In this document: one piece after another, positions 1-64,000 of the stretch | How positions within the stretch are numbered: position 1 is the first letter of the stretch | Layout of the letters: the number at the start of each line of letters is the position of its first letter | Assembly: GCF_024223415.1 (NCBI RefSeq) | Contig: NZ_CP100501.1 | Length of the DNA: 64,000 nt | Strand: one strand, 5' to 3' | DNA from: Escherichia coli | GTDB lineage: Bacteria > Pseudomonadota > Gammaproteobacteria > Enterobacterales > Enterobacteriaceae | Made by a program: the position numbers and the translations under genes | Notes under the pieces: model-generated | The model's database searches: none | Told to the model about the DNA's origin: nothing | The model's input: the letters and a program-made list of their open reading frames with translations, nothing else

Positions 1-2
1 CG

Positions 3-233
3 ACAAAAGCAAACTTCTTCGGACACCTGAAAAAGCCACAAATTATCGCAGCCCTGAATGAGGCCGGACTGTCCGGTGCCGCACGGGACGCGGAGAAGAT
101 GAAGAAAGGTGATGCGGCTGAACATGCAGAGCACCATATGAAAGACAACCGCTGGGTTCCAGGCTGGATGTGTGCACCACATCCACAGACAGATGCCACT
201 GAACGCACCGATAACCTGGCTGATGCCGCCTGA
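3..233 (+). CDS. 3' end of an upstream leading-region gene (5' part outside window); product not recognised
   Basis: Open frame runs from the window edge to TGA at 231-233 (about 76 codons, no stop), same strand as psiB; absent from ORF track because there is no in-window start. Confidence 0.3.
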   Translation, partial: TKANFFGHLKKPQIIAALNEAGLSGAARDAEKMKKGDAAEHAEHHMKDNRWVPGWMCAPHPQTDATERTDNLADAA

Positions 234-287
234 TGAACAACCACACCGCCCCGCCGGAGACGGGGCGGCAGCAAGGGAGATACCGTG

Positions 288-722
288 ATGAAAACTGAAC
301 TGACCCTGAATGCCCTGCAGTCCATGAACGCACAGGAATATGAAGATATCCGTGCTGCGGGAAGCGATATGCGCCGTAATCTCACTCACGAGGTGATGCG
401 TGAAGTGGACGCACCGGCTAACTGGATGATGAATGGCGAGTATGGCAGTGAGTTCGGGGGCTTTTTCCCCGTCCAGGTTCGTTTCACGCCAGCCCACGAA
501 CGTTTCCACCTGGCATTATGTTCGCCGGGAGACGTCTCTCAGCTCTGGATGCTGGTTCTGGTGAGTGGTGGTGGACAGCCTTTCGCCGTCGTTCAGGTGC
601 AACATATCTTCACGCCTGTCGCGATCAGTCACACGCTGGCGCTCGCCGCGACACTTGATGCGCAGGGATACAGTGTTAACGACATCATTCATATTTTGAT
701 GGCAGAAGGAGGTCAGGCATGA
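288..722 (+). CDS. psiB: PsiB, plasmid SOS-inhibition protein (RecA inhibitor)
   Basis: About 144 aa starting [25 protein letters not shown], which matches PsiB of F/IncI leading regions from memory; SD AAGGGAGA upstream; 4-bp overlap with the following psiA-like gene. Confidence 0.85.
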
Positions 723-1438
723 GCGCACGTTCACGGGCACTGATCCCCCTCAGCGCAGAACAACAGGCCGCTATGCAGGCTGTGGCTGTCACCGAACAAC
801 GTCGTCGTCAGGGACGCACACTTTCAGCATGGCCTTATGCCACCGCTTTCTTTCGCTGCCTGAATGGCAGTCGCCGGATTTCGCTGACCGATCTCCGCTT
901 TTTTGCCCCTGCGCTGACGAAGGAGGAATTTCATGGCAACCGTCTCCTGTGGCTGGCTGCAGTGGACAAACTGATTGAAAGTTTTGGTGAAGTCTGTGTT
1001 CTTCCCCTGCCATCCGATGCGGGGCATCGTTTGTTCCCGTCCGTTCCTTTTCGTGAAGGTGAGCGGCGTCGTCAGAAAACCACGCTGACAGAGCAGAAAT
1101 ACAGCCGCCAGCGGGAACGTGAGGCAGAACGACGGGAACGGGAATACCAGACATGTTTTGCTCAGGCGCAGATTGACCTTGCGTTTCATACTCCCGCCAC
1201 GGTCGGAAGCTGGTTGTCCCGCTGGTCTGGTGTTGTTGAGGAGCATGATCTGGAAACGATTTTCTGGGGGTGGTGCGGGCGTTTTCCATCACTGTCATCA
1301 TTTGACCGGTTTTTCTGGCAGGAGGAACCACTCTGGCGGTTGATTTTTGAAGCCGGTGAGGCCGGTCGTGGTGCACCGGTACAGGTACGTGCACTTGAGC
1401 AGTGGATGATCCCGAACAAGCTGGAGAACGTAATATGA
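719..1438 (+). CDS. psiA: PsiA, plasmid SOS-inhibition protein A
   Basis: 239 aa, the canonical PsiA length; N-terminus [18 protein letters not shown]; translationally coupled to psiB. Confidence 0.8.
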
Positions 1439-2031
1439 TGAAATCAGACGAAAAATACCAGGTTCCCGCGTGGATGCGACCTCTGTTGCCGTTGCTCTGC
1501 AACACCGGGGAGAACGATCCGGAAGAACTGCTGAATGATACAGAAACCACTGCCAGTGCGAATGTTGTCCGTTATGTGCTGATAGTTGCTGTGCGGTCGC
1601 AGGTTGATCTGCTGCAGCTTCTGTACAGGAAAGGGCTGTTGCGCACAGAGATACCAGGTGGCTTTTCACCGGAAGAAGCGCAGGAACTCCTGGATAATCT
1701 GGTGCGCAGCCATATCAGCAGGGCGCTGTCGGGTGAGCGAATGGCAGCCCGTGACAGGAATGCCGATCTGGCCTGGATTCGACAGCAACTGGTCGATGCC
1801 GCCTGGTTTGTCCGTGCCACACTGGAAGCGCATGGGATGAGCGTCGGAAATGAGAGTCCCCCTGCTCAGCCGGAGACAATGCCGGACATACAGACACGGG
1901 AACTGGTGATGTTGATCAAGCGACTGGCATCATCGCTGAAAGCGGTGAAACCGGACAGTTGTGTGGTGCGTGAAGCGCAGGACTGGCTGCGCGACAGAAA
2001 ACTTGTGAGCATCACGGATGTTCTTCGGTGA
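1435..2031 (+). CDS. hypothetical leading-region protein (198 aa)
   Basis: ATGATG overlap with psiA stop; same strand as leading-region operon; no recognisable domain. Confidence 0.5.
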   Translation: MMKSDEKYQVPAWMRPLLPLLCNTGENDPEELLNDTETTASANVVRYVLIVAVRSQVDLLQLLYRKGLLRTEIPGGFSPEEAQELLDNLVRSHISRALSGERMAARDRNADLAWIRQQLVDAAWFVRATLEAHGMSVGNESPPAQPETMPDIQTRELVMLIKRLASSLKAVKPDSCVVREAQDWLRDRKLVSITDVLR

Positions 2032-2495
2032 ACCAGTGGAGGTATGCTTGAGGAGCAGGGACATGCCGGTCATGATCGTTTCGTTCCAGGGGTGGTCTGG
2101 AGATCATGCGGCGTGTCCTCTGCACTCGCCGGAATAAGGACGTCGCCGCCGGCTCCGCTTTTACCCGGCCATGCGGGGCATGGCCTTGTGGGTTTTCAGC
2201 TCTGTGGCCTCAGCGTCGTGTGCGGGCTGTGCCGTGCCTCCATCGTAGCCGGGCTTCTGCGGGCGGGATGCAAGGTAAGATGAACCGCTGCGGTCACCCG
2301 GTCCCTCCTTCCCGTCTGCCGTGATTTTCCGGTCGTTCACCCGCTCAGATTTCGCGGTCTCACCCTCCAACTCCCGTCAGCCGTGCGCGTCGGGCTGCGG
2401 CTTTCCTTGCGCCCTTGCATCCCTGCAGGCCCGGCAAAGATGGAGGCACGGCACCGCCCGGTGTCGCAGAACATGTGACTATGGAGGATTCGGGA

Positions 2496-2996
2496 ATGTC
2501 TGTTGTTGCACCTGCTGTATACGTTGGAACCTGGCACAAATATAACTGCGGAAGCATCGCCGGCCGCTGGTTTGACCTGACCACGTTTGATGATGAACGC
2601 GATTTTTTCGCCGCCTGCCGTGCCCTTCACCAGGATGAAACCGATCCGGAACTGATGTTTCAGGATTATGAGGGTTTCCCGGGGAATATGGCCTCTGAAT
2701 GTCATATCAACTGGGCCTGGGTTGAAGGCTTCCGCCGGGCACGGGATGAAGGCTGCGAAGAGGCTTATCGTCTCTGGGTGGATGATACCGGTGAGACGGA
2801 TTTTGACAGCTTCCGCGATGCCTGGTGGGGCGAGGCTGACAGTGAGGAGGCTTTTGCGGTTGAGTTCGTCAGTGATACCGGCCTGCTGGCTGACGTGCCG
2901 GAGACGGTGGCGCTCTATTTTGACTATGAGGCGTATGCGCGGGATTTATTCCTGGACTCCTTCACCTTTATTGACGGTCATGTGTTCCGTCGGTGA
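2496..2996 (+). CDS. ardA: ArdA antirestriction protein (DNA mimic, anti type I R-M)
   Basis: 166 aa, MSVVAPAVYVGTWHKYNCGSIAGRWFDLTTFDDERDFFAACRALHQDE; acidic C-terminal half typical of ArdA; preceded by ~460 bp of GC-rich untranslated leader. Confidence 0.9.
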   Translation: MSVVAPAVYVGTWHKYNCGSIAGRWFDLTTFDDERDFFAACRALHQDETDPELMFQDYEGFPGNMASECHINWAWVEGFRRARDEGCEEAYRLWVDDTGETDFDSFRDAWWGEADSEEAFAVEFVSDTGLLADVPETVALYFDYEAYARDLFLDSFTFIDGHVFRR

Positions 2997-3348
2997 TTTA
3001 CTCCCCCGCTCCGGCGGGGGTATGGCCTGCCGGGCCGCCGGAAAACCCTGGCAGGCTTACGCCTGCCTGAAATACAGGAGGGCCGCGCCTGCGGCGCTGC
3101 CCTTCCTGCCCGTCATGGTGTGAGGCATTTTTCTGTTTTGTCGTTTCTGTTGTTCTGATGCCCGGAGGCGGGGACACCCTTCGGCTCCCGGCTGCCTGGC
3201 GGCATCCGGTCGTCGGCCCGACTCCGACAGGCAGCTGCTGGCGCACCCGCCAGTCTCCGCCGAACCCGCTGGCGCGGTTTCGGGCTGCCGCTACGGTCCG
3301 ATGTCTGAAAAACCAGGCCTGCAGCGACCGTTCCGGTCGCGCCGCCCC

Positions 3349-3675
3349 TGTCGCGCCGGAAACGGCGCTCCCTGCACACCTGACGGTGTGTAAGGCCACT
3401 GCGCCTGATGGCGCAGTCAACCCTTCCGCCGCCACCCCTGCGGCCTGTTTCCCGCTGTGGACTTTCCGGGGGCTGAAGCGGCCACAACACGGGGCAGCCG
3501 TCCAGGGGAGAGATGTACCAGCCACAAAACTTTTTGCCGCAGGCGTCAAAAACTTTTGCGTCTGCCCCCGGACAACTGCCCCGTGCCGTGGCAGTCGCTG
3601 CCCCATCGGAAAGGTCCACTGCGGGGAGAAACCCCGAAGAAGTGGACGGCAGAAGGGGCTTTCGCCCCTCCGGGG
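3349..3675 (+). promoter_or_regulatory. Frpo/ssi-like single-strand promoter repeat, copy A
   Basis: About 330 bp GC-rich non-coding segment, near-identical to 6214-6543 (more than 80 bp identical around ccaggggagagatgtaccagccacaaaactttttgccgcaggcgtcaaaaacttttgcgtctgcccccggacaactgccccgtg); ends about 50 bp before the start codon at 3725. Confidence 0.55.
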
Positions 3676-3724
3676 GAGCAACCGGTCGGCCCGGCGACCT
3701 GATTCAGCAGAAGGAGACGTTTTC

Positions 3725-4159
3725 ATGACAGTCAGCAGCACGATTTCCGTTTTTTGCCGAGACGGGGTGTTCCGTACCGTTTACTGCCACCTGCACGGTG
3801 AGCCGACCTGGAACGGTCGCATCCTGCATACCCACTATGCCACCGGTCAGCTGGCCGAAGCCCTGGTTGAACACGGAGATATCCGTTGCCTCGGTCCCCG
3901 TTGCGACAAACCCGCCGGGCATACGCTTCAGAACCCGGTGGACGGTGTGACGGCTTATTACGGACGTGACAGTGGTTTCCGGATGGACAGTGAGGCGCGT
4001 GAGTACCGTTCTTTCAGGGAGGCTATTGCCACTGAAAGCACTGAAGAGGTGCGCTTCCATTATGTGTTCATCGACGGCTACTGGAAGGTGATGTACCGCA
4101 CGCCGGAAGGCTGGAAGATGAAAGCGCTCGCGCTGGCACTGCGTCGCTGTCCGGAATGA
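3725..4159 (+). CDS. hypothetical protein (144 aa), first gene downstream of promoter repeat A
   Basis: ATG at 3725 with GGAGACG SD-like sequence; MTVSSTISVFCRDGVFRTVYCHLHGEPTWNG; no recognised domain. Confidence 0.6.
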   Translation: MTVSSTISVFCRDGVFRTVYCHLHGEPTWNGRILHTHYATGQLAEALVEHGDIRCLGPRCDKPAGHTLQNPVDGVTAYYGRDSGFRMDSEAREYRSFREAIATESTEEVRFHYVFIDGYWKVMYRTPEGWKMKALALALRRCPE

Positions 4160-4250
4160 AAAAAAGCAGGGCGATAAACCCTGCCTCTCTCCGCCGCTGC
4201 TTCCCGGCCAGGAAGAGCGGCAGTCATCAACAACATAAGGAGAAATATTT

Positions 4251-4517
4251 GTGAGACCATCAATTATCTTCGCAACCGCCGAGTATGTAAAGCGTCTGCG
4301 TGAAGAGTGCCTGCGGGAGAATAAACCCCTGCACCGCCATACCCGCTTCAGACGTCAGGAGCTGGCACAGGATGAGATTAACCCGGACGTCCTGGCGATG
4401 AGCGGTCATATCGCCAGACGCTGCAGTGAGCAGAAGCGGGTGCGTATCCCCGCCATGAAAGTCAGCGAATGGGGCCACCTGCTCCGCGCGCTTGAAATTG
4501 AACGGGTCTGTCACTGA
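4251..4517 (+). CDS. hypothetical protein (88 aa, GTG start)
   Basis: AAGGAG SD 8 nt before GTG; lies between the 144-aa gene and rpn. Confidence 0.45.
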   Translation: MRPSIIFATAEYVKRLREECLRENKPLHRHTRFRRQELAQDEINPDVLAMSGHIARRCSEQKRVRIPAMKVSEWGHLLRALEIERVCH

Positions 4518-4581
4518 TTAACCCTTGCCGTCTGCCTGTGCAGGCGGCAGGATACGTTCAGACATCTCACCAGGAGGAACC

Positions 4582-5460
4582 GTGAGTAAGAAGAAAAACA
4601 CCACAACGCCCACGCCGCATGATGCCGCGTTCCGGTCGTTCCTGGCGAATCCCGACGTTGCCAGGGATTTTCTGGAGTTGCATCTTCCTGCGGAGTACCG
4701 GCAGTTGTGCGACCTGTCCACCCTGAAGCTGGAACCCGCCACCTTTGTTGAGCCGGACCTGCATCAGTACGCCAGCGATATCCTCTGGAGTGTGAAAACC
4801 ACCGGGGGTGAAGACGGCTATGTTTATACGCTCATCGAGCACCAGAGCACCGAAAATCTGTACATGCCTTTTCGCATGTTACGTTACAGTGTGGCGGCGA
4901 TGCAGAGACATCTGGAGCAGCACAAAACGTTGCCACTGGTCATTCCGGTGCTGTTCTATCACGGTGAGCGCAGCCCGTACCCGTACAGCATGAACTGGCT
5001 GGACTGTTTTGAGAATCCGGCACTTGCGGCTAAAATATACACAAAGCCGTTTCCGCTGGTTGATATCACTGTCGTTGATGACAATGAAATCATGAACCAT
5101 CGCCGGATGGCCGCACTGACGCTGCTGATGAAGCATATCCGCCATCGTGACATGATGGAGCTGCTGGACAAACTCCCGCAGGTCATGGTGGAAATTTCAG
5201 ACGAGCAGGTGCGTGTTCTGATTCATTACATCGTTAACGCAGGGGACACTGTATCACCGGAATTTATGCGGGCGCTGGCCGAGCGCCTGCCGCAGCATGA
5301 GGATAAACTGATGACAATCGCAGAACGTCTTGAGCAGAAAGGTGCGCTTGAAAAAGCCCTGGCCATTGCGCGTCAGCTTCAGAAAATGGGGATGACACCT
5401 GAGCAGATTAAGCAGGCCACCGGACTTTCCGAAGCTGAACTGAAAAAAGTCATTCACTGA
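4582..5460 (+). CDS. rpn: Rpn family recombination-promoting nuclease (YhgA-like PD-(D/E)XK)
   Basis: AGGAGG SD then GTG; HDAAFRSFLANPDVARDFLELHLPAEYRQLCDLSTLKLE and FYHGERSPYPYS motifs as in E. coli RpnA-E; C-terminal tail MTIAERLEQKG...TGLSEAELKK. Confidence 0.8.
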   Translation: MSKKKNTTTPTPHDAAFRSFLANPDVARDFLELHLPAEYRQLCDLSTLKLEPATFVEPDLHQYASDILWSVKTTGGEDGYVYTLIEHQSTENLYMPFRMLRYSVAAMQRHLEQHKTLPLVIPVLFYHGERSPYPYSMNWLDCFENPALAAKIYTKPFPLVDITVVDDNEIMNHRRMAALTLLMKHIRHRDMMELLDKLPQVMVEISDEQVRVLIHYIVNAGDTVSPEFMRALAERLPQHEDKLMTIAERLEQKGALEKALAIARQLQKMGMTPEQIKQATGLSEAELKKVIH

Positions 5461-5474
5461 TGAGAGCATCACAG

Positions 5475-5498
5475 CCCGGCAAAATGCCGGGCTTTTTG
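5475..5498 (+). terminator. rho-independent terminator-like hairpin after rpn
   Basis: cccggcaaaatgccggg followed by cttttt. Confidence 0.45.
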
Positions 5499-5521
5499 CC
5501 AGCAGGAGCAGAGCAAACAGC

Positions 5522-5728
5522 ATGACGATTGCAGAACGTCTTATACAGAAAGGTTTCGACGAGGGTTTTAAAGAAGGTTTTAAAGAAGGTTTTAAACAAG
5601 GAGCTCTTGAAGTGGCGCGGGAAATAGCCTGCCGGCTTCGGGATATAGGCTGGTCGCCGGAACGGATTCAGGAGGTCACGGGACTTTCCGGTGAAGAACT
5701 GAAAAAGCTGTTTCCTGATGAGCAGTAG
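5522..5728 (+). CDS. stand-alone small protein resembling the Rpn C-terminal domain (RpnS-like), 68 aa
   Basis: MTIAERLIQKG...ALEVAREIACRL...TGLSGEELKK aligns with the last ~49 aa of the upstream Rpn protein; contains three 12-bp tandem repeats encoding EGFK (5561-5596). Confidence 0.55.
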   Translation: MTIAERLIQKGFDEGFKEGFKEGFKQGALEVAREIACRLRDIGWSPERIQEVTGLSGEELKKLFPDEQ

Positions 5729-5758
5729 CCTGGCATTCAGCCAGGCTGTGAATCACGC

Positions 5759-6010
5759 TCACACATCCTCTGCCGTTTCCCCCAGTTCATTTTCCAGTCG
5801 CCTGATGATATCTGCCTTACGCATCCCCTGCATGTGAGGCAGCAGGTCACGGACTGAAAGTGCCTGGGTGGTCCTCCAGACGGTGACGTCCACCTGTTCC
5901 GCATTTTCCCAGGCGTGCCATGTTCTCTGCGTCACGCCAAATTCTCTGGCCGCTTTTTCGCGTGACCAGAGCATGCTTTTTCGCCAGATTCGCAGTTCCC
6001 ATCCGGTCAT
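5759..6010 (-). CDS. small helix-turn-helix DNA-binding protein (83 aa)
   Basis: AREFGVTQRTWHAWE HTH-like motif; divergent from promoter repeat B; palindromic sites in its upstream region. Confidence 0.55.
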   Translation of the reverse strand: MTGWELRIWRKSMLWSREKAAREFGVTQRTWHAWENAEQVDVTVWRTTQALSVRDLLPHMQGMRKADIIRRLENELGETAEDV

Positions 6011-6025
6011 AAAACACCTTTGAAA

Positions 6026-6111
6026 AAGTGAAAAAACTTCACTTTATTTTATCATCACAATTGCCAAATCAGCGCGATAAATAAGTGTAAAAAAGTGAAG
6101 AAATTTCACTT
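6026..6111. promoter_or_regulatory. two palindromic operator-like sites, AAGTGAA-N5-TTCACTT
   Basis: aagtgaaaaaacttcactt at 6026-6044 and aagtgaagaaatttcactt at 6093-6111, in the intergenic region between the HTH gene and promoter repeat B. Confidence 0.4.
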
Positions 6112-6213
6112 TTTTTGGTTGTAAATGTCGTGCGGTTTTCTCTGTTTTCACCTGTGCGGGAGTGGTGTGCCAGTGACCACCACATGCCATTGTTGTGCCG
6201 TCGTTTTTCTTCA

Positions 6214-6543
6214 GTCGCGCCGGATGCGGCGCTCCCTGCACACCTTACGGTGTGTAAGGCCACTGCGCCTGATGGCGCAGCTGCCTCTGCCTGTCTGCCG
6301 CCGCACTGCGGCCTGTTCTCCGCAGACGGACTTTCCGGGGGTACATACACGACCACATCCCGTTTCAGTCGTCCAGGGGAGAGATGTACCAGCCACAAAA
6401 CTTTTTGCCGCAGGCGTCAAAAACTTTTGCGTCTGCCCCCGGACAACTGCCCCGTGACGTGGTGAGCGTCCCCCGTCGGAAAGGTCCACTGCGGGGAAAT
6501 CCCCGAAGACCCGGACGGCAGAAGGAGCTTCGCTCCTCCGGGA
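6214..6543 (+). promoter_or_regulatory. Frpo/ssi-like single-strand promoter repeat, copy B
   Basis: Near-identical to 3349-3675; ends about 45 bp before the start codon at 6587. Confidence 0.55.
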
Positions 6544-6586
6544 AATGACCTGGCTGACCCGGCAGTCGTGACGATGAGGAGACAAT

Positions 6587-7438
6587 GTGATGAATCAGAC
6601 TTTACCCACTGCTGACCTGAATACTGCCGGCACGACAGATGTTATTCCGTCTGTGGCTATCGACCGCATCATCGCGCAGCGTAACGAAGGTATTGCACTG
6701 TTCATGCAGGCGATGGAATGCCTGGCGACAGCGCGCAGGATTCTGCTCGATGCTTCCGGTGACATTTTTCTCTACGGGTTTGAAGACTGCGTGACTGACT
6801 CCGTTCGATGCATGGATAAACCGGAAGAAGCGAAAAGGAATATCACCCGTCTTGCCGACCGGAAAATCTGGGACCGCCTGATGACAGATACGGGCATGTA
6901 CACCTTCATGAGTTCATGCCAGCGTGATGAGTGGAACAGCCAGCTGATGAGCGACACCTGTCCTGAAATCACCCTGGACAATGTACTGGCAACATTCCGC
7001 CATCTTAATGCCAGCAAGATGCAGACATTTGAACAGGGACTGATTGATGTCTACCGGAAATTGTCATGGGATTACAGAACCAATAATCCCTGCCGTCTGG
7101 GCAAGAAAATCATTATTGAAAACCTGCTGTACCGCTGGAGTAACGGGCGTGTGACGCTGGACTGCAGCAGACGGGAGGCACTGGATGACCTGGTACGTCC
7201 GTTTTATCTGCTGGAGGGGCGCAACGTTCCTGACTTCAGGAACAGCATCGGGGCGCAGTATGGTGAATTTCTCAGGAACGGCGACAATGTCGGTAAGTTG
7301 TTAGAAGGGGAATATTTTACGGTGCGTGGCTACCAGAAAGGGACCGTACACATTGTCTTTAAGCGTTCTGACCTTGTTGAAAAACTGAATGATATTATTG
7401 CACGGCATTATCCTGGTGCATTGCCGCCACGAGTCTGA
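6587..7438 (+). CDS. hypothetical protein (283 aa), first gene downstream of promoter repeat B
   Basis: GGAGACA SD-like then ATGATG; no catalytic motif recognised; followed by a hairpin terminator. Confidence 0.6.
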   Translation: MMNQTLPTADLNTAGTTDVIPSVAIDRIIAQRNEGIALFMQAMECLATARRILLDASGDIFLYGFEDCVTDSVRCMDKPEEAKRNITRLADRKIWDRLMTDTGMYTFMSSCQRDEWNSQLMSDTCPEITLDNVLATFRHLNASKMQTFEQGLIDVYRKLSWDYRTNNPCRLGKKIIIENLLYRWSNGRVTLDCSRREALDDLVRPFYLLEGRNVPDFRNSIGAQYGEFLRNGDNVGKLLEGEYFTVRGYQKGTVHIVFKRSDLVEKLNDIIARHYPGALPPRV

Positions 7439-7448
7439 TTAAACAGAA

Positions 7449-7481
7449 AAGCCCTGGTATTTATGCCGGGGCTTTTTTTTC
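7449..7481. terminator. hairpin plus T-run, likely bidirectional terminator
   Basis: aagccc...gggctt stem followed by tttttttt between convergent genes. Confidence 0.5.
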
Positions 7482-7523
7482 TGTAATCATCATAATCTCA
7501 GAACACGATGTGACATTGTCACA

Positions 7524-7865
7524 TCAATTGTTGTTCATATCGATGCCATCTTTCCTGCCTGAATCTGTCTTTTTAGGTGCTGTTTTAGAGGAAGAACGGC
7601 GGGATGTTTTTTTCGATTCTGCTTCCCGAATAATGTCACGAAGTGCCTTCTCTCCTACTTCATACCCTGCATTTTTGAGCGTGTCACGAATATCTGCCAG
7701 TGTATAACCCTTTGTCCTTACCAGGACAATAATGTCATCACGAATGGCATCAAGAAAATCACGCAATGTTTTCCGTTGAGCGGTGAGATCTGGCAATTCC
7801 GATAAAGCAGCTTTTGCCAGCTGGATGTCATCATCTGAGTAAAATTTTTTAGAAGCCATTGGCAC
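7524..7865 (-). CDS. hypothetical oriT-proximal protein (about 111 aa) with basic C-terminus
   Basis: MASKKFYSDDDIQLAKAALSELPDL...; lysine/serine-rich C-terminal tail; transcribed away from oriT. Confidence 0.5.
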   Translation of the reverse strand: MPMASKKFYSDDDIQLAKAALSELPDLTAQRKTLRDFLDAIRDDIIVLVRTKGYTLADIRDTLKNAGYEVGEKALRDIIREAESKKTSRRSSSKTAPKKTDSGRKDGIDMNNN

Positions 7866-7989
7866 TTTCTCTCCGTTTAATCTTGAAGCCTGATTTTATC
7901 ATCAAAAACTGACTCCTGGCAGGGCTGCGCCCTGCCTCTGCCGTCTGCATAAGACTATGATGCACAAAAATAACAGGCTATAATGGCAT

Positions 7990-8090
7990 GAAAAACGGGA
8001 CAGGATGTGTAATCGTATAACCGCGCACGCACGGCTATACGATTACCACCTGGTCAGGGCTTAGCCCCGACACCCCGGTAAGGAGCAGAC
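7990..8090. other. origin of transfer (oriT) region
   Basis: Intergenic region immediately upstream of nikA with 11-bp inverted repeat gtaatcgtata (8009-8019) / tatacgattac (8036-8046); nick position not determinable by eye. Confidence 0.55.
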
Positions 8091-8091
8091 C

Positions 8092-8424
8092 ATGAGTGAG
8101 AAGAAAACCCGAAGTGGCAGTGAGAAACGGCAAAAGAATGTCCTCATTGCTGTTCGTTTTTCACCAGAAGAGGCTGAGATTGTTAAAGAAAAGGCAGAAA
8201 AAAACGGACTGACAGTTTCAACTCTGATAAGAAAAACTGTGCTGGGAAAACAGATAAATGCCCGCATTGATGAAGATTTTTTGAAAGAGCTGATGCGTCT
8301 TGGTCGCCTGCAGAAGCATCTGTTTGTGGAAGGAAAACGCACGGGAGATAAAGAGTATGCAGAGGTTCTCGTTGCTATTACAGAACTTGCTAATACTCTG
8401 CGAAGAGATTTAATGGGACGCTGA
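8092..8424 (+). CDS. nikA: NikA relaxosome accessory protein (ribbon-helix-helix)
   Basis: 110 aa; NGLTVSTLIRKTVLGKQIN...FLKELMRLGRLQKHLFVEGKRTGDKEYAEVLVAITE as in IncI1 NikA. Confidence 0.85.
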   Translation: MSEKKTRSGSEKRQKNVLIAVRFSPEEAEIVKEKAEKNGLTVSTLIRKTVLGKQINARIDEDFLKELMRLGRLQKHLFVEGKRTGDKEYAEVLVAITELANTLRRDLMGR

Positions 8425-8435
8425 GATAATCGCTG

Positions 8436-18962: not shown

Positions 18963-21236
18963 TTAATGTCCGGGCCACTCCTGTTGTTCAGTGACGTGAT
19001 GTGATATTTCTTCTTTAGCTGTAGCCTCATTCTGGAGGTTTGAAGTAAATATACGCTCCATTGTTTGTGCAACCGATGGTGGCATTTTTTCTTCCACACG
19101 TTCCTCTTCCGGACAACTCTGTGTGATATAGCATACGTGCCGTTCTTCCCGGGATGTGGTATTGATGATGTGAACTGCCTTGTTCCACAGGCTGTTTCCC
19201 CGGGCAGAGATATCTGTATCATATTGCGGAAGCAGATCCAGCGATGTTTGTGTTTCGTTAAGCTGCTTCTGGAAGGTATCGATGATACGGTAAGGCTCTG
19301 TACGGTTTTTACGACGTTTACGGGATGGTTTTGCTGTCAGTACACCAATAATGCTGCTGACATGCTCCGGTGTGGGAAAACGGCGCTGCACTGTCCTGGG
19401 GACGAGACGGCGGAGACGCTCCAGGCGGGGGGCTTCAACGGAAATATAGCGGTTGATGACCACCGGATCACTGTCGCAACTTTTCTCGCTGTCCGGAATA
19501 TACACAGAGGCTGACGGCACCACATCCCCCTGGAAAACGGTAAAGAACTCACCGGCATTCAGTCTGATCAAATCCTGCACGTCGATTTTGCTTTCCATCT
19601 GGATGGTGATCTGGTTACCGTCCACCCAGGACTCACCCATCACACCATCGTGGCGCTGCAGGCTGCCCATTCTGGCCCGAGCCTCTTCACCGGCGGCATT
19701 TTTCACCGTTCTTGCCGTTTTGTCGTCACTGACAATGCGTCCGGCGAATTTGGTGCCGGCGTTCTGCATCAGTGTGGCGGTGTTGGTGGCGGAGGTCTGC
19801 CCTTCAATTCGCTCCTGATCCTGCGCCATCATTATCAGGGAAAACTCCAGTGAACGTACCTGGGTGGCCTCCACAGCAATGCGGTCTGTGTAGTAGGCAC
19901 CGACTTCGTCAAGGATACAGATATAGGGGAAGCGGCCTTTGTATTTTTTTACTTCCAGGGTCTGTGCGTCTGTGCCTTCCAGGCGGTAGCCCAGGTCACG
20001 GGCGAGGATCATGCTCTGCTGGGTGATGAACATACGACCGAGTGCCGACGTGGTATGGGCTGATGTGTCCAGTGCGGGGATCATCACAATCAGAATTCGG
20101 TCGCTGTGGATACTGTCGCGAATATCGATGTCGCCGGCATCTGCCGCAAAGACGTCCCCGAAGGTTTCGGCAAAGGTTGTGAATGTTTCCGAGAACTGAC
20201 CGGAGAGATAAGCATGCTGTTTACGGGGCTCCTCAGTCCAGGCTGACGGCGTTCTCACCAGTGACATATCGAATCCCGGAACGTCCTGCAGGTAATTTCT
20301 CAGTGGTGCGATGGCTTCTTCCGGCCACTGGTCATCAAGCCCACGGCAATAGAGTTTTGCCATACCTTCCAGCGTCATATGCTCCCGTAACATCTGCAGG
20401 GACATGGTTTTTCTTTCCCGGACGCACCAGAATTTTGTGCCAAAGACCAGGGCTTTGTTCATGGCTATCGCCCGTGACTGCCATTCACCCCCCTGAACGT
20501 TCTGGGGAAGCATGGACTGCATGGTTTCGGCGGTGAAGGCTTCGGTGCTGAATGCGAACGGGTTCCAGGTGTTTGACTGTGGGCGGGATTTTTCGCCGCT
20601 CTGAATGATTTCACTGCGGGATTTTCCGCCGTTCATGAAGTTGATGACCTCGATATCATCCTCCCGGCCAAAACGTCGGGAGAGATACCAGATTGTCCTC
20701 GTGGTATCGTTCTGTGCCTTTCCGTCAACAAAGGTAAAGCCTCTTCCCCAGCAGAGAGGGTTGAGCAGCCAGGCAAAGGTGGTTTCTGTTTTACCGCCAC
20801 CGGTGGTGGAAAAAAATATGATATGCCGGGTGAGGTCATCCATGCTCAGCCAGAGCTCACGACCGATATCGTTGATACGGCGGTAACCGACATAAAAAAT
20901 CCCCCGTGCGGGGGATGTTTCATCTGCTTCATACTGAAACAGGGTGGGCCAGAAGCTGAAGAGGCTTCGCCTGACCTTTCTGTCCTGGGAGGGGTCATCA
21001 AGGCTGAGCGTCATGGGCATACGCAGGGGGCATCGCCAGCGTTGCAGCGTGAATATCACGGAGGTGACCAGGGTGAACAGCAGACAGACAGGAAGGGCCA
21101 GTGGCCATATCAGGGCCGTAATGATACTGCCGGCCAGACACAGACCAATGATGTTCAGGTTGTGCAGTGCATTCCACAGCGGGTTTCCCCAGGCCGTGCG
21201 GTGTATGAGGTCAGGATTAACGTGATGCTGGCTCAT
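18963..21236 (-). CDS. trbC: TrbC, type IV coupling protein (DotL/VirD4-like ATPase)
   Basis: 757 aa; N-terminal TM segments; Walker A STTGGGKTE; size and position as in R64 trbC. Confidence 0.85.
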   Translation of the reverse strand: MSQHHVNPDLIHRTAWGNPLWNALHNLNIIGLCLAGSIITALIWPLALPVCLLFTLVTSVIFTLQRWRCPLRMPMTLSLDDPSQDRKVRRSLFSFWPTLFQYEADETSPARGIFYVGYRRINDIGRELWLSMDDLTRHIIFFSTTGGGKTETTFAWLLNPLCWGRGFTFVDGKAQNDTTRTIWYLSRRFGREDDIEVINFMNGGKSRSEIIQSGEKSRPQSNTWNPFAFSTEAFTAETMQSMLPQNVQGGEWQSRAIAMNKALVFGTKFWCVRERKTMSLQMLREHMTLEGMAKLYCRGLDDQWPEEAIAPLRNYLQDVPGFDMSLVRTPSAWTEEPRKQHAYLSGQFSETFTTFAETFGDVFAADAGDIDIRDSIHSDRILIVMIPALDTSAHTTSALGRMFITQQSMILARDLGYRLEGTDAQTLEVKKYKGRFPYICILDEVGAYYTDRIAVEATQVRSLEFSLIMMAQDQERIEGQTSATNTATLMQNAGTKFAGRIVSDDKTARTVKNAAGEEARARMGSLQRHDGVMGESWVDGNQITIQMESKIDVQDLIRLNAGEFFTVFQGDVVPSASVYIPDSEKSCDSDPVVINRYISVEAPRLERLRRLVPRTVQRRFPTPEHVSSIIGVLTAKPSRKRRKNRTEPYRIIDTFQKQLNETQTSLDLLPQYDTDISARGNSLWNKAVHIINTTSREERHVCYITQSCPEEERVEEKMPPSVAQTMERIFTSNLQNEATAKEEISHHVTEQQEWPGH

Positions 21237-22335
21237 TGTGATTATCCTCGGTATCTGTGGCTTTCAGGAACAGGCTGACGGTAGTGGCGTCTTTCAGGAT
21301 GCCGGACGGCAGGTGCCAGCCGGTATCGGATAACACCCATGGGGTACCGCCAAAACCGAACTGGCGGAAAGCCTGGTTATTGACATCGATGGCAGCACGA
21401 GCAGCGGTCAGACACTTTTCATCCGGTGCAGCCGGTGCATCGCCGGTGGGTGCCATACCACCGTCTGCGGAATACAGCTGATGCCATCCGGTCGCCCGTT
21501 TTTGTGCGTCCGGTTCACACAGCAGTGGCGCAGTCCGGTTTGTGCTGGCCTCTCCGCCGATTACGGAGACCGGATAAATCACCACGCTGAATTCCCGGGC
21601 CAGTTGCTTAAGCGCGGGCTCCAGAAGACGGCAGTTGATGCATGCGGGGTCAAGGAAGGCGTAGAGTGTGCGTTCATGACCAGTGGAGAGATTAATGGTG
21701 AACATACCCCGGTCCGCGTTGCGTTTAAGTACAGTGGCCAGATTACGGCGGGCTTCAGCGACCAGAGTATTTTTGTCTGCTGTTATCGCCGGGGTAGCGG
21801 ATGTCTCCTGCATTTCCTGTGATGCCGGGTGAACGATTTCATTTTTCGTCTCTGACGGGGCTACTGACCGGACAATTTCCTTGTCGATGTGTAATGGTGC
21901 TGTTTCTGTTACGGATTCTGTGACAGGTACCCTGAGAGGGGAATCGCTGTCCGGTTTCAGTAAAATATATCCGGCTGTTACCGCTGTCAGAAGTGCCAGC
22001 ACTAATCCTGCACCGTATATCAGCCCTCTCATGAAGCTGGTTTTCCGGGCAGGAAGTTCTGCATATGCCGCGCTCAGACAGCTGTCAATCGCGGAGAGCA
22101 TTCTGCCGATGTGATGTCCGGGACGTTCAGTATCAACGGTATCAACAAGCAGTGTTTCGGTTATTTCACGAAAAGGGGTGCTGAAGGACAGGTGCATCAG
22201 CCTGTTATTACGGTTAATCAGTGCGCCCAGTTCTGTAACCGGCAGGATGGCAATAACCTCCTGACCACCGTCAGGGTACAGGGCGGTCAGGGACAGGTGT
22301 TTATTGTTCAGTGTTGCAGTGTAGCGGATGGTCAT
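21217..22335 (-). CDS. trbB: TrbB, thioredoxin-fold disulfide isomerase-like transfer protein
   Basis: 372 aa; CINC (CxxC) motif; TM segment; synteny. Confidence 0.75.
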   Translation of the reverse strand: MTIRYTATLNNKHLSLTALYPDGGQEVIAILPVTELGALINRNNRLMHLSFSTPFREITETLLVDTVDTERPGHHIGRMLSAIDSCLSAAYAELPARKTSFMRGLIYGAGLVLALLTAVTAGYILLKPDSDSPLRVPVTESVTETAPLHIDKEIVRSVAPSETKNEIVHPASQEMQETSATPAITADKNTLVAEARRNLATVLKRNADRGMFTINLSTGHERTLYAFLDPACINCRLLEPALKQLAREFSVVIYPVSVIGGEASTNRTAPLLCEPDAQKRATGWHQLYSADGGMAPTGDAPAAPDEKCLTAARAAIDVNNQAFRQFGFGGTPWVLSDTGWHLPSGILKDATTVSLFLKATDTEDNHNEPASR

Positions 22336-23666
22336 TGTGCTTTTTCCTTGTCGGCGGGATGCTGTTTTTCGGTGGTTTCGGTGGTTTCGGTGGTTTCGGT
22401 GGTTTCGGTGGTTTCGGTGGTTTCGGTGGTTTCGGTGGTTTCGGTGGTTTCACCAGTGTCAGTGTCTTCGTCGTTATCATGGCGGCGGGGTATCACGTCA
22501 TCCGTGAGTGACCAGCGGGTCCTGATCTGACGTTTACGATCGCGATCTGGCTGAGGTTCGTCCCATATCAGGCCCAGCCCCAGCATGTCCCGTCGAAGCC
22601 CTTCAATGGCCTCTTCCACACAGGGTTCCGGGCAGGGGAGGCCGAGACGGCTGGCTTCATTTTCTGCCCGGGCAACGGCCACCACGCCGGCCCCTTCGAT
22701 GAAGCCTTTTGTGGTGTTTGCCCGGTGAAGGGCATAGAAGAGCGTCCGGTCAACGCCCTTGAGCCACAGCCAGTTCGGAGGCGTCAGGCGCAAATCATGT
22801 GCGTAAAGCCAGACCAGACCGCTGCGAACGTAACGGTGCTGCCTGAGCCACTTTTGTGCGCCTTCTGTTTTGATGACCCGGATAAAGGCGTTTCTGGCCA
22901 GTGAATACACCGGCGTGCTGAAACGCCCCTGGTCCCGTTTACTTTTGAGCCTGCAGGAGAGATTGAGGTTGTTCATCAGGGCTACCGCTGCTTTCCGGTC
23001 ACCGAGGAAGAACTGCAGGCCAAAGATGGCAAAGAGCGCTTTTTCATGTGGGGCCATGTCTTTCCAGCTGGTCAGTGGTTGCCCCAGTTGCGCCATGAAG
23101 CACTGGCGTGTGGACGCAACATCGAGCTGCATGTTGCGGATAAGGTTGTTCTGCTCCACAAAGGCTTCGGGGGTTAGTGCGACACGGCGCTCGGGACGTT
23201 TTTGTCCGTGGAAGAGTCTGTTGTTGTCTCCGTCAGCCAGAACGGGGGCGATCGCCGGTGACAGAGCTGAAAAAATATGGGGCAGTGTGTGGATATTCAG
23301 TGGCCTGCGGGTAAAACGGGGCTGGGCCGGATGGTGAAACCACATCCACAGAAAGCCGAATGTCATGGGAAGCAGAATCAGCCAGAGGATCCCCACTGTC
23401 CGGGACATAACATCCAGCCACTGGCTGAAAGTGATGGTTGCCGCGTTGTTAGCAGTGATGGCCAGCAGGTTGTAACGGGGGACGGCAAAGTTGTGAAAGG
23501 GCCCCCAGTCAATCATGCCCCACAGTGTGTGCAGGATCAGGCAGGAGGCGAAGACGATTTCAGGTAAAAAGCGCCAGATGATAATCGCAAAGAGCAGGCA
23601 TATGGCACCGACGATATACCATATAGCCATTGGATCTTCGGCGGCAGACGTCTGTTGGTAAGACAC
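22332..23666 (-). CDS. trbA: TrbA (DotM-like inner-membrane transfer protein)
   Basis: 444 aa; N-terminal TM helices; synteny; C-terminal (ETT)9 repeat. Confidence 0.75.
   Translation of the reverse strand: MSYQQTSAAEDPMAIWYIVGAICLLFAIIIWRFLPEIVFASCLILHTLWGMIDWGPFHNFAVPRYNLLAITANNAATITFSQWLDVMSRTVGILWLILLPMTFGFLWMWFHHPAQPRFTRRPLNIHTLPHIFSALSPAIAPVLADGDNNRLFHGQKRPERRVALTPEAFVEQNNLIRNMQLDVASTRQCFMAQLGQPLTSWKDMAPHEKALFAIFGLQFFLGDRKAAVALMNNLNLSCRLKSKRDQGRFSTPVYSLARNAFIRVIKTEGAQKWLRQHRYVRSGLVWLYAHDLRLTPPNWLWLKGVDRTLFYALHRANTTKGFIEGAGVVAVARAENEASRLGLPCPEPCVEEAIEGLRRDMLGLGLIWDEPQPDRDRKRQIRTRWSLTDDVIPRRHDNDEDTDTGETTETTETTETTETTETTETTETTETTEKQHPADKEKAQ
22371..22451 (-). repeat. 9 x 9-bp perfect tandem repeat (ggtggtttc) inside trbA, encoding (ETT)9
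   Basis: Direct reading of sequence; in-frame in trbA C-terminus. Confidence 0.9.
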
Positions 23667-23976
23667 GGGGATTCCTCCATAGATGAATGGATAAATTTCG
23701 GGATTAAGTCGGGTGGCATGAATGCGAATCAGCGCCGGTAATAACCGGACAGGAATGAATTCAACAGGACATTTTTACAGAGAAGAGCGAACGGCAGAAG
23801 GTGGTGGGAGACAGGTACAAAAAAACCGACTGGTGAGGCCGGTTTTTTTGCGATTCCGGGGTGGAGTTGGTGGCTCTGACCGGAGGAAGTCTCTTTTCAG
23901 CTAACAATGAGAGAGCTGTTGTGACAGGCAATGTAAGAGTAAGCAGCAGTGATTTCCTCCATTGACGGAGAAACGG

Positions 23977-24060
23977 ATGATTAACCTGTTAATCATCGTT
24001 CTCAGGGCGGTTGTTGCTGTGGCTAACGCAGTGATAGCTCTCCGGGAACTGGTTGACTGA
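23977..24060 (+). CDS. possible 27-aa hydrophobic peptide (small membrane peptide or type I toxin-like)
   Basis: GGAG SD 7 nt upstream of ATG; MINLLIIVLRAVVAVANAVIALRELVD; below ORF-track size cutoff. Confidence 0.25.
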   Translation: MINLLIIVLRAVVAVANAVIALRELVD

Positions 24061-24122
24061 TAATCCCGGAAACGTACTTAAGGGCAGAGGGTCACCTCCT
24101 TCTGCCCTTTAACAAAATATGC

Positions 24123-24299
24123 TCAGGTTAAAAATCGAAAACCTTCCTGCACTTCCTGTGCCTGTTCCCGTGAGCCAAACATGAGCCGGCTTTTACCCGG
24201 AACTCCCCAGGAAATATATTCTACATCCACCCACCATTTTCCGTATTCTTCATACGGTCCGGATATCACTTTAGTGACAAATGCATCAATCAGGTTCAT
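24123..24299 (-). CDS. possible 58-aa protein
   Basis: AAAGGTG SD-like; MNLIDAFVTKVISGPYEEYGKWWVDVEYISWGVPGK...; below ORF-track cutoff. Confidence 0.3.
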   Translation of the reverse strand: MNLIDAFVTKVISGPYEEYGKWWVDVEYISWGVPGKSRLMFGSREQAQEVQEGFRFLT

Positions 24300-24448
24300 T
24301 TTTACACCTTTCTGTTATTCTGCTTATTACGACCAGCAGACAGCAAATATTAAAAATAACGCGGCGGTAAAAATGGCAATTTTTTTCATGCTGTATTTTT
24401 GCCATTTATTTTCTTTGAAATGGTTTTTTTCTTCATATCAGCAAATAA

Positions 24449-24916
24449 TTATTTCTTATTCTGTTTTCTCCAGGTCCATGGTGGTACCGGATTTTTATCT
24501 GCCCATAATCCCCGCTTCAGGGCGCGGGCATCACGCTGGAGCGGCGGGAGAGTATAGTCATTATTGTAGTCCGGGTACACCCAGGCAGCGCCGTTACGGA
24601 CCTGCCAGCGATTTGCTTCTGTGCCGTCAGCGGTATAGACCCGGCCGAGAATACGGCCATACCTGTCTGTCTGCGCGTATTGCACGGTTACGGGCTTTCC
24701 GGCCACCAGGTCCTTCAGCTGAGTGGCTGACCAGCGTCCAAAGGGCTGTTTCTTTTCCGGTGCATCAATATTAGCCAGACGGACCCTGACAGGCTTTTTG
24801 TCCTGTAATATTTCCAGCGTATCACCATCAAGAACGCGGATGACGTGCCCCTGAATCTGTGCGGCACAGAGAGAAGCGGAAAAAATAATGGTGAGTGAAA
24901 AGATATATTTTATCAT
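24449..24916 (-). CDS. nuc: secreted thermonuclease-family (SNase-like) nuclease
   Basis: 155 aa; signal peptide; GDTLEI...RVRLANIDAPE motif of staphylococcal nuclease homologues. Confidence 0.8.
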   Translation of the reverse strand: MIKYIFSLTIIFSASLCAAQIQGHVIRVLDGDTLEILQDKKPVRVRLANIDAPEKKQPFGRWSATQLKDLVAGKPVTVQYAQTDRYGRILGRVYTADGTEANRWQVRNGAAWVYPDYNNDYTLPPLQRDARALKRGLWADKNPVPPWTWRKQNKK

Positions 24917-25018
24917 TTCATCGTCTCCTTTTTATTTATGAAAACAGGTGCAATTAATATTGCGAAATAATAACGTTCAGGTGTGTTTTTTTTGGCAGTG
25001 TGATACTTCACGCAGGGC

Positions 25019-25699
25019 ATGAATTCCAGTACGCTGATATCCGTGATGATACGGCAACAGATATCCGGTGACGGTATGCAGGAACATATTGATTATCAGA
25101 TTGAGAAATATCAGTTCAGGGCCAGGAATGAGTCACCGCGACTGATGCGCCAGTGGGAAGATGTCATGCGTGAATGCCGTGATACCGGAGCAGGAGCCAG
25201 GGAGCGGCTGCGGATTGCCTTACTTAATGTTGATTATGTGACCAGTTTTGAACTGCCGTTTCGTCTGCTGTTAACCCGGACACCGCAGATGATTGACAGC
25301 GTGCGGCGGGAATGGCAGCTCAGCCAGAAAAAAGTCGTATTCAATGAGCGGCAGCGGGGATGTGTATACAGTCTGCAGAATGACTTATCCGGCGTGCCGG
25401 ATAGCTTCAGTTACAGTCTTGCGACGCGAATACGGCGGGTGGACAGCTATGGCATGACGACGCGTTGTTTCACTGATATAGCCGGGCAGGTTAAAGCCCC
25501 GACAGCACGGCTGAAACTGGCGCTGGAAAGCGGGTTAATTGTCACCGCGCTGGATGGTCTGTTCTGGCTTGGTATTCAGCGTATTGCCGCAGATGTGCAG
25601 CGGCTGCGTCAGTCCGGAATGACAATCATCACCCGGGATGTTGAGGTCTCAGACTCGCTGACCGGAACCACACGGGTTGTTTCCGGGTACAGACTTTGA
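25019..25699 (+). CDS. hypothetical protein (226 aa), possible DNA-binding regulator
   Basis: ORF divergent from nuc; no recognised catalytic motif. Confidence 0.45.
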   Translation: MNSSTLISVMIRQQISGDGMQEHIDYQIEKYQFRARNESPRLMRQWEDVMRECRDTGAGARERLRIALLNVDYVTSFELPFRLLLTRTPQMIDSVRREWQLSQKKVVFNERQRGCVYSLQNDLSGVPDSFSYSLATRIRRVDSYGMTTRCFTDIAGQVKAPTARLKLALESGLIVTALDGLFWLGIQRIAADVQRLRQSGMTIITRDVEVSDSLTGTTRVVSGYRL

Positions 25700-25900
25700 T
25701 TTATGCAACAAAGTATCGCAGCGTCGAATATGAGCTATGGCCAGATTTTTGTTAATCGTGGTTGTTGCAACATGTAAGGCGAATGACCACACTATTCTGG
25801 TACGCTCGTAATCACGCTGAAATTCTGCTTCCTGTCCTGCCGTGATGAGTTCCGACCAGGACATACGGCGAAGTGTATGTCTGTCAGTAATATCCGTCAT
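25649..25900 (-). CDS. hypothetical protein (83 aa)
   Basis: ATGA overlap with upstream gene; 3' end overlaps convergent 226-aa gene. Confidence 0.35.
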   Translation of the reverse strand: MTDITDRHTLRRMSWSELITAGQEAEFQRDYERTRIVWSFALHVATTTINKNLAIAHIRRCDTLLHKSKSVPGNNPCGSGQRV

Positions 25901-26112
25901 GAGCTCTCAGCCTCCTCCTTCGTATTTCCGTCAGAAACACAAACGCCCCGCAGAGAAAATTCGCCAACATTCTCCTTTTTAATGGCGCGCAATGCATCGC
26001 GGCAGGCCCGTTCGGTATGAAAGGCCTGGCTGTGCACCGCCAGTGTGGGCTGACGGGCATCACCGGAAGAGACATTAAAGGGCGATGAAAGCCAGAAAAT
26101 CAGTAGCCACAT
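25897..26112 (-). CDS. hypothetical small protein with N-terminal hydrophobic/signal-like segment (71 aa)
   Basis: MWLLIFWLSSPFNVSS...; part of cluster. Confidence 0.35.
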   Translation of the reverse strand: MWLLIFWLSSPFNVSSGDARQPTLAVHSQAFHTERACRDALRAIKKENVGEFSLRGVCVSDGNTKEEAESS

Positions 26113-26115
26113 GCG

Positions 26116-26499
26116 TCACACCTCGTCCTTTTTATGCGGGTATCTGGACAGAATATTGAGCGCCTGTAATGGCGCTTCATGCATTTCACGGATACAACGG
26201 GCATCGGTGATATTTTCCCGGTAATGTGTGGTTTCCAGCATCATATGATGCATATGGAGCATCCGGGCCAGGGCTGCGCGGAGTTCTTCAATATGTTGTT
26301 CATGGGAATGCTGGCGGGGCTGTATCCGGCAGAGAGGGATAACCTCCACATCATCCGGGTGCGCGCGAAGCCACGCGTCAGTGACTGCAATGTCGTCAGT
26401 GTAAAACCATGTGCCGGATGTCCCGTTGGCCAGAAAACGCATTTTCCAGGCTTCTGGGGTGGCGGTTGTGTTGTTATCTTTCATGGTGCCACCACTCAT
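26116..26499 (-). CDS. hypothetical protein (127 aa)
   Basis: Translationally coupled in cluster; His-rich segment MLHMHHMMLETTHY. Confidence 0.4.
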   Translation of the reverse strand: MSGGTMKDNNTTATPEAWKMRFLANGTSGTWFYTDDIAVTDAWLRAHPDDVEVIPLCRIQPRQHSHEQHIEELRAALARMLHMHHMMLETTHYRENITDARCIREMHEAPLQALNILSRYPHKKDEV

Positions 26500-26687
26500 T
26501 CAACAGGCTTAATGCTGTCCAGGCGCAGTCTGCTCAGACTGTCGTGGCTGCCACAGCGGCGTCCAGTGCTTTTGCTGTAGCACTCCTGCCCCCTGATACA
26601 CCATGCCGTTGGCGTTTCGTAGAGGCTGACACGTCGGGTTTTATCTTTAATGATGAGAAGCCCGGTGTGAGTTTTTGTCTTTTTCAT
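26496..26687 (-). CDS. hypothetical small basic protein (63 aa), first gene of a 4-gene overlapping cluster
   Basis: ATGA stop/start overlap with next gene. Confidence 0.35.
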   Translation of the reverse strand: MKKTKTHTGLLIIKDKTRRVSLYETPTAWCIRGQECYSKSTGRRCGSHDSLSRLRLDSIKPVE

Positions 26688-26941
26688 CGGTGGGGTACAA
26701 ACGCAGAAATTTTGTTGTCATTACATCATCAGTTTTAGCCTGCAGAGACGCTGAAAAATCAGCGTTTTCAGACCCTGTTCAGGTTAGTGAATATTCTTGC
26801 CTGGCCTTTCGGCAATATCAATCCCCTGATGTGTGCACACGTAGTCACTTTCCGGCTTTATTTCTGTCCCTGACACAAAATACGTGGTGGCATGAAAAGG
26901 ATTGTGGCGGACAGGAAAACGATTAGAATAGCGGCGGGCGC

Positions 26942-27235
26942 TTGAGGCTGTATGCCGAAAGCGTTTTGTGGACGGCATGTAGCAGAAAGCCCCAGGCGAT
27001 TTTTTTATCAATCAACCCAGGGCCCACTGTAATGCCTAGACAACATTATAGTAGCCCGATGACGGCCGAAAGGCAATGGAGGGGCTGCGATGCCACAACG
27101 AACGTTTTTAATGATGTTAATCGTCGTCTGTGTGACGATACTGTGTTTTGTCTGGATGGTGAGGGATTCGCTTTGCGGATTTCGTATCGAGCAGGGAAAT
27201 ACGGTGCTTGTGGCAACGTTAGCCTACGAAGTTAA
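26942..27235 (+). CDS. pndC: PndC-like overlapping reading frame (mok analogue) of the pnd locus
   Basis: ORF overlapping pndA in another frame, as in hok/mok architecture. Confidence 0.4.
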   Translation: MRLYAESVLWTACSRKPQAIFLSINPGPTVMPRQHYSSPMTAERQWRGCDATTNVFNDVNRRLCDDTVFCLDGEGFALRISYRAGKYGACGNVSLRS

Positions 27236-27242
27236 ACGTTAA
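27090..27242 (+). CDS. pndA: PndA, Hok/Gef-family type I toxin (50 aa)
   Basis: MPQRTFLMMLIVVCVTILCFVWMVRDSLCGFRIEQGNTVLVATLAYEVKR; hydrophobic TM plus conserved Hok-family C-terminus; below ORF-track cutoff. Confidence 0.8.
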   Translation: MPQRTFLMMLIVVCVTILCFVWMVRDSLCGFRIEQGNTVLVATLAYEVKR

Positions 27243-27868
27243 CGGGCAACACGGCGGTAGAGAATCTGCCGCCGGATTGTTGCGAAGGCTGACCTCAATG
27301 CGCCTTGTTTGTCTTTTTTACCGGACGACTGCTGGTTGCTGCTGTCCGGCAGCTATTATTTTTTCCGTCCTGTGCGTCATCAATTATGACAGTCGCTCTC
27401 ATTTAGTTGTCTCTGGTTAGATGTATTATTATATATTTTCGGGGTAATTCGATAAAAGTTATCCACTTCAGCACCAGACTGAATGATATATGCAATAAGA
27501 TCTAAACGATGAATCTCGTATCGTGTACGTAACTCCATTATTTCACGCCATGGAGTACCATGTCGTGCTGGAAAATTGCTGCGGGATTCAGACATGATTT
27601 TATCTTTATGTTTTCTAGGTACTGCCTTGAGTGTGTGGATATGATAATTATTTATAATGATATTGTTATCTTTTATAGATAACTGATATGCAGAATTGTA
27701 TTGATTTTGTCTACAGTGGGCAAGACAGTGCTAAGAATTTGTGGGGAAAACATAGAGACTCCATGCTGCGTCCTGAGATAGACGGCAGACAGGCATTCTG
27801 CCTGAAAAGAAAAAGCCGGTTCAGAGAAAACCGGCTGACGGATTATCGTCTAACAGTTGATAGCTACC

Positions 27869-28516
27869 TCAAAATACTTCTGCAACAGGAACACCGGCAA
27901 CTTTTTCCCACTCTTTAACCCGATACCGGATCATCTGTGGGAAACGTTCCTTGTACTCATATCCACGTGCAGCCATGGTGTGCATGGTGTTGGCCAGCGT
28001 CCTTGCTGAGATGCCGGAGATCTCAAGAGGAATCATCGGCAGACTCACATAGGTGGTGTGGATTTCCAGCTTGCCGTCCTCAGCAACCGTGCGGGTAAAG
28101 TTGTGAATATCCAGACCAATCACATCCATCACATTGTTTGGATAAATACGCACATACAGCATGGTGCCGTTTTTAATGTCGATCCCGAAATAACAACTCT
28201 TCGAGAATGACAGTTGCTCATAATCGCTGGTCGGCGCAAAGGGACTGCTTTCTTTTATCTGCTGAACAACCTGCTGGACTTTCTTTTTCTTCGCCCTGGT
28301 TCTTAGATATAGCCAGAGTAATGGGAGGATAATCAGCGTTGAACATCCATATGTTATCATATAGATATTAGGGGAGGAGTATCTGGCGTAGCTAATACTT
28401 AATGTACCTAATATTGCATATATTAATAGGAATGGTATTCCAATAATAAAATAAGCATTGCGGATCAGGTAATAATATGCCCACCAGGAAGGATATCTGT
28501 TTTTTGTTGTACTCAT
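27869..28516 (-). CDS. excA: ExcA-like entry-exclusion inner-membrane protein
   Basis: 215 aa AT-rich gene immediately downstream of traY; two N-terminal TM helices; position as in IncI1. Confidence 0.6.
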   Translation of the reverse strand: MSTTKNRYPSWWAYYYLIRNAYFIIGIPFLLIYAILGTLSISYARYSSPNIYMITYGCSTLIILPLLWLYLRTRAKKKKVQQVVQQIKESSPFAPTSDYEQLSFSKSCYFGIDIKNGTMLYVRIYPNNVMDVIGLDIHNFTRTVAEDGKLEIHTTYVSLPMIPLEISGISARTLANTMHTMAARGYEYKERFPQMIRYRVKEWEKVAGVPVAEVF

Positions 28517-28603
28517 AATAAACCTCCATATTCACCTGAATGTATTTTAATCTCTTCAGGTGAATATGGCAATGGTATTTTAGTGGTTTTTCGATATTTT
28601 CAT

Positions 28604-30763
28604 TTATTGTTTTATTCCGTCTTTATCATCTCTATTAATATTTTTCAGTTTTTCTTCACGAACGCCAGGTGTTCTGCGCATATTGGTATTACCTCCGGCA
28701 ATAATATCTTTGACGGATGAAACCATATTCCCCAGCATATTAACACCGTCACGTCCGCCCAGAAAATTAATCACATGGTCAGGCAGATAAGCCTGAAGCG
28801 CAAAAACGGCCGCAACCAGCGTGGTACAGACTCGGGCATAAATCAGCAAAAATCCTGCCATGCTGAATAGCCCCGTCAGGGAGTCTGTCTGTACATTGGC
28901 CAGTGCAGCTCCAAACAACGAATTTAGAATGGTTCCGGCAGCAATGATAGCGACTGACGCAAAGAAGAACCCGAATACCATCAGCAGCGGTCTGATCATG
29001 CTGTCTATCAGGTAGATGTAACCGTAAGCGGCCCGGCTTCCCCGGTCCTGGCTTGTTCCCAGGTGGGTGGCCGCCCAGAGGGGGCCAGCAGCACATCCAA
29101 TCAGCACGCTGACTATCCAGTTACCAATGCCGGTCATCCAGAAGATAAACGGAATAAACGGCAGGTAAATGGATAACGAAAAGCCGGCACAGAACAGCAA
29201 AAACAGCAGGAAGTAGAGCGGTGGAGCGGCTGCTTCCATAAAAGCCTTTGCAGCCTCAGGTAAGCCCGTAACGGTATTAACCAGCCGACCAAAAATGGAG
29301 TTGCTGCCGGCAGTCGAAAGCACCCTGACTGTGGTATAACCCGCCCAGATGCTTTCAGTAATGCCCATAGTGTAATCACCGATATTTTTCATTTTTATCA
29401 GTGGGTTTAGTTGGTCAGTGGTTGTGCCGGTTTTTGTAAAGATTGTTGCTACATTATTTGTAAGTTCTACTCCAGGAATTGAACTTAAAATAGCACTTTG
29501 CGGATCGTTACTGCCTGCGCTGTTATATTCATTTGCTGATTTTAATGTTCCCAGTGCAGGAGTATACGTTGAGTTCTGTAGCTGTGCCTGGTAAGCCCCC
29601 TTGACTTCCTTCAGGAACTCCGTATCCCCGGCTTCGCCCAGTGACGAGACGCCACTCACAGTAGGAGCGCGGTTGGCCAGGTCTTCCAGTCGCTGGTTGG
29701 CGGTGGCAAAGGTCTGGTACCAGGCGCCCAGGGCAACCCAGCCGTAGGTGGTCAGGTAGGATTTCAGCTGCTCCCTGCGCTCAGTTTCTGCGTTATCTGC
29801 CGGCAACGCCTTCTGCACCGTTTCTTCATACCGGTTGGCAGCCTTCTGAATACGGCTTTCAATATCCGGCAGGTTGCCGTTACCCGTGTCGCGTCGGGTC
29901 CGGTACGCTGACACAAATTCCTGCGCCGCGCTGTCCAGGTCACGGAGCATGGTATCCATGGCGGAGCGCTGTGCCGTCAGAACCCCCTGATATTCCGTTT
30001 CAATGAAGGGATTGAAAAAATGGGCCAGCGCGGACTGCTTGTTACTGCCGTTTCCTTTCACGGAGAGACTCACACTCCCGCAGGTGGCGCTGCCATTTGA
30101 GACGGTGACGGTATATCTGCCATTCTCTGTCCGTGAGGATTCGCTCATGGGCGGCGTTGATGAACGTGCGGTACGGTTAAAGTCATCGAGGCCCGTATTC
30201 ATGGCGTGTTTGCACAGTTCCATCTCCAGTATTCCCCGTGCTGCCGTGCGGGTGGAGACATGTACTGGCTGTACGGTCATTGAATAGCCTTCAGCGATGT
30301 TTTCTGCCGCTGTCTGAACCATGATATTGGCGGAACCGATGCCCATGATGGATGCGCCCCACAGCATGACCAGTTGTGCCAGACTCCAGCCGGAAGCGGT
30401 GGGCACAATCATCATAAAACCGCTCACAATACTGAGCATTCCGACGACGTCCCGTCCGTTGTTAAAGACATTGCCCTGGTGTCCCGTGCGGACAGCATGA
30501 CGGATACCAATAAACAGAAACCAGACTATCCCCATCGTGGCGATAATTGCGTTAAACACCATGAACAGGTTGCCAATGATGGTGTTGCTGCTGGCTGTCA
30601 GGGGATTTGTGACCACATCACCAAAAATGGTGACCAGTGCCTGGCGCGACAGGTCATCCGGATTGGTGGCGGCACTCACAATGTCCTGATAGGTGACGAA
30701 AGCCTGTGCAGGTACGGCAGCCAGCGCCAGACCTGCACTCAGTGCTCTGGGTATGATTTTCAC
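28604..30763 (-). CDS. traY: TraY (DotA-like polytopic membrane transfer protein)
   Basis: 719 aa, many TM helices; synteny and size. Confidence 0.8.
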   Translation of the reverse strand: MKIIPRALSAGLALAAVPAQAFVTYQDIVSAATNPDDLSRQALVTIFGDVVTNPLTASSNTIIGNLFMVFNAIIATMGIVWFLFIGIRHAVRTGHQGNVFNNGRDVVGMLSIVSGFMMIVPTASGWSLAQLVMLWGASIMGIGSANIMVQTAAENIAEGYSMTVQPVHVSTRTAARGILEMELCKHAMNTGLDDFNRTARSSTPPMSESSRTENGRYTVTVSNGSATCGSVSLSVKGNGSNKQSALAHFFNPFIETEYQGVLTAQRSAMDTMLRDLDSAAQEFVSAYRTRRDTGNGNLPDIESRIQKAANRYEETVQKALPADNAETERREQLKSYLTTYGWVALGAWYQTFATANQRLEDLANRAPTVSGVSSLGEAGDTEFLKEVKGAYQAQLQNSTYTPALGTLKSANEYNSAGSNDPQSAILSSIPGVELTNNVATIFTKTGTTTDQLNPLIKMKNIGDYTMGITESIWAGYTTVRVLSTAGSNSIFGRLVNTVTGLPEAAKAFMEAAAPPLYFLLFLLFCAGFSLSIYLPFIPFIFWMTGIGNWIVSVLIGCAAGPLWAATHLGTSQDRGSRAAYGYIYLIDSMIRPLLMVFGFFFASVAIIAAGTILNSLFGAALANVQTDSLTGLFSMAGFLLIYARVCTTLVAAVFALQAYLPDHVINFLGGRDGVNMLGNMVSSVKDIIAGGNTNMRRTPGVREEKLKNINRDDKDGIKQ

Positions 30764-30837
30764 GGTAACTCCGGAACCGAAGGGGATGCCCGGGCATCAG
30801 CCCCCGGAATGAGGAAAAGAAATTGCAGACCGGACGG

Positions 30838-31407
30838 TCAGTACTGCCGGTGGGTAATGGCCAGCCATGTGGCCTGTTTCCAGCCGTGCCGGGCCTGCAG
30901 GTAATCGGGGAAGGTGCCCTGTTCGTCCTCGCTGACCCGCCGTTCATTCAGCTGCCAGAGGCGGTATGACGCAATCAGGGCTTTTGAGGCACACAGTGCT
31001 GCAATGGTGCTCATCAGTAACAGGCAGACCAGGATACGTATCAGGGTGATGACCGGCAGTGCGGTGGCCGCAAGGGCCATACCACACAGCAGAAGTACCG
31101 GTATCATCATCAGCCAGAATCCTGTCCGCCAGAACATCCTGCGACGTCGCAGACGCCGGTCCAGTTCGTCGACCGTCAGTCCGCTGGCCCTGACCGCTTC
31201 CTCCCAGGTCATACAGACCGGACTCTCCGGTTGCCGGTCGGGCATGAGGCGCTTCAGGCGCGTTTTATGCTGGTCCAGCATATGGCGGCAGCTGCGCAGC
31301 ATCCAGCGGGTTTCTGCCAGTGGTGCGAACAGATTTATCCCTATATCACCGATGCGGCGGAGACGGGGGGCCGGTTTTTTTTCGTCGATGCTGTTGTCGT
31401 CTTTCAT
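30838..31407 (-). CDS. traX: TraX membrane transfer protein
   Basis: 189 aa; TM helices; synteny. Confidence 0.65.
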   Translation of the reverse strand: MKDDNSIDEKKPAPRLRRIGDIGINLFAPLAETRWMLRSCRHMLDQHKTRLKRLMPDRQPESPVCMTWEEAVRASGLTVDELDRRLRRRRMFWRTGFWLMMIPVLLLCGMALAATALPVITLIRILVCLLLMSTIAALCASKALIASYRLWQLNERRVSEDEQGTFPDYLQARHGWKQATWLAITHRQY

Positions 31408-32609
31408 CTTACGCTCCCCTGGCTCATGGCCTGTGACAGTTCGCCAAGGCGCTGTCCGTAATACTGCCGTGCGGCCAGCGCAAGTTGCTGCCCGGCGATA
31501 ACGTTACCCTGACGAATCTGCTCTTTCAGGTCGTTCATCTGCCAGTTCAGCAGGGCGGTGGTGCGCAGCAGTTCACGGAGAAGGTTATCGCCTTCCATGC
31601 CCTGCAGATCCTGCTGCCAGTCGGTGTTTGCATAGCGTCTGCCGGCTTCAAAGGCCTCAAACTCCCGCTGGCTCATGTGACCACGGGTGCGGGCCTCTGA
31701 TGATGCGGTCCGGTCAAAATATGCCGCAGCGGATGGTGACTGCAGGGCTTCAGTCAGCGCTCCACGGGTGGCCTCATTAGGGGTGCTGTCAGCTATCAGT
31801 GACAGTTGCGGATGAGAGGCGGCATCGATGATGCCGTTGTATTCATTCTGCAGGCCCACATACGTGCGCCCGGTCTGTGTTCCCACTTCACCTTTCCCCG
31901 GGGCACGACCCGCTGACGGTCTGGCGGTGTTTTTCATGTAAGCCGTGGCAGCATCAATCTGTTTCTGATCCCAGGTGAGGGCGGCAGGGGTATCTGCTGT
32001 GCCTGCACCCTGATAGAGCGATCGCACCTGGCTGTCTCCGCCCGGCAGCTCGCCCACGGCAGGGCAGACATCGGTTCCGCCAAAGCGGGCATATTCAGCT
32101 TCCGTGCAGTAACCGGCATGAATGCCTGCACTGTCATATGCCTCGCGGGTTGGTGAGTCTGCTGCCCGGGAGAGACGTTCACGGATGAGTTTACTGCTGA
32201 CGCCTCCTCCCTGACTCAGACGTGCAGCCGCAGACGCTGCTGCACGGCGACTTTCAGCTGCAACTCCGGAGGCGGATTCACTGCAGATGGAGTCCGGCAC
32301 GCTGAAGCTCTTCCGGGCTTCCTCAAGCCGGCGGGTTTCATTACTGAATATCATCTGCTGACGGGTGGCCTGCCCATCCTGTGCGATGACAGAGGCCAGC
32401 TTCTCTGAACTCTGGTTGATGGCTGTGCCGGTGGCTGTCTGCATACGGACCATCTCTGCCATCACGCCCTGAATGGCGGCCAGCTCCGGCATGATTTGTG
32501 TGGTGACAGGCTGGCTGGCCACTACGGTCACAGAATAGGCGTGGGTGGACGGGATAACCGCACAGCCTACCAGGAGTGCAAGCAGTGTGGTTGCTGGTTG
32601 TCTTTGCAT
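31404..32609 (-). CDS. traW: TraW lipoprotein
   Basis: Start at MQRQPATTLLALLVGCAV (lipobox LVGC); synteny. Confidence 0.7.
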   Translation of the reverse strand: MQRQPATTLLALLVGCAVIPSTHAYSVTVVASQPVTTQIMPELAAIQGVMAEMVRMQTATGTAINQSSEKLASVIAQDGQATRQQMIFSNETRRLEEARKSFSVPDSICSESASGVAAESRRAAASAAARLSQGGGVSSKLIRERLSRAADSPTREAYDSAGIHAGYCTEAEYARFGGTDVCPAVGELPGGDSQVRSLYQGAGTADTPAALTWDQKQIDAATAYMKNTARPSAGRAPGKGEVGTQTGRTYVGLQNEYNGIIDAASHPQLSLIADSTPNEATRGALTEALQSPSAAAYFDRTASSEARTRGHMSQREFEAFEAGRRYANTDWQQDLQGMEGDNLLRELLRTTALLNWQMNDLKEQIRQGNVIAGQQLALAARQYYGQRLGELSQAMSQGSVR

Positions 32610-33187
32610 TCTTTTTTCTCCGTTTTCAGGGGATACAGGATGTCTGGTACGCGGTGACTGTGTGATTCCGGCAGCGGAGCCAGCGGGAAACACTGGAAGC
32701 GGCGCGTGATCCATCCCTGACGGTTACGGTTATCGATGAGCGTGAAGGTACGACGCTTCACGCGTTTCAGTGTCGGGGTGTCGCTTTCCATGACCGGCCA
32801 GTCTCCGGCTGTGAGTGCCGGTGTGCCGGGGACATCCGGCCACAGCCAGGTGTTGTCAGACATCAGCGCCGTGAGAGGCGAGGGCAGAAGCCAGTGAATG
32901 ACATGCTGTATATCAAAAGGCGGTCGCTCCGGCACGTTAACCTGCCAGGTGGCCGTTGTTATCAGCGTGCCTGTCTCTCCGGGCAGGGCCAGGCGAATAC
33001 CACTCATCTCCCCGTCAGCCCGTCTGTCACTGGCAAAAATGACCCGGGGATTGGGGGACGGTCGCAGTGTGAAGCAGGCGGACGGCAGGGTGAAGCTGAA
33101 ACTGTCACCGTCCACGCGCAGCGTTTTCAGGAAGACCTGTCCCCGTGCAGGACGCCGGCAGCGGGGAGTGATGTGTATGCTGTACAT
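32567..33187 (-). CDS. traV: TraV
   Basis: 206 aa; start overlaps traU stop; synteny. Confidence 0.55.
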   Translation of the reverse strand: MYSIHITPRCRRPARGQVFLKTLRVDGDSFSFTLPSACFTLRPSPNPRVIFASDRRADGEMSGIRLALPGETGTLITTATWQVNVPERPPFDIQHVIHWLLPSPLTALMSDNTWLWPDVPGTPALTAGDWPVMESDTPTLKRVKRRTFTLIDNRNRQGWITRRFQCFPLAPLPESHSHRVPDILYPLKTEKKECKDNQQPHCLHSW

Positions 33188-36100
33188 CAGAGGTGATATC
33201 CCTGCTTACGGATGAGTTCCGCAGCCAGATCATGGATGACGTTTTCACTGTCATGTGTACGGGCGCGGTGTTCTATCAGTGAGGTGGCTGAACCACGGGG
33301 AAAGTTTTCTGCCAGGATCTGGCGTGCCCGCAGTGACCCGAGCTCCTGCGTCAGCGCACGTCTCAGGGCGCTGTCTTTGGGTGAGGAATTCAGAGCCCAC
33401 AGCTCCAGTGGACCGAGAGTGAATTTCAGGATCCGGGCCAGCGTACCGTTTTTTACACGGAACACAGCCAGTACCGGGACACCGCTGCCATCCGGTGCAG
33501 CCCCTTCCGGCATTTTCAGAAAGCGCCGCAGGGTGACTTCAGGGACACCAAAATTATCCCGCAGAAACGGAATTTCGTCAGGGCGGTAACGCAGCAACCA
33601 GAGGGTGTTGGCGGATTTGAGAACTGCCGGTGGATAGTCCTGCAGTAGCTGGGTGCTCAGCACTGTGCGTATCCCGAACTTACGCTGCTCCAGCTCCTGG
33701 GTGTCCAGGGCTTCCCAGATGAAGTTGATCCCTTTTGCATTGTGCAGTTCGTCATAGACTTTGGTCTTGACCTCCTGATCAAGCTGTTCAATGCGGCGGA
33801 AAATCACCTCATGGTAGCGTGGGTCGAGATTTTTCCGTATTTCCTCCTGATACTGCGGCAGGACAAAATCCCCGCCGGCGATTTGTCCTGCCAGCAGGTA
33901 CATGATGCCGGTGCGCAGACGCCCGGCAGGTGTCTTGTCACCGGCCACATTGTTCAGATCAACGGCCACAACGCGGGTGTCGGGGCTGAGCATAAACCGG
34001 GTACAGCCGGACATCATCGGGTAGTCACTGTGTCCCTGATCGAGGGCACGGCGGATGTAGTCCAGTAACAATTCTGCTGAGTTATCGCGCTGAACTGTGC
34101 CGAACACATCCCGGATGGATGGCTGTCCCAGCAGGGCGGACATTTCAGCCAGCAGGGGCATGGCCTGGTAGTGTGCCCGCTGGGCTGCGGGGATATTGCC
34201 AGCCATATGCAGCATGTCCCTGATTTCAAACCAGGTGGCAGCATTCCACCATCCAGAGTCATGTTGTTCTGCGATGCCACTCTCTTCCAGGGCGAGATCC
34301 ACAAGGGGCTCTGTTCCTGCACGGTACAGTCTGGGGTTGTTTTCGCCATACTCCCTGAAGGCCAGATCCACCAGGTTGCTTATGATTTGCCGGGTGTCAC
34401 CGGGATTACAGGGCTGACCGGTGCCGGTATCCACGCACAGTGCGCAGAGTACAGATACCATGAAGTTCTTTTCCGGGGTGGCGGGTTTTTTAGCACCGTA
34501 CATCACATCAAACAGGTTACGGGTGTGTTCCGGATCATTGCTCAGAATGATCCCCACGGCTTCGTCCTTTCTCTGCTCCGGCAGGCTGTCACGGATAAGC
34601 TGTACCAGTCCCTGTGCACTGAATCCCTTGTCGATATAGGCAATGAAAGGCAGGTTCTTCTGGGCTGAGGCTATCTGGATCTCCGACAGTGCGTTGATGA
34701 GTACCGATTTGCCCAGACCGGGTGCGCCGGGCGTCAGTTCCGTGTGCTTGTTCTGTTGTGACGATGCCAGTGCGACCTCCCATGCAGAGCCGTCCTCGGT
34801 GTGCATCATCAGATTTCCCTGTCCCCGCCAGACAGAGCCTGCCCTGTTCAGGGGAAACAGGGAAAGGGCGTGTGAAAGGGGCGGGTAAAGGGGGATCGGG
34901 CCGGAGCTGTGGGAGGCTGCCAGAACCGTGTTCACCCAGGCACGTCTCGGATCACCGAAGGTGGTGGTGGTGCCGCATACCCCCCAGCCTTCCAGCGCAG
35001 ATTTCAGGAGAGCCTGGTTACGGGTACAGACTTCCCGGCTGTTTCCCCATGTGGTGGCAACAATGGTCATGATACAGACCGGATCATGTTTGTTGATGTC
35101 ATTCAGCATCATCACCGAGTCATACATGGGCCGGAGAGGGGAAATAAAGCTGCTGTAGGTTAGCAGGGTTTTCTTGACCCCAAGCGCCTTCATGCCGCCG
35201 GGTATCAGATCCATCCGGATACGCCAGGGGATTGCGCGGGGCACATCCCTGACCAGCTGGTTGAATGTCCGCAGATTCTGGGGTGGCAGGGTAATGGCGA
35301 CCATACCGTGCCAGAGGTCACCGGCCTTTATCAGGCTGCCGTGTGTTTCAGGCTGTGTGGTGAATAACTGCAGATTCAGCGACGGTGCGTGGAATACAGA
35401 GGTATCCTCGCCCTGTCGCCAGCCGGCAGGACGGGCATCTTCAGGCAGATGAGGCTGCCATACTGCAGGTGTGCTGTTGCGCTCCAGTTGACGGCGGATT
35501 TCCCGTCCCACTTCATGAATATCCATCAGGCGAACCAGCAGACCATCAGAATCATGTGTCAGGGCCTGCTCCAGCGTGTCCAGAAAGGCGTCATGCCGTA
35601 TTTTGAGTGCGGAAAGTGTCCAGCGCCATGGATCCTGCGCAAATCGGGCTGGCGGAGCGTGTTCAGCGAGTTTCCTGATACGGGTCTGGTGGTCCTTGCG
35701 ATCGGTCCGGCTCAGCAGTTCTTCAGAGCTCCAGACGGTCAGCCAGCAGCGTTCCCGGACAAGCCAGGGGGTGAGCGTGGTGACTTTTTCATCCAGAACG
35801 TCCTGAAGCAGGATCCCCGTACGTGCGATGGATTTTCGCTGGGGTAAGAGCATGGCTTCGATTTCATCCCTTCCACGCTCCGGATCGCGTTCGAAAACAA
35901 AACTGATTTTGTGACCGGTGTTTTTATAGGCAGTGTTCATTCGCTCTGCCAGCGCTGTAATCAGTGATTCCAGTGTGCCGGGGGCTGTCAGGTCCGGGTT
36001 TTCATCCATTTCTTTCAGGGCACCGCTGATTTCAAAGACGGAAAGGTAATACCCCTGTTTTGTGGTGGCAATGTAGGGGGCTTTCAGCCAGGGGCGGCGT

Positions 36101-36243
36101 TCGCGGTCCTGTTGGTCCAGACCGATGACGGTGTGCAGATCACAGTAATCGGGGAAGAATGCGGAAACGGAATACCGTGACAGGGTACTGATACAGTCTT
36201 CAATGGCAAAAATAATGCGGTTGATATTCATGGCATGGAGCAC
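33187..36243 (-). CDS. traU: TraU (DotO/IcmB-like, VirB4-type ATPase)
   Basis: 1018 aa; Walker A GAPGLGKS; synteny. Confidence 0.85.
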   Translation of the reverse strand: MLHAMNINRIIFAIEDCISTLSRYSVSAFFPDYCDLHTVIGLDQQDRERRPWLKAPYIATTKQGYYLSVFEISGALKEMDENPDLTAPGTLESLITALAERMNTAYKNTGHKISFVFERDPERGRDEIEAMLLPQRKSIARTGILLQDVLDEKVTTLTPWLVRERCWLTVWSSEELLSRTDRKDHQTRIRKLAEHAPPARFAQDPWRWTLSALKIRHDAFLDTLEQALTHDSDGLLVRLMDIHEVGREIRRQLERNSTPAVWQPHLPEDARPAGWRQGEDTSVFHAPSLNLQLFTTQPETHGSLIKAGDLWHGMVAITLPPQNLRTFNQLVRDVPRAIPWRIRMDLIPGGMKALGVKKTLLTYSSFISPLRPMYDSVMMLNDINKHDPVCIMTIVATTWGNSREVCTRNQALLKSALEGWGVCGTTTTFGDPRRAWVNTVLAASHSSGPIPLYPPLSHALSLFPLNRAGSVWRGQGNLMMHTEDGSAWEVALASSQQNKHTELTPGAPGLGKSVLINALSEIQIASAQKNLPFIAYIDKGFSAQGLVQLIRDSLPEQRKDEAVGIILSNDPEHTRNLFDVMYGAKKPATPEKNFMVSVLCALCVDTGTGQPCNPGDTRQIISNLVDLAFREYGENNPRLYRAGTEPLVDLALEESGIAEQHDSGWWNAATWFEIRDMLHMAGNIPAAQRAHYQAMPLLAEMSALLGQPSIRDVFGTVQRDNSAELLLDYIRRALDQGHSDYPMMSGCTRFMLSPDTRVVAVDLNNVAGDKTPAGRLRTGIMYLLAGQIAGGDFVLPQYQEEIRKNLDPRYHEVIFRRIEQLDQEVKTKVYDELHNAKGINFIWEALDTQELEQRKFGIRTVLSTQLLQDYPPAVLKSANTLWLLRYRPDEIPFLRDNFGVPEVTLRRFLKMPEGAAPDGSGVPVLAVFRVKNGTLARILKFTLGPLELWALNSSPKDSALRRALTQELGSLRARQILAENFPRGSATSLIEHRARTHDSENVIHDLAAELIRKQGYHL

Positions 36244-36534
36244 TCCGGTAAGGATGAATCATCACTGTCTGATATTTTTTGATGCCACAGCAGGGGATGT
36301 GGCATGAAAAAACAGCAGAGGAAATAAATAATCTGTTGAGGGACAGGTGCGTATTTCTGTGTGATTACAGTAAATAATAAAAATGTAATAAGGTGGAAAC
36401 ACGCTGTCAGCTTAGTGAATTTACAGGCGGATAAGTGATTTTATTAATATGTACAACAATAGATTTTCTTCTTTTATTTTGTATAAATACCGGTGGGACA
36501 TAAAAGAAACGGAGACTGCAGAGACAGAGATGAA

Positions 36535-36566
36535 GGGGTTCTACGCCGGAACCGCCGAAATTTCCG
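36535..36566 (+). repeat. Tn3-family terminal inverted repeat (tnpA-proximal)
   Basis: See transposon feature. Confidence 0.75.
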
Positions 36567-38940
<2,374 letters not shown>

Positions 38941-39088
38941 CTTGCCCCCCGAAATTAATGTCCGTAAGAGGATCGTTAAGCGGACAGTAATAACCACTTT
39001 TATAATCCGCCTATTTATTAGGCTGACGTTGTCTCATATAACTGGTACGATATCAATCTCTTTTATCCCCCCTTAAACGTACATTAAT
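38941..39088. promoter_or_regulatory. res site region between divergent tnpA and tnpR
   Basis: AT-rich; TGTCCGTAAGAGGATCGTTAAGCGGACA inverted repeat typical of a resolvase subsite. Confidence 0.5.
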
Positions 39089-39664
39089 ATGACTGGAATC
39101 AAGATTGGCTATGCTCGTTGCTCCACAGACCAACAAGACCTAACTGCCCAGATAGATGCGCTGATAAATCTAGGCATTTCCACTGACAGGATCTATACAG
39201 ACAAAGGACTGACTGGTTCAAACCGACAGAGGCCGGGCCTAGAACAGGCGCTTGCAGCGGTTCGAGAGGGAGATACGCTAGTTGTTCCAAAACTAGATCG
39301 TTTAGCCCGTTCAGTACCTGATGCAAGAGGTATTGCTGATATCCTACAAGCTCGAGGAGCGAAACTCGCTCTAGGGGACAGTATCTATGATCCAACAGAC
39401 CCGATGGGGAAAATGTTCTTCAATATTCTTGCTACTTTTGCAGAGTTTGAAGGAGACCTTATTCGACTACGAACTAAAGAGGGGATGGCTGTTGCCCGTT
39501 CAAAGGGAAAATTGAAAGGAAAACAGCCTAAATTATCTGAAAAACAACAAAAAGAACTATGCCGTATGCGTGATACTGGCCAGTACTCTATCAGCGATCT
39601 AGCGGAACTATTTACCGTCTCGCGTGCAACGGTTTATCGAACACTTTCACGAGGACAAAAATGA
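39089..39664 (+). CDS. tnpR: TnpR serine resolvase
   Basis: IGYARCSTDQQDL catalytic serine motif; C-terminal HTH. Confidence 0.85.
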   Translation: MTGIKIGYARCSTDQQDLTAQIDALINLGISTDRIYTDKGLTGSNRQRPGLEQALAAVREGDTLVVPKLDRLARSVPDARGIADILQARGAKLALGDSIYDPTDPMGKMFFNILATFAEFEGDLIRLRTKEGMAVARSKGKLKGKQPKLSEKQQKELCRMRDTGQYSISDLAELFTVSRATVYRTLSRGQK

Positions 39665-39875
39665 CCGATTTAACTACACAGCAACATCTAGTAAAAATTG
39701 TCCATGATTATGCCTGCCCTCAAAAGGGTCATGGACAGTCCATCAAAGGTTCAAATGGATTACATCTGCATTCAATACCCAGATTACTTCCGCTTTGCTA
39801 AATGGATAGAACGGTTGGCGTAGGGTATTGTTGATGGTGTAATTAAAGTTCCTAAAGATCATTAAAATATCAGAT

Positions 39876-39914
39876 CGGAAATTTAGGCGGTTCCGGCGTA
39901 GAACCCAGAACCCC
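39876..39914 (-). repeat. internal third copy of the Tn3-family IR (1 mismatch, short duplication at tip)
   Basis: cggaaatttaggcggttccggcgtagaaccc agaacccc, same orientation as the IR at 41963-41994. Confidence 0.65.
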
Positions 39915-39923
39915 TTATCCGAA

Positions 39924-40787
39924 TTATTGTTCAGTTAACTTCATTTCGACAAGTAAAGGTAAATGATCTGAGACAGATGCATATGGCTTACTTTCAGGGG
40001 TCGCTCTATCTGACGGTTTAGGAATATATACATCTTTAATGTCCCATTTTTGAGCATTTGATGTAAGTATATAATCAATTTTCCTGTCTGGATTCCATGA
40101 TGGTGCCGTGTACTTCAATTCCTTATCAGTGTCATTGAACCATGCTGTTAAATCCAAGTACTCTGTTGATTGAGGTGGTAAATTAAGATCACCCACTATA
40201 ATTGGAAGTGCATTTTTAAACTGCCAAGAAGAGAATTTTGTTTGAAGAGTTCTTACTTGCTCTGCTCGTAATGGCTGCGTAGTGAAGTCCAAATGAGTAG
40301 TTACTAACATAACAGGCGCAGGATAATTAGGGACATCAACTTCTACAGCACAGGCCGCTCTTTGCTCCGCACCTTTGATGTTAGGTAGTTCCATCCTTTT
40401 ACTCAATTTCAAATCATACTTAGACAGTACTGCTGTACCATATTCCCCACCATCATGATCTATAGCCTTGCAGAAGTAATAATTCATTCCCAACTTATTA
40501 GCTATATACTCTGCTTGATTGACTGGGTTAGAACCCTCTTTACTAAAGTTCTTACCAGAACGCCTAGTCATGTTATCAACTTCTTGCAGTCCAATAATAT
40601 CAACATTCATTTTACGAATTGCTTCTACAATGGCATCAGTACTCCCCATTCTAGAGGCCATTATGTTATATGACCCAACACGAATACTATCGGTATCTGC
40701 TGGACCATCCATGAGGCGATCAGAAGCTAAAGTTGAAGAGGAAAGAACTATAAACCCTATAACCGCAGCAATGCTTGTTAATTTCAT
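39924..40787 (-). CDS. secreted endonuclease/exonuclease/phosphatase (EEP, DNase I-like fold) family protein
   Basis: 287 aa; signal peptide MKLTSIAAVIGFIVLSSSTLA; SYNIM...DIIGLQEV and SDHLP motifs of the EEP fold; AT-rich relative to surroundings. Confidence 0.7.
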   Translation of the reverse strand: MKLTSIAAVIGFIVLSSSTLASDRLMDGPADTDSIRVGSYNIMASRMGSTDAIVEAIRKMNVDIIGLQEVDNMTRRSGKNFSKEGSNPVNQAEYIANKLGMNYYFCKAIDHDGGEYGTAVLSKYDLKLSKRMELPNIKGAEQRAACAVEVDVPNYPAPVMLVTTHLDFTTQPLRAEQVRTLQTKFSSWQFKNALPIIVGDLNLPPQSTEYLDLTAWFNDTDKELKYTAPSWNPDRKIDYILTSNAQKWDIKDVYIPKPSDRATPESKPYASVSDHLPLLVEMKLTEQ

Positions 40788-40799
40788 TTGGATTTGCCC

Positions 40800-41414
40800 C
40801 TATATTTCCAGATACCTGTTATCACTTAACCCATTACTGGCTTGCTGCCGTAGATATTCCCGTGGCGAGCGATAACCCAGTGCACTATGCGGATGCCATT
40901 CGTTATAATGCTCGAACGCCTCTGCAAGGTTCTTTGCTGCCGTTAACCCGTCTGGTTTGGGCATGACACTGATGTAGTCACGCTTTATCGTTTTCACGAA
41001 GCTCTCTGCTATGCCGTTACTCTCCGGACTCCGCACCGCCGTGCTCTTCGGTTCAAGCCCCAACATCCGGGCAAACTGCCGTGTTTCATTAGCCCGGTAG
41101 CATGAACCATTATCCGTCATCCATATCACCACGTCAAAGGGTGACAGCAGGCTCATAAGACGCCCCAGCGTCGCCATAGTGCGTTCACCGAATACGTGCG
41201 CAACAACCGTCTTCCGGAGCCTGTCATACGCGTAAAACAGCCAGCGCTGGCGCGATTTAGCCCCGACATAGCCCCACTGTTCGTCCATTTCCGCGCAGAC
41301 GATGACGTCACTGCCCGGCTGTATGCGCGAGGTTACCGACTGCGGCCTGAGTTTTTTAAGTGACGTAAAATCGTGTTGAGGCCAACGCCCATAATGCGGG
41401 CTGTTGCCCGGCAT
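40800..41414 (-). pseudogene. chimeric in-frame ORF: IS1 InsB N-terminal about 100 aa fused to IS2 InsD C-terminal about 100 aa
   Basis: [16 protein letters not shown]...DVVIWMTD | [19 protein letters not shown]... Confidence 0.7.
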
Positions 41415-41608
41415 CCAACGCCATTCATGGCCATATCAATGATTTTCTGGTGCGTACCGGGTTGAGAAGCGGTGTAAGTGAACTGCAGTTGCCATGTTTT
41501 ACGGCAGTGAGAGCAGAGATAGCGCTGATGTCCGGCGGTGCTTTTGCCGTTACGCACCACCCCGTCAGTAGCTGAACAGGAGGGACAGCTGATAGAAACA
41601 GAAGCCAC
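41333..41608 (-). CDS. insA: IS1 InsA
   Basis: [43 protein letters not shown] (GTG start). Confidence 0.8.
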
Positions 41609-41955
41609 TGGAGCACCTCAAAAACACCATCATACACTAAATCAGTAAGTTGGCAGCATCACCCGCGAATTATTAAATAAATACCATGGGCTCTCTCGTA
41701 TTAGCCAAAAATTAAGGCAAAAAGGCTCGAGACCTTAGTAATAGAACAAGAGCTTGAAGATACCGATGTCAATTGGTTTGAGACGTGCCTTAAAGCAAAA
41801 GAAAAAAAGTTTGGCAGCAGCTTCCCCCAAAATCAGAGTTAGAAAACAAAGATGATTCGTGACCTTCTATATTAAGGTCACTCGTTATCAATGATATTAG
41901 AGTGCATAAGCAAATAGAAAGAACATACCAGTCAATTACTTATACTTTCTTTGAC

Positions 41956-42405
41956 TCAATGTCGGAAATTTCGGCGGTTCCGGCGTAGAACCCCATGAAG
42001 TTGTTTTCTCCGTTTCCTTAATGAAAATTCAGCCAGAGGCGCAGCAGGATGATTATGTAGTGCACTTAATGCCCTGTTGAACTGAAGTATTCCGGCAATA
42101 TCCATCCATGAGAGATATTTATCGACGCTCACTGTGACGGTGATGCAGTCATGGGTACGGGATTTTTCATGAATTTCTGCAGCCAGAAAGAGCAGCCAGC
42201 CGCCGTTAAATGCCGGGTGGCGGAGAATGAACCGGGCAATCTCTTTTTCAACTCCATCAGGCGGAATATCGTCCGTCAGTGTCCGGATAATAAAGTGCCG
42301 GAATGCATCAGCGGTGAACTGATATGCGGCAGAGAGGGTATCCATTTTTGTTCCTCTGTAAGTTGAGAGGGCCGGCAGAACGTCACCGGCACCGGTGTGT
42401 GTCAC
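41956..42405 (-). CDS. tra-operon protein whose last 12 codons and stop are supplied by the transposon IR (C-terminus altered by insertion)
   Basis: ATGA coupling with upstream gene; reading frame crosses the insertion junction at 41994/41995; in the reconstructed empty site the frame would continue about 37 codons. Confidence 0.5.
   Translation of the reverse strand: MTHTGAGDVLPALSTYRGTKMDTLSAAYQFTADAFRHFIIRTLTDDIPPDGVEKEIARFILRHPAFNGGWLLFLAAEIHEKSRTHDCITVTVSVDKYLSWMDIAGILQFNRALSALHNHPAAPLAEFSLRKRRKQLHGVLRRNRRNFRH
41963..41994 (-). repeat. Tn3-family terminal inverted repeat (distal)
   Basis: Exact reverse complement of 36535-36566. Confidence 0.75.
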
Positions 42406-43220
42406 ATGACGTACTTTTTGTCAGGAAACGAATCCGGCAGCAGGATAAGCGCCACACCGTCCATTTTCTCCCGCAACATTTGACGCTGTGCCGGCGGCCA
42501 GCGGCGCAGTGCATCAGCAAAATCCGCCGGACGCCAGGTGCGAAATTTCTCCTCAACGGCCAGGCGGTTCTGTACCAGGGCATTCAGTACGGCCCGTCCC
42601 TGTCTGACTCGCTTACGCTCATCGCTGAAAATTTCCTTCAGTGCCCGTGCATTGAGAGCAACTACCGAGGCCGGATGCAAATCAGGGAGCCAGACCATCA
42701 CCCCCTGTGCGGCAGCGTAGCCGTTCAGGCAGTGCCAGGCGTGGCAGAAGGCACAGAGATGAAAGGGCGGGCCTTCCGGCTGCAGCAGTTCACTTTCATT
42801 TTCGCTGAGTGCATCTGTTGTGACGATTTGTGACTTTTCCACATGACGCAGGGCCAGTCGCCTGGCCGACAGGCGGGCCTGTGCCAGGGACCGCTCCGCA
42901 TCCTGCAGGGTTCGGGTGTGTTTCTTTTTTTCGTCAGCGTTTTCCGGTACCGGATGTTTTTTCAGGCGCATCACCCGGGTGAGGTTTTTTTCCAGCAGGA
43001 CGACCGTATCCCGGCAGGTGTCAGCCATCTGCTGTAATGGCCATGAATCCTCCAGAATGAAGCGGTGAGTGACGGTCCTGCGACAGCAGGGACAGCGTCC
43101 GGGTGTTGAGAGCACGGGTGGTGGCAGCAGGGATTCACCGCTGAATACCGTGTCCGGTTGCGGGAGCGGGAAAAGCCAGCGTTCCCGGGCCGGGGCGATG
43201 AGTGGCGGTGTTTTGTTCAT
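42402..43220 (-). CDS. traT: TraT-like transfer protein (assignment by position and size)
   Basis: 272-aa ORF; synteny only; true start uncertain (overlaps a 94-aa ORF at 43135-43419 that may be traS). Confidence 0.45.
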   Translation of the reverse strand: MNKTPPLIAPARERWLFPLPQPDTVFSGESLLPPPVLSTPGRCPCCRRTVTHRFILEDSWPLQQMADTCRDTVVLLEKNLTRVMRLKKHPVPENADEKKKHTRTLQDAERSLAQARLSARRLALRHVEKSQIVTTDALSENESELLQPEGPPFHLCAFCHAWHCLNGYAAAQGVMVWLPDLHPASVVALNARALKEIFSDERKRVRQGRAVLNALVQNRLAVEEKFRTWRPADFADALRRWPPAQRQMLREKMDGVALILLPDSFPDKKYVM

Positions 43221-43442
43221 ACGTTTTTCTCTCTGTATACAGGGTGACGGCAGCCAGAATCAGTGCTGCGATGGCGGTGGAATAACACTCTGCAAACACA
43301 AACTCCTGATTATCCCGGTTGTCGCGGGCAATCACGTTGCCGTGCTCTGTTCTGAGCAGGGTGAAAGGGGGCAGCTCACAGGACATGGTCTGGTCCTCTT
43401 CATTGTGTGAAGACGGCACCGGGAAACCGGTGCCGTTGTGGA

Positions 43443-43841
43443 TTAACTGATGGAGACCGGAGAAAGACCGAGCGTTTTCTGTCCGCTGCTCATCATTTCC
43501 GGTACGACGGCAAGACAGGCACCGACCACAATGGACAGTATGCAGGCCAGCCCTGCTCCGGGTTTTTTACCGATTTGTTTGAGGCCAAGCAGGCCGGCAA
43601 TAAAGAGCACCAGGCCAATAACCTGAGCGATGGTCACAAATGAACTGCTGGAGCCTTTTGCACCATCGCCAACGGTTTTGATCATATCGAATAGGGTGTT
43701 TGCCATCGCTGTGTGGGGCAGCAGTATCACGGGAAGCAGAAGTAACAGGCGTATCAGCCGGTCACGGCAGGCCACCAGGCATAACTGAACATAAATAAAT
43801 GCAGCGCACAGACGCGCCGCCATGGCACGGAATCGTGACAT
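43443..43841 (-). CDS. traR: TraR-like small membrane protein
   Basis: Hydrophobic; synteny; start uncertain. Confidence 0.45.
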   Translation of the reverse strand: MSRFRAMAARLCAAFIYVQLCLVACRDRLIRLLLLLPVILLPHTAMANTLFDMIKTVGDGAKGSSSSFVTIAQVIGLVLFIAGLLGLKQIGKKPGAGLACILSIVVGACLAVVPEMMSSGQKTLGLSPVSIS

Positions 43842-43887
43842 ATAGTCTCCTTAACTAACAGACTGAATTACTGAAAATGAATGTGGA

Positions 43888-44418
43888 TCAGAAGGCGAGA
43901 CCAAGACTCGCCAGAGAGGCATCGATGACGCGATCGATAAAAACCAGCAGAACGCCGGCAACAAACTTGACGTTTCCTTTGCTGATGGACTCACTGCTGC
44001 TCAGGGCGGTATGCCCGTCCAGCAGGGATTTACGCCAGATGGAAATGCCGTTCATGGCAAATCCCACTCCGGCCAGTTTTACCAGTGAGAGCATGGCATT
44101 GGCGGCACCGGCAGCGGCACCAAAGGTGGTTGGTTGTACATAAGCGATAGGGCCGAAGGAATCTGCCCTGAATCCCATCTGGGTACCCCCGGCATTGATG
44201 AAGGATGGCAGGGCGACCAGCATGCCGCAGATGACGATACCGGCGATAAATTTTCCCGGTCCCATACTGTGACGCCCTTCTGCCCGGGCGCGCATCAGAT
44301 GACCAATCAGGCCGATAATCCCCAGCAGCTCTCCCCAGGTGAAGAGAAACTCCATGCCTGCACTGAATATACCGCTGGCAAAGTTCTCTATGGCTGTCAG
44401 GGCATCAATGCTCATCAT
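43888..44418 (-). CDS. traQ: TraQ-like membrane protein
   Basis: 176 aa, multiple TM; synteny. Confidence 0.55.
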   Translation of the reverse strand: MMSIDALTAIENFASGIFSAGMEFLFTWGELLGIIGLIGHLMRARAEGRHSMGPGKFIAGIVICGMLVALPSFINAGGTQMGFRADSFGPIAYVQPTTFGAAAGAANAMLSLVKLAGVGFAMNGISIWRKSLLDGHTALSSSESISKGNVKFVAGVLLVFIDRVIDASLASLGLAF

Positions 44419-45128
44419 CGTAATGTACCGGCAGAGGTGATGACTGAGCGGCTGGACGGTTCAATCCGGGTGATGGTGATATTCCCCAGCCTGTCACCTT
44501 CCCGTACTGCCCAGGCGCTACCCTGCCAGCGGATCCAGGCCATTCCTTTTTCCACCGACATGATTTGCATGCCCTGCAGGCGGGAAGGCGGGGTTTTCGT
44601 TGACTGGCCGTTATTCCCGGTCGGGATTTGCAGTGGTCCCTGCATCTGCAGGGCATGCACCTGCTTACGGGTTTCATCAAGCAACTGACGGGTTTCCTGT
44701 GCCCAGGCCTCATCTTTCCGTATGGTGTCGCCAAGGGTTGTGATGCTCTCTTTCAGCATGGTCAGGGTACGTCGGATTTCCTCATCCCGCCTGTCCAGCT
44801 CTGCTTTCAGGTCACGGGCAAGCTGCTGCATGTCTGCCTGTGGGGTGACAGGAGGCGCGGACATGGTGTTTCCGCTCCCGGTCTCCGTTATGGGCATGGG
44901 CTCTGCCCAGCTTTCGGCTGCGGGCGGTGTGACAGCGAAGCCTGCATCTGCAGGGGGCTCTGAGGGTGTCCGCAGAAACTTGTACCAGACTGCGGCCAGG
45001 ATGATGAGGACACAGCCGGCCCAGACTGGCAGGCTGTATCCCATATACTGGCGTTTCAGGAAGGATTTGCCGGATGCCGGTGTCGTTGTTTCGCCAAAAC
45101 TGCCGGGATCTTCATGTTCGTTTTTCAT
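44415..45128 (-). CDS. traP: TraP-like protein (DotF/IcmG-like, single TM, coiled coil)
   Basis: 237 aa; synteny. Confidence 0.55.
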   Translation of the reverse strand: MKNEHEDPGSFGETTTPASGKSFLKRQYMGYSLPVWAGCVLIILAAVWYKFLRTPSEPPADAGFAVTPPAAESWAEPMPITETGSGNTMSAPPVTPQADMQQLARDLKAELDRRDEEIRRTLTMLKESITTLGDTIRKDEAWAQETRQLLDETRKQVHALQMQGPLQIPTGNNGQSTKTPPSRLQGMQIMSVEKGMAWIRWQGSAWAVREGDRLGNITITRIEPSSRSVITSAGTLR

Positions 45129-46456
45129 GGATGACTTTCCTGTTGTATTCCGTAACGTTGCCGCATTTCGTTCTGTTTACGCATGACAGCTGCCTGGATC
45201 CTGTCAGACGCCTGACGCTCTGCTTCTTCCTGGGTGAGCGGGCGTCCGGAGGGCGGTGGCACAGAAGGGGCAGTGCCGGAGGAGGGGGGACTGATATCGT
45301 TGCTCATGACCGGCTCAACAAACAGAATGGAGACAACCTCTCCGCGTGACACTGTCACCTGCCGGTAAGGTTCGCTCTCCGCCTGGCGGGTCAGCAACTG
45401 ACTGCCCCGTTCGGCCATGCCGCCTGCAATGACGCCAGCCAGCGCCTCGCCATCAGGCATTCCCACCCTGCCAGTAATGCTGCCGTAGTTTCCCTGAATG
45501 ACCTGTGTGTTGGCGTCTTTGTAAAGACTTCCGACACTGCCCACCCCACCGAGCACAGACGGCAGAACGATATGCTTAAACCAGCGGTGGTTCACGTCGC
45601 TGGCCACGGATGACATGCCGGTATGTTCATTCAGGGCATATGCATTGACTTTCAGAAACATGCCCCGCCACATCATCCGGTCAAAGTGGATATCCATTCC
45701 CTTGCCGGCGAGTCTGGCGTCCTGGCTGTAGAGGACGGCCCCGGCCCATGGGCCGGCAGGTACGGAGGCCACCACGCGGGAGACAGCATTGTCAGAGTCC
45801 ACTTCCGTATCAATGAAGGCAGGTACGCGGGTCAGTGCCGGTATCAGCTGTATCCCTGTACGAGCTGCCGGGGTTGCCAGACTGGCCTCCTGCAGACGTG
45901 GTTGTGGTGATGTGCCGGTACCGGGTGGTGAGGCGTGTGAGCTTATCCCGGGAGCACCAGTGGCACCCCACATTGCAGCCGCCACTACCGGGGGGCGGGC
46001 GTCAGGATGCTGTGTGTTGATGCGGGCAAGCAGTTTTTGTAACGCTTCCCGCTGTTTTTCCCGGGCTGTTTGATCTGCCTGAGGGGGCGTTGATGGTTGA
46101 CCAGAACCCTCGGCCTGGTCAGCAGGCTGAGTATCCCTACTTTGATTCTTTCCGTGATCAGTATCCAGTCCCCTGGGCAGACTGGCGATGAACGTCTGGT
46201 TATTACGTAATGCTTCTGCGGCCCCGCGCTCATTGTCAGCACGCAGTAAATCCCGGTAGTGCTGTGACTCCACCACGGTCCGCCCGCTGCCTGTTGTCGT
46301 GCTGTTGATATTGACTGACGAGAGCGATGCGCTGTTTTCGGGGGAAAGCCAGGTGAGCAGCAGGTATCCGCCCCCGATGATAATCACGCTCCCGAGAACC
46401 AGCAGGGCTGACAGTTTTTTGCCGGACTTTACGGCTGTGTCCTGTTCTGCGCTCAT
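45125..46456 (-). CDS. traO: TraO (DotG/VirB10-like)
   Basis: 443 aa; N-terminal TM, Pro/Gln-rich linker, C-terminal beta domain; synteny. Confidence 0.7.
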   Translation of the reverse strand: MSAEQDTAVKSGKKLSALLVLGSVIIIGGGYLLLTWLSPENSASLSSVNINSTTTGSGRTVVESQHYRDLLRADNERGAAEALRNNQTFIASLPRGLDTDHGKNQSRDTQPADQAEGSGQPSTPPQADQTAREKQREALQKLLARINTQHPDARPPVVAAAMWGATGAPGISSHASPPGTGTSPQPRLQEASLATPAARTGIQLIPALTRVPAFIDTEVDSDNAVSRVVASVPAGPWAGAVLYSQDARLAGKGMDIHFDRMMWRGMFLKVNAYALNEHTGMSSVASDVNHRWFKHIVLPSVLGGVGSVGSLYKDANTQVIQGNYGSITGRVGMPDGEALAGVIAGGMAERGSQLLTRQAESEPYRQVTVSRGEVVSILFVEPVMSNDISPPSSGTAPSVPPPSGRPLTQEEAERQASDRIQAAVMRKQNEMRQRYGIQQESHP

Positions 46457-46459
46457 GAT

Positions 46460-47434
46460 TTACTCCAGTTCAGGGGTGACGTGAATGGACTGACCATTCA
46501 CGGAGAAGGTGAGTAAGGGAGTCACCGGCAGTTTCCACAGACGCGTACCGTCAGCAGATGCCAGCGTCTGTTCAAATTCATCCCGCAGCATGGCCCGCGA
46601 TCGCACGAGCAGATCATCGCCGTGCTGCCAGATGGTGGTGCCCGGAACATTTCCGGAGAATTTCAGCCGACGCACGGTGGGATCATCGGGAGGAACACCG
46701 TCCAGAAAGGCCTGCAGGGTGGCATCATGCAGGGCAATCTTCTCTGATGGTACGGCTACCACAGGACTGGCAGGTCCCTGACGGGGAATGCGCAGATCCA
46801 GACGGCTGTCGATCTCCTGACTCAGGGTATTGGTGTCGGTTTCACCACTGGTGATATTCAGAATGACCGGTACAGACAGTCCTTTGAGGTAGACCGTTAC
46901 ATTCCCTGCAGCCCAGGCGCGCAGGGGGGTGACGGAGACCATATTGCCGTTGAACTGCACATCAAAGTGACCGGGTGCCGCGTTATAAGGCGGATCCGAC
47001 TGAGGCCACGGGGAGCCGTTGATGTCCGTGAACGTTACCACGCTGACGTTATGCAGTGCGGTTCGGACAAGCGGCAGACTGGCCCCGGGTGACAGATTTA
47101 CCGTGAGGGAGCTGATACGGGGCACCACACTGGTGACAGGTGCGCTGATGGCCCGTTCGTTATCGGCCATTCGTCCCCGCAGTTCCCGAATTTCACCTGC
47201 ATTCAGGGGGGAATCCAGTGATGCGGCTTCCTGAACAAGAGGAGAGGCAGGTGGCGGCAGGGGGCCTGTGAGTTGTGTGGCTGGCGGGGGGCCGCCTGCG
47301 GGGGCGCTCCCGGGAGCCTGTCCTGTCTTTCCGCCAGCCTGTGGGGTTCGTGCGTTCTGCCAGCCCGGGTTATCTGCAGCCGTGACAGTGCCGCACACAA
47401 TAAGCAGTGCGCCAAGAAGATGATGTATTTGCAT
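46460..47434 (-). CDS. traN: TraN (DotH/IcmK-like outer-membrane protein)
   Basis: Signal peptide MQIHHLLGALLIVCGTVTA; synteny. Confidence 0.65.
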   Translation of the reverse strand: MQIHHLLGALLIVCGTVTAADNPGWQNARTPQAGGKTGQAPGSAPAGGPPPATQLTGPLPPPASPLVQEAASLDSPLNAGEIRELRGRMADNERAISAPVTSVVPRISSLTVNLSPGASLPLVRTALHNVSVVTFTDINGSPWPQSDPPYNAAPGHFDVQFNGNMVSVTPLRAWAAGNVTVYLKGLSVPVILNITSGETDTNTLSQEIDSRLDLRIPRQGPASPVVAVPSEKIALHDATLQAFLDGVPPDDPTVRRLKFSGNVPGTTIWQHGDDLLVRSRAMLRDEFEQTLASADGTRLWKLPVTPLLTFSVNGQSIHVTPELE

Positions 47435-47444
47435 GATATGAGTC

Positions 47445-48140
47445 TCAGGTTCCTGATGCGGCGTTACGGGAAACCATCTGGCTGATTTCCATGCCGCCGG
47501 GTTTGATTCGTGGGTCAACGCGCCGGACAGTGATTTCAAAGGTGAAGGCCTGCTCGGGGCGGGTGCTGGTCTGACCGACCAGACGCATCCTGACCGGATA
47601 CTGGAATTTCCAGAACCAGATGCCGTTTTCCATCTGGCCCTGATTCACCAGCGTGCCGGCCCCGATGGTGGCTGTGAGGTTAAATTTCTCCTTTTTAATG
47701 GTGTCCAGAATGTTGGAGGCCTGAAGAGCATTCACATAGCCGGCAAAACCGGCTTCGGAAAAGCGTGGAGCCAGTGTCGTGATTTGTTTCCTGTAGTGGA
47801 CAAAATCCAGATTAAAAGCTTCGCTCAGCGTCATGCTGCCAAACGTCATGACGTCGCTCTGACTCCAGGCTGGCTGACTGGTGGGGGCCAGGCGGACCAG
47901 CCGGCCATTGTCGGTGGCAAAGTATTCGCGCGTCACGTCGGTGGCATGCCAGTACTGTATGATATTGCCGGTCAGACTGATGACGAGAGCTGCGCTGCTA
48001 CACAGCAAGGCCCTGACCAGTCCGGGAACCAGTGCGGCCCGTTGTTCTGACTGTGCGATGGTTCTGAGCACGGGGTTATAAATATCTCCGCTGTTATCCG
48101 CTTCCGGTGAGACAGGGGAGGTGGGTTGTGCTTCGCTCAT
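47445..48140 (-). CDS. traM: TraM (DotI/IcmL-like)
   Basis: 231 aa; synteny. Confidence 0.65.
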   Translation of the reverse strand: MSEAQPTSPVSPEADNSGDIYNPVLRTIAQSEQRAALVPGLVRALLCSSAALVISLTGNIIQYWHATDVTREYFATDNGRLVRLAPTSQPAWSQSDVMTFGSMTLSEAFNLDFVHYRKQITTLAPRFSEAGFAGYVNALQASNILDTIKKEKFNLTATIGAGTLVNQGQMENGIWFWKFQYPVRMRLVGQTSTRPEQAFTFEITVRRVDPRIKPGGMEISQMVSRNAASGT

Positions 48141-48151
48141 GGTGCTCCTGT

Positions 48152-48502
48152 TCAGAGGTTATAGTCTTTCCAGGGGTCGATATTCCCCGGCAGATGTTCA
48201 TTCACCCGATCCACGACGGCATCACAGACCTGGTTTTCCAGGTCGCGGAGGAGTTTGTCCAGGCTGGGGAACTGCGGAAGAGTGATGCTGACGTCCTTGA
48301 TGCGGGACAGGCAGGACTGCAGGGAAGAGGCGACGTCATTCTCCCGCTGTGACCATGCCTGGCTGGCTGTGCGCGCCCGCTCCCAGGCGGCTCTGCTGCC
48401 GGCTTCGGCAGCGGCCCCCGCCCGGCAGGTGGCGGCACCTGCCACCGGTGATGCCAGGGTGATGCCGGTCAGTATGACCAGCAGCGTTTTTTTCATGTTC
48501 AT
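48152..48502 (-). CDS. traL: TraL small secreted protein
   Basis: Start MNMKKTLLVILTGITLASPVAGA signal peptide; synteny. Confidence 0.5.
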   Translation of the reverse strand: MNMKKTLLVILTGITLASPVAGAATCRAGAAAEAGSRAAWERARTASQAWSQRENDVASSLQSCLSRIKDVSITLPQFPSLDKLLRDLENQVCDAVVDRVNEHLPGNIDPWKDYNL

Positions 48503-48518
48503 GGTCGTCCTTACCGGC

Positions 48519-51500
48519 TCATCGGCCGGGGCTGTGAGATTGTGCCTGTTGCAGAGTTTTTTCCTGCCTGTCCTCCGCCTTTTGGCTGTCAGACCACTCT
48601 TTCCAGGTCTGCTCAAAACCCAGAGAGCGGAAAAGCTTGTCCGGCTGCTCTTCCGGTTTGTGGATGGCGGCAAACAACGGGGAGTCCTGTTGCTTCAGGT
48701 GAAACTGCATCAACTGTGGGGCAGGACGCTTAGGGCCGTCCGCATCCCGGTTGATGGCCTCACCGTAACCGGAAAACTGAAGGCCCCTGTCGGTCATGGC
48801 GTTGATGACCAGCTGACGGCTGTCCGCTGTCGGGGTGGCCAGTGCCGGGTAAAGGGTGCCGTTCAGGCGGACCACGCCCTGCATGTATTCGTCGGCGCTT
48901 TGTAACAGCAGCAGATCCAGACGCTGGCTTTGTTTGTCGACGGAGAAGATGAGCGGCGTCAGTGTGGCGGGCGGTGTTCCGTTAAGTGGAACCCGCAGTG
49001 CCGGGTCTCGCGGTGCAGCGGCTGGCTGGCGGTCCTCCCCCAGATACAGGGTGTCGGGTACTTTGTCGGGGAGACGTACATCCTGCATGAGCTGTGGCCA
49101 TCCCTGCTGTAACAGGGTCATCATCTGGCGGAATGTGGCCGCCGGATATTCCCGGATGTACTGGCCTTCATGCGGGTTATCATGCGATACGCTGATCCCG
49201 TTACAGACCGGTTTCATGGTCCAGATATTTCGCACCCATTCCGGTTTGCCCTGTGATGAAGGTGATCTCTCCCGGGCCTGCAATGTCAGCGTGACGGGGT
49301 CGCCTTTCTGGTGGTTTTTGACCAGTTCTTCCAGGCCTTTTCCCCAGTATTCCCGTTTGCCACTGCGGTTGGTGAGCTCCACAAAAAAGCAGCGCCCTTT
49401 TCCGGGCGCATACTCTTTTTCTCCGTAGTTTGTCAGGACGGCAGTCACACTTTCACCGGGTCTGAGTTTGCCGGGGGGCTCTTCCTCCGGTGTGTCGGGT
49501 TGCTGTGGCTGTGCACTGACAGCGACGTTTCCTGCTGACGATGACGGGGCGGCTGGTTGTTCCGGTGTGTCGGCCCGGGGGGCTTCAGCTTTTGCCGTGA
49601 CCGGCGCTTCCGGATGCGGTGTTTCAGCCGTACTGCCTGCAGTTTGCTCTGTTTCTGCTTTCGGTGACACAGGGGGGGCCGGTTGTGCCATTGTTGTCTC
49701 TTCCGGTGACAGGCGGTTGAGTTCCGGCGTGGGTCTGTGGGTGACGATGGCATCATGCGCCATCCCTTTCTCCTGGCGGAGTTTTTCCAGCGCAGCCCTC
49801 TGGGTCGGGAGTTTCATGCGAACCTTGATGTCGTATTCGACAATCAGTTGCATGGCTTTTTGTTTAAAGGCATCACTGCCGGTCAGCTCGATAACGCCGC
49901 CATAGAAATTGGTGGCCACAGCAAGGGCAGCCAGAACCTTTTTGTCATCCGCGCTGGCGCCATCCACCATTTCCAGACGGTTGAGTTTATCCAGGAATGC
50001 CGGTTCGCCGTCGACGCGGTAGAGCGCAGTATTGTCGGGTAACTCTTCGTGCTCAAGATTTTTAATAATCTCGTCCAGGTTGTGCCGCTGCGGACTGTCG
50101 GGACGGCGGGGCGCAAAGATAATCGTGTCCGGTTCCGTTGACGATGTGTCTTCCGGGCTGTTTTCCGGTGGTGATGGTGGTGCGACCTCCTCTGTTGCTG
50201 TTTCAGCCTCCGTGGGCTTTTTCTCCTGAATAACGGAAGGTTCTGAGGTGCGTGATTTCCCACCGGTCAGAAAACGGCGCAGACGGCTGAAAAGCGATGG
50301 CGTTTCAGGGTGGGCTGCTTCATTCGCTGTGCTGGTCTCAGTGGCAGACACAGGACGCTCTTCCTGCAGTTTATCTTCAGCCGTCGGTTCAGCGGTGGCC
50401 TGCCGGACTGGCTGAGTTTCTGCAGGTTCAGAAGGTGAGGCTGTTTCTGCTGTGCCGGTGTTGTGAACAGTGGCAGCAACCGTGGCATCGGCATTGAGCT
50501 CCTCAGGCGGTGCGTCACGGTTGTTATCGGGGACGGCAGAGGCACTCTTTTCACTGGTATCCGTTGCAGACAGAACATCCTCTTCCTGCGGTTTATTTTC
50601 TGCCGTTGCTTCAGGGGTTGCCTGCTGAACAGGCTGAGTCCCGGCAGGTTCAGAAGGTGAGGCTGTTTCTGTTGTATCGGTGTGGTGAGCCGTGGTCATC
50701 ACAGTGGCATCAGCGTTGAGGTCTTCCGCAAATGCGCTCCAGTCGTCAGCGCTGGCCATGGAGACCTGCAGTTGTTCTTCAGTCTGCGTTGTGGTGGTGT
50801 GCTGTGTCCCGGTCGCGTCGGAGACGGAGGTTTCCGGTGTGTCGTCACCTGGGGAGAGCTCTTCTGCCTGTACGCTCTGGTTGTCAGCGGTGGTGGCAGA
50901 GGCATTTTTTTCACCGGTATCAGCGGCAGGTATAACGCTCTCCTGAGGTTTGTCTTCTGCTGTTGGTTCAGGGGAGGACTTCTGAACAGGCTGAATCTCT
51001 GCAGGTTCAGGAAGCGTTCCTGTTTCTGCTGTGTTGGTGTTGTGAGCGGTGTCTGTACCTGTGGCGTCTGTATTGAGGTCTTCCTGGTCGCCAGCGGTAG
51101 CCGCAGAGGTATTCTCTGTGCCGGTATCAGCGGCAGACGCAATATTCTCCAGTGGTTTATCCGGGGATAACGTCTCCGTAGTTACTGACTGCAGGGATGC
51201 ATAGGCGGCATAGTCATCTTCATATGCCTGGTTTTCTGTCTCTTCAGTGTGGATGTCATAAGGCGTATCCGGTGTCGCCAGCACCGTTTCCGGGGCTGTG
51301 CTCTGTTTGTTTTCAGGGGACATTTGTGGCTTCTCATCTTTTACCGGTGTGAATATCAGGTTGCCGATCACGACAGCTTCACGGTGGTCGGCAGTGTCAC
51401 TGTTGGGTGTGGGGATACCGATATGTTTTAACTGTGCGTTCATGACATGCTGAAAGTCGTCCCGTCCCCGGCTGGCGTCCAGGTCATTGAAATCGGTCAG

Positions 51501-52550
51501 TCCCTGTGCTTTTTCCTCCTCCGTAAAGGCCGGAATAATGACTTCGCCATTCGTGACTTCTGCGGCTTTTGTTGCACTAAAAACCCCCTTGTTAATTTCC
51601 CGTTGATGATCGTTGTCGGCACAGAAGACAAAGGGGCTGTCAGTCCAGATTTGGCGGGCATTTTCTGCCACGGCAATCATATTGCCGGCATCAACTGTCA
51701 TCAGAACCGGAAGGCCGGTGGCTTCGTGCAGGGAGGCGGCAGTAGCGTAACCTTCCGCAAATAACAGGGGACGGCCATTTTCCGGGGTTCCGAAGGTGAA
51801 CCAGTTGCCGGTTTTCTCGGAGTCTTTCAGAATGCGGGCATCCTTCCCGCCGGTGACCGGAATACGCTGGTACGAACGTATTTCCCCCCGGCCGTTGCTG
51901 AAGGGAATAACCAGCTCATTTTTATTGTTCAGCCGCACGCCAGGCGCGGCCCGGATGCCCTTGCGCGTCAGGTATTCATGTGCTGTTGCCTGTGGCAACC
52001 CGTTAATATAGGAGCGGGCATACCGGGCCTGTTTGTTGTACTGTTGCTGCAGTTTACGTGCGTTATCATCGCGCTGTTGCTGAGCGAATGCCCGCAGATG
52101 CAGTCTGGCCAGAGGATCGTGTTGTTCTCCGCCGGAAAATACCCAGTTTGTGGGACTGTCATCGGCGCTCCGGTAGTCGCGGTACCAGCCAGCGGGGCGC
52201 CCATCAAGATAGGCTTTGTATGCGCCACTTTTGGCCCCTTTTTTGTCATCCCGGGTGGCGACTCTGTGTATGGCGCCATCCATCTGTGGCAATCCCTGAA
52301 TAACCAGCCCGGCGTTTTCCAGGACCTGAGCAAATTCGGTGACCGGATCGCCGGCATCCATCGACAGTTCCTGCGGCCGGGGTAACCAGCGCTCCAGCAG
52401 AGAAAGTTCGGTACCTGCCCGGGCATACCAGAGTTTTTTTTCTGGATCCCATGCGACAGCTTTGCGGCCATTTAACGGGGGTACTGCATTTTTTACGGCT
52501 TCTGTCTCCTCAGGCGGGACAGCAAGCCAGGTACGATATCTGGACTTCAT
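48519..52550 (-). CDS. sog: Sog DNA primase (TOPRIM primase N-terminal domain, repeat-rich linker, C-terminal domain)
   Basis: 1343 aa; LLFAEGYATAASL TOPRIM-type motif; position between traL and traK as in IncI1. Confidence 0.85.
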   Translation of the reverse strand: MKSRYRTWLAVPPEETEAVKNAVPPLNGRKAVAWDPEKKLWYARAGTELSLLERWLPRPQELSMDAGDPVTEFAQVLENAGLVIQGLPQMDGAIHRVATRDDKKGAKSGAYKAYLDGRPAGWYRDYRSADDSPTNWVFSGGEQHDPLARLHLRAFAQQQRDDNARKLQQQYNKQARYARSYINGLPQATAHEYLTRKGIRAAPGVRLNNKNELVIPFSNGRGEIRSYQRIPVTGGKDARILKDSEKTGNWFTFGTPENGRPLLFAEGYATAASLHEATGLPVLMTVDAGNMIAVAENARQIWTDSPFVFCADNDHQREINKGVFSATKAAEVTNGEVIIPAFTEEEKAQGLTDFNDLDASRGRDDFQHVMNAQLKHIGIPTPNSDTADHREAVVIGNLIFTPVKDEKPQMSPENKQSTAPETVLATPDTPYDIHTEETENQAYEDDYAAYASLQSVTTETLSPDKPLENIASAADTGTENTSAATAGDQEDLNTDATGTDTAHNTNTAETGTLPEPAEIQPVQKSSPEPTAEDKPQESVIPAADTGEKNASATTADNQSVQAEELSPGDDTPETSVSDATGTQHTTTTQTEEQLQVSMASADDWSAFAEDLNADATVMTTAHHTDTTETASPSEPAGTQPVQQATPEATAENKPQEEDVLSATDTSEKSASAVPDNNRDAPPEELNADATVAATVHNTGTAETASPSEPAETQPVRQATAEPTAEDKLQEERPVSATETSTANEAAHPETPSLFSRLRRFLTGGKSRTSEPSVIQEKKPTEAETATEEVAPPSPPENSPEDTSSTEPDTIIFAPRRPDSPQRHNLDEIIKNLEHEELPDNTALYRVDGEPAFLDKLNRLEMVDGASADDKKVLAALAVATNFYGGVIELTGSDAFKQKAMQLIVEYDIKVRMKLPTQRAALEKLRQEKGMAHDAIVTHRPTPELNRLSPEETTMAQPAPPVSPKAETEQTAGSTAETPHPEAPVTAKAEAPRADTPEQPAAPSSSAGNVAVSAQPQQPDTPEEEPPGKLRPGESVTAVLTNYGEKEYAPGKGRCFFVELTNRSGKREYWGKGLEELVKNHQKGDPVTLTLQARERSPSSQGKPEWVRNIWTMKPVCNGISVSHDNPHEGQYIREYPAATFRQMMTLLQQGWPQLMQDVRLPDKVPDTLYLGEDRQPAAAPRDPALRVPLNGTPPATLTPLIFSVDKQSQRLDLLLLQSADEYMQGVVRLNGTLYPALATPTADSRQLVINAMTDRGLQFSGYGEAINRDADGPKRPAPQLMQFHLKQQDSPLFAAIHKPEEQPDKLFRSLGFEQTWKEWSDSQKAEDRQEKTLQQAQSHSPGR

Positions 52551-52613
52551 GTCGTTCTCCGGGGATTAAAGATGAGGGCGTTGTGATACGCCGGGATGAT
52601 GGACAAAAGAGGG

Positions 52614-52904
52614 CTATTCTGGTCCGTGCCATTCACGGGGTAATTCTGTGCGGTGTCGGTACCACCAGGGACGTCCTGATGCCTGCTTACCCTGAAGCAG
52701 GCTGTACAGACGTATACAGAGGGTGCGGACTGTCCAGCCGGAATATCCCAGGAGCATAAAAAACAGCAGAATGCCGCTGCACACCCAGAATGTCGTTTTT
52801 GACGGATACGGAAACAACAGCAGGTAAATCATGGTAAACGGCAGGGGGACACCATAAATGTTGAGCGGTGGAGTTACATCCCGCCAGAAGCCTTCGCGTT
52901 TCAT
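52614..52904 (-). CDS. traK: TraK (IcmT-like small membrane protein)
   Basis: 96 aa, hydrophobic; synteny. Confidence 0.5.
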   Translation of the reverse strand: MKREGFWRDVTPPLNIYGVPLPFTMIYLLLFPYPSKTTFWVCSGILLFFMLLGYSGWTVRTLCIRLYSLLQGKQASGRPWWYRHRTELPREWHGPE

Positions 52905-54049
52905 CGGGGGAACTCTCCGGCCGGGATGAAGAGCGCTGCTTCTGATTTCTCAATGCGGTCGTTCTGATACATGGTCAGAACCTGATCCCTTATCCGCCGT
53001 TTTTCCTGACGAATGATTTCGTCAATGTAATGTCCCCATGTTGCATGGGATTGTCCGGAGAGCGTATTGCGCAGTTCGTCAGTCATGACGATGTATTCCC
53101 GGACAGCCTGCCTGCCGCCGTCATTTGTTCTGACCAGTACCTGCACCAGAATGAACTGTACGAGGGAAAGCGTGGCTGCAGCCATCGAATCCCTGATTTC
53201 AGGAGGAAACAATCCCAGCAGGCGGGCAAAGGTTTCTCCGGGTGATTTTGTGTGCATGGTGCCGATACAAAAGTGTCCGGTATTACCCGCCTGGACTGCG
53301 GCATCTGCTGTTTCATAATCCCTGATTTCACCGATACCAATGATGTCCGGATTACGGCGAACGGCAGAGCGAAGTCCTGCAGCAAAACTTTCCACATCGC
53401 GCCCGATTTCGGCCTGATGGGGAGGCAGAAGGTCATTCTCTCCGCCCAGAATGTATTCCACCGGATCTTCATAGGTCACTATTTTGCGATCGGGGAAATT
53501 TTTCAGAATGTGGCGATACAGTGCCGCCGCCAGTGTGGATTTCCCGGAGCCGGTTTCTCCGCAGATGAAGCCCAGGCCGGTTTTTCTGAGCATGGCATCC
53601 AGCAGATCCGGTTCAATATTCATAGTGAGGATGTCCGGAATATCTGACGGGATCACCCGCATGGTGACGGAAATGGCTTTTTCTTCTGTTGCCGATGTTC
53701 CCTGTATCAGGTGGCAGCGCAGGCGAACACGCTGACCTCGTTGCAGGCCATAGCGACCGGAGGCATCTCCGCTGACCTGAATGGTACGATCCACGGGATG
53801 ACCTGACAGAACCCGGGGAAGAACCTCCCGCCCAAACAGCTCATCACTCAGTGCCATCATGATGGAGGACGGAAGGGGATTTACGGATGAGCGAACCCGC
53901 CGTCCAAAGCGACTGACGGATACCGGTGAACCGCCGGTCAGATCAATATCACTGACGCGGTGGCGGGCACACCAGGCAAAAAAATGGCGAAACTCTTCTG
54001 CCGTAAAACGGGAGAAGGGGAAGGTACCGAAGTCATCTGGTGATATCAT
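52901..54049 (-). CDS. traJ: TraJ (DotB/VirB11-like secretion ATPase)
   Basis: Walker A CGETGSGKST; synteny. Confidence 0.8.
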   Translation of the reverse strand: MISPDDFGTFPFSRFTAEEFRHFFAWCARHRVSDIDLTGGSPVSVSRFGRRVRSSVNPLPSSIMMALSDELFGREVLPRVLSGHPVDRTIQVSGDASGRYGLQRGQRVRLRCHLIQGTSATEEKAISVTMRVIPSDIPDILTMNIEPDLLDAMLRKTGLGFICGETGSGKSTLAAALYRHILKNFPDRKIVTYEDPVEYILGGENDLLPPHQAEIGRDVESFAAGLRSAVRRNPDIIGIGEIRDYETADAAVQAGNTGHFCIGTMHTKSPGETFARLLGLFPPEIRDSMAAATLSLVQFILVQVLVRTNDGGRQAVREYIVMTDELRNTLSGQSHATWGHYIDEIIRQEKRRIRDQVLTMYQNDRIEKSEAALFIPAGEFPR

Positions 54050-54869
54050 TTTTCTCTCCTTCGGTGCTGACAAGAGGGCGCCAGCGCGATTTCTGCAGCG
54101 TAAATTCAGCATGTGTTTTCAGGCGGCGGACGCGATCGCCAGTGATGAGTTTTTGCCCGTTGCCGGTAACCGTCTGCATCTGCTCTGTGACATCTGGACG
54201 TGTGATCATGCCCTGACGCCACAGAAGGGCGTAAAGCATCATGCCCCGGTAATCACGGGTCAGGCGCTTCTGATTAGCTTCCAGTGTGAGATCTGCGTTG
54301 AGGCGCCCTTCCTGCCATCCCTGACGTAAGGCGTTTTCCCATAGTCTGCGTTGTGCCCGGTCTTCCGGCACAACCCGGCCTTCAGTGCCTGGTGTGGCGG
54401 TGGTTGAGAGTCCTTTCAGCAGCCAGTCACGCCATCCAGGAGGATTACTGACAAAGCGTTCCGGGCGGAGGATAGTCCAGACACGGGAGGCTGTTCTTAT
54501 CTGGTCCGGTCTGATGTGTGCAACATCCTGCGCTTCATCGATAACAGGAGGCAGCCAGCCTTCCTTGCTGATGAGAGGCCGGAAATCATACAGGGCATTC
54601 AGGGTACTTTCCCGGGCATTCAGTGCCTGAATCAGTTCCCATGAGCGCTGTGCTTTTCCACCACGGAATCCCAGCGTTCTGCCGGCATCCGTGAGCATCT
54701 GACGACGGGTATCTGAAATACCATCATCCTGGTTGCCGGAGGGCGTCAGCCATGCACGGATATCCGGGGGCGGTGCGTTTTCTGTCATGACGGCAGAAGA
54801 ACGGTGATGCTGTCCGGCACAGCCTGTAAGCAGGAGAGCAGACAGCAGGAGACACAGGTGTGTTTTCAT
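54033..54869 (-). CDS. traI: TraI (DotC-like lipoprotein)
   Basis: Signal peptide with lipobox LLTGC; synteny. Confidence 0.7.
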   Translation of the reverse strand: MKTHLCLLLSALLLTGCAGQHHRSSAVMTENAPPPDIRAWLTPSGNQDDGISDTRRQMLTDAGRTLGFRGGKAQRSWELIQALNARESTLNALYDFRPLISKEGWLPPVIDEAQDVAHIRPDQIRTASRVWTILRPERFVSNPPGWRDWLLKGLSTTATPGTEGRVVPEDRAQRRLWENALRQGWQEGRLNADLTLEANQKRLTRDYRGMMLYALLWRQGMITRPDVTEQMQTVTGNGQKLITGDRVRRLKTHAEFTLQKSRWRPLVSTEGEKNDITR

Positions 54870-55318
54870 TTTTTCTCCGGCGTCATAAAAGACAGATGTA
54901 AACGCCCGGCTGACTGCGAGAGTGTTGCCCGCCAGGCAGTCTGGGCTTCAGTGAGACGAAGGACATCAGCAAAGGTCATGTCGCGGACGTGCAGTGAGAC
55001 GGGTAAGGGGAGACGGACGCCGCTGTAGCTGAACTGCTGGCCGCGCAGACGGGCCAGTTCGTTGAGCAATTCCAGGGCATCGCCTTCCCAGTCAAAGGAA
55101 ACACGGTCGCTGTGAGCCTTCAGACTGCCGCCGGACTGACGCTCCGGAAGGGCTGCAGAGTAAATTCCCTGCCCCCATAGCTGATACTGCGCATGCCGGG
55201 CGACGGCGACATCAGAGGCAGCACCATACTTTCTGGTCGGAGCTGTATTATCCGGGGGGAGATGGCAGCCGTTCAGGCAGAGTACGGCGAGACATCCCGC
55301 AGGTATCATACGGTTCAT
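54866..55318 (-). CDS. traH: TraH (DotD-like lipoprotein)
   Basis: Lipobox LNGC; 150 aa; synteny. Confidence 0.7.
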   Translation of the reverse strand: MNRMIPAGCLAVLCLNGCHLPPDNTAPTRKYGAASDVAVARHAQYQLWGQGIYSAALPERQSGGSLKAHSDRVSFDWEGDALELLNELARLRGQQFSYSGVRLPLPVSLHVRDMTFADVLRLTEAQTAWRATLSQSAGRLHLSFMTPEKK

Positions 55319-55676
55319 GGTGTATTTTTCCTGAGCAGTGAAAGAAGAAAGCGTTGTGGGGAGGATTTACTGGTTCGTGTTTTTGCTGAATGGCTGGAAC
55401 ACCTCAGAGGGTGACAGTGCTACCCGGATACAAATATCGTTTGCTATCACGATATTACATTCGTTAGCTGTCGGATCCCGGAACGGTTCCACCATAAAGG
55501 CTTTGTTTTCGATATGCGTTTTATTTTTGTTAAACATGCATTTCCTCATGCGAAAATGATATGTCAGATAACAGCCAGATCAGAGGCAGCACTACAGGTC
55601 TGGCTGTGTCGTTTGATGGTCGGAAAACGCGAGGATGCAGGTCTGGATACCCCGGTCAGTACCGGGGCAGAGATGA

Positions 55677-56879
55677 TCAGAATGTGAACTGCAGTTGTGC
55701 AACGGCACCGTAGTTGTTGTCTGTGCCTGCTATACCCGCCACATCAATATGGACGACATCAAATGGTGAGATACCCAGCCCGGCGGTGAACGCACTGCCA
55801 TCATTGCTGGCCAGATTCTGGCGGTAGCCTGCACGTAACTGTGCCCATTTCCAGGCATTAAATTCAGCACCAATGGCAGCAAACTGACGTTTACTGTCTG
55901 ATGTGAAGCCACTGGCCGGGGTCAGGTCAACATCCAGTGCTGTAGTGAACATGTCGTTGTGCCAGGAGACACCGGCAGTCACCTGCGGGCGGATCCTGAA
56001 AGTTTCAGTGACACCGTTCACTTCTTTTGTCTCAATACTGCGGGGGAGCAGGTTCTGTGCGACCAGACCCAGTGTCCAGTTGTCATCCAGGTCCATGCTG
56101 GCCCCGATATCAGCGTTAATGCCGTTTCTGGTGTTGTGGTAACGGTCGCCTTTGAAAGCGCTGCTGTCGTAATTTTTAACCAGCACGTTGTAGCTAAACA
56201 GGTCAACACGCTGGAATTTTGGTGTGAAGCCCAGAGACCACTTTTGTCCGGCCGTTTCCAGTTCAGTAGCCAGAGCAATACCCACATCGGTGACCAGTGC
56301 GGCACGGGCAAAAGCCTGAGAGGTCAGTCTGTCTTTATCCACATCCTGACCGTTACTGTTTGCAATGCTTTCCAGATAGTTCAGGTCGGCATCACTGACT
56401 TTACCGTCGACACTGACCGTACCGTAGCTTTTCAGCATCAGAGCGGCAGCGAGGGTGTCACCGGGAAGAGTCGCCACAGCAGATGTTCCCACCTGTGCGT
56501 CAGCATGCGTGTGACGGAAGTCCTGAAGTCGCGTCTTCAGACGTGCAGCAGTCTGCGACACGTTGCTCTGACTGTCGATGGCACGATCAAAGGCTTTCCA
56601 GTCATCACTGATTTTGTCTGCGTTGTCACTGATATTACCCGGATCGGACAATTGCCCACCAACGGACGGAATCAGAAGACTGAAGTCATCTTCCGGACCG
56701 GCTTTTGTCAGCAGGGCCGGGTTTGCCAGAGGTGCCACACCGTAGTGAGAGGAGGCTACCCCGGTTCCCCCCATTGCATCATTGCGGGCTTCAAAATATG
56801 AAGTTGCGGCTGTTGAATTAAAGGAAAATAAAACAGCAGATGCGATGAGAGTTCGGGTAATGTGCATATTCATCATCAT
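55677..56879 (-). CDS. traF: TraF-like outer-membrane beta-barrel protein
   Basis: Signal peptide; C-terminal ...QLQFTF (aromatic terminal residue typical of OMPs); synteny. Confidence 0.6.
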   Translation of the reverse strand: MMMNMHITRTLIASAVLFSFNSTAATSYFEARNDAMGGTGVASSHYGVAPLANPALLTKAGPEDDFSLLIPSVGGQLSDPGNISDNADKISDDWKAFDRAIDSQSNVSQTAARLKTRLQDFRHTHADAQVGTSAVATLPGDTLAAALMLKSYGTVSVDGKVSDADLNYLESIANSNGQDVDKDRLTSQAFARAALVTDVGIALATELETAGQKWSLGFTPKFQRVDLFSYNVLVKNYDSSAFKGDRYHNTRNGINADIGASMDLDDNWTLGLVAQNLLPRSIETKEVNGVTETFRIRPQVTAGVSWHNDMFTTALDVDLTPASGFTSDSKRQFAAIGAEFNAWKWAQLRAGYRQNLASNDGSAFTAGLGISPFDVVHIDVAGIAGTDNNYGAVAQLQFTF

Positions 56880-56968
56880 TTCAGTTTCCTGGTTTGAGGT
56901 GTTTTGGGTACAGCAACGGTATGACACGACTGTGCCATTAAAAATTTACTGGTTTTTTCTCTGCGTTA

Positions 56969-57790
56969 TTACCAGGGTAATAACGGTATACTGAATAACT
57001 CAGCAGGTAATATTTTTCCTGTCATCAGATATTCTGCCTGTGCCGGACGAAGCGTTACGGTCCGGACGGATGTCTTTGCATATAAATTGCGGGCAGTGTG
57101 AAACCAGTTTTCTTTTTCCTTATTCATTCTTACAGGTGATAAAGAAAGTACAGGATAAATGATGGCTTTATTAATTTCTTTTTTCTTGCGGAACAGTACA
57201 CCGCAATATTCCTGTGAATGAACACCGGCAAAAGGAAAACTGTGCCAGATAATAATATCCACATTATCGCTGGCTGAAATAAGCTGGCAGAACGCATCCT
57301 GTGTTGCTGGCCACTCACCGGCACGGCTTAAAGGATAACGTACCCTGCCGTTCAGCCATTCCGGGTTGAGATAAAACCAGTCAGCCAGAGCAGTCAGAAT
57401 CTCTCCTGTCAGATAATCTGCGAGTTTGTCCGGGTCACGGAAAACGGCAGGACGGATATTCCAGGGAGCCAGTAACGTTGTCATCGTTGTTACGCAGACA
57501 TCATGTGCCTGCATGATGTGTTCTGTCCGGCAGATAAGACGGTGAACGATGTTTTCAGCCGGGAGAAACATTTCAGTTAATGCATCTTCGACCAGGATAC
57601 GCGTCAGGTCGGATACAGAAAGGGAGAGTTGCTCGCTCATTATTCCGAGTGCTTCTCTGACGCCCTGCGGATAACGGATCTGCAGGGGAGTGGACTGCAA
57701 CTGGCGGTTATTGAGCAGAGCTTCACTAATCCGGGCCCTGTCAATGGAGAGCATCATGCGGGCAGCAATGCCTGTGCTGTTGGGTTTCAT
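56969..57790 (-). CDS. traE: TraE-like protein
   Basis: 273 aa; synteny only. Confidence 0.5.
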   Translation of the reverse strand: MKPNSTGIAARMMLSIDRARISEALLNNRQLQSTPLQIRYPQGVREALGIMSEQLSLSVSDLTRILVEDALTEMFLPAENIVHRLICRTEHIMQAHDVCVTTMTTLLAPWNIRPAVFRDPDKLADYLTGEILTALADWFYLNPEWLNGRVRYPLSRAGEWPATQDAFCQLISASDNVDIIIWHSFPFAGVHSQEYCGVLFRKKKEINKAIIYPVLSLSPVRMNKEKENWFHTARNLYAKTSVRTVTLRPAQAEYLMTGKILPAELFSIPLLPW

Positions 57791-58049
57791 TTCACCTCCG
57801 TGCGGTTCATATGTTAAGTCTAAAGAGCGTGTTTACTGAACGGAAACGAGTTATTTCGATCGTTATGATCGAGTGTGTTTCAAGAGTGCTTTTAACTCTG
57901 TTTTAAGCGTGAATGAAAAGGATTCGGACAGGACGTGATTTAGTATGCCGCTGGTCTGGCATTATGCTGCAGAGCAGACGGAGTCAGGAGATTGAAAGTA
58001 TTTCGTTATATAATCTTTTCCTTTTCGGGATGAAATCAACGAGGTTCGT

Positions 58050-58370
58050 ATGAAAATTAAACAGCATAAAGAAAAACTGGAGATTATAAGGGATATTATT
58101 CGAGAGACGCTGTTGGGTAATGCTGCTCTTATTGTTCTGGCAGCCATGGTTCCGGTTGTACTGGTGAAACCATGGGATTCGATGACATTTATTTTTATGG
58201 GGGCCGTGTGTGTTTCTTTTGCAGTCATTCTGTTTTGGCTGGTTTATATAGTTTGTTTGTATATAGGAACGCTTGTAAAGAATATTTTTATAAGGATTTT
58301 TGCTTTTTCTATTTGGGCCCTTTCTGCTGAGGGGGCAATTATTTATAACATGATAAAGATATTATCATAG
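58050..58370 (+). CDS. hypothetical AT-rich small membrane protein (106 aa)
   Basis: ORF with 2 predicted TM helices; no RBS check possible. Confidence 0.3.
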   Translation: MKIKQHKEKLEIIRDIIRETLLGNAALIVLAAMVPVVLVKPWDSMTFIFMGAVCVSFAVILFWLVYIVCLYIGTLVKNIFIRIFAFSIWALSAEGAIIYNMIKILS

Positions 58371-58461
58371 AAAAGTTGTTTATATATTGGCTCTATGTAA
58401 AAAGAATGGTACCTCTGCCAGAGTTCCCGGCGTTATTTTTATGTGTTGGGGCCATGAATGT

Positions 58462-58782
58462 TTATTTGGCATCCCTTATCTCGCCCATTAGCAGGCGGAT
58501 ACGCAGCCAGGTGTCATGATCCAGAACAGGTGATGGTGTTACCATGCAAGCACAGTGCCCGATGGCGAGCGTATCAAGGAAGCGTTTTGCATCGCTGGCA
58601 CTTTCATATTCACCAGTATGGATCAACATCCACCTTTGCCCCAACGCTGATTCGGTGTGAATTGGTTGCGAGAATGCGATTGTGTAAACGTCTTCAATTG
58701 TAACGATACGATTATTATCCGCAGTGGCTGCACGGGAGGATAAGTGTTTCATAAAGGGTCTCATAGCGTTAATTTTGAACAA
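58462..58782 (-). CDS. hypothetical protein (106 aa)
   Basis: ORF directly downstream of rci. Confidence 0.35.
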   Translation of the reverse strand: MFKINAMRPFMKHLSSRAATADNNRIVTIEDVYTIAFSQPIHTESALGQRWMLIHTGEYESASDAKRFLDTLAIGHCACMVTPSPVLDHDTWLRIRLLMGEIRDAK

Positions 58783-58793
58783 AAATTATTTGT

Positions 58794-59963
58794 TCAGGAG
58801 GAGGATATGAAAATACTGTTCGCTTTTGTCATGAACTGGCTGTTTGTTAACGGACAAATCATGACCCGTTCATCAATGTTTGCGGGTAGCTCGCCTGGTG
58901 TGGGGACGCGTTCACCCCGCTGAGCAGCCTGGGCCAGTGCGCGCAGCAACAATACGCTGGCGTGAGATATTGCCAGTTCCCGGGTTTCAGCACGGCTTTC
59001 AAGGTCGAAATCGTGCAGTGTCACAATGAACACTCCGTTTCTGTTTCTGACAGTTGCAGGGTAGGGAACAAAATAAGGGGAAATTTTGCTGGTCTGTTTA
59101 CGCCTTGCATCGAGTTTACTGACCAGGTGATATGCCCGGAGATGTGTGTACCGTTTCAACATGTTCAGGGAGCGGTGACCGGAAATGGCTGCAATCTCCA
59201 TAACGTTCAGTGTGCCGAGCTCGAACAGACGGCTGATGGCCTCATGGCGGAGATCGTGAAAATGCAGATTTTCTATTTTCAGATCCAGAAGAGCGGTACG
59301 CCAGGCGCTTTTGAAACCGGACGAGGTGTAATTGAACACATTGCCGTTTATCTGTTGTGGCAGAATTTGCAGGTAGTTACGTGCTTTCCGGGAGAGTGGT
59401 ACGTCGCGTGGTGAGCCATTTTTCGTTTCAGGAAGATGCGCCACGCCGTGCTGCAAATCGAGGTGTTCCCAGCGTAATGAGAGAATTTCTCCCTGGCGCA
59501 TTGCTGTTTCCAGAGCCAGATGGAAGATAACGTAGAGCTGCGGATTTTTGTCCCTGAAATAGCGGGAAAGGCGGCGTTCTTCACCAGAAGTCAGTCGGCG
59601 GTCGCGGCCATTACTGATTTTCGGTTTTCGGACCAGTTCAACAGGATTCATACGGCATGTTCCCCATTCCACACGGGCGATATTGAATAATGATGATAAA
59701 AGGGCAAGTTCAAGACGGACGGTATTTCCGGTGATTTGACGCCCTGTTCGTGGGTTAATTTGAGCTAAACGCTGATCCCGGTAACCGGCGATATCAATGG
59801 TAGTGATTTCATCCATATAGCGCTCGGCCATAGGGTGACGTTTAATCACATTGACGCGATAAAACTCCTGCAGATGACCTTTTTTATGGACGGAAACGGT
59901 TTTCAGGTATTTGTCCAGCGCCCGGTTGAGAGTCATTTTGCGAATTTTGATTTTTCGAAACAT
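58794..59963 (-). CDS. rci: Rci shufflon-specific tyrosine recombinase
   Basis: [30 protein letters not shown]...; tyrosine recombinase motifs (HDLRH, ...Y); adjacent to shufflon. Confidence 0.85.
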
Positions 59964-60025
59964 ATCTGCCTTCCACGATAAAAACGGGGAAGGTAGGAAT
60001 AGTGAAACGGAAATGCAATATCGCC

Positions 60026-60512
60026 GTGCCAATCCGGTTTGTGGCTTGGAGGCAATAAAGTGAACTATTCTGCCTGTAAATGGTATGAAGCGACCTCCGC
60101 ACATTTTATCGGTGGCAGAAGTGGAGGTTCTATTTATTACAAGCCGATTCAGTGCCCTGCCGGGTACGTCATGACAGGTACAAGAATGTACGGCATCGGA
60201 GATGGTGTTGATGAAGAGCACGTCGATGCTTACTGTTGCCCTTTTGGTTAGATTCCGGCACCAGGAAGGTTGAGGCATGTGACTGATATGGTCCCACCAG
60301 ACTCATAATTTCCCCAAGCATAATTACTCACATACCAAACGTTGTTTTGGTCGGAATATACCTGTTGAAAACCACCAAAGGGTGAGCCATTCAGGTAAGT
60401 CCATGAGCAATATGCATGGACCCCGAGCCTTAAATTACGAGTGTTTTTAGCTATGTTGTAGGTCTGCGTTGTGAATTGAATTTTAGGAGCGCCCCAGGTA
60501 CCGGATTGGCAC
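60026..60512. other. shufflon: invertible segment bounded by inverted 19-bp sfx repeats
   Basis: gtgccaatccggtttgtgg at 60026-60044 and its inverted copy gtgccaatccggtacctgg (revcomp) at 60494-60512; both placed in-frame at the CQSG codons of pilV. Confidence 0.7.
60027..60251 (+). CDS. alternative PilV C-terminal segment (silent orientation)
   Basis: Frame through repeat reads [19 protein letters not shown]...CCPFG; would fuse to pilV after inversion. Confidence 0.55.
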
Positions 60513-61495
60513 GAAAGTATTGCCCCTTTACTGTCGCGGCCTACAAGTCCGTCCGGTGAGCAGGAAGTACCTGCGGTGGCTGTTTTTTCCAGCTGTAAAT
60601 ACTCACCTGTGGAAAGACGACCGTCAGACCGGATCGTTCCACCGCTGACTTTGCCCCCTTTGATTTCACCACCGGTGGTGATCCCTTTGTTATTGACGGC
60701 GCGTATCCACTGGCTGTCCGTCATGGTGAAACCGCCTCCGTGCGTCGTGTTCATCCACCCCTTGTTGTTTCTGGTGATAAGCCAGCCGTCTTCGCTGGTT
60801 ATATAGCCTTTCACCGTGGCTTTCTGACCATTGAGGTTACCGGCGTTATTGATGTCATTTCCGCCCATGTTGATAGCTGTGTGCATCTGGTTCAGCTCTG
60901 ATCTCCCCGGGACCTGGAAACGATACAACCTGTCGCTTTCCTGCAGATCATCACCCGTCATGACGACGGCAATGTGACCTGCCGAACAGGTGAGTCCGTA
61001 ATCCCCCGGTTTGTCTGTCCAGGCGCCGAATGCGCCGGTTGCTGTTCCGTTTTTACCAATATAACCACCCAGCCCGGGAAGCAGTCCTGCCACACTGCGC
61101 AGACCATCTTCTTTGATATTCTGCCCCCCTGTTGAGCAGGTCAGGGCTTCAAGACGTCCTGTAGTCTGGTTACGGCGGATACCCGTGATATAACTCTGCC
61201 CAAACGGAGAATGATTAAATCCCTGTTTCAGGTATCCCTTGCGAATCAAATCATCGGCTGTAAAGTTTGCCGGAAGGCTGCCGTTGTGCAGAGTGGCATT
61301 GTTATCGGCAATGTAATTTCTGGCTGCGGTATTGTAGGCATCTGCATGAGAAGCAGCACTCTGGTAAAGCTGTTCATTCAGCCAGTTTTCTATTTCGGAA
61401 TAAATCAGCGGCGTGGCGATACCAATCACTATCAGTCCCGCCAGTATTTCAAGCAGAATAAAACCTTTGTCGTCATCGTGTCTGAACTTTTTCAC
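60248..61495 (-). CDS. pilV: PilV, type IV pilus minor pilin/adhesin with shufflon-encoded C-terminus
   Basis: Type IV pilin N-terminus [18 protein letters not shown]; C-terminal 80 aa lie inside the invertible segment. Confidence 0.85.

Positions 61496-64000: not shown

Follow-up and report, generated by a model that had tools for sequence, protein, structure and literature searches.

The 64,000-nucleotide stretch of Escherichia coli DNA analysed here (the window) carries an inverted repeat in the 226-bp intergenic region upstream of nikA, and this repeat raises two questions: does it mark the origin of transfer (oriT) of a conjugative plasmid and, if so, which strand leaves the donor and which genes reach the recipient first? 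A sequence-only reading of the stretch had assigned the repeat to oriT. That assignment is upheld by the homology of the site with R64, by the presence of nikAB next door and by the finding that it is the sole site of this type in the window. The locus is very probably the oriT of an I-complex conjugative plasmid, built on the architecture of R64 (IncI1) and representing the IncB/O variant of which pIP72 is an example. The sequence features, the homology, the conservation, the covariation and the gene identities on which this conclusion rests were all established for the molecule under study.

Two inverted repeats precede nikA

The sequences GTAATCGTATA (8009-8019) and TATACGATTAC (8036-8046) are exact reverse complements and form an 11-bp inverted repeat located 46-83 bp upstream of the nikA ATG (8092), in agreement with the 45-85 bp given by the sequence-only reading. 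The exact core described there is real, but it is only a part of the element: the functional repeat is imperfect and measures 17-18 bp, and it is accompanied by a second, conserved repeat of 8 bp. The repeat finder returned for the long repeat two arms of 18 nt, at 8009-8026 and 8029-8046, which are complementary at 16 of 18 positions (89%) and separated by a 2-nt centre. The nick-proximal arm (8009-8026) is the equivalent of repeat A of R64 and, by analogy, the predicted binding site of NikA; the distal arm (8029-8046) is the equivalent of repeat B and forms with the proximal arm the hairpin of the transferred strand. The second repeat (8053-8071) consists of GTCAGGGC (8053-8060) and GCCCCGAC (8064-8071) around a 3-nt loop, and contains an A.C mismatch (8056/8068) that is kept in all 18 distinct homologues. 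When folded, the minus strand from 8080 to 7990 gives two hairpins with an energy of -26.2 kcal/mol (z = -6.3). The nick region and both repeats together delimit an approximate minimal oriT at 7990-8080 on the minus strand, which corresponds to the extent of conservation common with small plasmids that carry oriT only.

Could such a palindrome be a chance occurrence? First-order Markov simulations of 226-bp intergenic regions of matched composition produced a perfect repeat of 11 bp or more, its loop not exceeding 30 nt, in 0.11% of the cases, that is, a probability of about 0.001 for the intergenic region, and the same simulations predict about 0.48 such repeats per 64 kb. With roughly 0.5 perfect 11-bp short-loop palindromes expected per 64 kb, the repeat is only modestly unusual over the whole window, and it is very unlikely at its position, which is homologous to that of the R64 repeat.

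Four other long perfect inverted repeats, with arms of about 14-22 bp, occur at 16730-16768, 18760-18810, 28526-28569 and 36766-36815. They exceed the 0.48 expected per 64 kb, and some of them may be IS ends or terminators.

The nick region designates the transferred strand

The nick region (7996-8008, minus strand) reads 5'-ACATCCTG^TCCCG-3', where the caret marks the putative nic between G8001 and T8000. The nick consensus of the MOBP family is (C/T)ATCCTG(C/T) (PMC3772185), and its form YATCCTG^Y finds a match on the minus strand at 8007-8000, CATCCTGT (5'-CATCCTG^T-3'). By analogy with RP4 and R64, cleavage would occur after the G of ATCCTG on the minus strand, between 8001 and 8000. For R64, the nick site was reportedly determined by Furuya and Komano in 1991. 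In that plasmid, 8 nt lie between the nick and the proximal arm of the long repeat. The distance from the putative nick to the long repeat is here exactly 8 nt (8008-8001), and no insertion or deletion alters this spacing in any of 19 homologues; this constancy agrees with the requirement for a 'precise location' that the title of a 1997 article by Furuya and Komano is said to state.

From 5' to 3', the minus strand thus presents the 8-bp repeat, the long repeat, 8 nt and ATCCTG^T. This is the canonical MOBP layout, with YATCCTGY on the minus strand at 8000-8007 and the repeat 5' of it (PMC3772185). Since the nick consensus lies on the minus strand and the repeat stands 5' of the nick on that same strand, the minus strand is the transferred strand (T-strand) and runs toward coordinate 1. 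The sequence-only reading had proposed the same strand and the same direction, with which the orientation of the nick consensus agrees, but its entry point has to be moved: the strand was thought to enter from about 8050, whereas the nick inferred at 8001/8000 places the entry at about 8000 and the repeat at the trailing end. Because this nick lies to the left of the repeat, both repeats and nikAB would be transferred last.

That reading had also considered the case of an oriT mapping elsewhere. The 64-kb window was scanned for a second nick region or a second 8-bp repeat motif, and none was found within it; the longer motif of the 8-bp repeat matches once.

Conservation and covariation among homologous origins

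The 226-bp intergenic region aligns base for base with the oriT of R64. An alignment of the window with R64 (NC_005014.1), pIP72 and an Igamma/K1-type plasmid has a mean column identity of 94%; the four plasmids do not differ in the block CGGGACAGGATGTG (7996-8009), and a second conserved block, GGTCAGGGCTT(A/C)GCCCCGACACCCC, contains the 8-bp inverted repeat. Alignment to the R64 oriT core, the check suggested by the sequence-only reading, accordingly gives a nick region (13 nt) and an 8-bp repeat identical to those of R64, with the long repeat in the same place.

A distant BLAST search with the oriT core retrieved 4,106 plasmid records. The family alignment comprises 19 diverse oriTs, from IncI1, B/O, Igamma/K1 and K2/Z plasmids, an IncX1 plasmid with nikAB, Pectobacterium, an MPF_I plasmid of Klebsiella and small Col plasmids (1.4-7.4 kb), and covariation was analysed over 18 distinct homologues. 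The nick region is nearly invariant across the 19 homologues. The long repeat behaves in another manner: 8 of the 10 outer pairs have changed on both sides in a compensatory way, 90% of the cells are paired, and neither 500 shuffles (0/500) nor any shifted register reaches the observed values. Conservation and covariation together refute a chance palindrome, the probability of which we consider to be practically negligible. The 8-bp repeat varies little or not at all in the 18 distinct homologues and displays no covariation. This invariance, which includes the A.C mismatch, argues for a sequence-specific recognition and not for mere hairpin formation, and suggests that the sequence of the 8-bp repeat, and not its hairpin alone, may be what is read, possibly by NikB.

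The NikA proteins of nine of the aligned plasmids were compared. Residues 16-24, which constitute the β-strand, are the most variable part of the protein, the C-terminal half is strongly conserved, and in these nine plasmids the β-strand region changes together with the sequence of the repeat. The region KNVLIAVRFS in the window and pIP72 is found with the repeat arm GTAATCGTATA, KTVVRTLRFS in R64 with GCAATTGTAATA, and RIVKFTARFT in K2/Z with GGGAATGTC. A repeat to which NikA binds would be expected to vary in parallel with the protein in this way. A repeat that did not match this site had been named as an objection to the assignment; at the level of the sequence, the objection is answered by the manner in which the β-strand follows the repeat arms.

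The nikAB genes and a divergent yggA homologue

As the sequence-only reading had it, nikA and nikB stand to the right of oriT; both are now identified by Pfam and NCBIfam matches and by their identity with the R64 genes, and NikA by a PDB match as well. The nikA gene (8092..8424, plus strand) encodes a ribbon-helix-helix (RHH) relaxosome accessory protein of 110 aa, which matches the NikA-like profile of Pfam (4.9e-22), the MobA profile of NCBIfam (2.3e-32) and the solved N-terminal RHH domain of R64 NikA(1-51), PDB 2BA3 (4.4e-8). It is 67% identical to R64 NikA, with the differences concentrated in the DNA-reading N-terminal part. The nikB gene (8436..11138, plus strand) encodes a MOBP relaxase of 900 aa, recognised by the Relaxase profile of Pfam (1.5e-28) and TraI_MobP_relax of NCBIfam (8.9e-125), and 70% identical to R64 NikB over its full length; Tyr22 and the histidine motif HTDTDNLHVHV are present in the alignment. 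The search of the NikB relaxase domain against PDB sequences gave no match. Both genes are full-length open reading frames.

Divergently from nikA, the minus strand carries at 7524..7859 a yggA homologue of 111 aa, annotated as a CDS in pIP72 and R64, for which the searches of Pfam and NCBIfam gave no match. It is the first gene on the leading side, and the T-strand carries its sense strand and not its template. In pCTX-M3, the YggA homologue Orf35 represses nikA/nikB/traH, and its deletion lifts mobilisation more than 200-fold (PMC6112013); the yggA homologue of the window is a possible repressor of the nikAB operon. The name it bears in RefSeq, 'molybdopterin-guanine dinucleotide biosynthesis protein MobC', looks out of place beside oriT.

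The proximity of these divergent genes leads to another explanation of the repeat, which would be mainly a transcriptional element for yggA and nikAB (a NikA operator, a 5'-UTR hairpin or an attenuator) and not an oriT. A perfect TATAAT hexamer, seen by eye just upstream of the nick region (7979..7984, plus strand), could be the -10 box of the nikAB (oriT operon) promoter. The sigma-70 consensus scan found no plus-strand promoter for nikA, and it missed this hexamer because its -35 is poor. If transcription did start there, the repeat, which lies between the hexamer and the start of nikA, would belong to the nikAB leader. On the other side, the promoter scan indicates a promoter-like site for yggA at 7922-7893. 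RHH proteins are moreover often autoregulators, and in NCBIfam NikA weakly matches the RP4 TraJ regulator as well as RelB antitoxins. However, the same element of 80-90 bp is found in hundreds of small plasmids without nikA, nikB or yggA, and cannot regulate these genes there; only an oriT function accounts for the invariant MOBP nick sequence and for the constancy of its spacing. An exclusively regulatory role is therefore very unlikely, and a regulatory role added to the oriT function is possible.

The leading region

With the minus strand transferred toward coordinate 1, psiB, psiA and ardA are leading-region genes. The psiB gene (285-722; NCBIfam PsiB, 8.5e-80), psiA (719-1438; Pfam PsiA) and ardA (about 2496-2996; Pfam ArdA) all lie on the plus strand, and these anti-restriction and SOS-inhibition genes, at 285-2996, lie on the side of the nick that reaches the recipient before the rest. 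Two further genes to the left of oriT belong to the Rpn family and to DUF4942, respectively; the gene order is that of R64 and pIP72, and the DNA is 96-99% identical to that of R64. The T-strand (minus) is the template of psiB, psiA, ardA and most of the other open reading frames on this side, whose sense strand is the plus strand. In leading regions, anti-defence genes are encoded in such a way that the T-strand is the template (PMC11541004), and ssDNA promoters drive the early expression of ardA and psiB in IncI1 plasmids (PMC12672017). The polarity advanced by the sequence-only reading thus fits the leading-region assignment, psiB, psiA and ardA being on the side that enters first with the T-strand as their template.

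The argument on which that reading had founded this polarity, namely that all the leading-region genes point toward oriT, holds for psiB, psiA, ardA and most open reading frames, but is an overstatement, since three genes annotated in pIP72 and R64 are on the minus strand to the left of oriT: the yggA homologue, a helix-turn-helix regulator gene (5759-6010) and a small hypothetical gene (6044-6241), the latter two being conserved in R64 and pIP72.

Upstream of ardA, the minus strand of the segment 2032-2495 folds into a hairpin of about 240 nt (-113.6 kcal/mol, z = -5.15). From its fold alone, this hairpin is consistent with a candidate class 2 ssDNA promoter, a type that has been reported for ardA and klcA of pESBL (PMC12672017).

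Plasmid rearrangement and a break of identity inside oriT

An insertion of about 7.8 kb (about 11170-18960) separates nikB from trbC; in pIP72 and R64 these two genes are neighbours. A toxin-antitoxin pair, pemI/pemK (MazE/MazF-type), lies in this insertion along with elements of the IS3 family, and so do two ALIL frameshift pseudoknots (12391-12477, plus strand; 18042-18158, minus strand). The trbC, trbB and trbA genes follow it, intact, on the minus strand (18963-23666). This IS-rich insertion shows that the plasmid has been rearranged, and no identified transfer gene is disrupted.

Further along, Rfam detects a sok antitoxin RNA (26936-27092, plus strand; 125.6 bits), which points to a hok/sok or pnd-type post-segregational killing locus, and AgrB (23817-23904, minus strand; 51.8 bits), which adjoins a DinQ-like type I toxin annotated in pIP72.

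The IS rearrangement beside nikB, together with the fact that 64 kb of the plasmid are visible, could be taken to mean that the site is an inactive relic and that the functional oriT lies elsewhere on the plasmid. Against this stand the full-length nikA and nikB genes, the single occurrence of the nick region and 8-bp repeat motif in the window, and above all the preservation of the 91-bp core (7990-8080), which 136 PLSDB plasmid records contain at an identity of 99% or more (100% among the matches listed), many of them typed as conjugative. We regard a relic as a little less probable still than an exclusively regulatory element. Chance, a regulatory role alone and an inactive relic have all been rejected, on the grounds of conservation, covariation, occurrence in small plasmids and intact nikAB.

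The oriT is also the place where the resemblance to R64 changes abruptly. The window is 96-100% identical to R64 between about 1,000 and 8,000, and about 56-85% identical over the long repeat, nikA and nikB; the break, from about 97% to about 72%, falls around 8000-8010, inside oriT, and as the nick region is invariant in all lineages the junction is not located more precisely. Another configuration is offered by the Igamma/K1-type plasmid CP093113.1. Around oriT it matches R64 at 96-100% identity, but in one patch of about 200 bp the identity is about 70-94%. This patch (6951-7150 of the R64 locus) covers the inner long repeat and the first ~35 codons of nikA, which encode the RHH β-strand and helix 1, and it begins inside the repeat and not at the nick. 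Such a distribution suggests that the repeat and the DNA-binding domain of NikA may form a specificity cassette, either co-evolving or swappable.

Could oriT be an evolutionary junction, in which the repeat and the NikA domain are co-inherited as a cassette, and at which the leading regions of I-complex plasmids are exchanged by NikB-mediated oriT-oriT recombination at the nick? NikB catalyses an oriT-specific recombination, according to the statement in PMC5714925 that cites Furuya & Komano 2003. We put this idea forward tentatively and hold it to be rather doubtful; the break of identity is also compatible with ordinary homologous recombination, with a selection that differs on each side, or with leading and transfer modules that have each had a history of their own.

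A model for the initiation and termination of transfer

The model we propose for this oriT takes the binding, the nicking, the exact nick position and the role in termination from R64, RP4 and pCTX-M3. By analogy with R64, NikA would bind the nick-proximal arm (8009-8026) and would thereby place the relaxase NikB on the nick region, 8 nt away. NikB would then cut the minus strand after the G of 5'-ATCCTG-3' (8001/8000) and would stay attached to the 5' end. The minus strand would leave in the 5' to 3' direction, so that coordinates 8000 to 1 would be the first to penetrate into the recipient, carrying ardA, psiA and psiB, and both repeats and nikAB would be the last. In the incoming strand, the 17-18-bp and 8-bp repeats would fold beside the regenerated nick and would support termination and recircularisation.

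The position and polarity of oriT fix the first entrants (ardA, psiA, psiB) and the last (nikAB), and they support the annotation of the rest of the window. In addition, the pairing of a repeat with a lineage-specific NikA predicts which oriT-only plasmids can be mobilised, such as the Col(MG828)-type plasmid of 1.5 kb and the ColRNAI plasmid of 7.4 kb that carry the same arms, and this prediction is relevant to the spread of resistance genes.

Comparison with known transfer origins

The architecture is the one described for R64 and ColIb-P9, with which the window shares, in order, the nick region, the 8 nt, the 17-bp imperfect repeat, the 8-bp repeat and nikA-nikB, as well as the orientation of the T-strand and the leading region on the other side. 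An R64-type oriT directly precedes nikA and can be identified from its repeats of 17 bp and 8 bp; those of 17 bp vary from plasmid to plasmid, since they belong to the site of NikA (PMC3817090). The required core is composed of the nick region and repeat A, as PMC4743918 states in citing Furuya & Komano 1997, and termination needs the complete inverted repeat, as mentioned in PMC5863519 with reference to Furuya & Komano 2000. The window differs from R64 at 8 positions of the repeat (8010, 8014, 8018, 8019, 8025, 8033, 8041 and 8045), mostly in compensatory pairs: the R64 arm is GCAATTGTAATA and that of the window GTAATCGTATAA, and the two arms read GCAATTGTAATA...TATTACAATTGC in R64 and GTAATCGTATA...TATACGATTAC in the window. 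These differences between the arms, the divergence of NikA, centred on its N-terminal part, and that of NikB make a different NikA/repeat specificity likely. With several positions changed in the arms, R64 NikA is not expected to recognise the repeat of the window, which, judging from co-variation, would be recognised by its cognate NikA.

The RP4 origin (IncP, TraJ-TraI) and other MOBP origins have in common with the window the nick consensus (C/T)ATCCTG(C/T), a repeat that stands 5' of the nick in the T-strand and is bound by an accessory protein, and divergent operons on either side of oriT (PMC3772185). The resemblance stops there: no sequence homology extends beyond the nick core, and the accessory protein and the repeat are different. 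The IncL/M plasmid pCTX-M3 has an oriT predicted from its similarity to R64, a nikA-nikB pair and the YggA homologue Orf35 on the leading side (PMC6112013), but its nick core is ACATCTTGT as against ACATCCTGT, its NikA is only about 30% identical to that of R64, and its oriT-nikAB unit and tra operon are fused. Its oriT no longer functions once four bases of the homologous nick region have been substituted (PMC7440800).

The IncB/O plasmids provide the nearest relatives. The best DNA match of the oriT-nikA stretch is pIP72 (99.3% identical; typed IncI1/B/O, MOBP, MPF_I), and most IncI1 records reach a high identity only to the left of nikA. The repeat arms, the nick region and the 8-bp repeat of pIP72 are all as in the window, which differs from it only by scattered substitutions in the flanks and by the IS/pemIK insertion downstream of nikB; nothing of substance distinguishes the window from the IncB/O oriTs of pIP72, p3521, pO26-CRL125, p838B-R and the pBuzz-like mimic. 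An 85-bp oriT identical to that of the IncB plasmid p3521 has been described, with 8-bp repeats as in R64 and divergent 17-bp repeats (PMC3817090), and the conjugation of the B/O/Z-type plasmid pMS7163B requires nikB (PMC10286972).

The same origin circulates on small plasmids. At an identity of at least 90%, the 91-bp core is present in 334 records, 208 of which are typed 'mobilizable'. According to PMC11389934, which refers to Moran & Hall 2019, small plasmids of the pBuzz type took their oriT from the B/O plasmid p838B-R, which mobilises them. Two plasmids without nikA and nikB bear an oriT copy with B/O-type arms, NZ_CP050867.1 (ColRNAI, 7.4 kb; positions 1501-1580, 98.8% identical) and NZ_CP124391.1 (Col(MG828), 1549 bp; positions 101-186, 91.9% identical), and on the basis of these arms both are predicted to be mobilised in trans by a plasmid of the window type. 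The locus is thus an already known feature, a textbook R64-type oriT whose B/O variant is present in the literature, and not a new kind of system.

Follow-up and report, generated by a model that had tools for sequence, protein, structure and literature searches.

Does a perfect tandem repeat in the coding end of a conjugal transfer gene vary in copy number between plasmids, and what would such variation do to the protein? The question is raised by trbA in the 64-kb stretch of Escherichia coli DNA analysed here (the window), where a first-pass annotation had described a perfect in-frame repeat of nine 9-bp units encoding (ETT)9 at 22371-22451, and had predicted that its copy number was likely to vary by slipped-strand mispairing, between plasmids or within populations. 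We therefore asked how well the array itself stands, where in TrbA it falls, how it differs among related plasmids, and which explanation of its variation is best borne out.

A single strong tandem repeat at the end of trbA

22371-22451, minus strand: perfect tandem array, 9 x GAAACCACC, encoding (ETT)9 (direct sequence reading and Tandem Repeats Finder)

The description of the array was confirmed by direct reading and by Tandem Repeats Finder (TRF). On the minus strand, GAAACCACC occurs nine times from 22451 to 22371, in frame with the 444-aa trbA ORF. TRF reported a single array at 22367-22451 (period 9, 9.4 copies, 100% matches, 0% indels, score 170) with TTTCGGTGG as the plus-strand repeat unit, and the four bases of its span that lie beyond the nine units are the GAAA of adjoining codons. 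The ETT run makes up TrbA residues 406-432, and the C-terminus here reads ...RRHDNDEDTDTG(ETT)9EKQHPADKEKAQ*, with DTDTG directly before (ETT)9. The array cannot have arisen by chance in 64 kb, because 76 consecutive bases each match the base 9 upstream. It is the sole strong tandem repeat within the window, the runner-up having a TRF score of 69. Three more short imperfect tandem repeats were found, at 5550-5601, 12452-12477 and 34862-34893 (periods 12/24, 10 and 12, respectively; TRF scores 43-69).

Reading frames across the array that encode KPP, FGG, VVS and RWF were set aside as short mechanical ORFs, since homology on both sides of the array backs the trbA frame only. Directly beside the array, the antisense strand has a weak terminator-like hairpin consisting of CGGCGGGATGCTG and a T-run (window 22352-22364, plus strand); it is probably a chance occurrence, because 5 such sites are present in the region versus 2.1 +/- 1.7 expected.

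TrbA as a DotM-like subunit of the coupling complex

22332-23666, minus strand: trbA CDS, 444 aa, GTG start, stop included (ORF; Pfam DotM_C; PDB DotM match over residues 4-358; length equal to the RefSeq annotation of a 9-copy relative)
21217-22335, minus strand: trbB, DsbC-family, 372 aa (ORF and the annotation of relatives)
18963-21236, minus strand: trbC, 757 aa, DotL/VirD4-like coupling ATPase of the I-type system (ORF and NCBIfam TrbC_conju)
22345-22349, minus strand: likely trbB Shine-Dalgarno sequence AAGGA, inside the last trbA codons and 21 nt downstream of the array (read from the sequence)

The earlier assignment of the gene as trbA was borne out by Pfam, by the annotation of relatives and by gene order. 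Pfam DotM_C (PF23127) covers TrbA residues 185-358 (E = 2.8e-47), and the records of close relatives name the gene TrbA, except for that of the 12-copy allele ('hypothetical protein'). Downstream lie the DsbC-family trbB, whose ATG overlaps the trbA stop as ATGA at 22332-22335, and then trbC, two genes from trbA and scoring 1008 bits against a cut-off of 800 for NCBIfam TrbC_conju. The transfer region of relatives also holds DotA/TraY, TraW, TraX and ExcA. Legionella DotM/IcmP chains in the PDB (6sz9_B, 6ex*) align to TrbA residues 4-358 with E about 1e-7, and similarity falls below equivalog level, at 70.7 bits against the curated cut-off of 230 for NCBIfam DotM_IcmP_IVB (NF033890). By these matches TrbA belongs to the DotM/IcmP family, as a subunit of the I-type (type IVB) coupling complex that is a distant relative and not an equivalog.

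The function of TrbA is given as unknown in the DotM structure paper (PMC5802825). Its description as an essential transfer gene in the first-pass annotation agrees with the literature: knock-out of trbA abolishes conjugation in the related plasmids pMS7163B (PMC10286972) and pCT (PMC6868128).

Upstream of trbA, Rfam AgrB (RF02891) was matched at window 23817-23904 on the minus strand (51.8 bits; gathering score 40). Relatives annotate the DinQ-like type I toxin dqlB at this site, that is, a toxin/antisense-RNA module within the transfer region.

The array falls in a predicted disordered, acidic tail

22593-23114, minus strand: DotM_C cytoplasmic domain, residues 185-358 (Pfam, PDB alignment, AlphaFold2)
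22491-22574, minus strand: linear segment GLIWDEPQPDRDRKRQIRTRWSLTDDV, conserved throughout the family; residues 365-392, after the folded domain and before the variable tail (family alignment)
22335-22538, minus strand: predicted disordered C-terminal tail, residues 377-444, pLDDT below 50 (AlphaFold2)

AlphaFold2, run on TrbA with a 32-sequence alignment, predicted a protein folded to about residue 364 and gave residues 377-444 a pLDDT below 50. The alignment to DotM in the PDB stops at residue 358, before the array. The folded cytoplasmic region (residues 151-364) carries a net charge of +12 and has a pI of 10. The distal tail (residues 393-444) has a net charge of -12 at 9 copies, which would be -4 at 1 copy and -19 at 16 copies. 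Taken together, the model and the alignments place the array beyond the folded domain, in what is predicted to be a lineage-specific, disordered and acidic C-terminal tail.

The same part of the protein was compared among family members. After a conserved GLIWDEPQPDRDRKRRIRTNWSLT(D/E)D they have a short, variable and acidic end, which closes with a terminal Phe in R64-type and most other homologues (401-406 aa) and is replaced in the B/O/K/Z group by DNDEDTDTG(ETT)nEKQHPADKEKAQ. Two other homologues (P0004 and P0047) carry unrelated low-complexity inserts at the array position.

Two further features of this region were observed. The segment GLIWDEPQPDRDRKRQIRTRWSLTDDV is near-invariant across the family despite its position after the domain and its partly low model confidence, and it looks like a conserved linear binding motif, albeit a putative one. 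Outside B/O/K/Z, TrbA homologues mostly end in acidic residues and a terminal Phe (GDDDSPF, EDDEQPF, ATDHEF), endings that resemble both the C-terminal tip of SSB (DDDIPF) and the tail by which F TraD binds TraM, which is likewise acidic and Phe-terminated. The TrbA of the window (22335-22490) has lost this Phe-terminated ending and reads through into the trbB overlap.

Copy number varies among relatives in whole units

A 651-bp query around the array matched 470 plasmids in PLSDB; of 5,426 complete E. coli genomes, 380 had matches, in 392 records. Copies were counted in systematic spread samples of 60 of the 470 plasmids and 60 of the 392 E. coli records; most copy numbers were inferred from BLAST match spans, whilst 23 loci were read base by base. 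The counts, as copies:records, were as follows.

PLSDB sample (60): 1:7, 2:6, 3:2, 4:7, 5:6, 6:10, 7:6, 8:6, 9:2, 10:2, 11:2, 12:2, 13:2
Complete E. coli genome sample (60): 1:8, 2:14, 3:2, 4:7, 5:6, 6:5, 7:5, 8:5, 9:3, 10:1, 11:1, 12:1, 13:2

Among the matches listed, the difference from 651 is a multiple of 9 for every span except that of H122. A locus of each size class was read: perfect GAAACCACC units number 13, 12, 11, 10, 9, 8, 7, 6, 5, 4, 2 or 1, their flanks are identical, and the array of the 3-copy size class is imperfect. A 16-copy allele is present in pZPK-H21, and the pCT allele has 5 copies. Every allele read keeps the frame and the common stop codon. Polymorphism between plasmids, as predicted from the window alone, is thus found as whole-unit alleles of 1-13 and 16 copies with conserved flanks, that of 3 copies being imperfect.

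Several records stand out in other respects. The exceptional span (H122; locus L016, NZ_JBEWXE020000002.1, 1733-3286) contains a 219-bp tandem duplication over the trbA tail, the 9-copy array and the first trbB codons, giving two 9-copy arrays and a pseudogene fragment, and is either real or an assembly error. A 1-copy trbA-trbB junction (H176) lies on the E. coli chromosome NZ_LR890270.1 (3514522-3515100), and an integrated I-complex transfer region is therefore implied. In the PLSDB/RefSeq records fetched, the product name follows copy number: alleles of up to 9 copies are named 'IncI1-type conjugal transfer protein TrbA', those of 10, 11, 13 and 16 copies 'conjugal transfer protein TrbA', and those of 12 copies 'hypothetical protein'. 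The repeat may push TrbA across naming thresholds.

The array changes faster than the plasmid backbone

The best 54 matches to a 3-kb query (at least 98.2% identity, with the array gap counted as mismatch) include every copy number from 4 to 13, as well as 16. Three IncK2 blaCMY-2 plasmids were then compared over 42,920 flanking bases.

MT707656: 12 copies; 0 mismatches versus MT725450
MT725450: 7 copies; 0 mismatches versus MT707656
CP141241: 11 copies; 2 mismatches versus each of MT707656 and MT725450

The whole-plasmid lengths of MT707656 and MT725450 differ by exactly 45 bp, and two more plasmid pairs, one copy apart, differ by exactly 9 bp in total (120,714 versus 120,705 bp, and 85,947 versus 85,938 bp). 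The array changes faster than the backbone does by point substitution.

One copy number is nevertheless common to many independent isolates of a lineage, with at least 18 records of 12 copies and at least 10 of 6. Modal numbers are characteristic of lineages: many IncK2 blaCMY-2 plasmids have 12, for instance, and a Shigella/E. coli group has 6. Because independent isolates of one lineage share a copy number, the array is heritable over outbreak time-scales, and these lineage-specific modal numbers mean that it is stable enough for inheritance through outbreaks.

The plasmid in the window (12000-36000) has no PLSDB entry of its own. Its best match is NZ_CP127318.1, from a chicken E. coli (98.1% over 24 kb); against the IncK2 blaCMY-2 lineage, other regions reach only 86-98% identity, which makes the backbone a mosaic within the B/O/K/Z group.

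The array is confined to the B/O/K/Z branch; a second allele lineage

MOB-suite types of the array-bearing plasmids are IncK2/Z, IncI1/B/O or IncI-gamma/K1, which is the B/O/K/Z side of the I-complex. No array was found in IncI1 proper (R64 type; about 1,430 plasmids matching P0003 at at least 95% identity), where TrbA is a constant 402 aa: the span was exactly 1206 nt in 15 of 16 sampled rows, the sixteenth being a 3-piece match of 1210 nt. The R64-type gene ends DNEF*, with an 18-nt gap before trbB. The other Enterobacterales TrbA homologues in the family alignment are likewise without the array. By these comparisons, the array belongs to the B/O/K/Z branch and is not shared by IncI plasmids at large. 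The comparison of repeat number across IncI plasmids that the first-pass annotation had proposed gave a divided answer, with whole-unit variation in the B/O/K/Z branch and none in IncI1 proper.

A second lineage, with a more divergent trbA and found mostly on large STEC-type plasmids, carries GAAACCACC, then copies of GAAACCACT, and then the ending ETRHPADKEKAQ. The unit GAAACCACT is synonymous to GAAACCACC and also encodes ETT. By length, alleles of this lineage have 2, 3, 4 or 8 ETT-type units, that of 8 units with one ACC-to-ATC (Thr-to-Ile) interruption, and one plasmid holds a likely proto-state, ETTETR. The second lineage expanded its GAAACCACT array independently. Differences between array units are almost all synonymous; together with the parallel expansion of ETT, this could be a sign of selection, not drift, acting towards a tail that is acidic and Thr-rich. 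In the six records listed, the imperfect 3-unit allele does not vary, which is what stabilisation of a repeat by interruptions would predict.

A coding repeat that is tolerated and probably near neutral

We consider it probable that the array is a coding variable-number tandem repeat (VNTR), driven by slippage and near neutral, and not a fixed functional element; the polymorphism of length and charge that it gives the TrbA tail is tolerated. Whole 9-bp (three-codon) units are gained or lost, most likely by replication slippage or by misaligned recombination between plasmid copies, and each step adds or removes one Glu-Thr-Thr tripeptide; we infer slipped-strand mispairing or misaligned recombination from the sequences of the alleles, and on the same pattern copy number may also vary within one population. 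Because the unit is a multiple of three, no such step alters the frame, the trbA stop or the overlapping trbB start. What results is variation in the length and charge of a tail predicted to be disordered and acidic.

Most of this copy-number variation is probably neutral or weakly modulating, because conjugative plasmids in circulation carry anything from 1 to 16 copies; pCT, which has 5, has been described as highly conjugative (PMC6868128). The array is also dispensable for the core function of TrbA, because about 1,430 R64-type plasmids and the other Enterobacterales homologues are without it.

On/off phase variation was considered separately and is ruled out: the unit is 9 bp, all alleles are in frame with one stop codon, and the array contains no promoter-like site.

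Alternative readings of the variation

Adaptive tuning, with the array as a rheostat, seems unlikely. Here the acidic ETT tail would act in cis or in trans on the basic DotM-like surface or on a partner (TrbC, the relaxosome or the Sog primase). Substrate recruitment or the rate of transfer would depend on the length and charge of the tail, and changes in the mutable array would let plasmids adjust transfer to what it costs them. The proposal draws on charge complementarity between the folded domain (+12, pI 10) and the distal tail (-4 at 1 copy to -19 at 16 copies), and on Legionella DotM, whose basic Arg patches bind acidic Glu-rich peptides (PMC5802825). The best conserved residue of these patches, DotM R314, apparently corresponds by alignment reading to TrbA R307, which is invariant in the family alignment. 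The parallel expansion of two unit variants, both encoding ETT, points the same way, and conjugation has a large fitness cost in pCT (PMC6868128), hence tuning could matter. However, AlphaFold2 docked the tail nowhere (pLDDT 27-41), circulating conjugative plasmids carry copy numbers from 1 to 16, and IncI1 and all other homologues are without the array. Full-text literature searches found no phenotype tied to copy number.

A stronger form of the proposal, to which we give somewhat less credence still, posits that the ETT array is a selected evolvability device. The tail would be an acidic pseudo-substrate, with its length setting the occupancy of the basic, Glu-rich-peptide-binding surface of the TrbA domain or of a partner. 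Were this so, engagement of the relaxosome and of protein substrates by the coupling complex would be tuned by tail length, and slippage would give each lineage a heritable, quickly adjustable setting of transfer rate versus cost.

An effect at the level of RNA or DNA is highly improbable. The A/C-rich array might affect how trbB is translated, by way of mRNA structure, a ribosome standby site or the coupling distance, or it might itself be a promoter or protein-binding site. The geometry invites the idea, since the array ends 33 nt before the trbB ATG that overlaps the trbA stop, and its RNA has hardly any structure, each added copy contributing about -0.15 kcal/mol. Against this, neither of two quantities predicted for the trbB ribosome-binding window (-20 to +15) depends on copy number from 0 to 20 copies: its opening energy is 8.8-9.75 kcal/mol and its mean unpaired probability 0.55. 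Ribosomes translating trbA also traverse the array at any length. The flatness of both quantities led us to reject an RNA-structure effect on trbB within thermodynamic prediction. Iteron-type binding sites are longer than 9-bp units. A promoter, terminator or known RNA in the array was likewise rejected, as the array has no promoter-like site and no Rfam match.

Assembly artefact, by which public copy numbers would be collapsed or expanded repeats, is scarcely credible and was rejected: repeats can be mis-assembled, L016 has its suspicious 219-bp duplication including the array, and several database TrbA proteins are 'partial' (P0002 stops at the array), but the differences are exact multiples of 9 with perfect flanks, the arrays of 9-144 bp are below typical short-read length, independent isolates of one lineage repeatedly share a number (at least 18 records with 12, at least 10 with 6), and many laboratories contributed the records.

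Comparison with known systems

Our full-text literature search (gene plus repeat, the repeat DNA on both strands, the peptide, and the near-isogenic accessions) found no published description of the trbA array. Coding VNTRs, or in-frame simple-sequence repeats, in bacterial genes are loci used for MLVA typing. The trbA array shares with them identical head-to-tail units, whole-unit steps, change that is rapid versus point substitution, and interruptions that stabilise; it differs in lying in an essential plasmid transfer gene, not in a surface protein or promoter, and in having a 9-bp unit that cannot switch the gene off.

By analogy only, the closest counterpart is the QQP (Gln-Gln-Pro) repeat of F-like TraD. 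There, too, a tripeptide is repeated to different lengths in related plasmids, and the repeat lies in the unstructured C-terminal extension of a conjugative coupling component; the QQP region has 5 residues in TraD of F and 23 in TraD of R1 (PMC3245843). The two proteins are not homologous, however: TraD is itself the VirD4-type ATPase in F-type systems, and TrbA is the DotM-like partner of the ATPase in an I-type (IVB) system. The QQP residues are neutral (Q/P) and those of TrbA acidic (E/T), and in TraD a mapped TraM-binding tail comes after the repeat. Legionella DotM/IcmP is homologous to TrbA residues 4-358, and TrbA too is encoded beside a DotL-like ATPase, but identity is low and DotM has only ~18 residues after the aligned domain, with no repeat, versus the 86-residue extension of TrbA here.

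Meaning of the variation

The array is a fast-changing locus in plasmids of clinical and agricultural importance, those of the IncK2 and B/O/K/Z group that carry blaCMY-2 and blaCTX-M in isolates from poultry, food, Shigella and humans. As a marker it could be used to trace, cheaply and at high resolution, plasmids that are identical in other respects, and it can confound plasmid comparisons based on SNPs or length. It also disturbs automatic annotation, as with the 12-copy allele that is a 'hypothetical protein' in the RefSeq records fetched. It is otherwise an ordinary coding VNTR. Alleles of 1-16 copies nevertheless form a natural series in the tail of the transfer-essential TrbA, which makes a role of the tail directly testable. 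If the variation is neutral, the array would simply illustrate well how an essential gene can tolerate an in-frame VNTR.

What the first reader, a model, noticed from the sequence alone, without database searches (positions are those of the whole stretch)
23977..24299. Two unannotated small ORFs between trbA and nuc (27-aa hydrophobic peptide; 58-aa protein)
Both are below the ORF-track size cutoff but have plausible ribosome-binding sites. The 27-aa peptide MINLLIIVLRAVVAVANAVIALRELVD has the composition of a small membrane peptide or type I toxin.
Basis: seen in the sequence. Interest (0 to 1): 0.35.

Follow-up and report, generated by a model that had tools for sequence, protein, structure and literature searches.

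The report
Collapsed DqlB/AgrB toxin–antitoxin remnant plus small OB-fold gene
The 27-residue peptide gene belongs to the known DqlB/DinQ family of plasmid "addiction" toxins and sits beside its antitoxin RNA gene AgrB, but this copy has lost both promoters through a deletion and is probably silent; the 58-residue gene is a real, conserved plasmid/phage gene of unknown function.

Summary
Both ORFs exist exactly as described: 23977..24060 on the + strand (27 aa) and 24299..24123 on the - strand (58 aa). Both have good ribosome-binding sites.

[quoted passage not shown] It scores 47.2 bits against NCBIfam NF041473 (cutoff 35), and RefSeq annotates it as dqlB on 99.2%-identical IncK2/Z plasmids. 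The antitoxin sRNA gene AgrB lies just upstream at 23904..23817 on the - strand (Rfam RF02891, 51.8 bits, gathering score 40). The family was shown experimentally to be a plasmid addiction module in 2025, so the system is already known.

**State of this copy.** It is a collapsed allele. Relative to an otherwise near-identical canonical locus, 234 nt are missing. The deletion arose by recombination between the 33-nt direct repeat that provides the AgrB/target complementarity. It removed both promoters and the first part of the toxin leader. The ORF also lacks 4 conserved codons (31 to 27 aa). Similar collapses arose independently in IncX1 and IncX5 plasmids. I infer that the locus is silent.

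**58-aa ORF.** It is under strong purifying selection (dN/dS 0.06) and belongs to a widespread family of about 58 aa (phrog_8110). The predicted structure is a minimal OB-like barrel. Its function is unknown.

The parts
23817..23904 (-). AgrB-like antitoxin sRNA gene: a 5' single-stranded tail of about 20 nt, one stem-loop and a terminator hairpin. Its own promoter is missing.
   Evidence: Rfam RF02891 AgrB scores 51.8 bits (gathering score 40) over model positions 1-84 of 84. The predicted fold has a free 5' tail and a terminator. It differs by 1 nt from agrB of the canonical locus L002.
23819..23849 (.). Hairpin flanked by an A-run and a T-run. It is the AgrB terminator on the - strand and is also terminator-like on the + strand, so it should block read-through into dqlB from the left.
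   Evidence: The terminator scan flags it on the + strand at 23828-23844 followed by TTTTT. It is paired in the Rfam alignment and in the fold.
23873..23905 (+). Single fused copy of the 33-nt repeat GCTCTGACCGGAGGAAGTCTCTTTTCAGCTAAC. It is both the complement of the AgrB 5' part and the AgrB target (element 2) of the dqlB leader. The crossover lies within 23880-23899.
   Evidence: Canonical loci carry two copies 187-234 nt apart, and the window has none in duplicate. The pairwise alignment shows a 234-nt gap with the agrB-type left edge and the leader-type right edge. The two blastn HSPs overlap by 38 nt in the window.
23906..23976 (+). Remaining 3' part of the dqlB 5' leader: a conserved stem-loop region, the anti-SD element 3 (GATTTCCTCC, 23951-23960) and the SD/element 4 (GGAGAAA, 23967-23973).
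   Evidence: This stretch is conserved across IncI, IncX and IncL loci. The elements are mapped by analogy with the dinQ model in PMC5066626. The fold pairs element 2 with element 3.
23977..24060 (+). dqlB ORF, 27 aa. [quoted passage not shown]
   Evidence: NCBIfam NF041473 scores 47.2 bits (cutoff 35) and matches only model positions 1-26 of 31. Alignments to 31-aa homologues show the gap.
24080..24109 (+). Conserved 3' stem-loop of the dqlB mRNA (12 bp), lying between the convergent dqlB and 58-aa genes.
   Evidence: It is conserved across the aligned loci, with changes on both arms, and is paired in the fold.
24123..24299 (-). 58-aa conserved small protein gene of unknown function (phrog_8110 family), predicted to be a minimal OB-like beta-barrel. 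Its RBS AAGGTG is at 24310..24305.

Best explanation

In canonical loci, agrB and dqlB are transcribed divergently from two promoters in a spacer of about 200 nt. AgrB acts in trans, because its 5' part is complementary to a repeat copy (element 2) inside the dqlB leader. Pairing there keeps the Shine-Dalgarno sequence closed and triggers RNase III cleavage. When the plasmid is lost, AgrB decays and the membrane toxin kills the cell.

In this window, recombination between the two direct-repeat copies deleted the 234 nt between them. That removed the agrB promoter, the dqlB promoter and leader element 1. What remains is an intact AgrB body and terminator fused directly to the distal leader and ORF. 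The ORF has also lost 4 codons in the conserved C-terminal motif.

Shown here: family membership, the deletion and its junction, the absence of promoter-like sequence, and recurrence of the same event elsewhere. Inferred: the locus is no longer transcribed and no longer acts as an addiction module.

The 58-aa gene is a genuine, selected gene encoding a small OB-like barrel. It is most likely a nucleic-acid- or protein-binding accessory protein of plasmids and phages. That function is an inference from the fold only.
For: - **Toxin family:** NF041473 scores 47.2 bits against a cutoff of 35. RefSeq annotates dqlB on 99.2%-identical plasmids.
- **Antitoxin:** Rfam AgrB scores 51.8 bits against a gathering score of 40. 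It is the only copy in the 64-kb window.
- **Deletion:** against L002 (AP027207) the flanks are near-identical and a clean 234-nt gap lies inside the repeat. L002's repeat spacing is exactly 234 nt, and the window has no second copy.
- **No residual trans target:** no AgrB complementarity is found downstream of the fused repeat.
- **Promoters:** the four canonical loci have an agrB promoter of 8.0-10.6 bits and a dqlB promoter of 6.4-12.3 bits with a TATAAT-type -10 box, all inside the deleted segment. The window's best site on either strand is 5.0 bits or less, against a shuffle median of 7.4. The consensus scan finds none in 23500-24190.
- **Block to read-through:** a terminator-like hairpin sits immediately upstream on the + strand.
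- **ORF lesion:** a 4-codon deletion relative to five 31-aa homologues.
- **Recurrence:** compact alleles occur in IncX5 and IncX1. In IncX1 different crossover points within the repeat show at least 2-3 independent events.
- **Frequency:** 58 plasmids carry this window's junction. 262 of 321 records cover at least 80% of the IncX1 junction query, and most sampled rows do so in one piece.
- **Mechanism of canonical loci:** PMC3567139, PMC5066626, PMC12365149 and PMC12317039.
- **58-aa gene:**
Against: - Silence is inferred from sequence only, and no transcript data were available.
- Weak or non-sigma-70 promoters, or read-through from the convergent nuc/58-aa genes on the - strand, cannot be excluded.
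- The ORF, SD, AgrB body and both hairpins are all intact.
- Collapsed alleles are very common in IncX1. This could mean the compact form is tolerated because it retains some function, not only because the deletion is frequent.
- E. coli DinQ itself is 27 aa and toxic, so the shortened DqlB could still be toxic.
Confidence: 0.75

Rival explanations
1. The locus is a fully working DqlB-AgrB post-segregational killing module like those of pOXA-48 and pOXA-484, merely more compact.
For: The ORF, SD, AgrB sequence and both terminator hairpins are intact. PGAP annotates the ORF as dqlB. The family is a proven addiction module.
Against: Both promoters, leader element 1 and one repeat copy are deleted. 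Neither strand has a promoter-like site above the shuffle background. The conserved LELI residues are missing. In the validated systems AgrB acts in trans on a separate target copy.
Confidence: 0.08
2. The fused locus still has a function as a cis-antisense or anti-addiction element. In this reading, read-through from the nuc/58-aa genes on the - strand, or a weak cryptic promoter (TTGCCT-16-CATTGT, -10 box ending at 23904), yields an AgrB-containing RNA. That RNA would silence the local ORF and neutralise dqlB mRNAs of co-resident or competing plasmids.
For: The dqlB 3' hairpin has no T-tract on the - strand, so read-through from the 58-aa gene is conceivable. The AgrB body and terminator are perfectly preserved. 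Collapsed alleles reached high frequency several times independently. Some plasmids of this lineage hold a second homologous place.
Against: The cryptic promoter scores only 5.0 bits, below the shuffle median of 7.4, and the same weak site exists in canonical leaders. Recurrence is equally explained by a deletion hotspot between direct repeats. There are no expression data.
Confidence: 0.12
3. One or both ORFs are chance ORFs with no coding function.
For: They are short, and the window region gave no Pfam hit for either.
Against: The 27-aa ORF passes a curated family cutoff. Both families have dN/dS well below 1. The 58-aa family has 174 representative clusters with conserved length and a confident structure prediction.
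Confidence: 0.02

Closest known systems
DqlB-AgrB type I toxin-antitoxin of IncL plasmid pOXA-48 (PMC12365149) and of IncX3 plasmid pOXA-484 (PMC12317039)
   Same: The toxin family is the same (NF041473), and the window peptide is 21 of 27 identical to the pKPoxa-48N1 peptide over aligned residues. The AgrB sRNA family is the same. The leader elements 2-4, the SD hairpin and the 3' stem-loop are also shared.
   Different: Those loci have two separate repeat copies 188-229 nt apart with both promoters between them. The window has one fused copy, no promoters and no element 1, and its toxin is 27 aa instead of 31.
Chromosomal dinQ-agrAB locus of E. coli K-12 (PMC3567139, PMC5066626)
   Same: The single-helix inner-membrane toxin has the same MI(D/N)..IIVL start. 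AgrB matches the Rfam model that bears the chromosomal sRNA's name. The leader logic of mutually exclusive 1:2, 2:3 and 3:4 pairings is the same.
   Different: dinQ is LexA-regulated, has two sRNA copies (agrA and agrB) and a leader of about 190 nt. The window scores only 13.9 bits on the DinQ model NF041472, has no LexA box and lacks the proximal leader.
Collapsed dinQ/dqlB-agrB alleles of IncX1 (pSTY1, pSARA30, pYPE3, CP099199) and IncX5 (pBK31567) plasmids
   Same: The architecture is the same: the AgrB body and terminator are fused through a single repeat copy to the distal leader, with 73-77 nt between the AgrB 5' end and the start codon and no promoter-like sites.
   Different: These are independent events with different crossover points and different toxin subtypes (27-aa DinQ type in IncX1, 31-aa DqlB in IncX5). 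None has the window's 4-codon deletion.
hok/sok (pnd) type I systems of IncI-complex plasmids
   Same: Both are small membrane toxins controlled by an antisense RNA and serve plasmid maintenance. A hok/sok-type locus is also present in this window (sok RNA at 26936-27092).
   Different: The peptide is not Hok-like (no Hok family hit). Sok is a cis-overlapping antisense RNA, whereas AgrB is normally trans-encoded through a repeat.
phrog_8110 and small OB-fold proteins (IF1/eIF1A, eS28, PAN N-domain, SSB/PriB)
   Same: The 58-aa protein matches phrog_8110 over its full length. Its model is a beta-beta-beta-alpha-beta barrel that superposes on OB folds.
   Different: There is no sequence similarity to any characterised OB protein. 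Pfam, NCBIfam and PDB sequence searches were all negative. At 58 aa it is smaller than typical OB domains, and no function is known for any member.

Membership tests
DqlB toxin (NCBIfam NF041473, DinQ_rel) | Peptide scores above the curated whole-protein cutoff | tested here: met
   47.2 bits against a cutoff of 35, E 1.5e-12.
DqlB toxin (NCBIfam NF041473, DinQ_rel) | Full-length 31-aa peptide with the conserved C-terminal LLELIR motif | tested here: not met
   The peptide is 27 aa and matches only model positions 1-26 of 31. A 12-nt in-frame deletion removes LELI relative to five homologues.
AgrB antitoxin sRNA (Rfam RF02891) | Covariance-model score above the gathering threshold with a full-length match | tested here: met
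   51.8 bits against 40, model positions 1-84 of 84, at 23904..23817 (-).
Canonical dinQ/dqlB-agrB type I TA locus | sigma-70 promoter upstream of agrB | tested here: not met
   Canonical loci score 8.0-10.6 bits (TTGCxA-17-TAxxAT). The best - strand site in the window is 5.0 bits, below the shuffle median of 7.4. The segment holding the promoter is deleted.
Canonical dinQ/dqlB-agrB type I TA locus | dqlB promoter with the conserved -10 box, and a full 5' leader including element 1 | tested here: not met
   The conserved TATAAT/TATACT box and about 85 nt of proximal leader lie within the 234-nt deletion. The best + strand site is 4.2 bits.
Canonical dinQ/dqlB-agrB type I TA locus | Two separate direct-repeat copies that give trans complementarity between AgrB and the toxin leader | tested here: not met
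   Canonical loci have one 22-41-nt repeat pair 187-234 nt apart, and the window has none. No other AgrB-complementary stretch lies downstream.
Canonical dinQ/dqlB-agrB type I TA locus | Leader elements 2, 3 and 4 (SD hairpin), a correctly spaced SD and start codon, and a 3' stem-loop | tested here: met
   These are conserved in alignments A1 and A3 and paired in the predicted fold, which has z = -4.74.
Canonical dinQ/dqlB-agrB type I TA locus | Toxicity of the peptide, rescue by AgrB, and post-segregational killing | not testable with these tools
   These were shown for pOXA-48 and pOXA-484 homologues only (PMC12365149, PMC12317039).
Hok/Gef toxins | Sequence match to the Hok family | tested here: not met
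   The 27-aa peptide gave no Pfam or NCBIfam Hok hit. The window's hok/sok locus is elsewhere.
phrog_8110 (58-aa ORF) | Full-length profile match | tested here: met
   E 1.3e-18, residues 1-57 on profile positions 1-58 of 59.
OB-fold (58-aa ORF) | Five-stranded closed beta-barrel with a helix between strands 3 and 4 | tested here: inconclusive

The most novel reading that the evidence does not exclude
Repeat-mediated collapse may be a general, recurrent and possibly selected way in which plasmids disarm trans-antisense type I toxin-antitoxin loci in one step. The fused remnant may not be inert. Transcription from neighbouring genes could make it an AgrB source, acting as an anti-addiction element against competing dqlB plasmids. 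The adjacent 58-aa OB-like protein could act on these RNAs.
Probability: 0.08. Interest if true: 0.55.

Novelty: already known. Interest (0 to 1): 0.22.

Why it matters
The system itself is known and annotated, so the original finding adds little. The useful point is practical. An intact dqlB or dinQ ORF called by annotation pipelines does not guarantee a working addiction module. In this IncK2/Z lineage, in most sampled IncX1-type loci and in IncX5 pBK31567, the locus has lost both promoters by recombination between the repeats that make the antitoxin work. ORF-based surveys of dqlB prevalence (for example 83% of IncB/O/K/Z plasmids in PMC12365149) may therefore overestimate the number of functional modules. 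Strategies that cure plasmids or exploit their toxin-antitoxin systems should check the locus architecture first. The 58-aa family is a widespread plasmid and phage protein still without a function.

Tried and rejected
- **Trans target downstream of agrB:** I searched by RNAduplex and by 20-mer direct-repeat scan. Nothing was found beyond the cis overlap, which led to the comparison with other plasmids.
- **LexA box:** CTGTTGTGACAG at about 23917 has only 4 nt between the half-sites, so it is not an SOS box (direct reading of the sequence). The weak site reported for an IncI1 dqlB (PMC12211044) lies in the segment deleted here.
- **Compact form as the ancestral arrangement:** rejected. The spacer is homologous across IncI, IncX, IncL and IncX1 canonical loci, and compact alleles differ in crossover point.
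- **20-aa hydrophobic ORF MKKIAIFTAALFLIFAVCWS at 24389..24327 (-):** it has a poor RBS and a 1-nt indel just after the ATG in a 99%-identical plasmid, so it is not a conserved gene.
- **58-aa protein against Pfam, NCBIfam, PADLOC and PDB sequences:** no significant hits.
- **Genomic context of distant 58-aa homologues:** only contigs of 0.5-1.3 kb were found, which are uninformative.
- **Tool failures:** the afdb50 fold library was unavailable, and the first homologue search failed on queueing.
- **Literature:** a search for IncK2 plus dinQ returned nothing.

Full report
**Observation.** The 27-aa ORF runs 23977..24060 on the + strand and is preceded by GGAG at 23967-23970. The 58-aa ORF runs 24299..24123 on the - strand and is preceded by AAGGTG. 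They lie between trbA (23666..22332, -, DotM_C domain) and a staphylococcal-nuclease homologue (24916..24449, -). The region is 100% identical to E. coli IncK2/Z plasmid pCFSAN083829_2 and 99.2% identical to many IncK2/Z plasmids. On those plasmids RefSeq already annotates the two ORFs as 'dqlB: DinQ-like type I toxin DqlB' and 'hypothetical protein'.

**Identity of the 27-aa ORF.** The peptide scores 47.2 bits on NCBIfam NF041473 (DinQ-like type I toxin DqlB, cutoff 35). It scores only 13.9 bits on the DinQ model itself. Across five homologues from IncI-gamma/K1, IncX3, IncX5 and IncL plasmids, pairwise dN/dS is 0.06-0.20. The window ORF against these homologues gives 0.04-0.24. As a family this is therefore a real coding gene.

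**What the literature says.**
- dql genes were defined in 2016 (PMC5066626).
- DqlB-AgrB was shown to be toxic, AgrB-rescuable through base pairing, and to act as a post-segregational killing module in pOXA-48 (PMC12365149).
- It also stabilises plasmids in the case of IncX3 pOXA-484 (PMC12317039).
- The pOXA-48 paper reports dqlB in 83.2% of IncB/O/K/Z plasmids.

**Antitoxin.** Rfam finds AgrB (RF02891) at 23904..23817 on the - strand. The score is 51.8 bits against a gathering score of 40, and the match is full length. It is the only copy in the 64-kb window. The RNA is predicted to have a free 5' tail of about 20 nt, one stem-loop and a terminator.

**Architecture: the locus is collapsed.**
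- The AgrB 5' end is only 73 nt from the dqlB start codon.
- A search for AgrB complementarity further downstream found nothing.
- In most other plasmids the same query matches in two pieces spanning about 505-570 nt, compared with about 305-330 nt of query.
- Alignment with the canonical IncI-gamma/K1 locus of pJNE082640-1 (L002) shows near-identical flanks and one clean 234-nt gap in the window.
- In L002 the gap is bounded by a 33-nt direct repeat: GCTCTGACCGGAGGAAGTCTCTTTTCAACTAAC on the agrB side and GCTCTGGCCGGAGGAAGTCTCTTTTCAGCTAAC in the leader. The start-to-start spacing is exactly 234 nt.
- The window carries one hybrid copy at 23873-23905. Its left edge is agrB-type and its right edge is leader-type, so the crossover fell in the identical 20 nt at 23880-23899.
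- Every canonical locus examined (IncI-gamma/K1 twice, IncL, IncX3, IncX1) has such a repeat pair 187-234 nt apart. The window has none.
- This repeat is what makes AgrB complementary to element 2 of the toxin leader in the dinQ model (PMC5066626).

**What the deletion removed.** I scored sigma-70 sites with a position weight matrix.
- Each of four canonical loci has a - strand promoter of 8.0-10.6 bits directly upstream of agrB (TTGCxA-17-TAxxAT).
- Each also has a + strand promoter of 6.4-12.3 bits carrying the conserved TATAAT/TATACT box.
- Both promoters lie inside the spacer.
- In the window the best sites in 23780-24000 are 5.0 bits (-) and 4.2 bits (+). The median best score in shuffled sequence is 7.4.
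- The consensus scan also finds no promoter on either strand in 23500-24190.
- It does find the agrB promoter in L003.
- Leader element 1 is also gone.
- The AgrB terminator hairpin is terminator-like on the + strand as well, so read-through from the left is unlikely.

The part of the leader that remains still folds strongly (z = -4.74), and element 2 pairs with element 3. In the dinQ model this is the translatable conformation. Any residual transcription would therefore be unprotected, which argues indirectly that there is little or none.

**Second lesion.** All five compared homologues encode 31 aa. The window ORF has a 12-nt in-frame deletion between imperfect repeats (TCTGGAACTG / TCCGGGAACTG). 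It removes LELI from the LLELIR motif shared with DinQ. In DinQ the corresponding Glu17 and Arg20 were proposed to form a polar patch in the helix (PMC3567139). Whether the 27-aa form is still toxic is unknown.

**Recurrence.**
- The window-type junction is found at 99% identity or more in 58 PLSDB records.
- IncX5 pBK31567 has the same fused architecture with a 31-aa DqlB. Five records match it at 99% or more.
- IncX1 plasmids carry a DinQ-type 27-aa toxin. A canonical IncX1 locus exists (OW849486).
- For the IncX1 junction query, 262 of 321 records cover at least 80% of it, and most sampled rows do so in a single piece, meaning the compact form.
- The compact IncX1 alleles differ in which repeat type they retain. 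CP099199 and pSTY1 are agrB-type (GAGAAGAACTCTC). pSARA30 and pYPE3 are leader-type (GAGTGGAACTGTC). Outside the repeat they are almost identical to the canonical locus.
- This pattern means at least two or three independent deletions in IncX1 alone.
- None of the compact alleles has a promoter-like site for either gene.

The collapse is therefore a recurrent event at a deletion hotspot created by the system's own regulatory repeat.

**Interpretation.** Best explanation (confidence about 0.75): a known DqlB/AgrB module that has been disarmed by repeat-mediated deletion and is now a promoterless remnant with an additionally shortened toxin. Family identity, deletion, junction, lack of promoter-like sequence and recurrence are shown. 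Transcriptional silence and loss of addiction function are inferred.

Rivals:
- A still-functional module (about 0.08).
- A remnant that retains a cis-antisense or anti-addiction role through read-through or cryptic transcription (about 0.12). The high frequency of collapsed alleles leaves this open.
- Chance ORFs (about 0.02).

**The 58-aa ORF.**
- It is convergent with dqlB and shares the intergenic hairpin at 24080-24109.
- The same gene also follows dqlB in an IncI-gamma/K1 plasmid at 79% nucleotide identity. There dS is 1.66 and dN 0.097, giving dN/dS 0.058.
- It matches phrog_8110 over its full length (E 1.3e-18).
- 174 representative clusters match at E<=1e-3, most of them exactly 58 aa and down to about 33% identity.
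- tblastn matches (36.5-52.6% identity) occur in Aeromonas, Pseudomonas and Bacteroides phages and a human-gut phage.
- No Pfam, NCBIfam, PADLOC or PDB sequence match exists.
- AlphaFold2 with a 46-sequence alignment gives pLDDT 92.5 and a beta-beta-beta-alpha-beta topology.
- BFVD returns uncharacterised phage proteins of about 57-62 aa at TM 0.83-0.91, including Vibrio phage ICP1 ORF214.

It is a real gene for a minimal OB-like barrel. A nucleic-acid-binding role is a guess from the fold. Nothing links it functionally to dqlB beyond adjacency in IncI-complex plasmids.

**Verdict.** However, the genes and the system are already known and annotated. The only new element is that this copy, like many others, is a repeat-collapsed allele. 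Interest is low to modest.

Noticed in passing
window 26936-27092 (+): A sok antitoxin RNA (Rfam RF01794, 125.6 bits) marks a hok/sok (pnd-type) type I toxin-antitoxin locus about 3 kb from the collapsed dqlB locus. The plasmid therefore keeps at least one other type I addiction module. RefSeq annotates a Hok/Gef protein at the matching place in L001.
   Followed up: partly
window 22367-22451: A perfect 9-nt tandem repeat (TTTCGGTGG, 9.4 copies) lies inside the 3' end of trbA and encodes (ETT)n near the TrbA C-terminus. Annotated TrbA length differs between related plasmids (444 aa here, 450 aa in L001, 423 aa in L002).
   Followed up: partly
window 24327-24389 (-): A 20-aa hydrophobic ORF, MKKIAIFTAALFLIFAVCWS, lies between nuc and the 58-aa gene and looks like a signal peptide or small toxin. 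It has no good RBS. A 99%-identical plasmid has a 1-nt indel right after its ATG, so it is probably not a gene.
   Followed up: yes
L011 600-860; L012-L014 about 465-760; L004 1500-1815: IncX1 dinQ-type and IncX5 dqlB loci show the same promoterless fused agrB-leader architecture. IncX1 alleles have different crossover points, so the deletions are independent, and the compact form appears to be the majority among IncX1-type loci in PLSDB.
   Followed up: partly
window 23977-24112 compared with L002: The dqlB coding region and 3' hairpin are much more diverged from pJNE082640-1 than the flanking leader, agrB and trbA-upstream DNA: 7 substitutions in the 81 aligned ORF bases plus the 12-nt gap, against only 3 substitutions in the rest of the aligned region up to the start codon. 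At some positions the window resembles the LT795504-type allele. This suggests a small recombination patch.
   Followed up: no
window 24192-24220 (+) and 24379-24353 (-): The strongest promoter-like site in the area (TTTACC-17-TATATT, 10.8 bits) lies inside the 58-aa gene on the opposite strand and points towards nuc in antisense. A weaker - strand site (TTGCCA-15-TATTTT, 8.4 bits) could be the 58-aa gene's own promoter.
   Followed up: no
window 12391-12477 (+) and 18042-18158 (-): Two ALIL pseudoknot hits (Rfam RF01497, 63.8 and 116.2 bits) were found elsewhere in the window. From my own knowledge this family marks IS3-family frameshift signals, so they would indicate IS3-family insertion sequences.
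   Followed up: no

Follow-up and report, generated by a model that had tools for sequence, protein, structure and literature searches.

A portable accessory gene block between trbA and excA with a predicted winged-helix protein, phage-type small proteins and a divergent ANR-like protein

Several described systems offer points of comparison for the block of small genes analysed here. The ANR family (NF033650), whose named members are Aar of EAEC 042, Cnr of ETEC and Rnr of Citrobacter rodentium, comprises small helical proteins (under 10 kDa, 39-80 aa) whose C-terminal cysteine, Cys60 in Aar, is highly conserved (PMC4038620), and two further reports describe them as binding AggR/Rns and H-NS (PMC4983702; PMC5570504). 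ANR genes are also found at the edge of the transfer region of IncF plasmids, in a finO-distal cluster with the order finO-ANR-thermonuclease-hha-DUF2726-hok/srnB-repA2. In lambdoid and P22-like phages, the non-essential early-left ('ea') and nin accessory regions contain runs of small genes that often overlap. Finally, the ECs1377 family is spread over chromosomes, islands and plasmids of Enterobacterales in a genomic context that is not conserved, one Citrobacter member adjoining a fimbrial operon, and a literature search found no studied member, the one paper in which the name occurs mentioning it a single time. Below we compare with these systems a gene block between trbA and excA in 64,000 nucleotides of Escherichia coli DNA (the window), finding affinities to all four.

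Gene content and ancestral organization

An earlier note on this DNA had listed five ORFs of 226, 83, 71, 127 and 63 aa, and all five are present exactly where it placed them. The block and its immediate surroundings comprise the following features:

24449-24916, minus strand: thermonuclease-family gene for a 155-aa product that begins with a signal-like sequence; transcribed divergently from the winged-helix gene
25019-25699, plus strand: 226-aa ORF, ECs1377 family; the conserved start at 25076 gives 207 aa
25649-25900, minus strand: 83-aa ORF, divergent ANR-like; last gene of the operon
25897-26112, minus strand: 71-aa ORF, phage accessory-region family
26116-26499, minus strand: 127-aa ORF, likely 122 aa from a start at 26484
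26496-26687, minus strand: 63-aa ORF, lambdoid early-left family; first gene of the surviving operon
26793-26821, minus strand: upstream of the 63-aa gene, a candidate sigma-70 promoter (TTGATA-17-AAGAAT) recognized by consensus match only
26827-26829: deletion junction marking a 266-bp loss with GA microhomology, from a three-way alignment with IncI1 plasmid pMB9108_2 and the VR50 chromosome

All five ORFs are genuine genes rather than chance ORFs. In Nei-Gojobori comparisons with copies that are 30-40% diverged (dS 1.2-3), dN/dS is 0.13, 0.09 and 0.21 for the 127-, 71- and 83-aa genes against the EH53 chromosomal copy (L006), 0.10-0.12 for the 63-aa gene (0.10 against the same copy) and 0.10 for the 226-aa gene against an O157 island copy (L005). 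Values of about 0.1-0.2 over a dS of this depth indicate long-term purifying selection on all five genes. The block is not set apart by its GC content, which is 0.50-0.54 against 0.41-0.59 in the flanks.

Two of the lengths reported earlier are probably too great. Homologues of the 226-aa product in other genera align from its M20, and the PGAP start is also located there, so the gene is likely to span 25076-25699 and to encode 207 aa. Similarly, homologues of the 127-aa ORF begin at its M6, which is served by a GGTGG Shine-Dalgarno, and the likely gene is therefore 26116-26484, encoding 122 aa. The revised start also bears on the earlier statement that the four minus-strand genes are linked by ATGA or 3-bp overlaps, which is certain only for the 71-83 junction. 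There, a true ATGA overlap (25897-25900) is preceded by GGAGGAGG, a strong Shine-Dalgarno for the 83-aa gene, and this last gene is probably the best-translated of the operon. The 127-71 junction is instead a 3-nt spacer, TGAcgcATG, with a GAGGTG site ahead of it, and the 122-aa start leaves an 11-nt gap after the 63-aa gene in place of an ATGA overlap. The overlap of the 83-aa gene with the 3' end of the convergent gene, also reported before, does exist and amounts to 51 nt (25649-25699).

The 266-bp deletion removed a fifth operon gene (80 aa, WP_001363144), annotated in two other copies (L001 and L004), together with its upstream region. The ancestral unit thus appears to have been a winged-helix gene convergent with a five-gene operon of 80-63-122-71-83 aa. 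The IncI1 and VR50 copies have this same sequence over the stretch holding the candidate promoter.

Affinities of the encoded proteins

The earlier note had seen no recognizable domain in any of these proteins, which does not hold for the products of the 226- and 83-aa ORFs. The former matches the NCBIfam model of the ECs1377 family (NF052300) with 300.6 bits against a cut-off of 190, residues 36-224 aligning with positions 2-190 of 190, and on this profile match the 207-aa protein is a full-length family member above the curated cut-off. Its residues 165-225 match Pfam HTH_39 (PF14090; i-Evalue 1.1e-4, 22.4 bits), a match also precomputed for many of its homologues, and the ORF product further matches phrog_24243. 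We recovered 686 homologues of 207-213 aa across Enterobacterales. An AF2 model shows, at low confidence, helices followed by a beta-hairpin in the HTH_39 part. The protein is accordingly predicted to be a DNA-binding protein with a C-terminal winged helix, and looks like a transcription regulator. A search for operator-like repeats common to the intergenic region between the thermonuclease and winged-helix genes and the region upstream of the operon gave only short chance matches. A 214-aa gene in the equivalent convergent position of the EH53 copy was considered as a homologue and proved unrelated.

The 83-aa protein points to a second regulatory connection. The window protein itself scores 16.2 bits (E 0.007) against NF033650, whose curated cut-off is 32 bits, while for six relatives that share 48-95% identity with it the scores are 21.7-30.7 bits (E 1.3e-4 to 2.1e-7); each of the seven matches spans positions 3-53 of the 54-position model and stays below the cut-off, on a scale on which a bona fide IncF ANR itself attains just 39.3 bits. 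Profile-profile comparison (hhalign) of the family with the IncF ANRs gave a weak match (E 0.025-0.046) in the same register, and direct BLASTP of the 83-aa protein against one IncF ANR gave no alignment. The conserved Trp, Ala and Cys columns align between the two sets, with Cys61, invariant in the 83-aa family, falling on Cys62 of the IncF ANRs. Homology to ANR proteins is thus statistically supported via the relatives, albeit below the NCBI threshold, and we consider the protein a probable divergent relative of that family; no Pfam model matches it. Its conserved core runs from about residue 10 to about residue 62 (ending between about 62 and 66) and its relatives are 69-74 aa long, so that like the ANR proteins it is small (core of about 55-65 aa), aligns over the whole model and has the C-terminal cysteine, the ORF slightly exceeding the 39-80 aa range and the core being shorter. 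Again like ANR genes, its gene occurs on mobile elements in pathogenic E. coli, in some cases within DNA of phage origin and close to AraC-family genes: in the EH53 copy a truncated YdeO/GadX-like AraC gene, about 5 kb from the block, is located upstream of an autotransporter (SPATE) gene. Unlike them, the gene is not stand-alone and ends a four- to five-gene operon, its scores of 16-31 bits fall short of 32, and the protein bears a non-conserved tail beyond about residue 66: the EH53 copy ends at 69 aa and that of VR50 has a different, 90-aa end. PGAP leaves the gene uncalled on the plasmids inspected and calls the 90-aa equivalent on the VR50 chromosome. Elsewhere in the databases, the gene is mislabelled 'neurotensin receptor R8'.

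The remaining small proteins, none of which has a Pfam match, resemble products of phage accessory genes. The 63-aa protein matches phrog_1226 and phrog_7520 (E about 1e-16) and gave tblastn matches in 100 phage records, mostly of Stx2a phages; in phage Flotzy its homologue is among small genes upstream of the exonuclease and integrase. A zinc site considered for this protein was dropped, since only a single Cys is conserved in the phage homologue, and a DUF4222 protein encoded beside ECs1377 in O157 proved unrelated to it. The 71-aa protein matches phrog_3766 (E 2.5e-11) and is 41% identical to the product of an ORF left unannotated in the Klebsiella phage 2b LV-2017 nin/ea region; with its hydrophobic N-terminus and conserved C37 and C58, it may be exported. 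The 122-aa protein has an N-terminal beta-beta-alpha-beta domain largely confined to E. coli, its close homologues being from E. coli wherever the organism is named, and a C-terminal helical domain of about 50 aa that recurs, in an exhaustive search, in 19 further proteins, one of them the product of a prophage-like early operon whose small genes run up to an integrase gene. None of the 21 proteins sharing this domain has a Pfam match and a PDB sequence search with its profile gave no match. The AF2 model of the 122-aa protein has a pLDDT of 68, and fold searches with the low-confidence models of the 207- and 122-aa proteins gave no informative fold. By these matches the 63-aa protein, the 71-aa protein and the C-terminal part of the 122-aa protein belong to temperate-phage early/nin accessory families, homologues of all three being found in lambdoid or P22-like 'ea' and nin regions. 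In contrast to those genes, the block is not inside a phage here, and no DNA-level match to it was found among 50,697 phage records.

Distribution on plasmids and chromosomes

The earlier proposal that the block is accessory is borne out by comparison with reference plasmids. The trbA-excA intervals of R64 and ColIb-P9 contain no thermonuclease gene, winged-helix gene or any of the four small genes, and the block is also absent from this interval of pESBL (gene table in PMC4288162). These are thus not conserved IncI backbone genes with known roles, the outcome that would have counted against the proposal: they are absent from the references and a literature search found no published role for any of the five. 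The region is a mosaic rather than a single clean insertion, and is described as 'a very variable region' in its trbA-traY extent (PMC8004404): the three reference plasmids have the arrangement trbA-pnd-...-excA, R64 has pnd on the other side, and the block also occurs in chromosomal islands. The gene called 'yggA' in pESBL is a different one, adjoining oriT (PMC4288162).

On plasmids, at least 80% of a 2.9-kb neighbourhood is carried by 353 of the 1915 records that share some of it, and 359 records carry at least 80% of a 1.3-kb query that runs over the small genes into the 3' end of the 226-aa gene, the copies being at least 99% identical in 348 records. About 360 I-complex plasmids in PLSDB carry the block. 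A 90-95% match is present in about 700 E. coli genome records; the one copy inspected, from an ExPEC strain, is a 93-94% identical unit in an island beside iha. A second, type-B allele (48-84% protein identity) follows espP-type autotransporter (SPATE) genes. IS remnants flank the chromosomal copies, and the block occurs on chromosomes and non-conjugative plasmids away from tra genes. It is mobile accessory cargo, rather than IncI backbone or transfer machinery, and is shared with E. coli virulence islands.

Next to the block lies what the earlier note termed nuc, a staphylococcal-type thermonuclease that differs from the nuc in the tra region of R64, which is of the phospholipase-D type; PGAP names the thermonuclease a 'thermonuclease family protein' in two copies (L001 and L002) and it also has PHROG endonuclease matches. 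Its gene travels with the winged-helix gene on plasmids and is still adjacent to it in pSCU-106-1. The product is 60% identical to the IncF thermonuclease encoded beside ANR and hha, and the surroundings recall the IncF finO-distal cluster in further respects: both lie at a transfer-region edge and combine an ANR-type protein, such a thermonuclease and a Hok/Gef type I toxin, with a Hha/YmoA gene occupying the same trbA-excA gap in pESBL (PMC4288162). They differ in gene order, in the absence from the IncF cluster of an ECs1377-family gene and phage-type small genes, and in that the IncF ANR forms a separate subfamily, 18% identical to the 83-aa protein. The small genes have a bona fide type I toxin system on either side, AgrB/dqlB and sok/pnd.

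Possible roles of the block

We favour, with a probability of about 0.4, the reading that the block is portable cargo of accessory type and that its products bind DNA or host regulators and thereby modulate transcription. Since two of its genes resemble transcription regulators, it would be ordinary cargo of this kind rather than a new type of system. The operon would be transcribed leftward from the promoter upstream of the 63-aa gene, with coupled translation of the 122-, 71- and 83-aa genes. The ANR-like product might bind transcription regulators by protein-protein contact, as Aar does with AraC/XylS-type activators and H-NS, and the 207-aa protein would bind DNA. Phage early accessory proteins typically bind host proteins, and by analogy the other small proteins could do so too. 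The net effect would be the tuning of horizontally acquired gene expression, and not transfer, exclusion or plasmid stability.

Somewhat unlikely is the alternative that the block is a functionless hitch-hiker, a decaying prophage or island fragment that recombined into a variable gap and spreads with its plasmids. Decay is evident in several lineages: the 266-bp deletion removed the first operon gene here, pCh101, the closest relative among the matches listed, has a frameshift in the 71-aa gene, and 127-83 fusion deletions and IS truncations are common elsewhere, with IS remnants around the chromosomal copies. R64, ColIb-P9 and pESBL also manage without the block, and the near-identity of the plasmid copies fits recent clonal spread. 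However, long-term purifying selection on the five genes, the gene order kept between alleles of only 48-84% protein identity, and the intact, strong translation signals of the distal genes all argue against a passive fragment.

A phage-related conflict module, acting in superinfection exclusion, anti-phage defence or anti-defence for the incoming element, is unlikely. The membership of three proteins in temperate-phage accessory families and the neighbouring secreted-type nuclease and two type I toxin systems are consistent with such a role; yet profile searches detected no enzymatic or sensor domain, and at E <= 0.1 the five proteins gave no PADLOC match, the SNc candidate model there being hit by the adjacent nuclease alone. 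Furthermore, the block lies next to trbABC/nikB, on what we take to be the late-entering side of oriT, rather than in the leading region, to which ardA and the SOS inhibition genes are assigned in the annotation of R64. IncI1 plasmids do change phage type in Salmonella, which would favour this role, but those differences have been attributed to other regions (PMC8004404).

Quite unlikely, in our estimation, is a more specific form of the regulatory reading, under which the 63-122-71-83 genes, joined by the 80-aa gene in intact copies, would be a self-contained host-reprogramming operon of phage origin, an ANR-type anti-activator and three partners acting together on H-NS- or AraC-controlled genes. 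If this were true, the repeated occurrence of the operon next to iha, next to espP-type autotransporters and on I-complex plasmids would imply that ExPEC and STEC can have their virulence-gene expression retuned by carrying a conjugative plasmid.

It is very improbable that these small, coupled genes between AgrB/dqlB and sok/pnd form an addiction or toxin-antitoxin-type stability module, as no toxin-antitoxin family in NCBIfam, Pfam or PADLOC matches their products, four to five genes are atypical for such a system, copies with single genes deleted or frameshifted persist, and chromosomal copies are common. An auxiliary conjugation or entry-exclusion function, suggested by the position inside the transfer region between trbA and excA, is scarcely credible given the absence of the block from the transfer-proficient R64, ColIb-P9 and pESBL and its occurrence on chromosomes and non-conjugative plasmids away from tra genes.

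Returning to the favoured reading of regulatory cargo, apart from its ANR-like link the block is ordinary variable-region cargo. If that assignment is true, a sizeable minority of I-complex resistance plasmids, and those chromosomal islands of E. coli that hold a 90-95% copy, carry a previously unrecognized small regulator of the same class as Aar, a damper of AraC-type virulence activators and an H-NS interactor. The annotation would also need correction, the gene having been missed on the inspected plasmids and the 'neurotensin receptor R8' label being wrong. Viewed alongside the IncF finO-distal cluster, it suggests that modulators of nucleoid proteins and activators recur as a set where plasmid transfer regions end, which would bear on plasmid cost and on the cross-talk between plasmids and virulence genes.

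Architecture and plasmid setting of the block

The five open reading frames named in the earlier note are all present in the window exactly as listed, with a winged-helix (wHTH) gene converging on an operon of small genes:

ORFs of the block (from the ORF listing of the window)
25019-25699, plus strand, 226-aa ORF
26687-26496, minus strand, 63-aa ORF
26499-26116, minus strand, 127-aa ORF
26112-25897, minus strand, 71-aa ORF
25900-25649, minus strand, 83-aa ORF

Comparison with copies diverged to a dS of 1.2-3.1 (Nei-Gojobori method) indicates that all five are real genes: dN/dS is 0.10, 0.13, 0.09 and 0.21 for the 63-, 127-, 71- and 83-aa genes against the chromosomal copy of E. coli EH53 (L006), and 0.10 for the 226-aa gene against the O157 F8797 island copy (L005). 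Homologs of the 226-aa protein from other genera are 207-213 aa long and their alignment begins at its Met20, which is the PGAP start. Homologs of the 127-aa protein start at its Met6, which is preceded by GGTGG; hence, the 63/127 junction is probably an 11-nt gap rather than an ATGA overlap. Of the ATGA or 3-bp overlaps proposed earlier to join the small genes, the 71-to-83 junction stands as a true ATGA overlap, with GGAGGAGG ahead of it, whereas the 127-to-71 junction is a 3-nt spacer preceded by GAGGTG. The proposed overlap of the last small gene with the convergent gene is borne out (51 nt), and involves only a tail that other copies do not conserve. PGAP left the 83-aa gene out of its annotation of the inspected plasmids, but in the VR50 chromosome it annotated a 90-aa equivalent.

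The window belongs to an I-complex plasmid, and among the matches listed a GF60 plasmid (100%) and the IncK2/Z plasmid pCh101 (99.9%) come closest to it. From trbA to excA, the order is an AgrB/dqlB type I toxin system (23817-24060), a 58-aa gene, a thermonuclease, the block and a second type I toxin system, sok/pnd:

Landmarks of the trbA-excA interval
22332-23666, minus strand, trbA, one end of the interval
23817-23904, minus strand, AgrB antisense RNA (Rfam, 51.8 bits)
23962-24060, plus strand, dqlB, DinQ-like type I toxin ORF adjoining AgrB
26936-27092, sok (Rfam)
26936-27242, sok/pnd type I toxin system
27869-28516, excA, other end of the interval

This agrees with the earlier placement of the block beside nuc and pnd, and its suggested status as an accessory insertion is supported by gene order in R64, ColIb-P9 and pESBL, where the interval contains no thermonuclease, wHTH or small genes and where, unlike in the window, pnd lies on the trbA side. 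The trbA-traY segment has been termed "a very variable region" (PMC8004404). Some part of the neighborhood occurs in 1915 plasmids, 353 of which have at least 80% of it. A 1.3-kb query running across the small genes into the 3' end of the 226-aa gene is covered to at least 80% in 359 records, and is found at 99% identity or more in 348. In many IncI1 relatives, the space between pnd and excA holds a gene, absent from the window, for a protein of 528 aa that is named for a "TnsA endonuclease N-terminal domain" and has sigma-factor-like PHROG matches (9247-10833 in the IncI1 plasmid L001). Within trbA, a perfect 9-nt tandem repeat (TTTCGGTGG, 9.4 copies, 22367-22451, minus strand) encodes a (TET/ETT)n tract near the TrbA C-terminus; given TrbA ORF lengths of 444 aa (window), 438 aa (pCh101) and 402 aa (R64), this tract may be variable in length.

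Affinities of the encoded proteins

The earlier note saw no recognizable domain in these products, a view that has to be abandoned for the 226/207-aa protein and, through a weak match, for the 83-aa protein. The former is a full-length member of the "ECs1377 family" (NCBIfam NF052300; 300.6 bits, cut-off 190), with a C-terminal winged helix (Pfam HTH_39, E 1.1e-4) and a match to phrog_24243. This family has 686 detectable members in Citrobacter, Kosakonia, Rahnella, Enterobacter, Serratia and E. coli, in variable gene contexts that in Citrobacter include an adjoining chaperone-usher fimbrial operon; a literature search found no published work on it.

The 83-aa protein weakly matches the model of the AraC negative regulators (ANRs; NF033650, 16.2 bits, E 0.007), and six relatives 48-95% identical to it match end to end (21.7-30.7 bits, E 1.3e-4 to 2.1e-7); a genuine IncF ANR itself scores only 39.3 bits. 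An invariant Cys, Trp and Ala can be aligned with the IncF ANRs, in agreement with the description of ANRs (PMC4038620) as helical proteins below 10 kDa in which a C-terminal cysteine is highly conserved. Because direct BLASTP and shallow profile-profile comparisons were weak, we treat the 83-aa protein as a divergent relative of the ANRs rather than a certified member. Several homologs (proteins P0196, P0202, P0204 and P0223; 12174-12446 in VR50, L004) are labeled "neurotensin receptor R8" in NCBI/UniRef, a name that also occurs in the island gene list of one paper (PMC7371111), and some plasmid records place a feature "flagellar biosynthesis protein FlgM" under matches to a second, type-B allele of the block; both names look spurious.

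A member of phrog_1226/7520 (E about 1e-16), the 63-aa protein has homologs 40-51% identical in phages (100 records, chiefly of Stx2a phages), where they sit among small early-left genes near an exonuclease, integrase or PAPS-reductase gene. In Stx2 phages they adjoin the PAPS-reductase gene, and such a gene is also present in the O157 F8797 and EH53 islands that bear ECs1377 or type-B small genes, the latter island additionally holding an IbrB-like and a PerC gene; this co-occurrence possibly reflects shared ancestry. The 71-aa protein is a phrog_3766 member, and a Klebsiella phage encodes an unannotated homolog (41% identical) in its nin/ea region. A hydrophobic N-terminus, together with two conserved cysteines, suggests that the 71-aa protein might be exported. 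Close relatives of the 127/122-aa protein are all from E. coli wherever the source is named. When 1.84 billion representatives were searched exhaustively, its C-terminal ~50 residues proved to be a domain common to at least 19 other small proteins (P0174-P0192), with the consensus L..AL.RM..MH.LMM.K.NHGASFYDA.C.REMNEAP.QA and no counterpart in Pfam or PDB. Among copies seen in context (90-314 in locus L015; 5001-5447 in locus L019), one belongs to a run of small genes that resembles a prophage early operon and ends at an integrase, and another overlaps the start of an RtcB RNA-ligase gene.

Other copies and their decay

The stretch from the middle of the wHTH gene to an 80-aa gene also occurs on E. 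coli chromosomes at 93-94% identity, the best match falling in the 90-95% band in 708 genome records; the VR50 copy lies beside iha within the sat-iutA-pap island, with IS remnants on its flanks. On pO111_3 and on the EH53 chromosome, the second allele (protein identities 51-84%) sits immediately 3' of SPATE autotransporter genes, and on about 97 plasmids it comes after espP-type genes. Upstream of the SPATE gene of EH53 there is a truncated YdeO/GadX-like AraC gene. More distant homologs of the individual genes are found singly; hence, the block is an assembly and not an indivisible unit.

The 80-aa gene (WP_001363144) heads the operon within an extra 266 bp in most IncI1 copies and in VR50 (8385-8627 in L001; 13321-13563 in L004), and encodes a distant homolog of the product of an 83-aa gene beside pnd in R64 (33% identity, E 1e-8). 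The window has a clean 266-bp deletion here, with GA microhomology, at junction 26827/26828 (26827-26829). A frameshift splits the 71-aa gene of pCh101, which is unannotated there (L002 7499-7710), and the database variants P0012 and P0034 are 127-83 fusions through loss of the 71-aa gene. These lesions, along with IS truncations in other copies, would suit a functionless hitch-hiker, but this is unlikely in view of the strong purifying selection and the retained synteny.

A possible role in transcriptional modulation

Directly beyond the tra operon, IncF plasmids carry finO - ANR - thermonuclease - hha - DUF2726 - hok (2307-5824 in L023; 1346-3147 in L007), with this ANR type in at least 5000 plasmid records (PLSDB). 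The IncF thermonuclease is 60% identical to that of the window, and the trbA-excA gap of pESBL contains an Hha/YmoA gene. Thus, an ANR-type protein, a nuclease, an Hha-type modulator and a type I toxin recur at transfer-region edges in two unrelated conjugation systems, which lends circumstantial support to a regulatory reading of the 83-aa gene.

We favor the block being portable accessory cargo whose products modulate transcription, with a probability of about 0.4 for this functional part. The 207-aa protein would bind DNA through its winged helix, and the operon would be read leftwards from a candidate promoter at 26821-26793, a consensus match only, with the 122-, 71- and 83-aa genes translationally coupled. 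The ANR-like product may contact AraC/XylS-type activators or H-NS, by analogy with Aar, for which such protein-protein binding is among the results of PMC4983702 and PMC5570504. The other small proteins might bind host proteins, as phage early accessory proteins generally do. Each of these functional steps is inferred, whereas the analysis demonstrates that the genes are real and establishes their homologies, their distribution and the accessory nature of the block.

The phage relatives of the small proteins could also signal a phage-conflict module, but the block shows no PADLOC matches or enzymatic domains and, given what we take to be the polarity of IncI1 transfer, occupies a position that enters the recipient late, making this decidedly improbable. 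A toxin-antitoxin system is contradicted by the NCBIfam and PADLOC profile searches and by the chromosomal copies, and has very little to commend it; a transfer or exclusion function, contradicted by those same copies and by R64 and ColIb-P9, which lack the block, is scarcely credible. With modulation of transcription as the preferred reading, the block brings together known kinds of protein, namely a winged-helix DNA-binding protein, an ANR-like small regulator and small proteins of phage accessory regions, in an undescribed arrangement.

Follow-up and report, generated by a model that had tools for sequence, protein, structure and literature searches.

A pnd (pndB-pndC-pndA) locus of the R16 allele type in an IncI-type transfer region of Escherichia coli: gene layout, predicted RNA switch and candidate antisense RNA

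The toxin gene, its overlapping frame and their plasmid setting

The pndA gene lies at 27090-27242 on the plus strand of the window (the whole stretch of 64,000 nucleotides that was analysed) and encodes a Hok/Gef-family membrane toxin of 50 aa, an assignment that draws on Pfam, UniRef, BLASTP and identity to R16 pndA. The frame opens with an ATG and yields the product MPQRTFLMMLIVVCVTILCFVWMVRDSLCGFRIEQGNTVLVATLAYEVKR, precisely the ORF and the peptide that had been quoted in an earlier, sequence-only reading of this DNA; at 50 aa it is smaller than the 60-aa default of the ORF lister. The Hok-family profile match on which that reading had staked its toxin call was found: residues 7-46 of PndA cover positions 3-42 of the 42-position Pfam model HOK_GEF (PF01848) with an E-value of 1.5e-12. 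Moreover, a BLASTP alignment between PndA and the Hok protein of R1-type plasmids (E 5e-12) shows 34% identity and places the SLC and AYE motifs in register, and the peptide has the features of the Hok/Gef group, namely a length of 50 aa, a hydrophobic N-terminal segment and the conserved Cys/AYE motifs. The comparison with the PndA of R16 that had also been proposed returned complete identity. Specifically, the exact peptide carries the UniRef name 'Protein PndA ... PNDA1_ECOLX', and the coding sequence equals the PndA_R16 CDS in the supplement of bioRxiv 10.1101/2025.08.07.668861 at 153 of 153 bases (27090-27242); the authors of that preprint were unable to clone R16 pndA without mutations. 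The sole failure in family membership concerns the narrower HokA and R1-Hok models of NCBIfam, which are the nearest models to PndA in that collection and whose curated cut-offs it does not reach (66.7 against 89 bits for HokA, NF007290; 41.5 against 73 bits for the Hok subfamily, NF007279). Judged by these profile scores, PndA is a member of the Hok family that belongs neither to HokA nor to the R1-Hok subfamily, and it is because of its position under both cut-offs that RefSeq gives it the generic label 'Hok/Gef family protein'. Upstream of the gene, a Shine-Dalgarno sequence GGAGG (27078-27082, plus strand), read from the sequence, stands 7 nt before the ATG, and the stretch GGGCUGCG (27082-27089) between the two is base-paired in both the full-length and the truncated predicted folds of the messenger.

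The pndC frame, the homologue of mok, spans 27032-27235 on the same strand in the -1 register relative to pndA and comprises 67 codons and a stop (27233-27235); it was placed by a shared ATG and by alignment with mok. A Shine-Dalgarno-like AGGG (27019-27022, plus strand), read from the sequence and taking part in the predicted folds, precedes this ATG by 9 nt. The sequence-only reading had drawn the overlapping frame from 26942 to 27235 on the plus strand, and such a frame is indeed present, TTG-started and 97 codons long; its start had to be moved, since the TTG is not conserved and pndC begins at ATG 27032. This ATG is the only start common to all four pnd alleles that were translated, the 67-codon frame is open in all four, the annotated mok ATG of an R1-type locus aligns with it, and 67 aa is also the length of the proteins that GenBank names 'PndC' within the same 90% cluster. 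Immediately upstream, the reading frame shifts between alleles. In an alignment of four pnd alleles, the three others carry one extra base at ~27021/27022, just 5' of ATG 27032, and a 1-nt insertion before this ATG puts the upstream stretch out of frame in 6 of 11 aligned pnd loci. In the three other translated alleles, the ATG found at mRNA position 16 reads in frame into pndC, and in the window this ATG opens a separate 26-codon ORF with its stop at 27030-27032. TTG 26942, which lies 7 nt into the mRNA and inside the tac element, was rejected as the start of pndC on this indel and frame evidence, and it represents a mechanical upper bound of the frame only, because the conserved start is ATG 27032.

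An open frame across pndA is not improbable by chance, as it occurs in 14% of synonymous recodings and in 39% of own-codon permutations; for this reason, the case for pndC is a comparative one, built on the positional homology with mok and on the start and open frame shared by the four translated alleles. Searches of Pfam and NCBIfam returned no protein-family match for PndC, including DUF5431, the name that RefSeq gives to a Klebsiella mok-like frame. When the window is compared with the IncI1-type allele, the nine substitutions within the pndA/pndC overlap are six synonymous and three nonsynonymous in the pndA frame and zero synonymous and nine nonsynonymous in the pndC frame, and 12 of the 67 PndC residues differ at 90% DNA identity. 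The ratio of six to three in pndA against zero to nine in pndC argues for selection on the sequence of PndA and, as regards pndC, on the openness of the frame only. At the sequence level, this pattern fits the accepted view that Mok-type frames matter through being translated and not through their product.

The locus lies between trbA (22332-23666, minus strand) and excA (27869-28516, minus strand) followed by traY (28604-30763, minus strand), and the same trbA-excA/traY setting, that of an IncI-type transfer region, is found in IncK2/Z and IncI1/B/O plasmid records. The plasmid of the window is an IncK2/Z-like member of the IncI complex. Over a 621-bp region it agrees at every base (100%) with pCh101, an E. 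coli plasmid typed IncK2/Z, and an IncI1/B/O plasmid shows the same 100% identity starting from window base 26828. At least six E. coli plasmid records in RefSeq contain the complete 481-nt module (26890-27370) at 100% identity. Copies related to pnd are present in 1982 PLSDB plasmids, which fall into a group at 95-100% identity (B/O/K/Z-type, including the window) and one at ~90% (IncI1-type), and a pnd locus is carried by 1216 of 5426 complete E. coli genomes (~22%), nearly always on a plasmid. The RefSeq and PLSDB records that were inspected annotate the toxin gene only, as 'Hok/Gef family protein', and none of them annotates pndC or an antisense RNA. Downstream of the pnd module, the neighbouring TnsA-like gene of the window plasmid has an internal deletion of ~1.37 kb.

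The messenger, its predicted folds and the candidate antisense RNA

A putative promoter of the pndA/pndC mRNA was read from the sequence at 26902-26929 on the plus strand, where a -35-like TTGTGG (26902-26907) is separated by a 16-nt spacer from a -10 TAGAAT (26924-26929). Ten of the 11 pnd loci share the TAGAAT box unchanged, L016 being the one without it, and the box is aligned one base further upstream than the -10 box TATGAT of R1 hok, which is experimentally supported (PMC9841398). The predicted full-length mRNA, with both ends putative, measures ~429 nt (26936-27364, plus strand) and extends from the start of an Rfam match, 7 nt after the -10 box, to an intrinsic-terminator-like hairpin (27333-27355) with its T-run (27333-27364, plus strand). 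A consensus scan of 26700-27500 called this terminator, which is common to the B/O/K/Z-type alleles, the IncI1-type alleles diverging after the fbi element described below. The same scan left uncalled both the mRNA promoter, with -35 matches of 3 of 6, and the promoter of the antisense RNA PndB, at 8 of 12, because both fall under its 9-of-12 rule, and within the scanned segment it found no PndB terminator; the promoters were placed by positional homology instead.

The leader of this messenger matches Rfam RF01794 ('sok antitoxin') at 26936-27092 on the plus strand with 125.6 bits (gathering 59, E 3e-28), over model positions 1-157 without gaps, and the last three bases of the match are the ATG of pndA. 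Likewise, in a genuine hok/sok locus of R1 type (L008, with an annotated mok and a Hok that is 100% identical) this model again hits the strand of the toxin gene, and the hit stops at the hok ATG. A match on the toxin strand that ends at the toxin ATG marks the mRNA leader holding the antisense target and not the antisense RNA itself. Its reading as an antitoxin gene was rejected, since in the window and in R1-type loci alike the match is on the plus strand and has its end at the toxin ATG. An Rfam scan had been suggested for a Sok/PndB antisense RNA; it did return a match, albeit one to the toxin-strand leader of the mRNA and not to the RNA that was sought. Together with the Pfam match, the Rfam score supports the proposal of a Hok-family toxin with an overlapping pndC frame in the manner of hok/mok. 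In the consensus structure of RF01794, positions 1-8 pair with 52-58 to form the tac-ucb stem, which belongs to the 'open', 3'-processed form of the hok mRNA (PMC9841398).

The full-length pnd mRNA (26936 to ~27364-27366) folds with a minimum free energy (MFE) of -169.3 kcal/mol and z = -6.4 against shuffles. Its 5' end is the tac element GGGCGCUUGAGG (26936-26947, plus strand), of which GGCGCTTGAGGCT is the same in pnd and in the R1 and Klebsiella hok loci; in the MFE structure tac pairs with the fbi element CCUCAAUGCGCC (27293-27304, plus strand), complementary to it with one bulged base, and this pairing closes the molecule. In the same structure GCCC (26989-26992) of the ucb or anti-SD box AAGCCCC (26987-26993, plus strand), whose AGCCCC is conserved with hok, pairs with GGGC (27020-27023) of the pndC Shine-Dalgarno region. 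In the predicted fold of the 3'-truncated molecule (26936-27288), by contrast, tac pairs with ucb at 26987-26993, as in the Rfam consensus, the AGGG of pndC is unpaired in the centroid, and the target hairpin of PndB persists. This hairpin (27026-27052, plus strand), found in both folds and in the Rfam consensus, has the pndC ATG in its stem and exposes the loop CCUAGACAA (27035-27043) with a YUNR-type CUAG. At its base a dcb-like GCCC (27054-27057, plus strand) would pair, following the Rfam consensus, with the GGGC of the Shine-Dalgarno region in the open form; the consensus pairing GaGGC/GCCuC is matched in the window by AGGGC/GCCCG, both sides being changed relative to the GAGGC/GCCUC of R1. 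Further downstream, a 3' UTR stem-loop, GGCGGUAGA-GAA-UCUGCCGCC (27253-27273, plus strand), forms in both folds and varies among alleles in its loop and in a U-G versus C-G pair of its stem; by analogy with the 3' stem-loop of hok (PMC9841398), it probably protects the 3' end of the processed mRNA. As predicted structures, the two folds reproduce the published closed-to-open switch of hok (PMC9841398).

A search for fold-back inhibition elements had been recommended in the sequence-only reading, and it succeeded, in that the tac-fbi pairing appears in the full-length MFE structure and the position of fbi is conserved across alleles. In the four pnd alleles tested, fbi is in every case the best tac duplex of the 3' UTR, at the same position, and in two hok loci the tac-fbi pairing recurs ~30 nt further downstream. 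In the two halves of fbi, CCUCA and GCGCC, a single change (in L015) was seen across the 11 pnd loci, and it is the middle or bulge bases that vary. The energy of the tac-fbi duplex taken alone is, for the window allele, ~1.5-2 sd better than that of shuffled 3' UTRs, and for this reason it does not serve as stand-alone evidence; the positional conservation and the whole-molecule fold carry the argument.

On the opposite strand, a putative PndB promoter was read at 27048-27076 (minus strand), with a -35 TTGCCT (27076..27071), a 17-nt spacer and a -10 TACTAT (27053..27048), the latter overlapped by a perfect TATAAT (27050..27045, minus strand). The two hexamers correspond in position, as homologues, to TTGCGC-17-TATCCT, the candidate promoter hexamers of Sok in the R1-type sequence, and neither box varies among the 11 pnd loci. 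PndB would start at G 27041, 7 nt downstream of the -10 box, so that the RNA would begin with GUCUAGGCAUUA, a 5' tail of 12 nt predicted to be single-stranded; a long hairpin would follow, and then a CUUUCU tail, poor as a terminator U-tract, ending near 26983. The antisense RNA had earlier been judged impossible to delimit by eye, a verdict overtaken by the bounds that homology and folding now predict: PndB would run from about 27041 to about 26983 on the minus strand (26983-27041) as an RNA of ~57-61 nt with putative ends. The candidate folds at -24.9 kcal/mol (z = -3.7), and the same architecture is obtained when its homologous counterpart in the IncI1-type allele, or the segment predicted to be equivalent to Sok in the R1-type locus, is folded. 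Moreover, the candidate is the complement of the target loop, of the ATG and the Shine-Dalgarno sequence of pndC, and of ucb.

Among the 11 pnd loci, a stretch of ~80 nt that surrounds the pndC start hardly varies except at three positions of the target loop, which is the main site of allelic variation in this set; the ~40 nt next to the variable bases are likewise nearly constant. Four loop alleles occur, CCUAGAC (the window), CUUCGAC, CAUCGAC and CCUCAAC, in all of which the U is kept, and so is the purine that stands two bases after it, a pattern that is presumably the one expected, from the hok/Sok literature, of a U-turn (YUNR-type) recognition loop. The loop alleles do not track the rest of the locus, as an IncI1-type backbone can carry the loop of the window, and this independence would imply recurrent change or recombination at the loop. 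Since each allele also alters the start of the PndB tail, the loop could influence which mRNAs a given PndB is able to neutralise. It may tentatively be proposed, with more doubt than confidence, that the three to four variable bases of the target loop and of the PndB 5' tail determine specificity and that selection maintains their diversity; because the 11 loci were chosen to span a range of identity levels and do not form a random sample, the proposal is made as a hypothesis only. If it held, the PndB of one IncI-complex plasmid would fail on the pnd mRNA of a compatible co-resident relative, and each plasmid would keep its own addiction. The idea sits uneasily with the finding that pndB is identical in 125 IncI1 plasmids (PMC5330492).

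Reading of the locus and its rivals

Taken together, the locus is, with high confidence, a copy of pnd (pndB-pndC-pndA), the type I toxin-antitoxin module of IncI-complex plasmids, with the allele of the R16 type, and a homologue of hok/sok that most likely serves post-segregational killing. What was shown in the window comprises the ORFs, the family matches, the identity with R16 pndA, two alternative predicted folds and, on the minus strand, promoter-like boxes with a hairpin. Since every feature that can be tested in silico fits the hok/sok family, and nothing separates the locus from the pnd already described, this copy is an intact and ordinary representative of a system that is already known. 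The pnd system has been recognised as a hok/sok homologue since the 1980s and is the standard addiction system of IncI-type resistance plasmids. For IncI1, the addiction system is pndBCA, and neutralising it is sufficient to cure an IncI1 plasmid (PMC5330492); moreover, post-segregational killing by the pnd of R483 is cited in bioRxiv 10.1101/2025.08.07.668861.

The mechanism proposed for the module follows by homology that of hok/sok of R1, set out in PMC9841398, and what it says of transcription, trimming at the 3' end, coupled translation, cutting by RNase III and cell death is carried over from the hok/sok and pnd literature, in which the coupling of the toxin to mok/pndC, the RNase III cut in the duplex and the death of plasmid-free segregants are on record for hok, srnB and pnd. 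A weak promoter would make a stable mRNA of ~429 nt, in which the 5' tac pairs with the 3' fbi. In this closed form ucb would hide the ribosome-binding site of pndC, leaving pndC and the translationally coupled pndA untranslated, and the antisense RNA could not bind. Slow trimming of the 3' end would remove fbi, upon which tac would pair with ucb and both the pndC Shine-Dalgarno sequence and the target hairpin would be exposed. As long as a cell bears the plasmid, a promoter within pndC would yield the short-lived PndB from the opposite strand; this RNA would bind the target loop through its free 5' tail and cover the start region of pndC, blocking the translation of pndC and hence of pndA, and the duplex would be cut by RNase III. 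Conversely, in plasmid-free cells PndB would decay first, the stored mRNA would be translated, and the 50-aa PndA would damage the inner membrane, killing the cell.

The module might be active and yet owe its main benefit to something other than post-segregational killing, for instance phage exclusion of the abortive-infection type or competition against related plasmids, a reading that appears improbable. The hok/sok system of R1 reportedly excludes phage T4, and a hotspot of variation in the antisense-recognition loop would fit selection exerted by plasmid-plasmid interaction; however, the sequence does not distinguish between such roles, which are in any case compatible with post-segregational killing. 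The latter is, moreover, the phenotype of pnd that has been experimentally documented (PMC5330492 and bioRxiv 10.1101/2025.08.07.668861).

Chromosomal hok homologues failed at post-segregational killing in work cited in that preprint, and decayed pnd copies do exist, one without promoter and tac (L016) and one reduced to ~120 nt of leader (L007), so that the locus could be pictured as a passenger, intact in sequence and functionally silent like the reportedly inactive chromosomal hok, with no role in plasmid maintenance. This is very unlikely: every element is intact in the window, the 481-nt module is 100% identical to its counterparts in at least six RefSeq E. coli plasmid records, the coding sequence is that of the R16 pndA that the preprint authors found unclonable without mutations, and the neutralisation of pndBCA sufficed to cure an IncI1 plasmid (PMC5330492). 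It is hardly credible that the 97-codon frame from TTG 26942 is the real pndC and encodes a functional protein, for although the frame is open from 26942 in the window allele, its TTG lies within tac, 7 nt into the mRNA, the 1-nt insertion throws the upstream stretch out of frame in 6 of 11 loci, the annotated mok and PndC proteins begin at the aligned ATG, and the PndC residues vary freely (12 of 67 changed, zero synonymous changes in the overlap) in a product with no protein-family match.

The reading of the locus as an ordinary pnd module brings little new biology, and its practical value lies in annotation, as pndC and the antisense RNA are omitted in public records and the Rfam 'sok' match is easily misread as the antitoxin despite its position on the toxin strand. 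The coordinates of the regulatory elements are also useful for plasmid-curing designs that supply PndB in trans, in which the loop alleles could decide whether a given PndB neutralises the toxin mRNA of a given plasmid.

Comparison with the pnd systems of R16 and R483 and with hok/sok of R1

The closest named relative is the pnd of R16 (IncB/O), with which the locus shares a base-identical pndA CDS, the UniRef entry PNDA1_ECOLX and the IncI-complex backbone group; no difference is detectable within the toxin gene, the comparison covering the CDS. The pndBCA of R483 and other IncI1 plasmids has the same architecture and the same position adjoining trbA, with ~90% DNA identity over the mRNA up to fbi and with identical tac, ucb, putative antisense promoter boxes and pndC length. 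Conversely, the PndA of an IncI1-type allele (L003) differs from that of the window at three residues (F31L, I33L, E34Q), to which the PndA of R483 adds I13, and the PndC differs at 12 of 67 residues. A 1-nt indel before the pndC ATG further separates the IncI1-type alleles from the window, some IncI1 copies carry the target loop CUUCGAC in place of the CCUAGAC of the window, and the sequences are unrelated after fbi, which is why the terminator of the IncI1 type differs.

The resemblance to hok/sok (parB) of R1 extends across the whole regulatory design. Both systems have the tac-fbi closure, a Shine-Dalgarno sequence that ucb sequesters and the switch after 3' truncation (predicted here; PMC9841398), together with a mok-like frame that overlaps the toxin gene; the candidate PndB would, moreover, resemble the antisense RNA of R1 in its free 5' tail followed by a hairpin and in a promoter placed within mok or its homologue. 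The tac sequence is identical, and ucb, the mok/pndC ATG, the putative antisense promoter boxes and the toxin ATG are aligned. In contrast, PndA and the Hok of R1 are 34% identical, the pnd leader is ~19 nt shorter than that of R1 and has a smaller 5' hairpin, and the pndC frame counts 67 codons against 70 in R1. The Shine-Dalgarno sequence of pnd reads AGGG where that of R1 reads GAGG, with dcb changed to match. Lastly, the two systems occupy different plasmid neighbourhoods, pnd being located in an IncI-type transfer region and hok/sok of R1 next to psiA of IncF.

Variation in the PndB target loop

The loop of the mRNA hairpin at 27026-27052 (+), the predicted recognition site of the antisense RNA PndB, is a hotspot of variation: positions 27035-27043 occur as four alleles among the 11 pnd loci aligned (the window and the related loci L003-L005 and L011-L017), and the surrounding segment is otherwise nearly invariant in the same set. 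A U and a purine two bases later are retained in all 11 loops. The distribution of these alleles does not follow the divide between IncI1-type and B/O/K/Z-type locus backbones.

Cassette boundaries and neighboring elements

On its left side, the conserved pnd cassette breaks off at 26828-26837, ~100 nt ahead of the predicted start of the mRNA; here the window parts from plasmids that are identical elsewhere across the pnd locus and lacks ~257 bp present in the related locus L002. On the opposite flank, many related plasmids carry a 1587-nt gene annotated as “TnsA endonuclease N-terminal domain” between pndA and excA; in the window and in the IncK2/Z plasmid pCh101, this gene is cut by an internal deletion of ~1.37 kb, whose junction maps near 27548-27552, leaving a 71-codon remnant ORF (27380-27595).

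Two pnd relatives are in decay. In pIncI1-CTX-M-14 (L016:1-625), pndA is kept and the promoter and the 5' mRNA element tac were lost through rearrangement; in pSA20043041.1 (L007:1501-1620), ~120 nt of the leader remain, adjoining trbA, and toxin gene annotation is absent.

Another type I toxin-antitoxin locus lies ~3 kb upstream of pnd (23817-24060). It comprises a match to AgrB (Rfam RF02891; 23817-23904, minus strand, 51.8 bits) and a small ORF on the plus strand (…MINLLIIVLRAVVAVANAVIALRELVD; 23962-24060), in the position annotated as “DinQ-like type I toxin DqlB” in identical plasmids.

The ALIL pseudoknot is the frameshift element of IS3-family transposases, and Rfam matches to it are found at 18042-18158 (minus strand) and 12391-12477 (plus strand). 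One match is complete (116 bits) and the other is shortened internally, without 29 model positions (63.8 bits). The two matches point to the presence of IS3-family insertion sequences in the window, one of which is possibly damaged.

Comparison with R1-type hok/sok

In pnd (26936-27092) as in R1-type hok/sok (L008:427-603), the match to Rfam RF01794 (“sok antitoxin”) lies on the strand that encodes the toxin and terminates at the toxin ATG. Automated annotation that relies on this family would misplace the “antitoxin”, with both its strand and its extent incorrect.

Ahead of pndC, the window has a 26-codon ORF (26952-27032) whose ATG follows the tac GAGG at a distance of 4 nt and whose TAA stop codon overlaps the start codon of pndC (TAATG). 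In pnd alleles with a 1-nt insertion, the same ATG is in frame with pndC, and the fused ORF spans 94 codons. The 26-codon ORF is probably due to chance, because its ATG sits in a stable stem and hok of R1 differs from the pnd of the window in lacking this start codon.

Follow-up and report, generated by a model that had tools for sequence, protein, structure and literature searches.

The DNA analysed here, a stretch of 64,000 nucleotides from Escherichia coli that we call the window, has the backbone of an IncI-type (Dot/Icm-like) conjugative plasmid. Inside its transfer-gene region lies a Tn3-family transposon (36535-41994) whose only passenger is a gene of the large endonuclease/exonuclease/phosphatase (EEP) family, and which is oriented opposite to the flanking tra genes. 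The EEP gene (39924..40787, minus strand) has an ATG start and codes for 287 aa. An earlier note had described it as a low-GC gene, and its GC content is indeed 38.4%, versus 52.0% for the whole window and 44.8% for the adjacent transposase and resolvase genes. The left terminal inverted repeat of the transposon (36535..36566, plus strand) reads GGGGTTCTACGCCGGAACCGCCGAAATTTCCG and begins with GGGG, the right one was located by a repeat search at 41963..41994 (minus strand), and the two ends are identical over 32 bp. A 5-bp target duplication, ATGAA, flanks the element at 36530-36534 and 41995-41999. A search for the 21-nt core of this repeat gave three hits in the window, at 36536, 39886 and 41973, although chance alone would yield none; the middle copy belongs to an internal end repeat (39875-39906, minus strand) that lacks the outermost G and is adjoined by an 8-bp remnant of a repeat tip, GGGGTTCT (39907-39914, minus strand; 39875..39914 together).

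Between the left end and the internal repeat the transposon carries its mobility genes. These are the 5′ two-thirds of the Tn3-family transposase gene tnpA (37131..38997, minus strand, an ORF of 622 aa), a remnant of its 3′ end (36567..36947, minus strand) recognised by comparison with a copy from Providencia, and, on the plus strand, the serine resolvase gene tnpR (39089..39664, 191 aa), with a presumed res site in the tnpA-tnpR intergenic region (38998-39088). Beyond the internal repeat comes the EEP gene, followed by the right end of an IS2 element joined to a partial IS1 (40789-41663), which is where the earlier note had placed it, and then by the right arm of the module (41664..41962, plus strand), which holds a frameshifted recX 3′ pseudogene. 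The recX fragment extends over about 41664-41880 (plus strand) in the arm upstream of the EEP gene, and its stitched peptide matches the NCBIfam RecX model with E=1.2e-19.

That the EEP gene travels as a transposon passenger is borne out by the terminal repeats, by the duplication and by plasmid p12100-PER of Providencia rettgeri, which carries the same transposon with an intact 1015-aa tnpA, a divergent tnpR and the EEP gene, flanked by a duplication of its own, AGTAA. Since the duplications in the two plasmids differ, there have been at least two transpositions of the complete unit together with its passenger. The tnpA/tnpR core, 4,046 bp from the left repeat to the internal one, also exists without the EEP module, and the internal repeat (39875-39906) is therefore where a cryptic core transposon originally had its right end. 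Passenger-less cores were seen at 100% identity in Proteus terrae plasmids from goose faeces (H118/H119) and at about 93% in shrimp- and fish-associated plasmids of Vibrio campbellii, V. parahaemolyticus and Photobacterium damselae (H120-H128). The 1.4-kb EEP segment is, judging from this arrangement, an add-on closed by a second right end and accompanied by the recX fragment, which suggests a relic of a donor chromosome where the EEP module may have lain beside recX. Because the EEP protein is predicted to be exported and the core is found without its gene, a role of the protein in transposition itself was rejected.

The element resembles other Tn3-family transposons with add-on modules in its GGGG repeats, its 5-bp duplication, its tnpA and divergent tnpR, and in the location of its passenger beyond an internal relic repeat; it differs from them in carrying an exported EEP protein and a recX fragment instead of a resistance, catabolic or effector gene. 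No named transposon matching it was found in the searchable literature. Two Vibrio records hold related modules. In the plasmid pVT1 of V. tapetis, where the EEP copy shows 97.8% nucleotide identity, the order of internal repeat, EEP gene, truncated recX and right terminal repeat is the same as in the window, but an IS6-family element interrupts the module, and tnpA and tnpR are missing. On chromosome 2 of V. europaeus PP-638 (locus L015, 9422-11579) we observed a 2.16-kb transposon derivative without tnpA and tnpR that keeps both terminal repeats, the internal repeat, the recX fragment (9530-9798, minus strand) and the EEP gene. It shows 90-96% nucleotide identity to the window, with four amino acid differences in the EEP protein, and has an extra 87 bp with another repeat-like remnant upstream of the EEP gene. 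The origin of the EEP-carrying transposon can be traced to marine Vibrionaceae.

Read against the Providencia copy as reference, the transposon in the window differs in three ways. A left-end fragment of IS100, an IS21-family element (36948..37130, plus strand), replaces 858 bp of tnpA, so that the element is non-autonomous and no longer mobile by itself. At the EEP gene, a right-end fragment of the IS3-family element IS2 (40789..41111, minus strand), has its terminal base 1-2 nt ahead of the EEP start codon and takes the place of the native promoter, the ribosome binding site and 168 bp of upstream DNA. This 168-bp region and its AAGGTG ribosome binding site are present in Providencia, in V. 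europaeus and in other E. coli plasmids. At 41111/41112 the IS2 fragment is fused to the partial IS1 (41112..41663, minus strand), which consists of the left end, insA and the 5′ part of insB and is co-directional with the EEP gene. With its own signals lost, any expression of the EEP gene must come from IS1-derived or IS1/IS2-junction transcription and from a weak Shine-Dalgarno candidate, GGGG, located 9 nt upstream of the ATG.

Whether the copy in the window is silent, hitch-hiking cargo, stripped of its signals by the IS2/IS1 rearrangement with decay still to come, is a matter of expression alone and is compatible with any reading of the enzyme's function. Several observations are consistent with silence: the native upstream region and binding site are gone, tnpA is broken too, and the IS2/EEP junction is shared with one other public record only, plasmid pGF60-A of E. 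coli GF60 from chicken meat in Switzerland. Against it, the EEP ORF is intact and identical in pGF60-A, and the gene is co-directional with the insA promoter of IS1 and with a promoter-like site, TTGACG-17-GATAAT (41109..41137, minus strand), which straddles the IS1/IS2 fusion, points to the EEP gene and matches the consensus at 10 of 12 positions, a consensus match only. In addition, the fusion has created a hybrid insB′::IS2 orfB′ ORF (40800-41414), in frame with the EEP gene and terminated by a TAG 12 nt before the EEP start codon, and the GGGG lies 9 nt ahead of that codon. We regard silence as a real possibility, held at somewhat less than even confidence, and expression from the rearranged upstream region as possible, though unproven. 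pGF60-A has the same IS100 scar in tnpA and an extra complete IS3-family element.

The protein itself shows the features of an exported and functional enzyme. Its N-terminus, MKLTSIAAVIGFIVLSSSTLA|SD, is its strongest hydrophobic segment, with a hydropathy maximum at residues 4-16, and was assigned as a predicted Sec signal peptide (residues 1-22, 40722-40787 on the minus strand) with predicted cleavage at TLA|SD. The signal peptide, already noticed in the earlier reading of the DNA, was judged from hydropathy and from family conservation: each of the 18 close family members has an equivalent segment or, in two instances, a lipobox. The mature protein of about 29.9 kDa is acidic (pI 5.4). Membership in the EEP family was established by a Pfam search, in which residues 39-275 match positions 2-225 of the 225 in the Exo_endo_phos model (PF03372) with E=1.2e-16, a full-length match; a PGAP2IP nuclease-like domain came up as a secondary match. 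The EEP motifs could be specified by an alignment of 42 homologues with identities down to 25%, where N41, E69, H165, D200, N202, D238, D274 and H275 are invariant. These residues make up the full canonical catalytic and metal-binding set (N, E, H, D-x-N, D, D-H). Because none is missing, the protein is not a pseudo-enzyme, and this reading was discarded. The window-specific substitution G75R falls in a variable column of the alignment and was judged to be probably unimportant. An AlphaFold model built from the EEP alignment (pLDDT 92.5, pTM 0.88) has the four-layer alpha/beta sandwich of the EEP fold.

The gene is not restricted to one plasmid. Among 5,426 complete E. coli genomes, 32 carry it, mostly from poultry and in every case on a plasmid; the gene annotated on these 32 plasmids is identical. 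As it is never chromosomal in these 5,426 genomes, the possibility that it is the orthologue of a housekeeping periplasmic enzyme was rejected. On one of the carriers, the E. coli plasmid pPSS-08-2_2 (L001), genes for a P1 C1 repressor and an Icd-like protein are present as well; several other carriers have a similar size (89-104 kb) and may likewise be P1-like phage-plasmids, pPSS-08-2_2 being the only one inspected.

The closest relative outside the transposon shows 80% identity and occurs as a moron in a temperate podovirus-like contig, located between the portal gene and the genes for a holin and a GH108 endolysin. Nucleotide similarity to this copy is limited to the ORF and 46 bp upstream. 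It was seen at locus L012 (8001-8864) and in L013, from the Logan assemblies SRR25120492 and SRR21165742, and the phage is only a distant relative of Stx-converting (933W-like) phages, via its capsid gene. A tblastn search of 50,697 phage records returned two matches only, at 24-30% identity, and a scan of IMG/VR viral contigs returned one relative at 30%; the 80% copy is therefore known only from the Logan assemblies. The dN/dS ratio of the EEP gene is 0.06 in comparison with the V. europaeus copy and 0.07 in comparison with the phage copy. These low values show that the gene is more than a chance ORF and that its protein is under purifying selection in mobile settings. The protein is very probably an exported, active phosphoesterase carried as transposon cargo.

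To place the protein within the EEP superfamily we examined its matches in structure and profile collections. A direct sequence search of the PDB gave no matches, and solved structures were reached solely by a profile search. The first tier of this search consisted of the uncharacterised bacterial EEP proteins 4ruw, 3teb and 3g6s, the second of Nocturnin, beta-haemolysin/sphingomyelinase (SMase) C, TDP2 and the Bacteroides mannosyl-6-phosphatase BT3783, and the last, far behind the other two, of ExoIII and APE1. The structures nearest to the EEP model were 4ruw (27.3), 3l1w (25.0), 3g6s (24.8), neutral SMase2 (24.5), 3mpr (24.4) and Nocturnin (23.0), followed by CNOT6L, PDE12, TDP2 and ANGEL2 (about 22), ExoIII (about 19), DNase1L3 (18.1) and CdtB (16.7, rank 29); a Foldseek ranking was consistent with this list. 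The bacterial structures among these neighbours, from Beutenbergia (4ruw), Enterococcus (3l1w), Bacteroides (3g6s and 3mpr) and Leptotrichia (3teb), show 17-24% identity to the EEP protein and are uncharacterised. The clade of Nocturnin, CCR4 (CNOT6L), PDE12, ANGEL2 and TDP2 and the neutral sphingomyelinases are eukaryotic and intracellular, whereas the EEP protein of the window is small, exported, single-domain and bacterial.

A fold search of AFDB50 likewise returned uncharacterised, unnamed proteins only, including a clade of about 39% identity in Citrobacter and Serratia and farther relatives (28-32%) in Klebsiella oxytoca and Xenorhabdus; a characterised orthologue did not emerge. The wider clade comprises 164 cluster representatives at E<=1e-30. 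Two large surface proteins of Firmicutes (P0070 and P0081) contain four tandem copies of the EEP domain, apparently beside dockerin-like, SLH-like and PASTA-like modules, as read from these two sequences. The Firmicutes tandem-domain proteins show, by their predicted architecture, that extracellular use of enzymes from this clade is widespread.

The earlier note had also raised the possibility of a toxin with the CdtB fold. CdtB and DNase I share the superfamily fold and the catalytic residues with the EEP protein; the structure comparison indicates, however, that its closest kinship is to neither of them. Moreover, cdtA, cdtC or other delivery subunits are absent from beside the EEP gene in the window, where the neighbours are tnpR and IS fragments. 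With only the fold in its favour, a CdtB-like genotoxin subunit is extremely improbable, and the idea was dropped as effectively refuted by the 29th rank of CdtB among the nearest structures.

A periplasmic or extracellular nuclease, which might degrade extracellular DNA for nutrition or for dispersal of biofilms or NETs, or incoming DNA so as to limit transformation or the entry of phages and plasmids, has more to recommend it. The profile and fold comparisons gave significant matches to ExoIII, APE1 and TDP2, and the phage copy lies beside lysis genes, a position typical of released exoenzymes. In the description of pVT1, the product of pVT1_73 is reported as a signal-peptide-bearing, periplasmic member of the ExoIII family (COG0708) with export predicted by PSORT, and the authors suggested that it might contribute to the secreted nuclease activity of V. 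tapetis (Erauso et al., 2011; PMC3033894). They assigned it no function and drew no link to a transposon (PMC3033894). From this description and its position, pVT1_73 is likely the pVT1 copy of the EEP gene, and this passage is the only literature on the gene that we found in searches with accessions, Tn3 passenger EEPs, EEP with glycerophosphodiesterase (GDPD) in Vibrio, and COG3568/ElsH.

The NCBIfam matches that point to nucleases are weak and lie far under every cut-off: 33.2 bits against 99.05 for the Xth model TIGR00633, 20.8 against 182.55 for TIGR00195, 21.1 against 185 for MnuA and 19.2 against 300 for the extracellular nucleases ExeM/NucH. SMase, Nocturnin and TDP2 all come ahead of ExoIII, DNase1L3 and CdtB in the structure ranking; the protein is acidic; it matched none of the PADLOC defence-system models (0 families) and none of the PHROGs; and the recurrent neighbours of its relatives are genes for glycan and glycerophosphodiester metabolism, not for competence, DNA uptake or nucleotide salvage. 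We consider a nuclease rather unlikely, though the strongest alternative to the sugar- or glycerol-phosphate esterase favoured below.

The kinship to sphingomyelinases raises the possibility of a lipid phosphodiesterase of the SMase C or phospholipase C type, host-damaging in bivalve and fish pathogens and in poultry E. coli. SMases enter membranes via exposed aromatic and hydrophobic loops. By sequence inspection, the family-specific insertions of the EEP protein (residues 77-91 and 255-272) are polar, the SMase matches in the profile search span mainly its C-terminal half, and the chromosomal contexts of its relatives point to import of soluble substrates, all of which speaks, though not decisively, against this activity, which we hold to be improbable.

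These chromosomal contexts provide the main clues to the substrate. One cluster is common to three lineages, Aeromonas veronii (L004), Aliivibrio (L010/L011) and the V. scophthalmi plasmid pVS127 (L054), and is ordered as an ABC importer, a cytosolic GDPD, ROK, in some cases galE, galT, the EEP gene, a secreted protein of 482-485 aa and a secreted GDPD. In the loci read, galT occurs without galK and beside two glycerophosphodiesterases, which suggests a phosphodiester substrate that yields galactose-1-phosphate. The 482-aa secreted protein had no NCBIfam or PDB match and only a faint one to Laminin_G_3. In Pasteurella atlantica the gene for a lipoprotein orthologue of the EEP protein lies within a capsule locus and neighbours those for a Stealth hexose-1-phosphotransferase and LicD, both of them makers of phosphodiester-linked glycans. 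Another relative borders an O-antigen/capsule cluster, and others adjoin sugar ABC importers with GH20, or genes for PL8, GH88 and lacto-N-biose phosphorylase. Other contexts were uninformative, namely umuDC in Photobacterium and island-like regions in V. fluminensis and Vibrio sp. RE86.

BT3783 of Bacteroides thetaiotaomicron (4c1r) offers a parallel, as it is an exported EEP protein with a significant profile and fold match to that of the window; it is encoded in a glycan-utilisation locus and strips phosphate from a phosphorylated glycan. It differs in showing only about 16% identity and in belonging to another phylum and another type of locus, and activity is known for BT3783 alone.

Since relatives lie in glycerophosphodiesterase/galT/ABC-importer clusters or in capsule loci, our tentative choice of substrate falls on esters of sugar or glycerol phosphate in glycopolymers, or on glycerophosphodiesters, an assignment drawn from gene neighbourhoods and enzyme clade. 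By analogy with canonical EEP enzymology, E69 together with N41 would hold the metal, H275, oriented by D238, would activate the attacking water, and H165, D200, N202 and D274 would hold the scissile phosphate. The substrates could be soluble or surface glycopolymers, for example teichoic-acid-like or capsule-type phosphodiester-linked glycans, or glycerophosphodiesters, and the attack would be at a chain end or a pendant group, on neither DNA nor membrane lipid. On the transposon and in the phage, where strong purifying selection acts on it, the gene would then be cut off from its source pathways and supply an exoenzyme that works on its own. The best explanation we can offer is a catalytically competent phosphoesterase that depends on Mg2+, is exported by the Sec pathway and acts on such esters, although taken as a whole this is put forward with reserve.

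Several points weigh against the glycan-phosphoester reading: pathway partners are absent around the mobile copies, DNA is likewise a phosphodiester polymer and many exported bacterial EEP proteins are nucleases, the authors of the pVT1 study proposed a secreted nuclease (PMC3033894), and only about half of the contexts examined are glycan-related, with characterised orthologues lacking.

A wider, speculative and on balance unlikely reading is that the protein serves as a mobile conversion exoenzyme against surface glycopolymers, cutting their phosphodiester-linked substituents or backbones, and is spread by a Tn3-family transposon, phage-plasmids and a temperate phage. Its targets may be capsule, teichoic-acid-like polymers or phospho-substituents of LPS. 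The benefit may lie in remodelling of the carrier's own surface, such as receptor masking or superinfection exclusion, or alternatively in digestion of host or competitor polymers during colonisation of the gut or of molluscs.

The EEP protein belongs to a known superfamily, in which it is uncharacterised; annotations of it exist, and one publication has most likely mentioned it before. The copy in the window is a decayed instance of doubtful expression, with nothing pointing to a new mechanism. The gene is nevertheless among the few non-resistance cargoes of Tn3-family transposons now on E. coli plasmids, and it records a history of mobility from marine bacteria to E. coli of poultry. V. tapetis and V. 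europaeus are known shellfish pathogens. Strong purifying selection in three unrelated vehicles, namely the transposon, plasmids and a temperate phage, argues that the exported enzyme gives a benefit by itself. Identifying its substrate would give an annotation to thousands of exported EEP proteins in a clade that is so far uncharacterised. If the protein is a mobile exoenzyme acting on surface glycopolymers, transposons and phages would be shown to carry a new functional class of cargo, and a large uncharacterised clade of exported bacterial EEP proteins would gain its first substrate.
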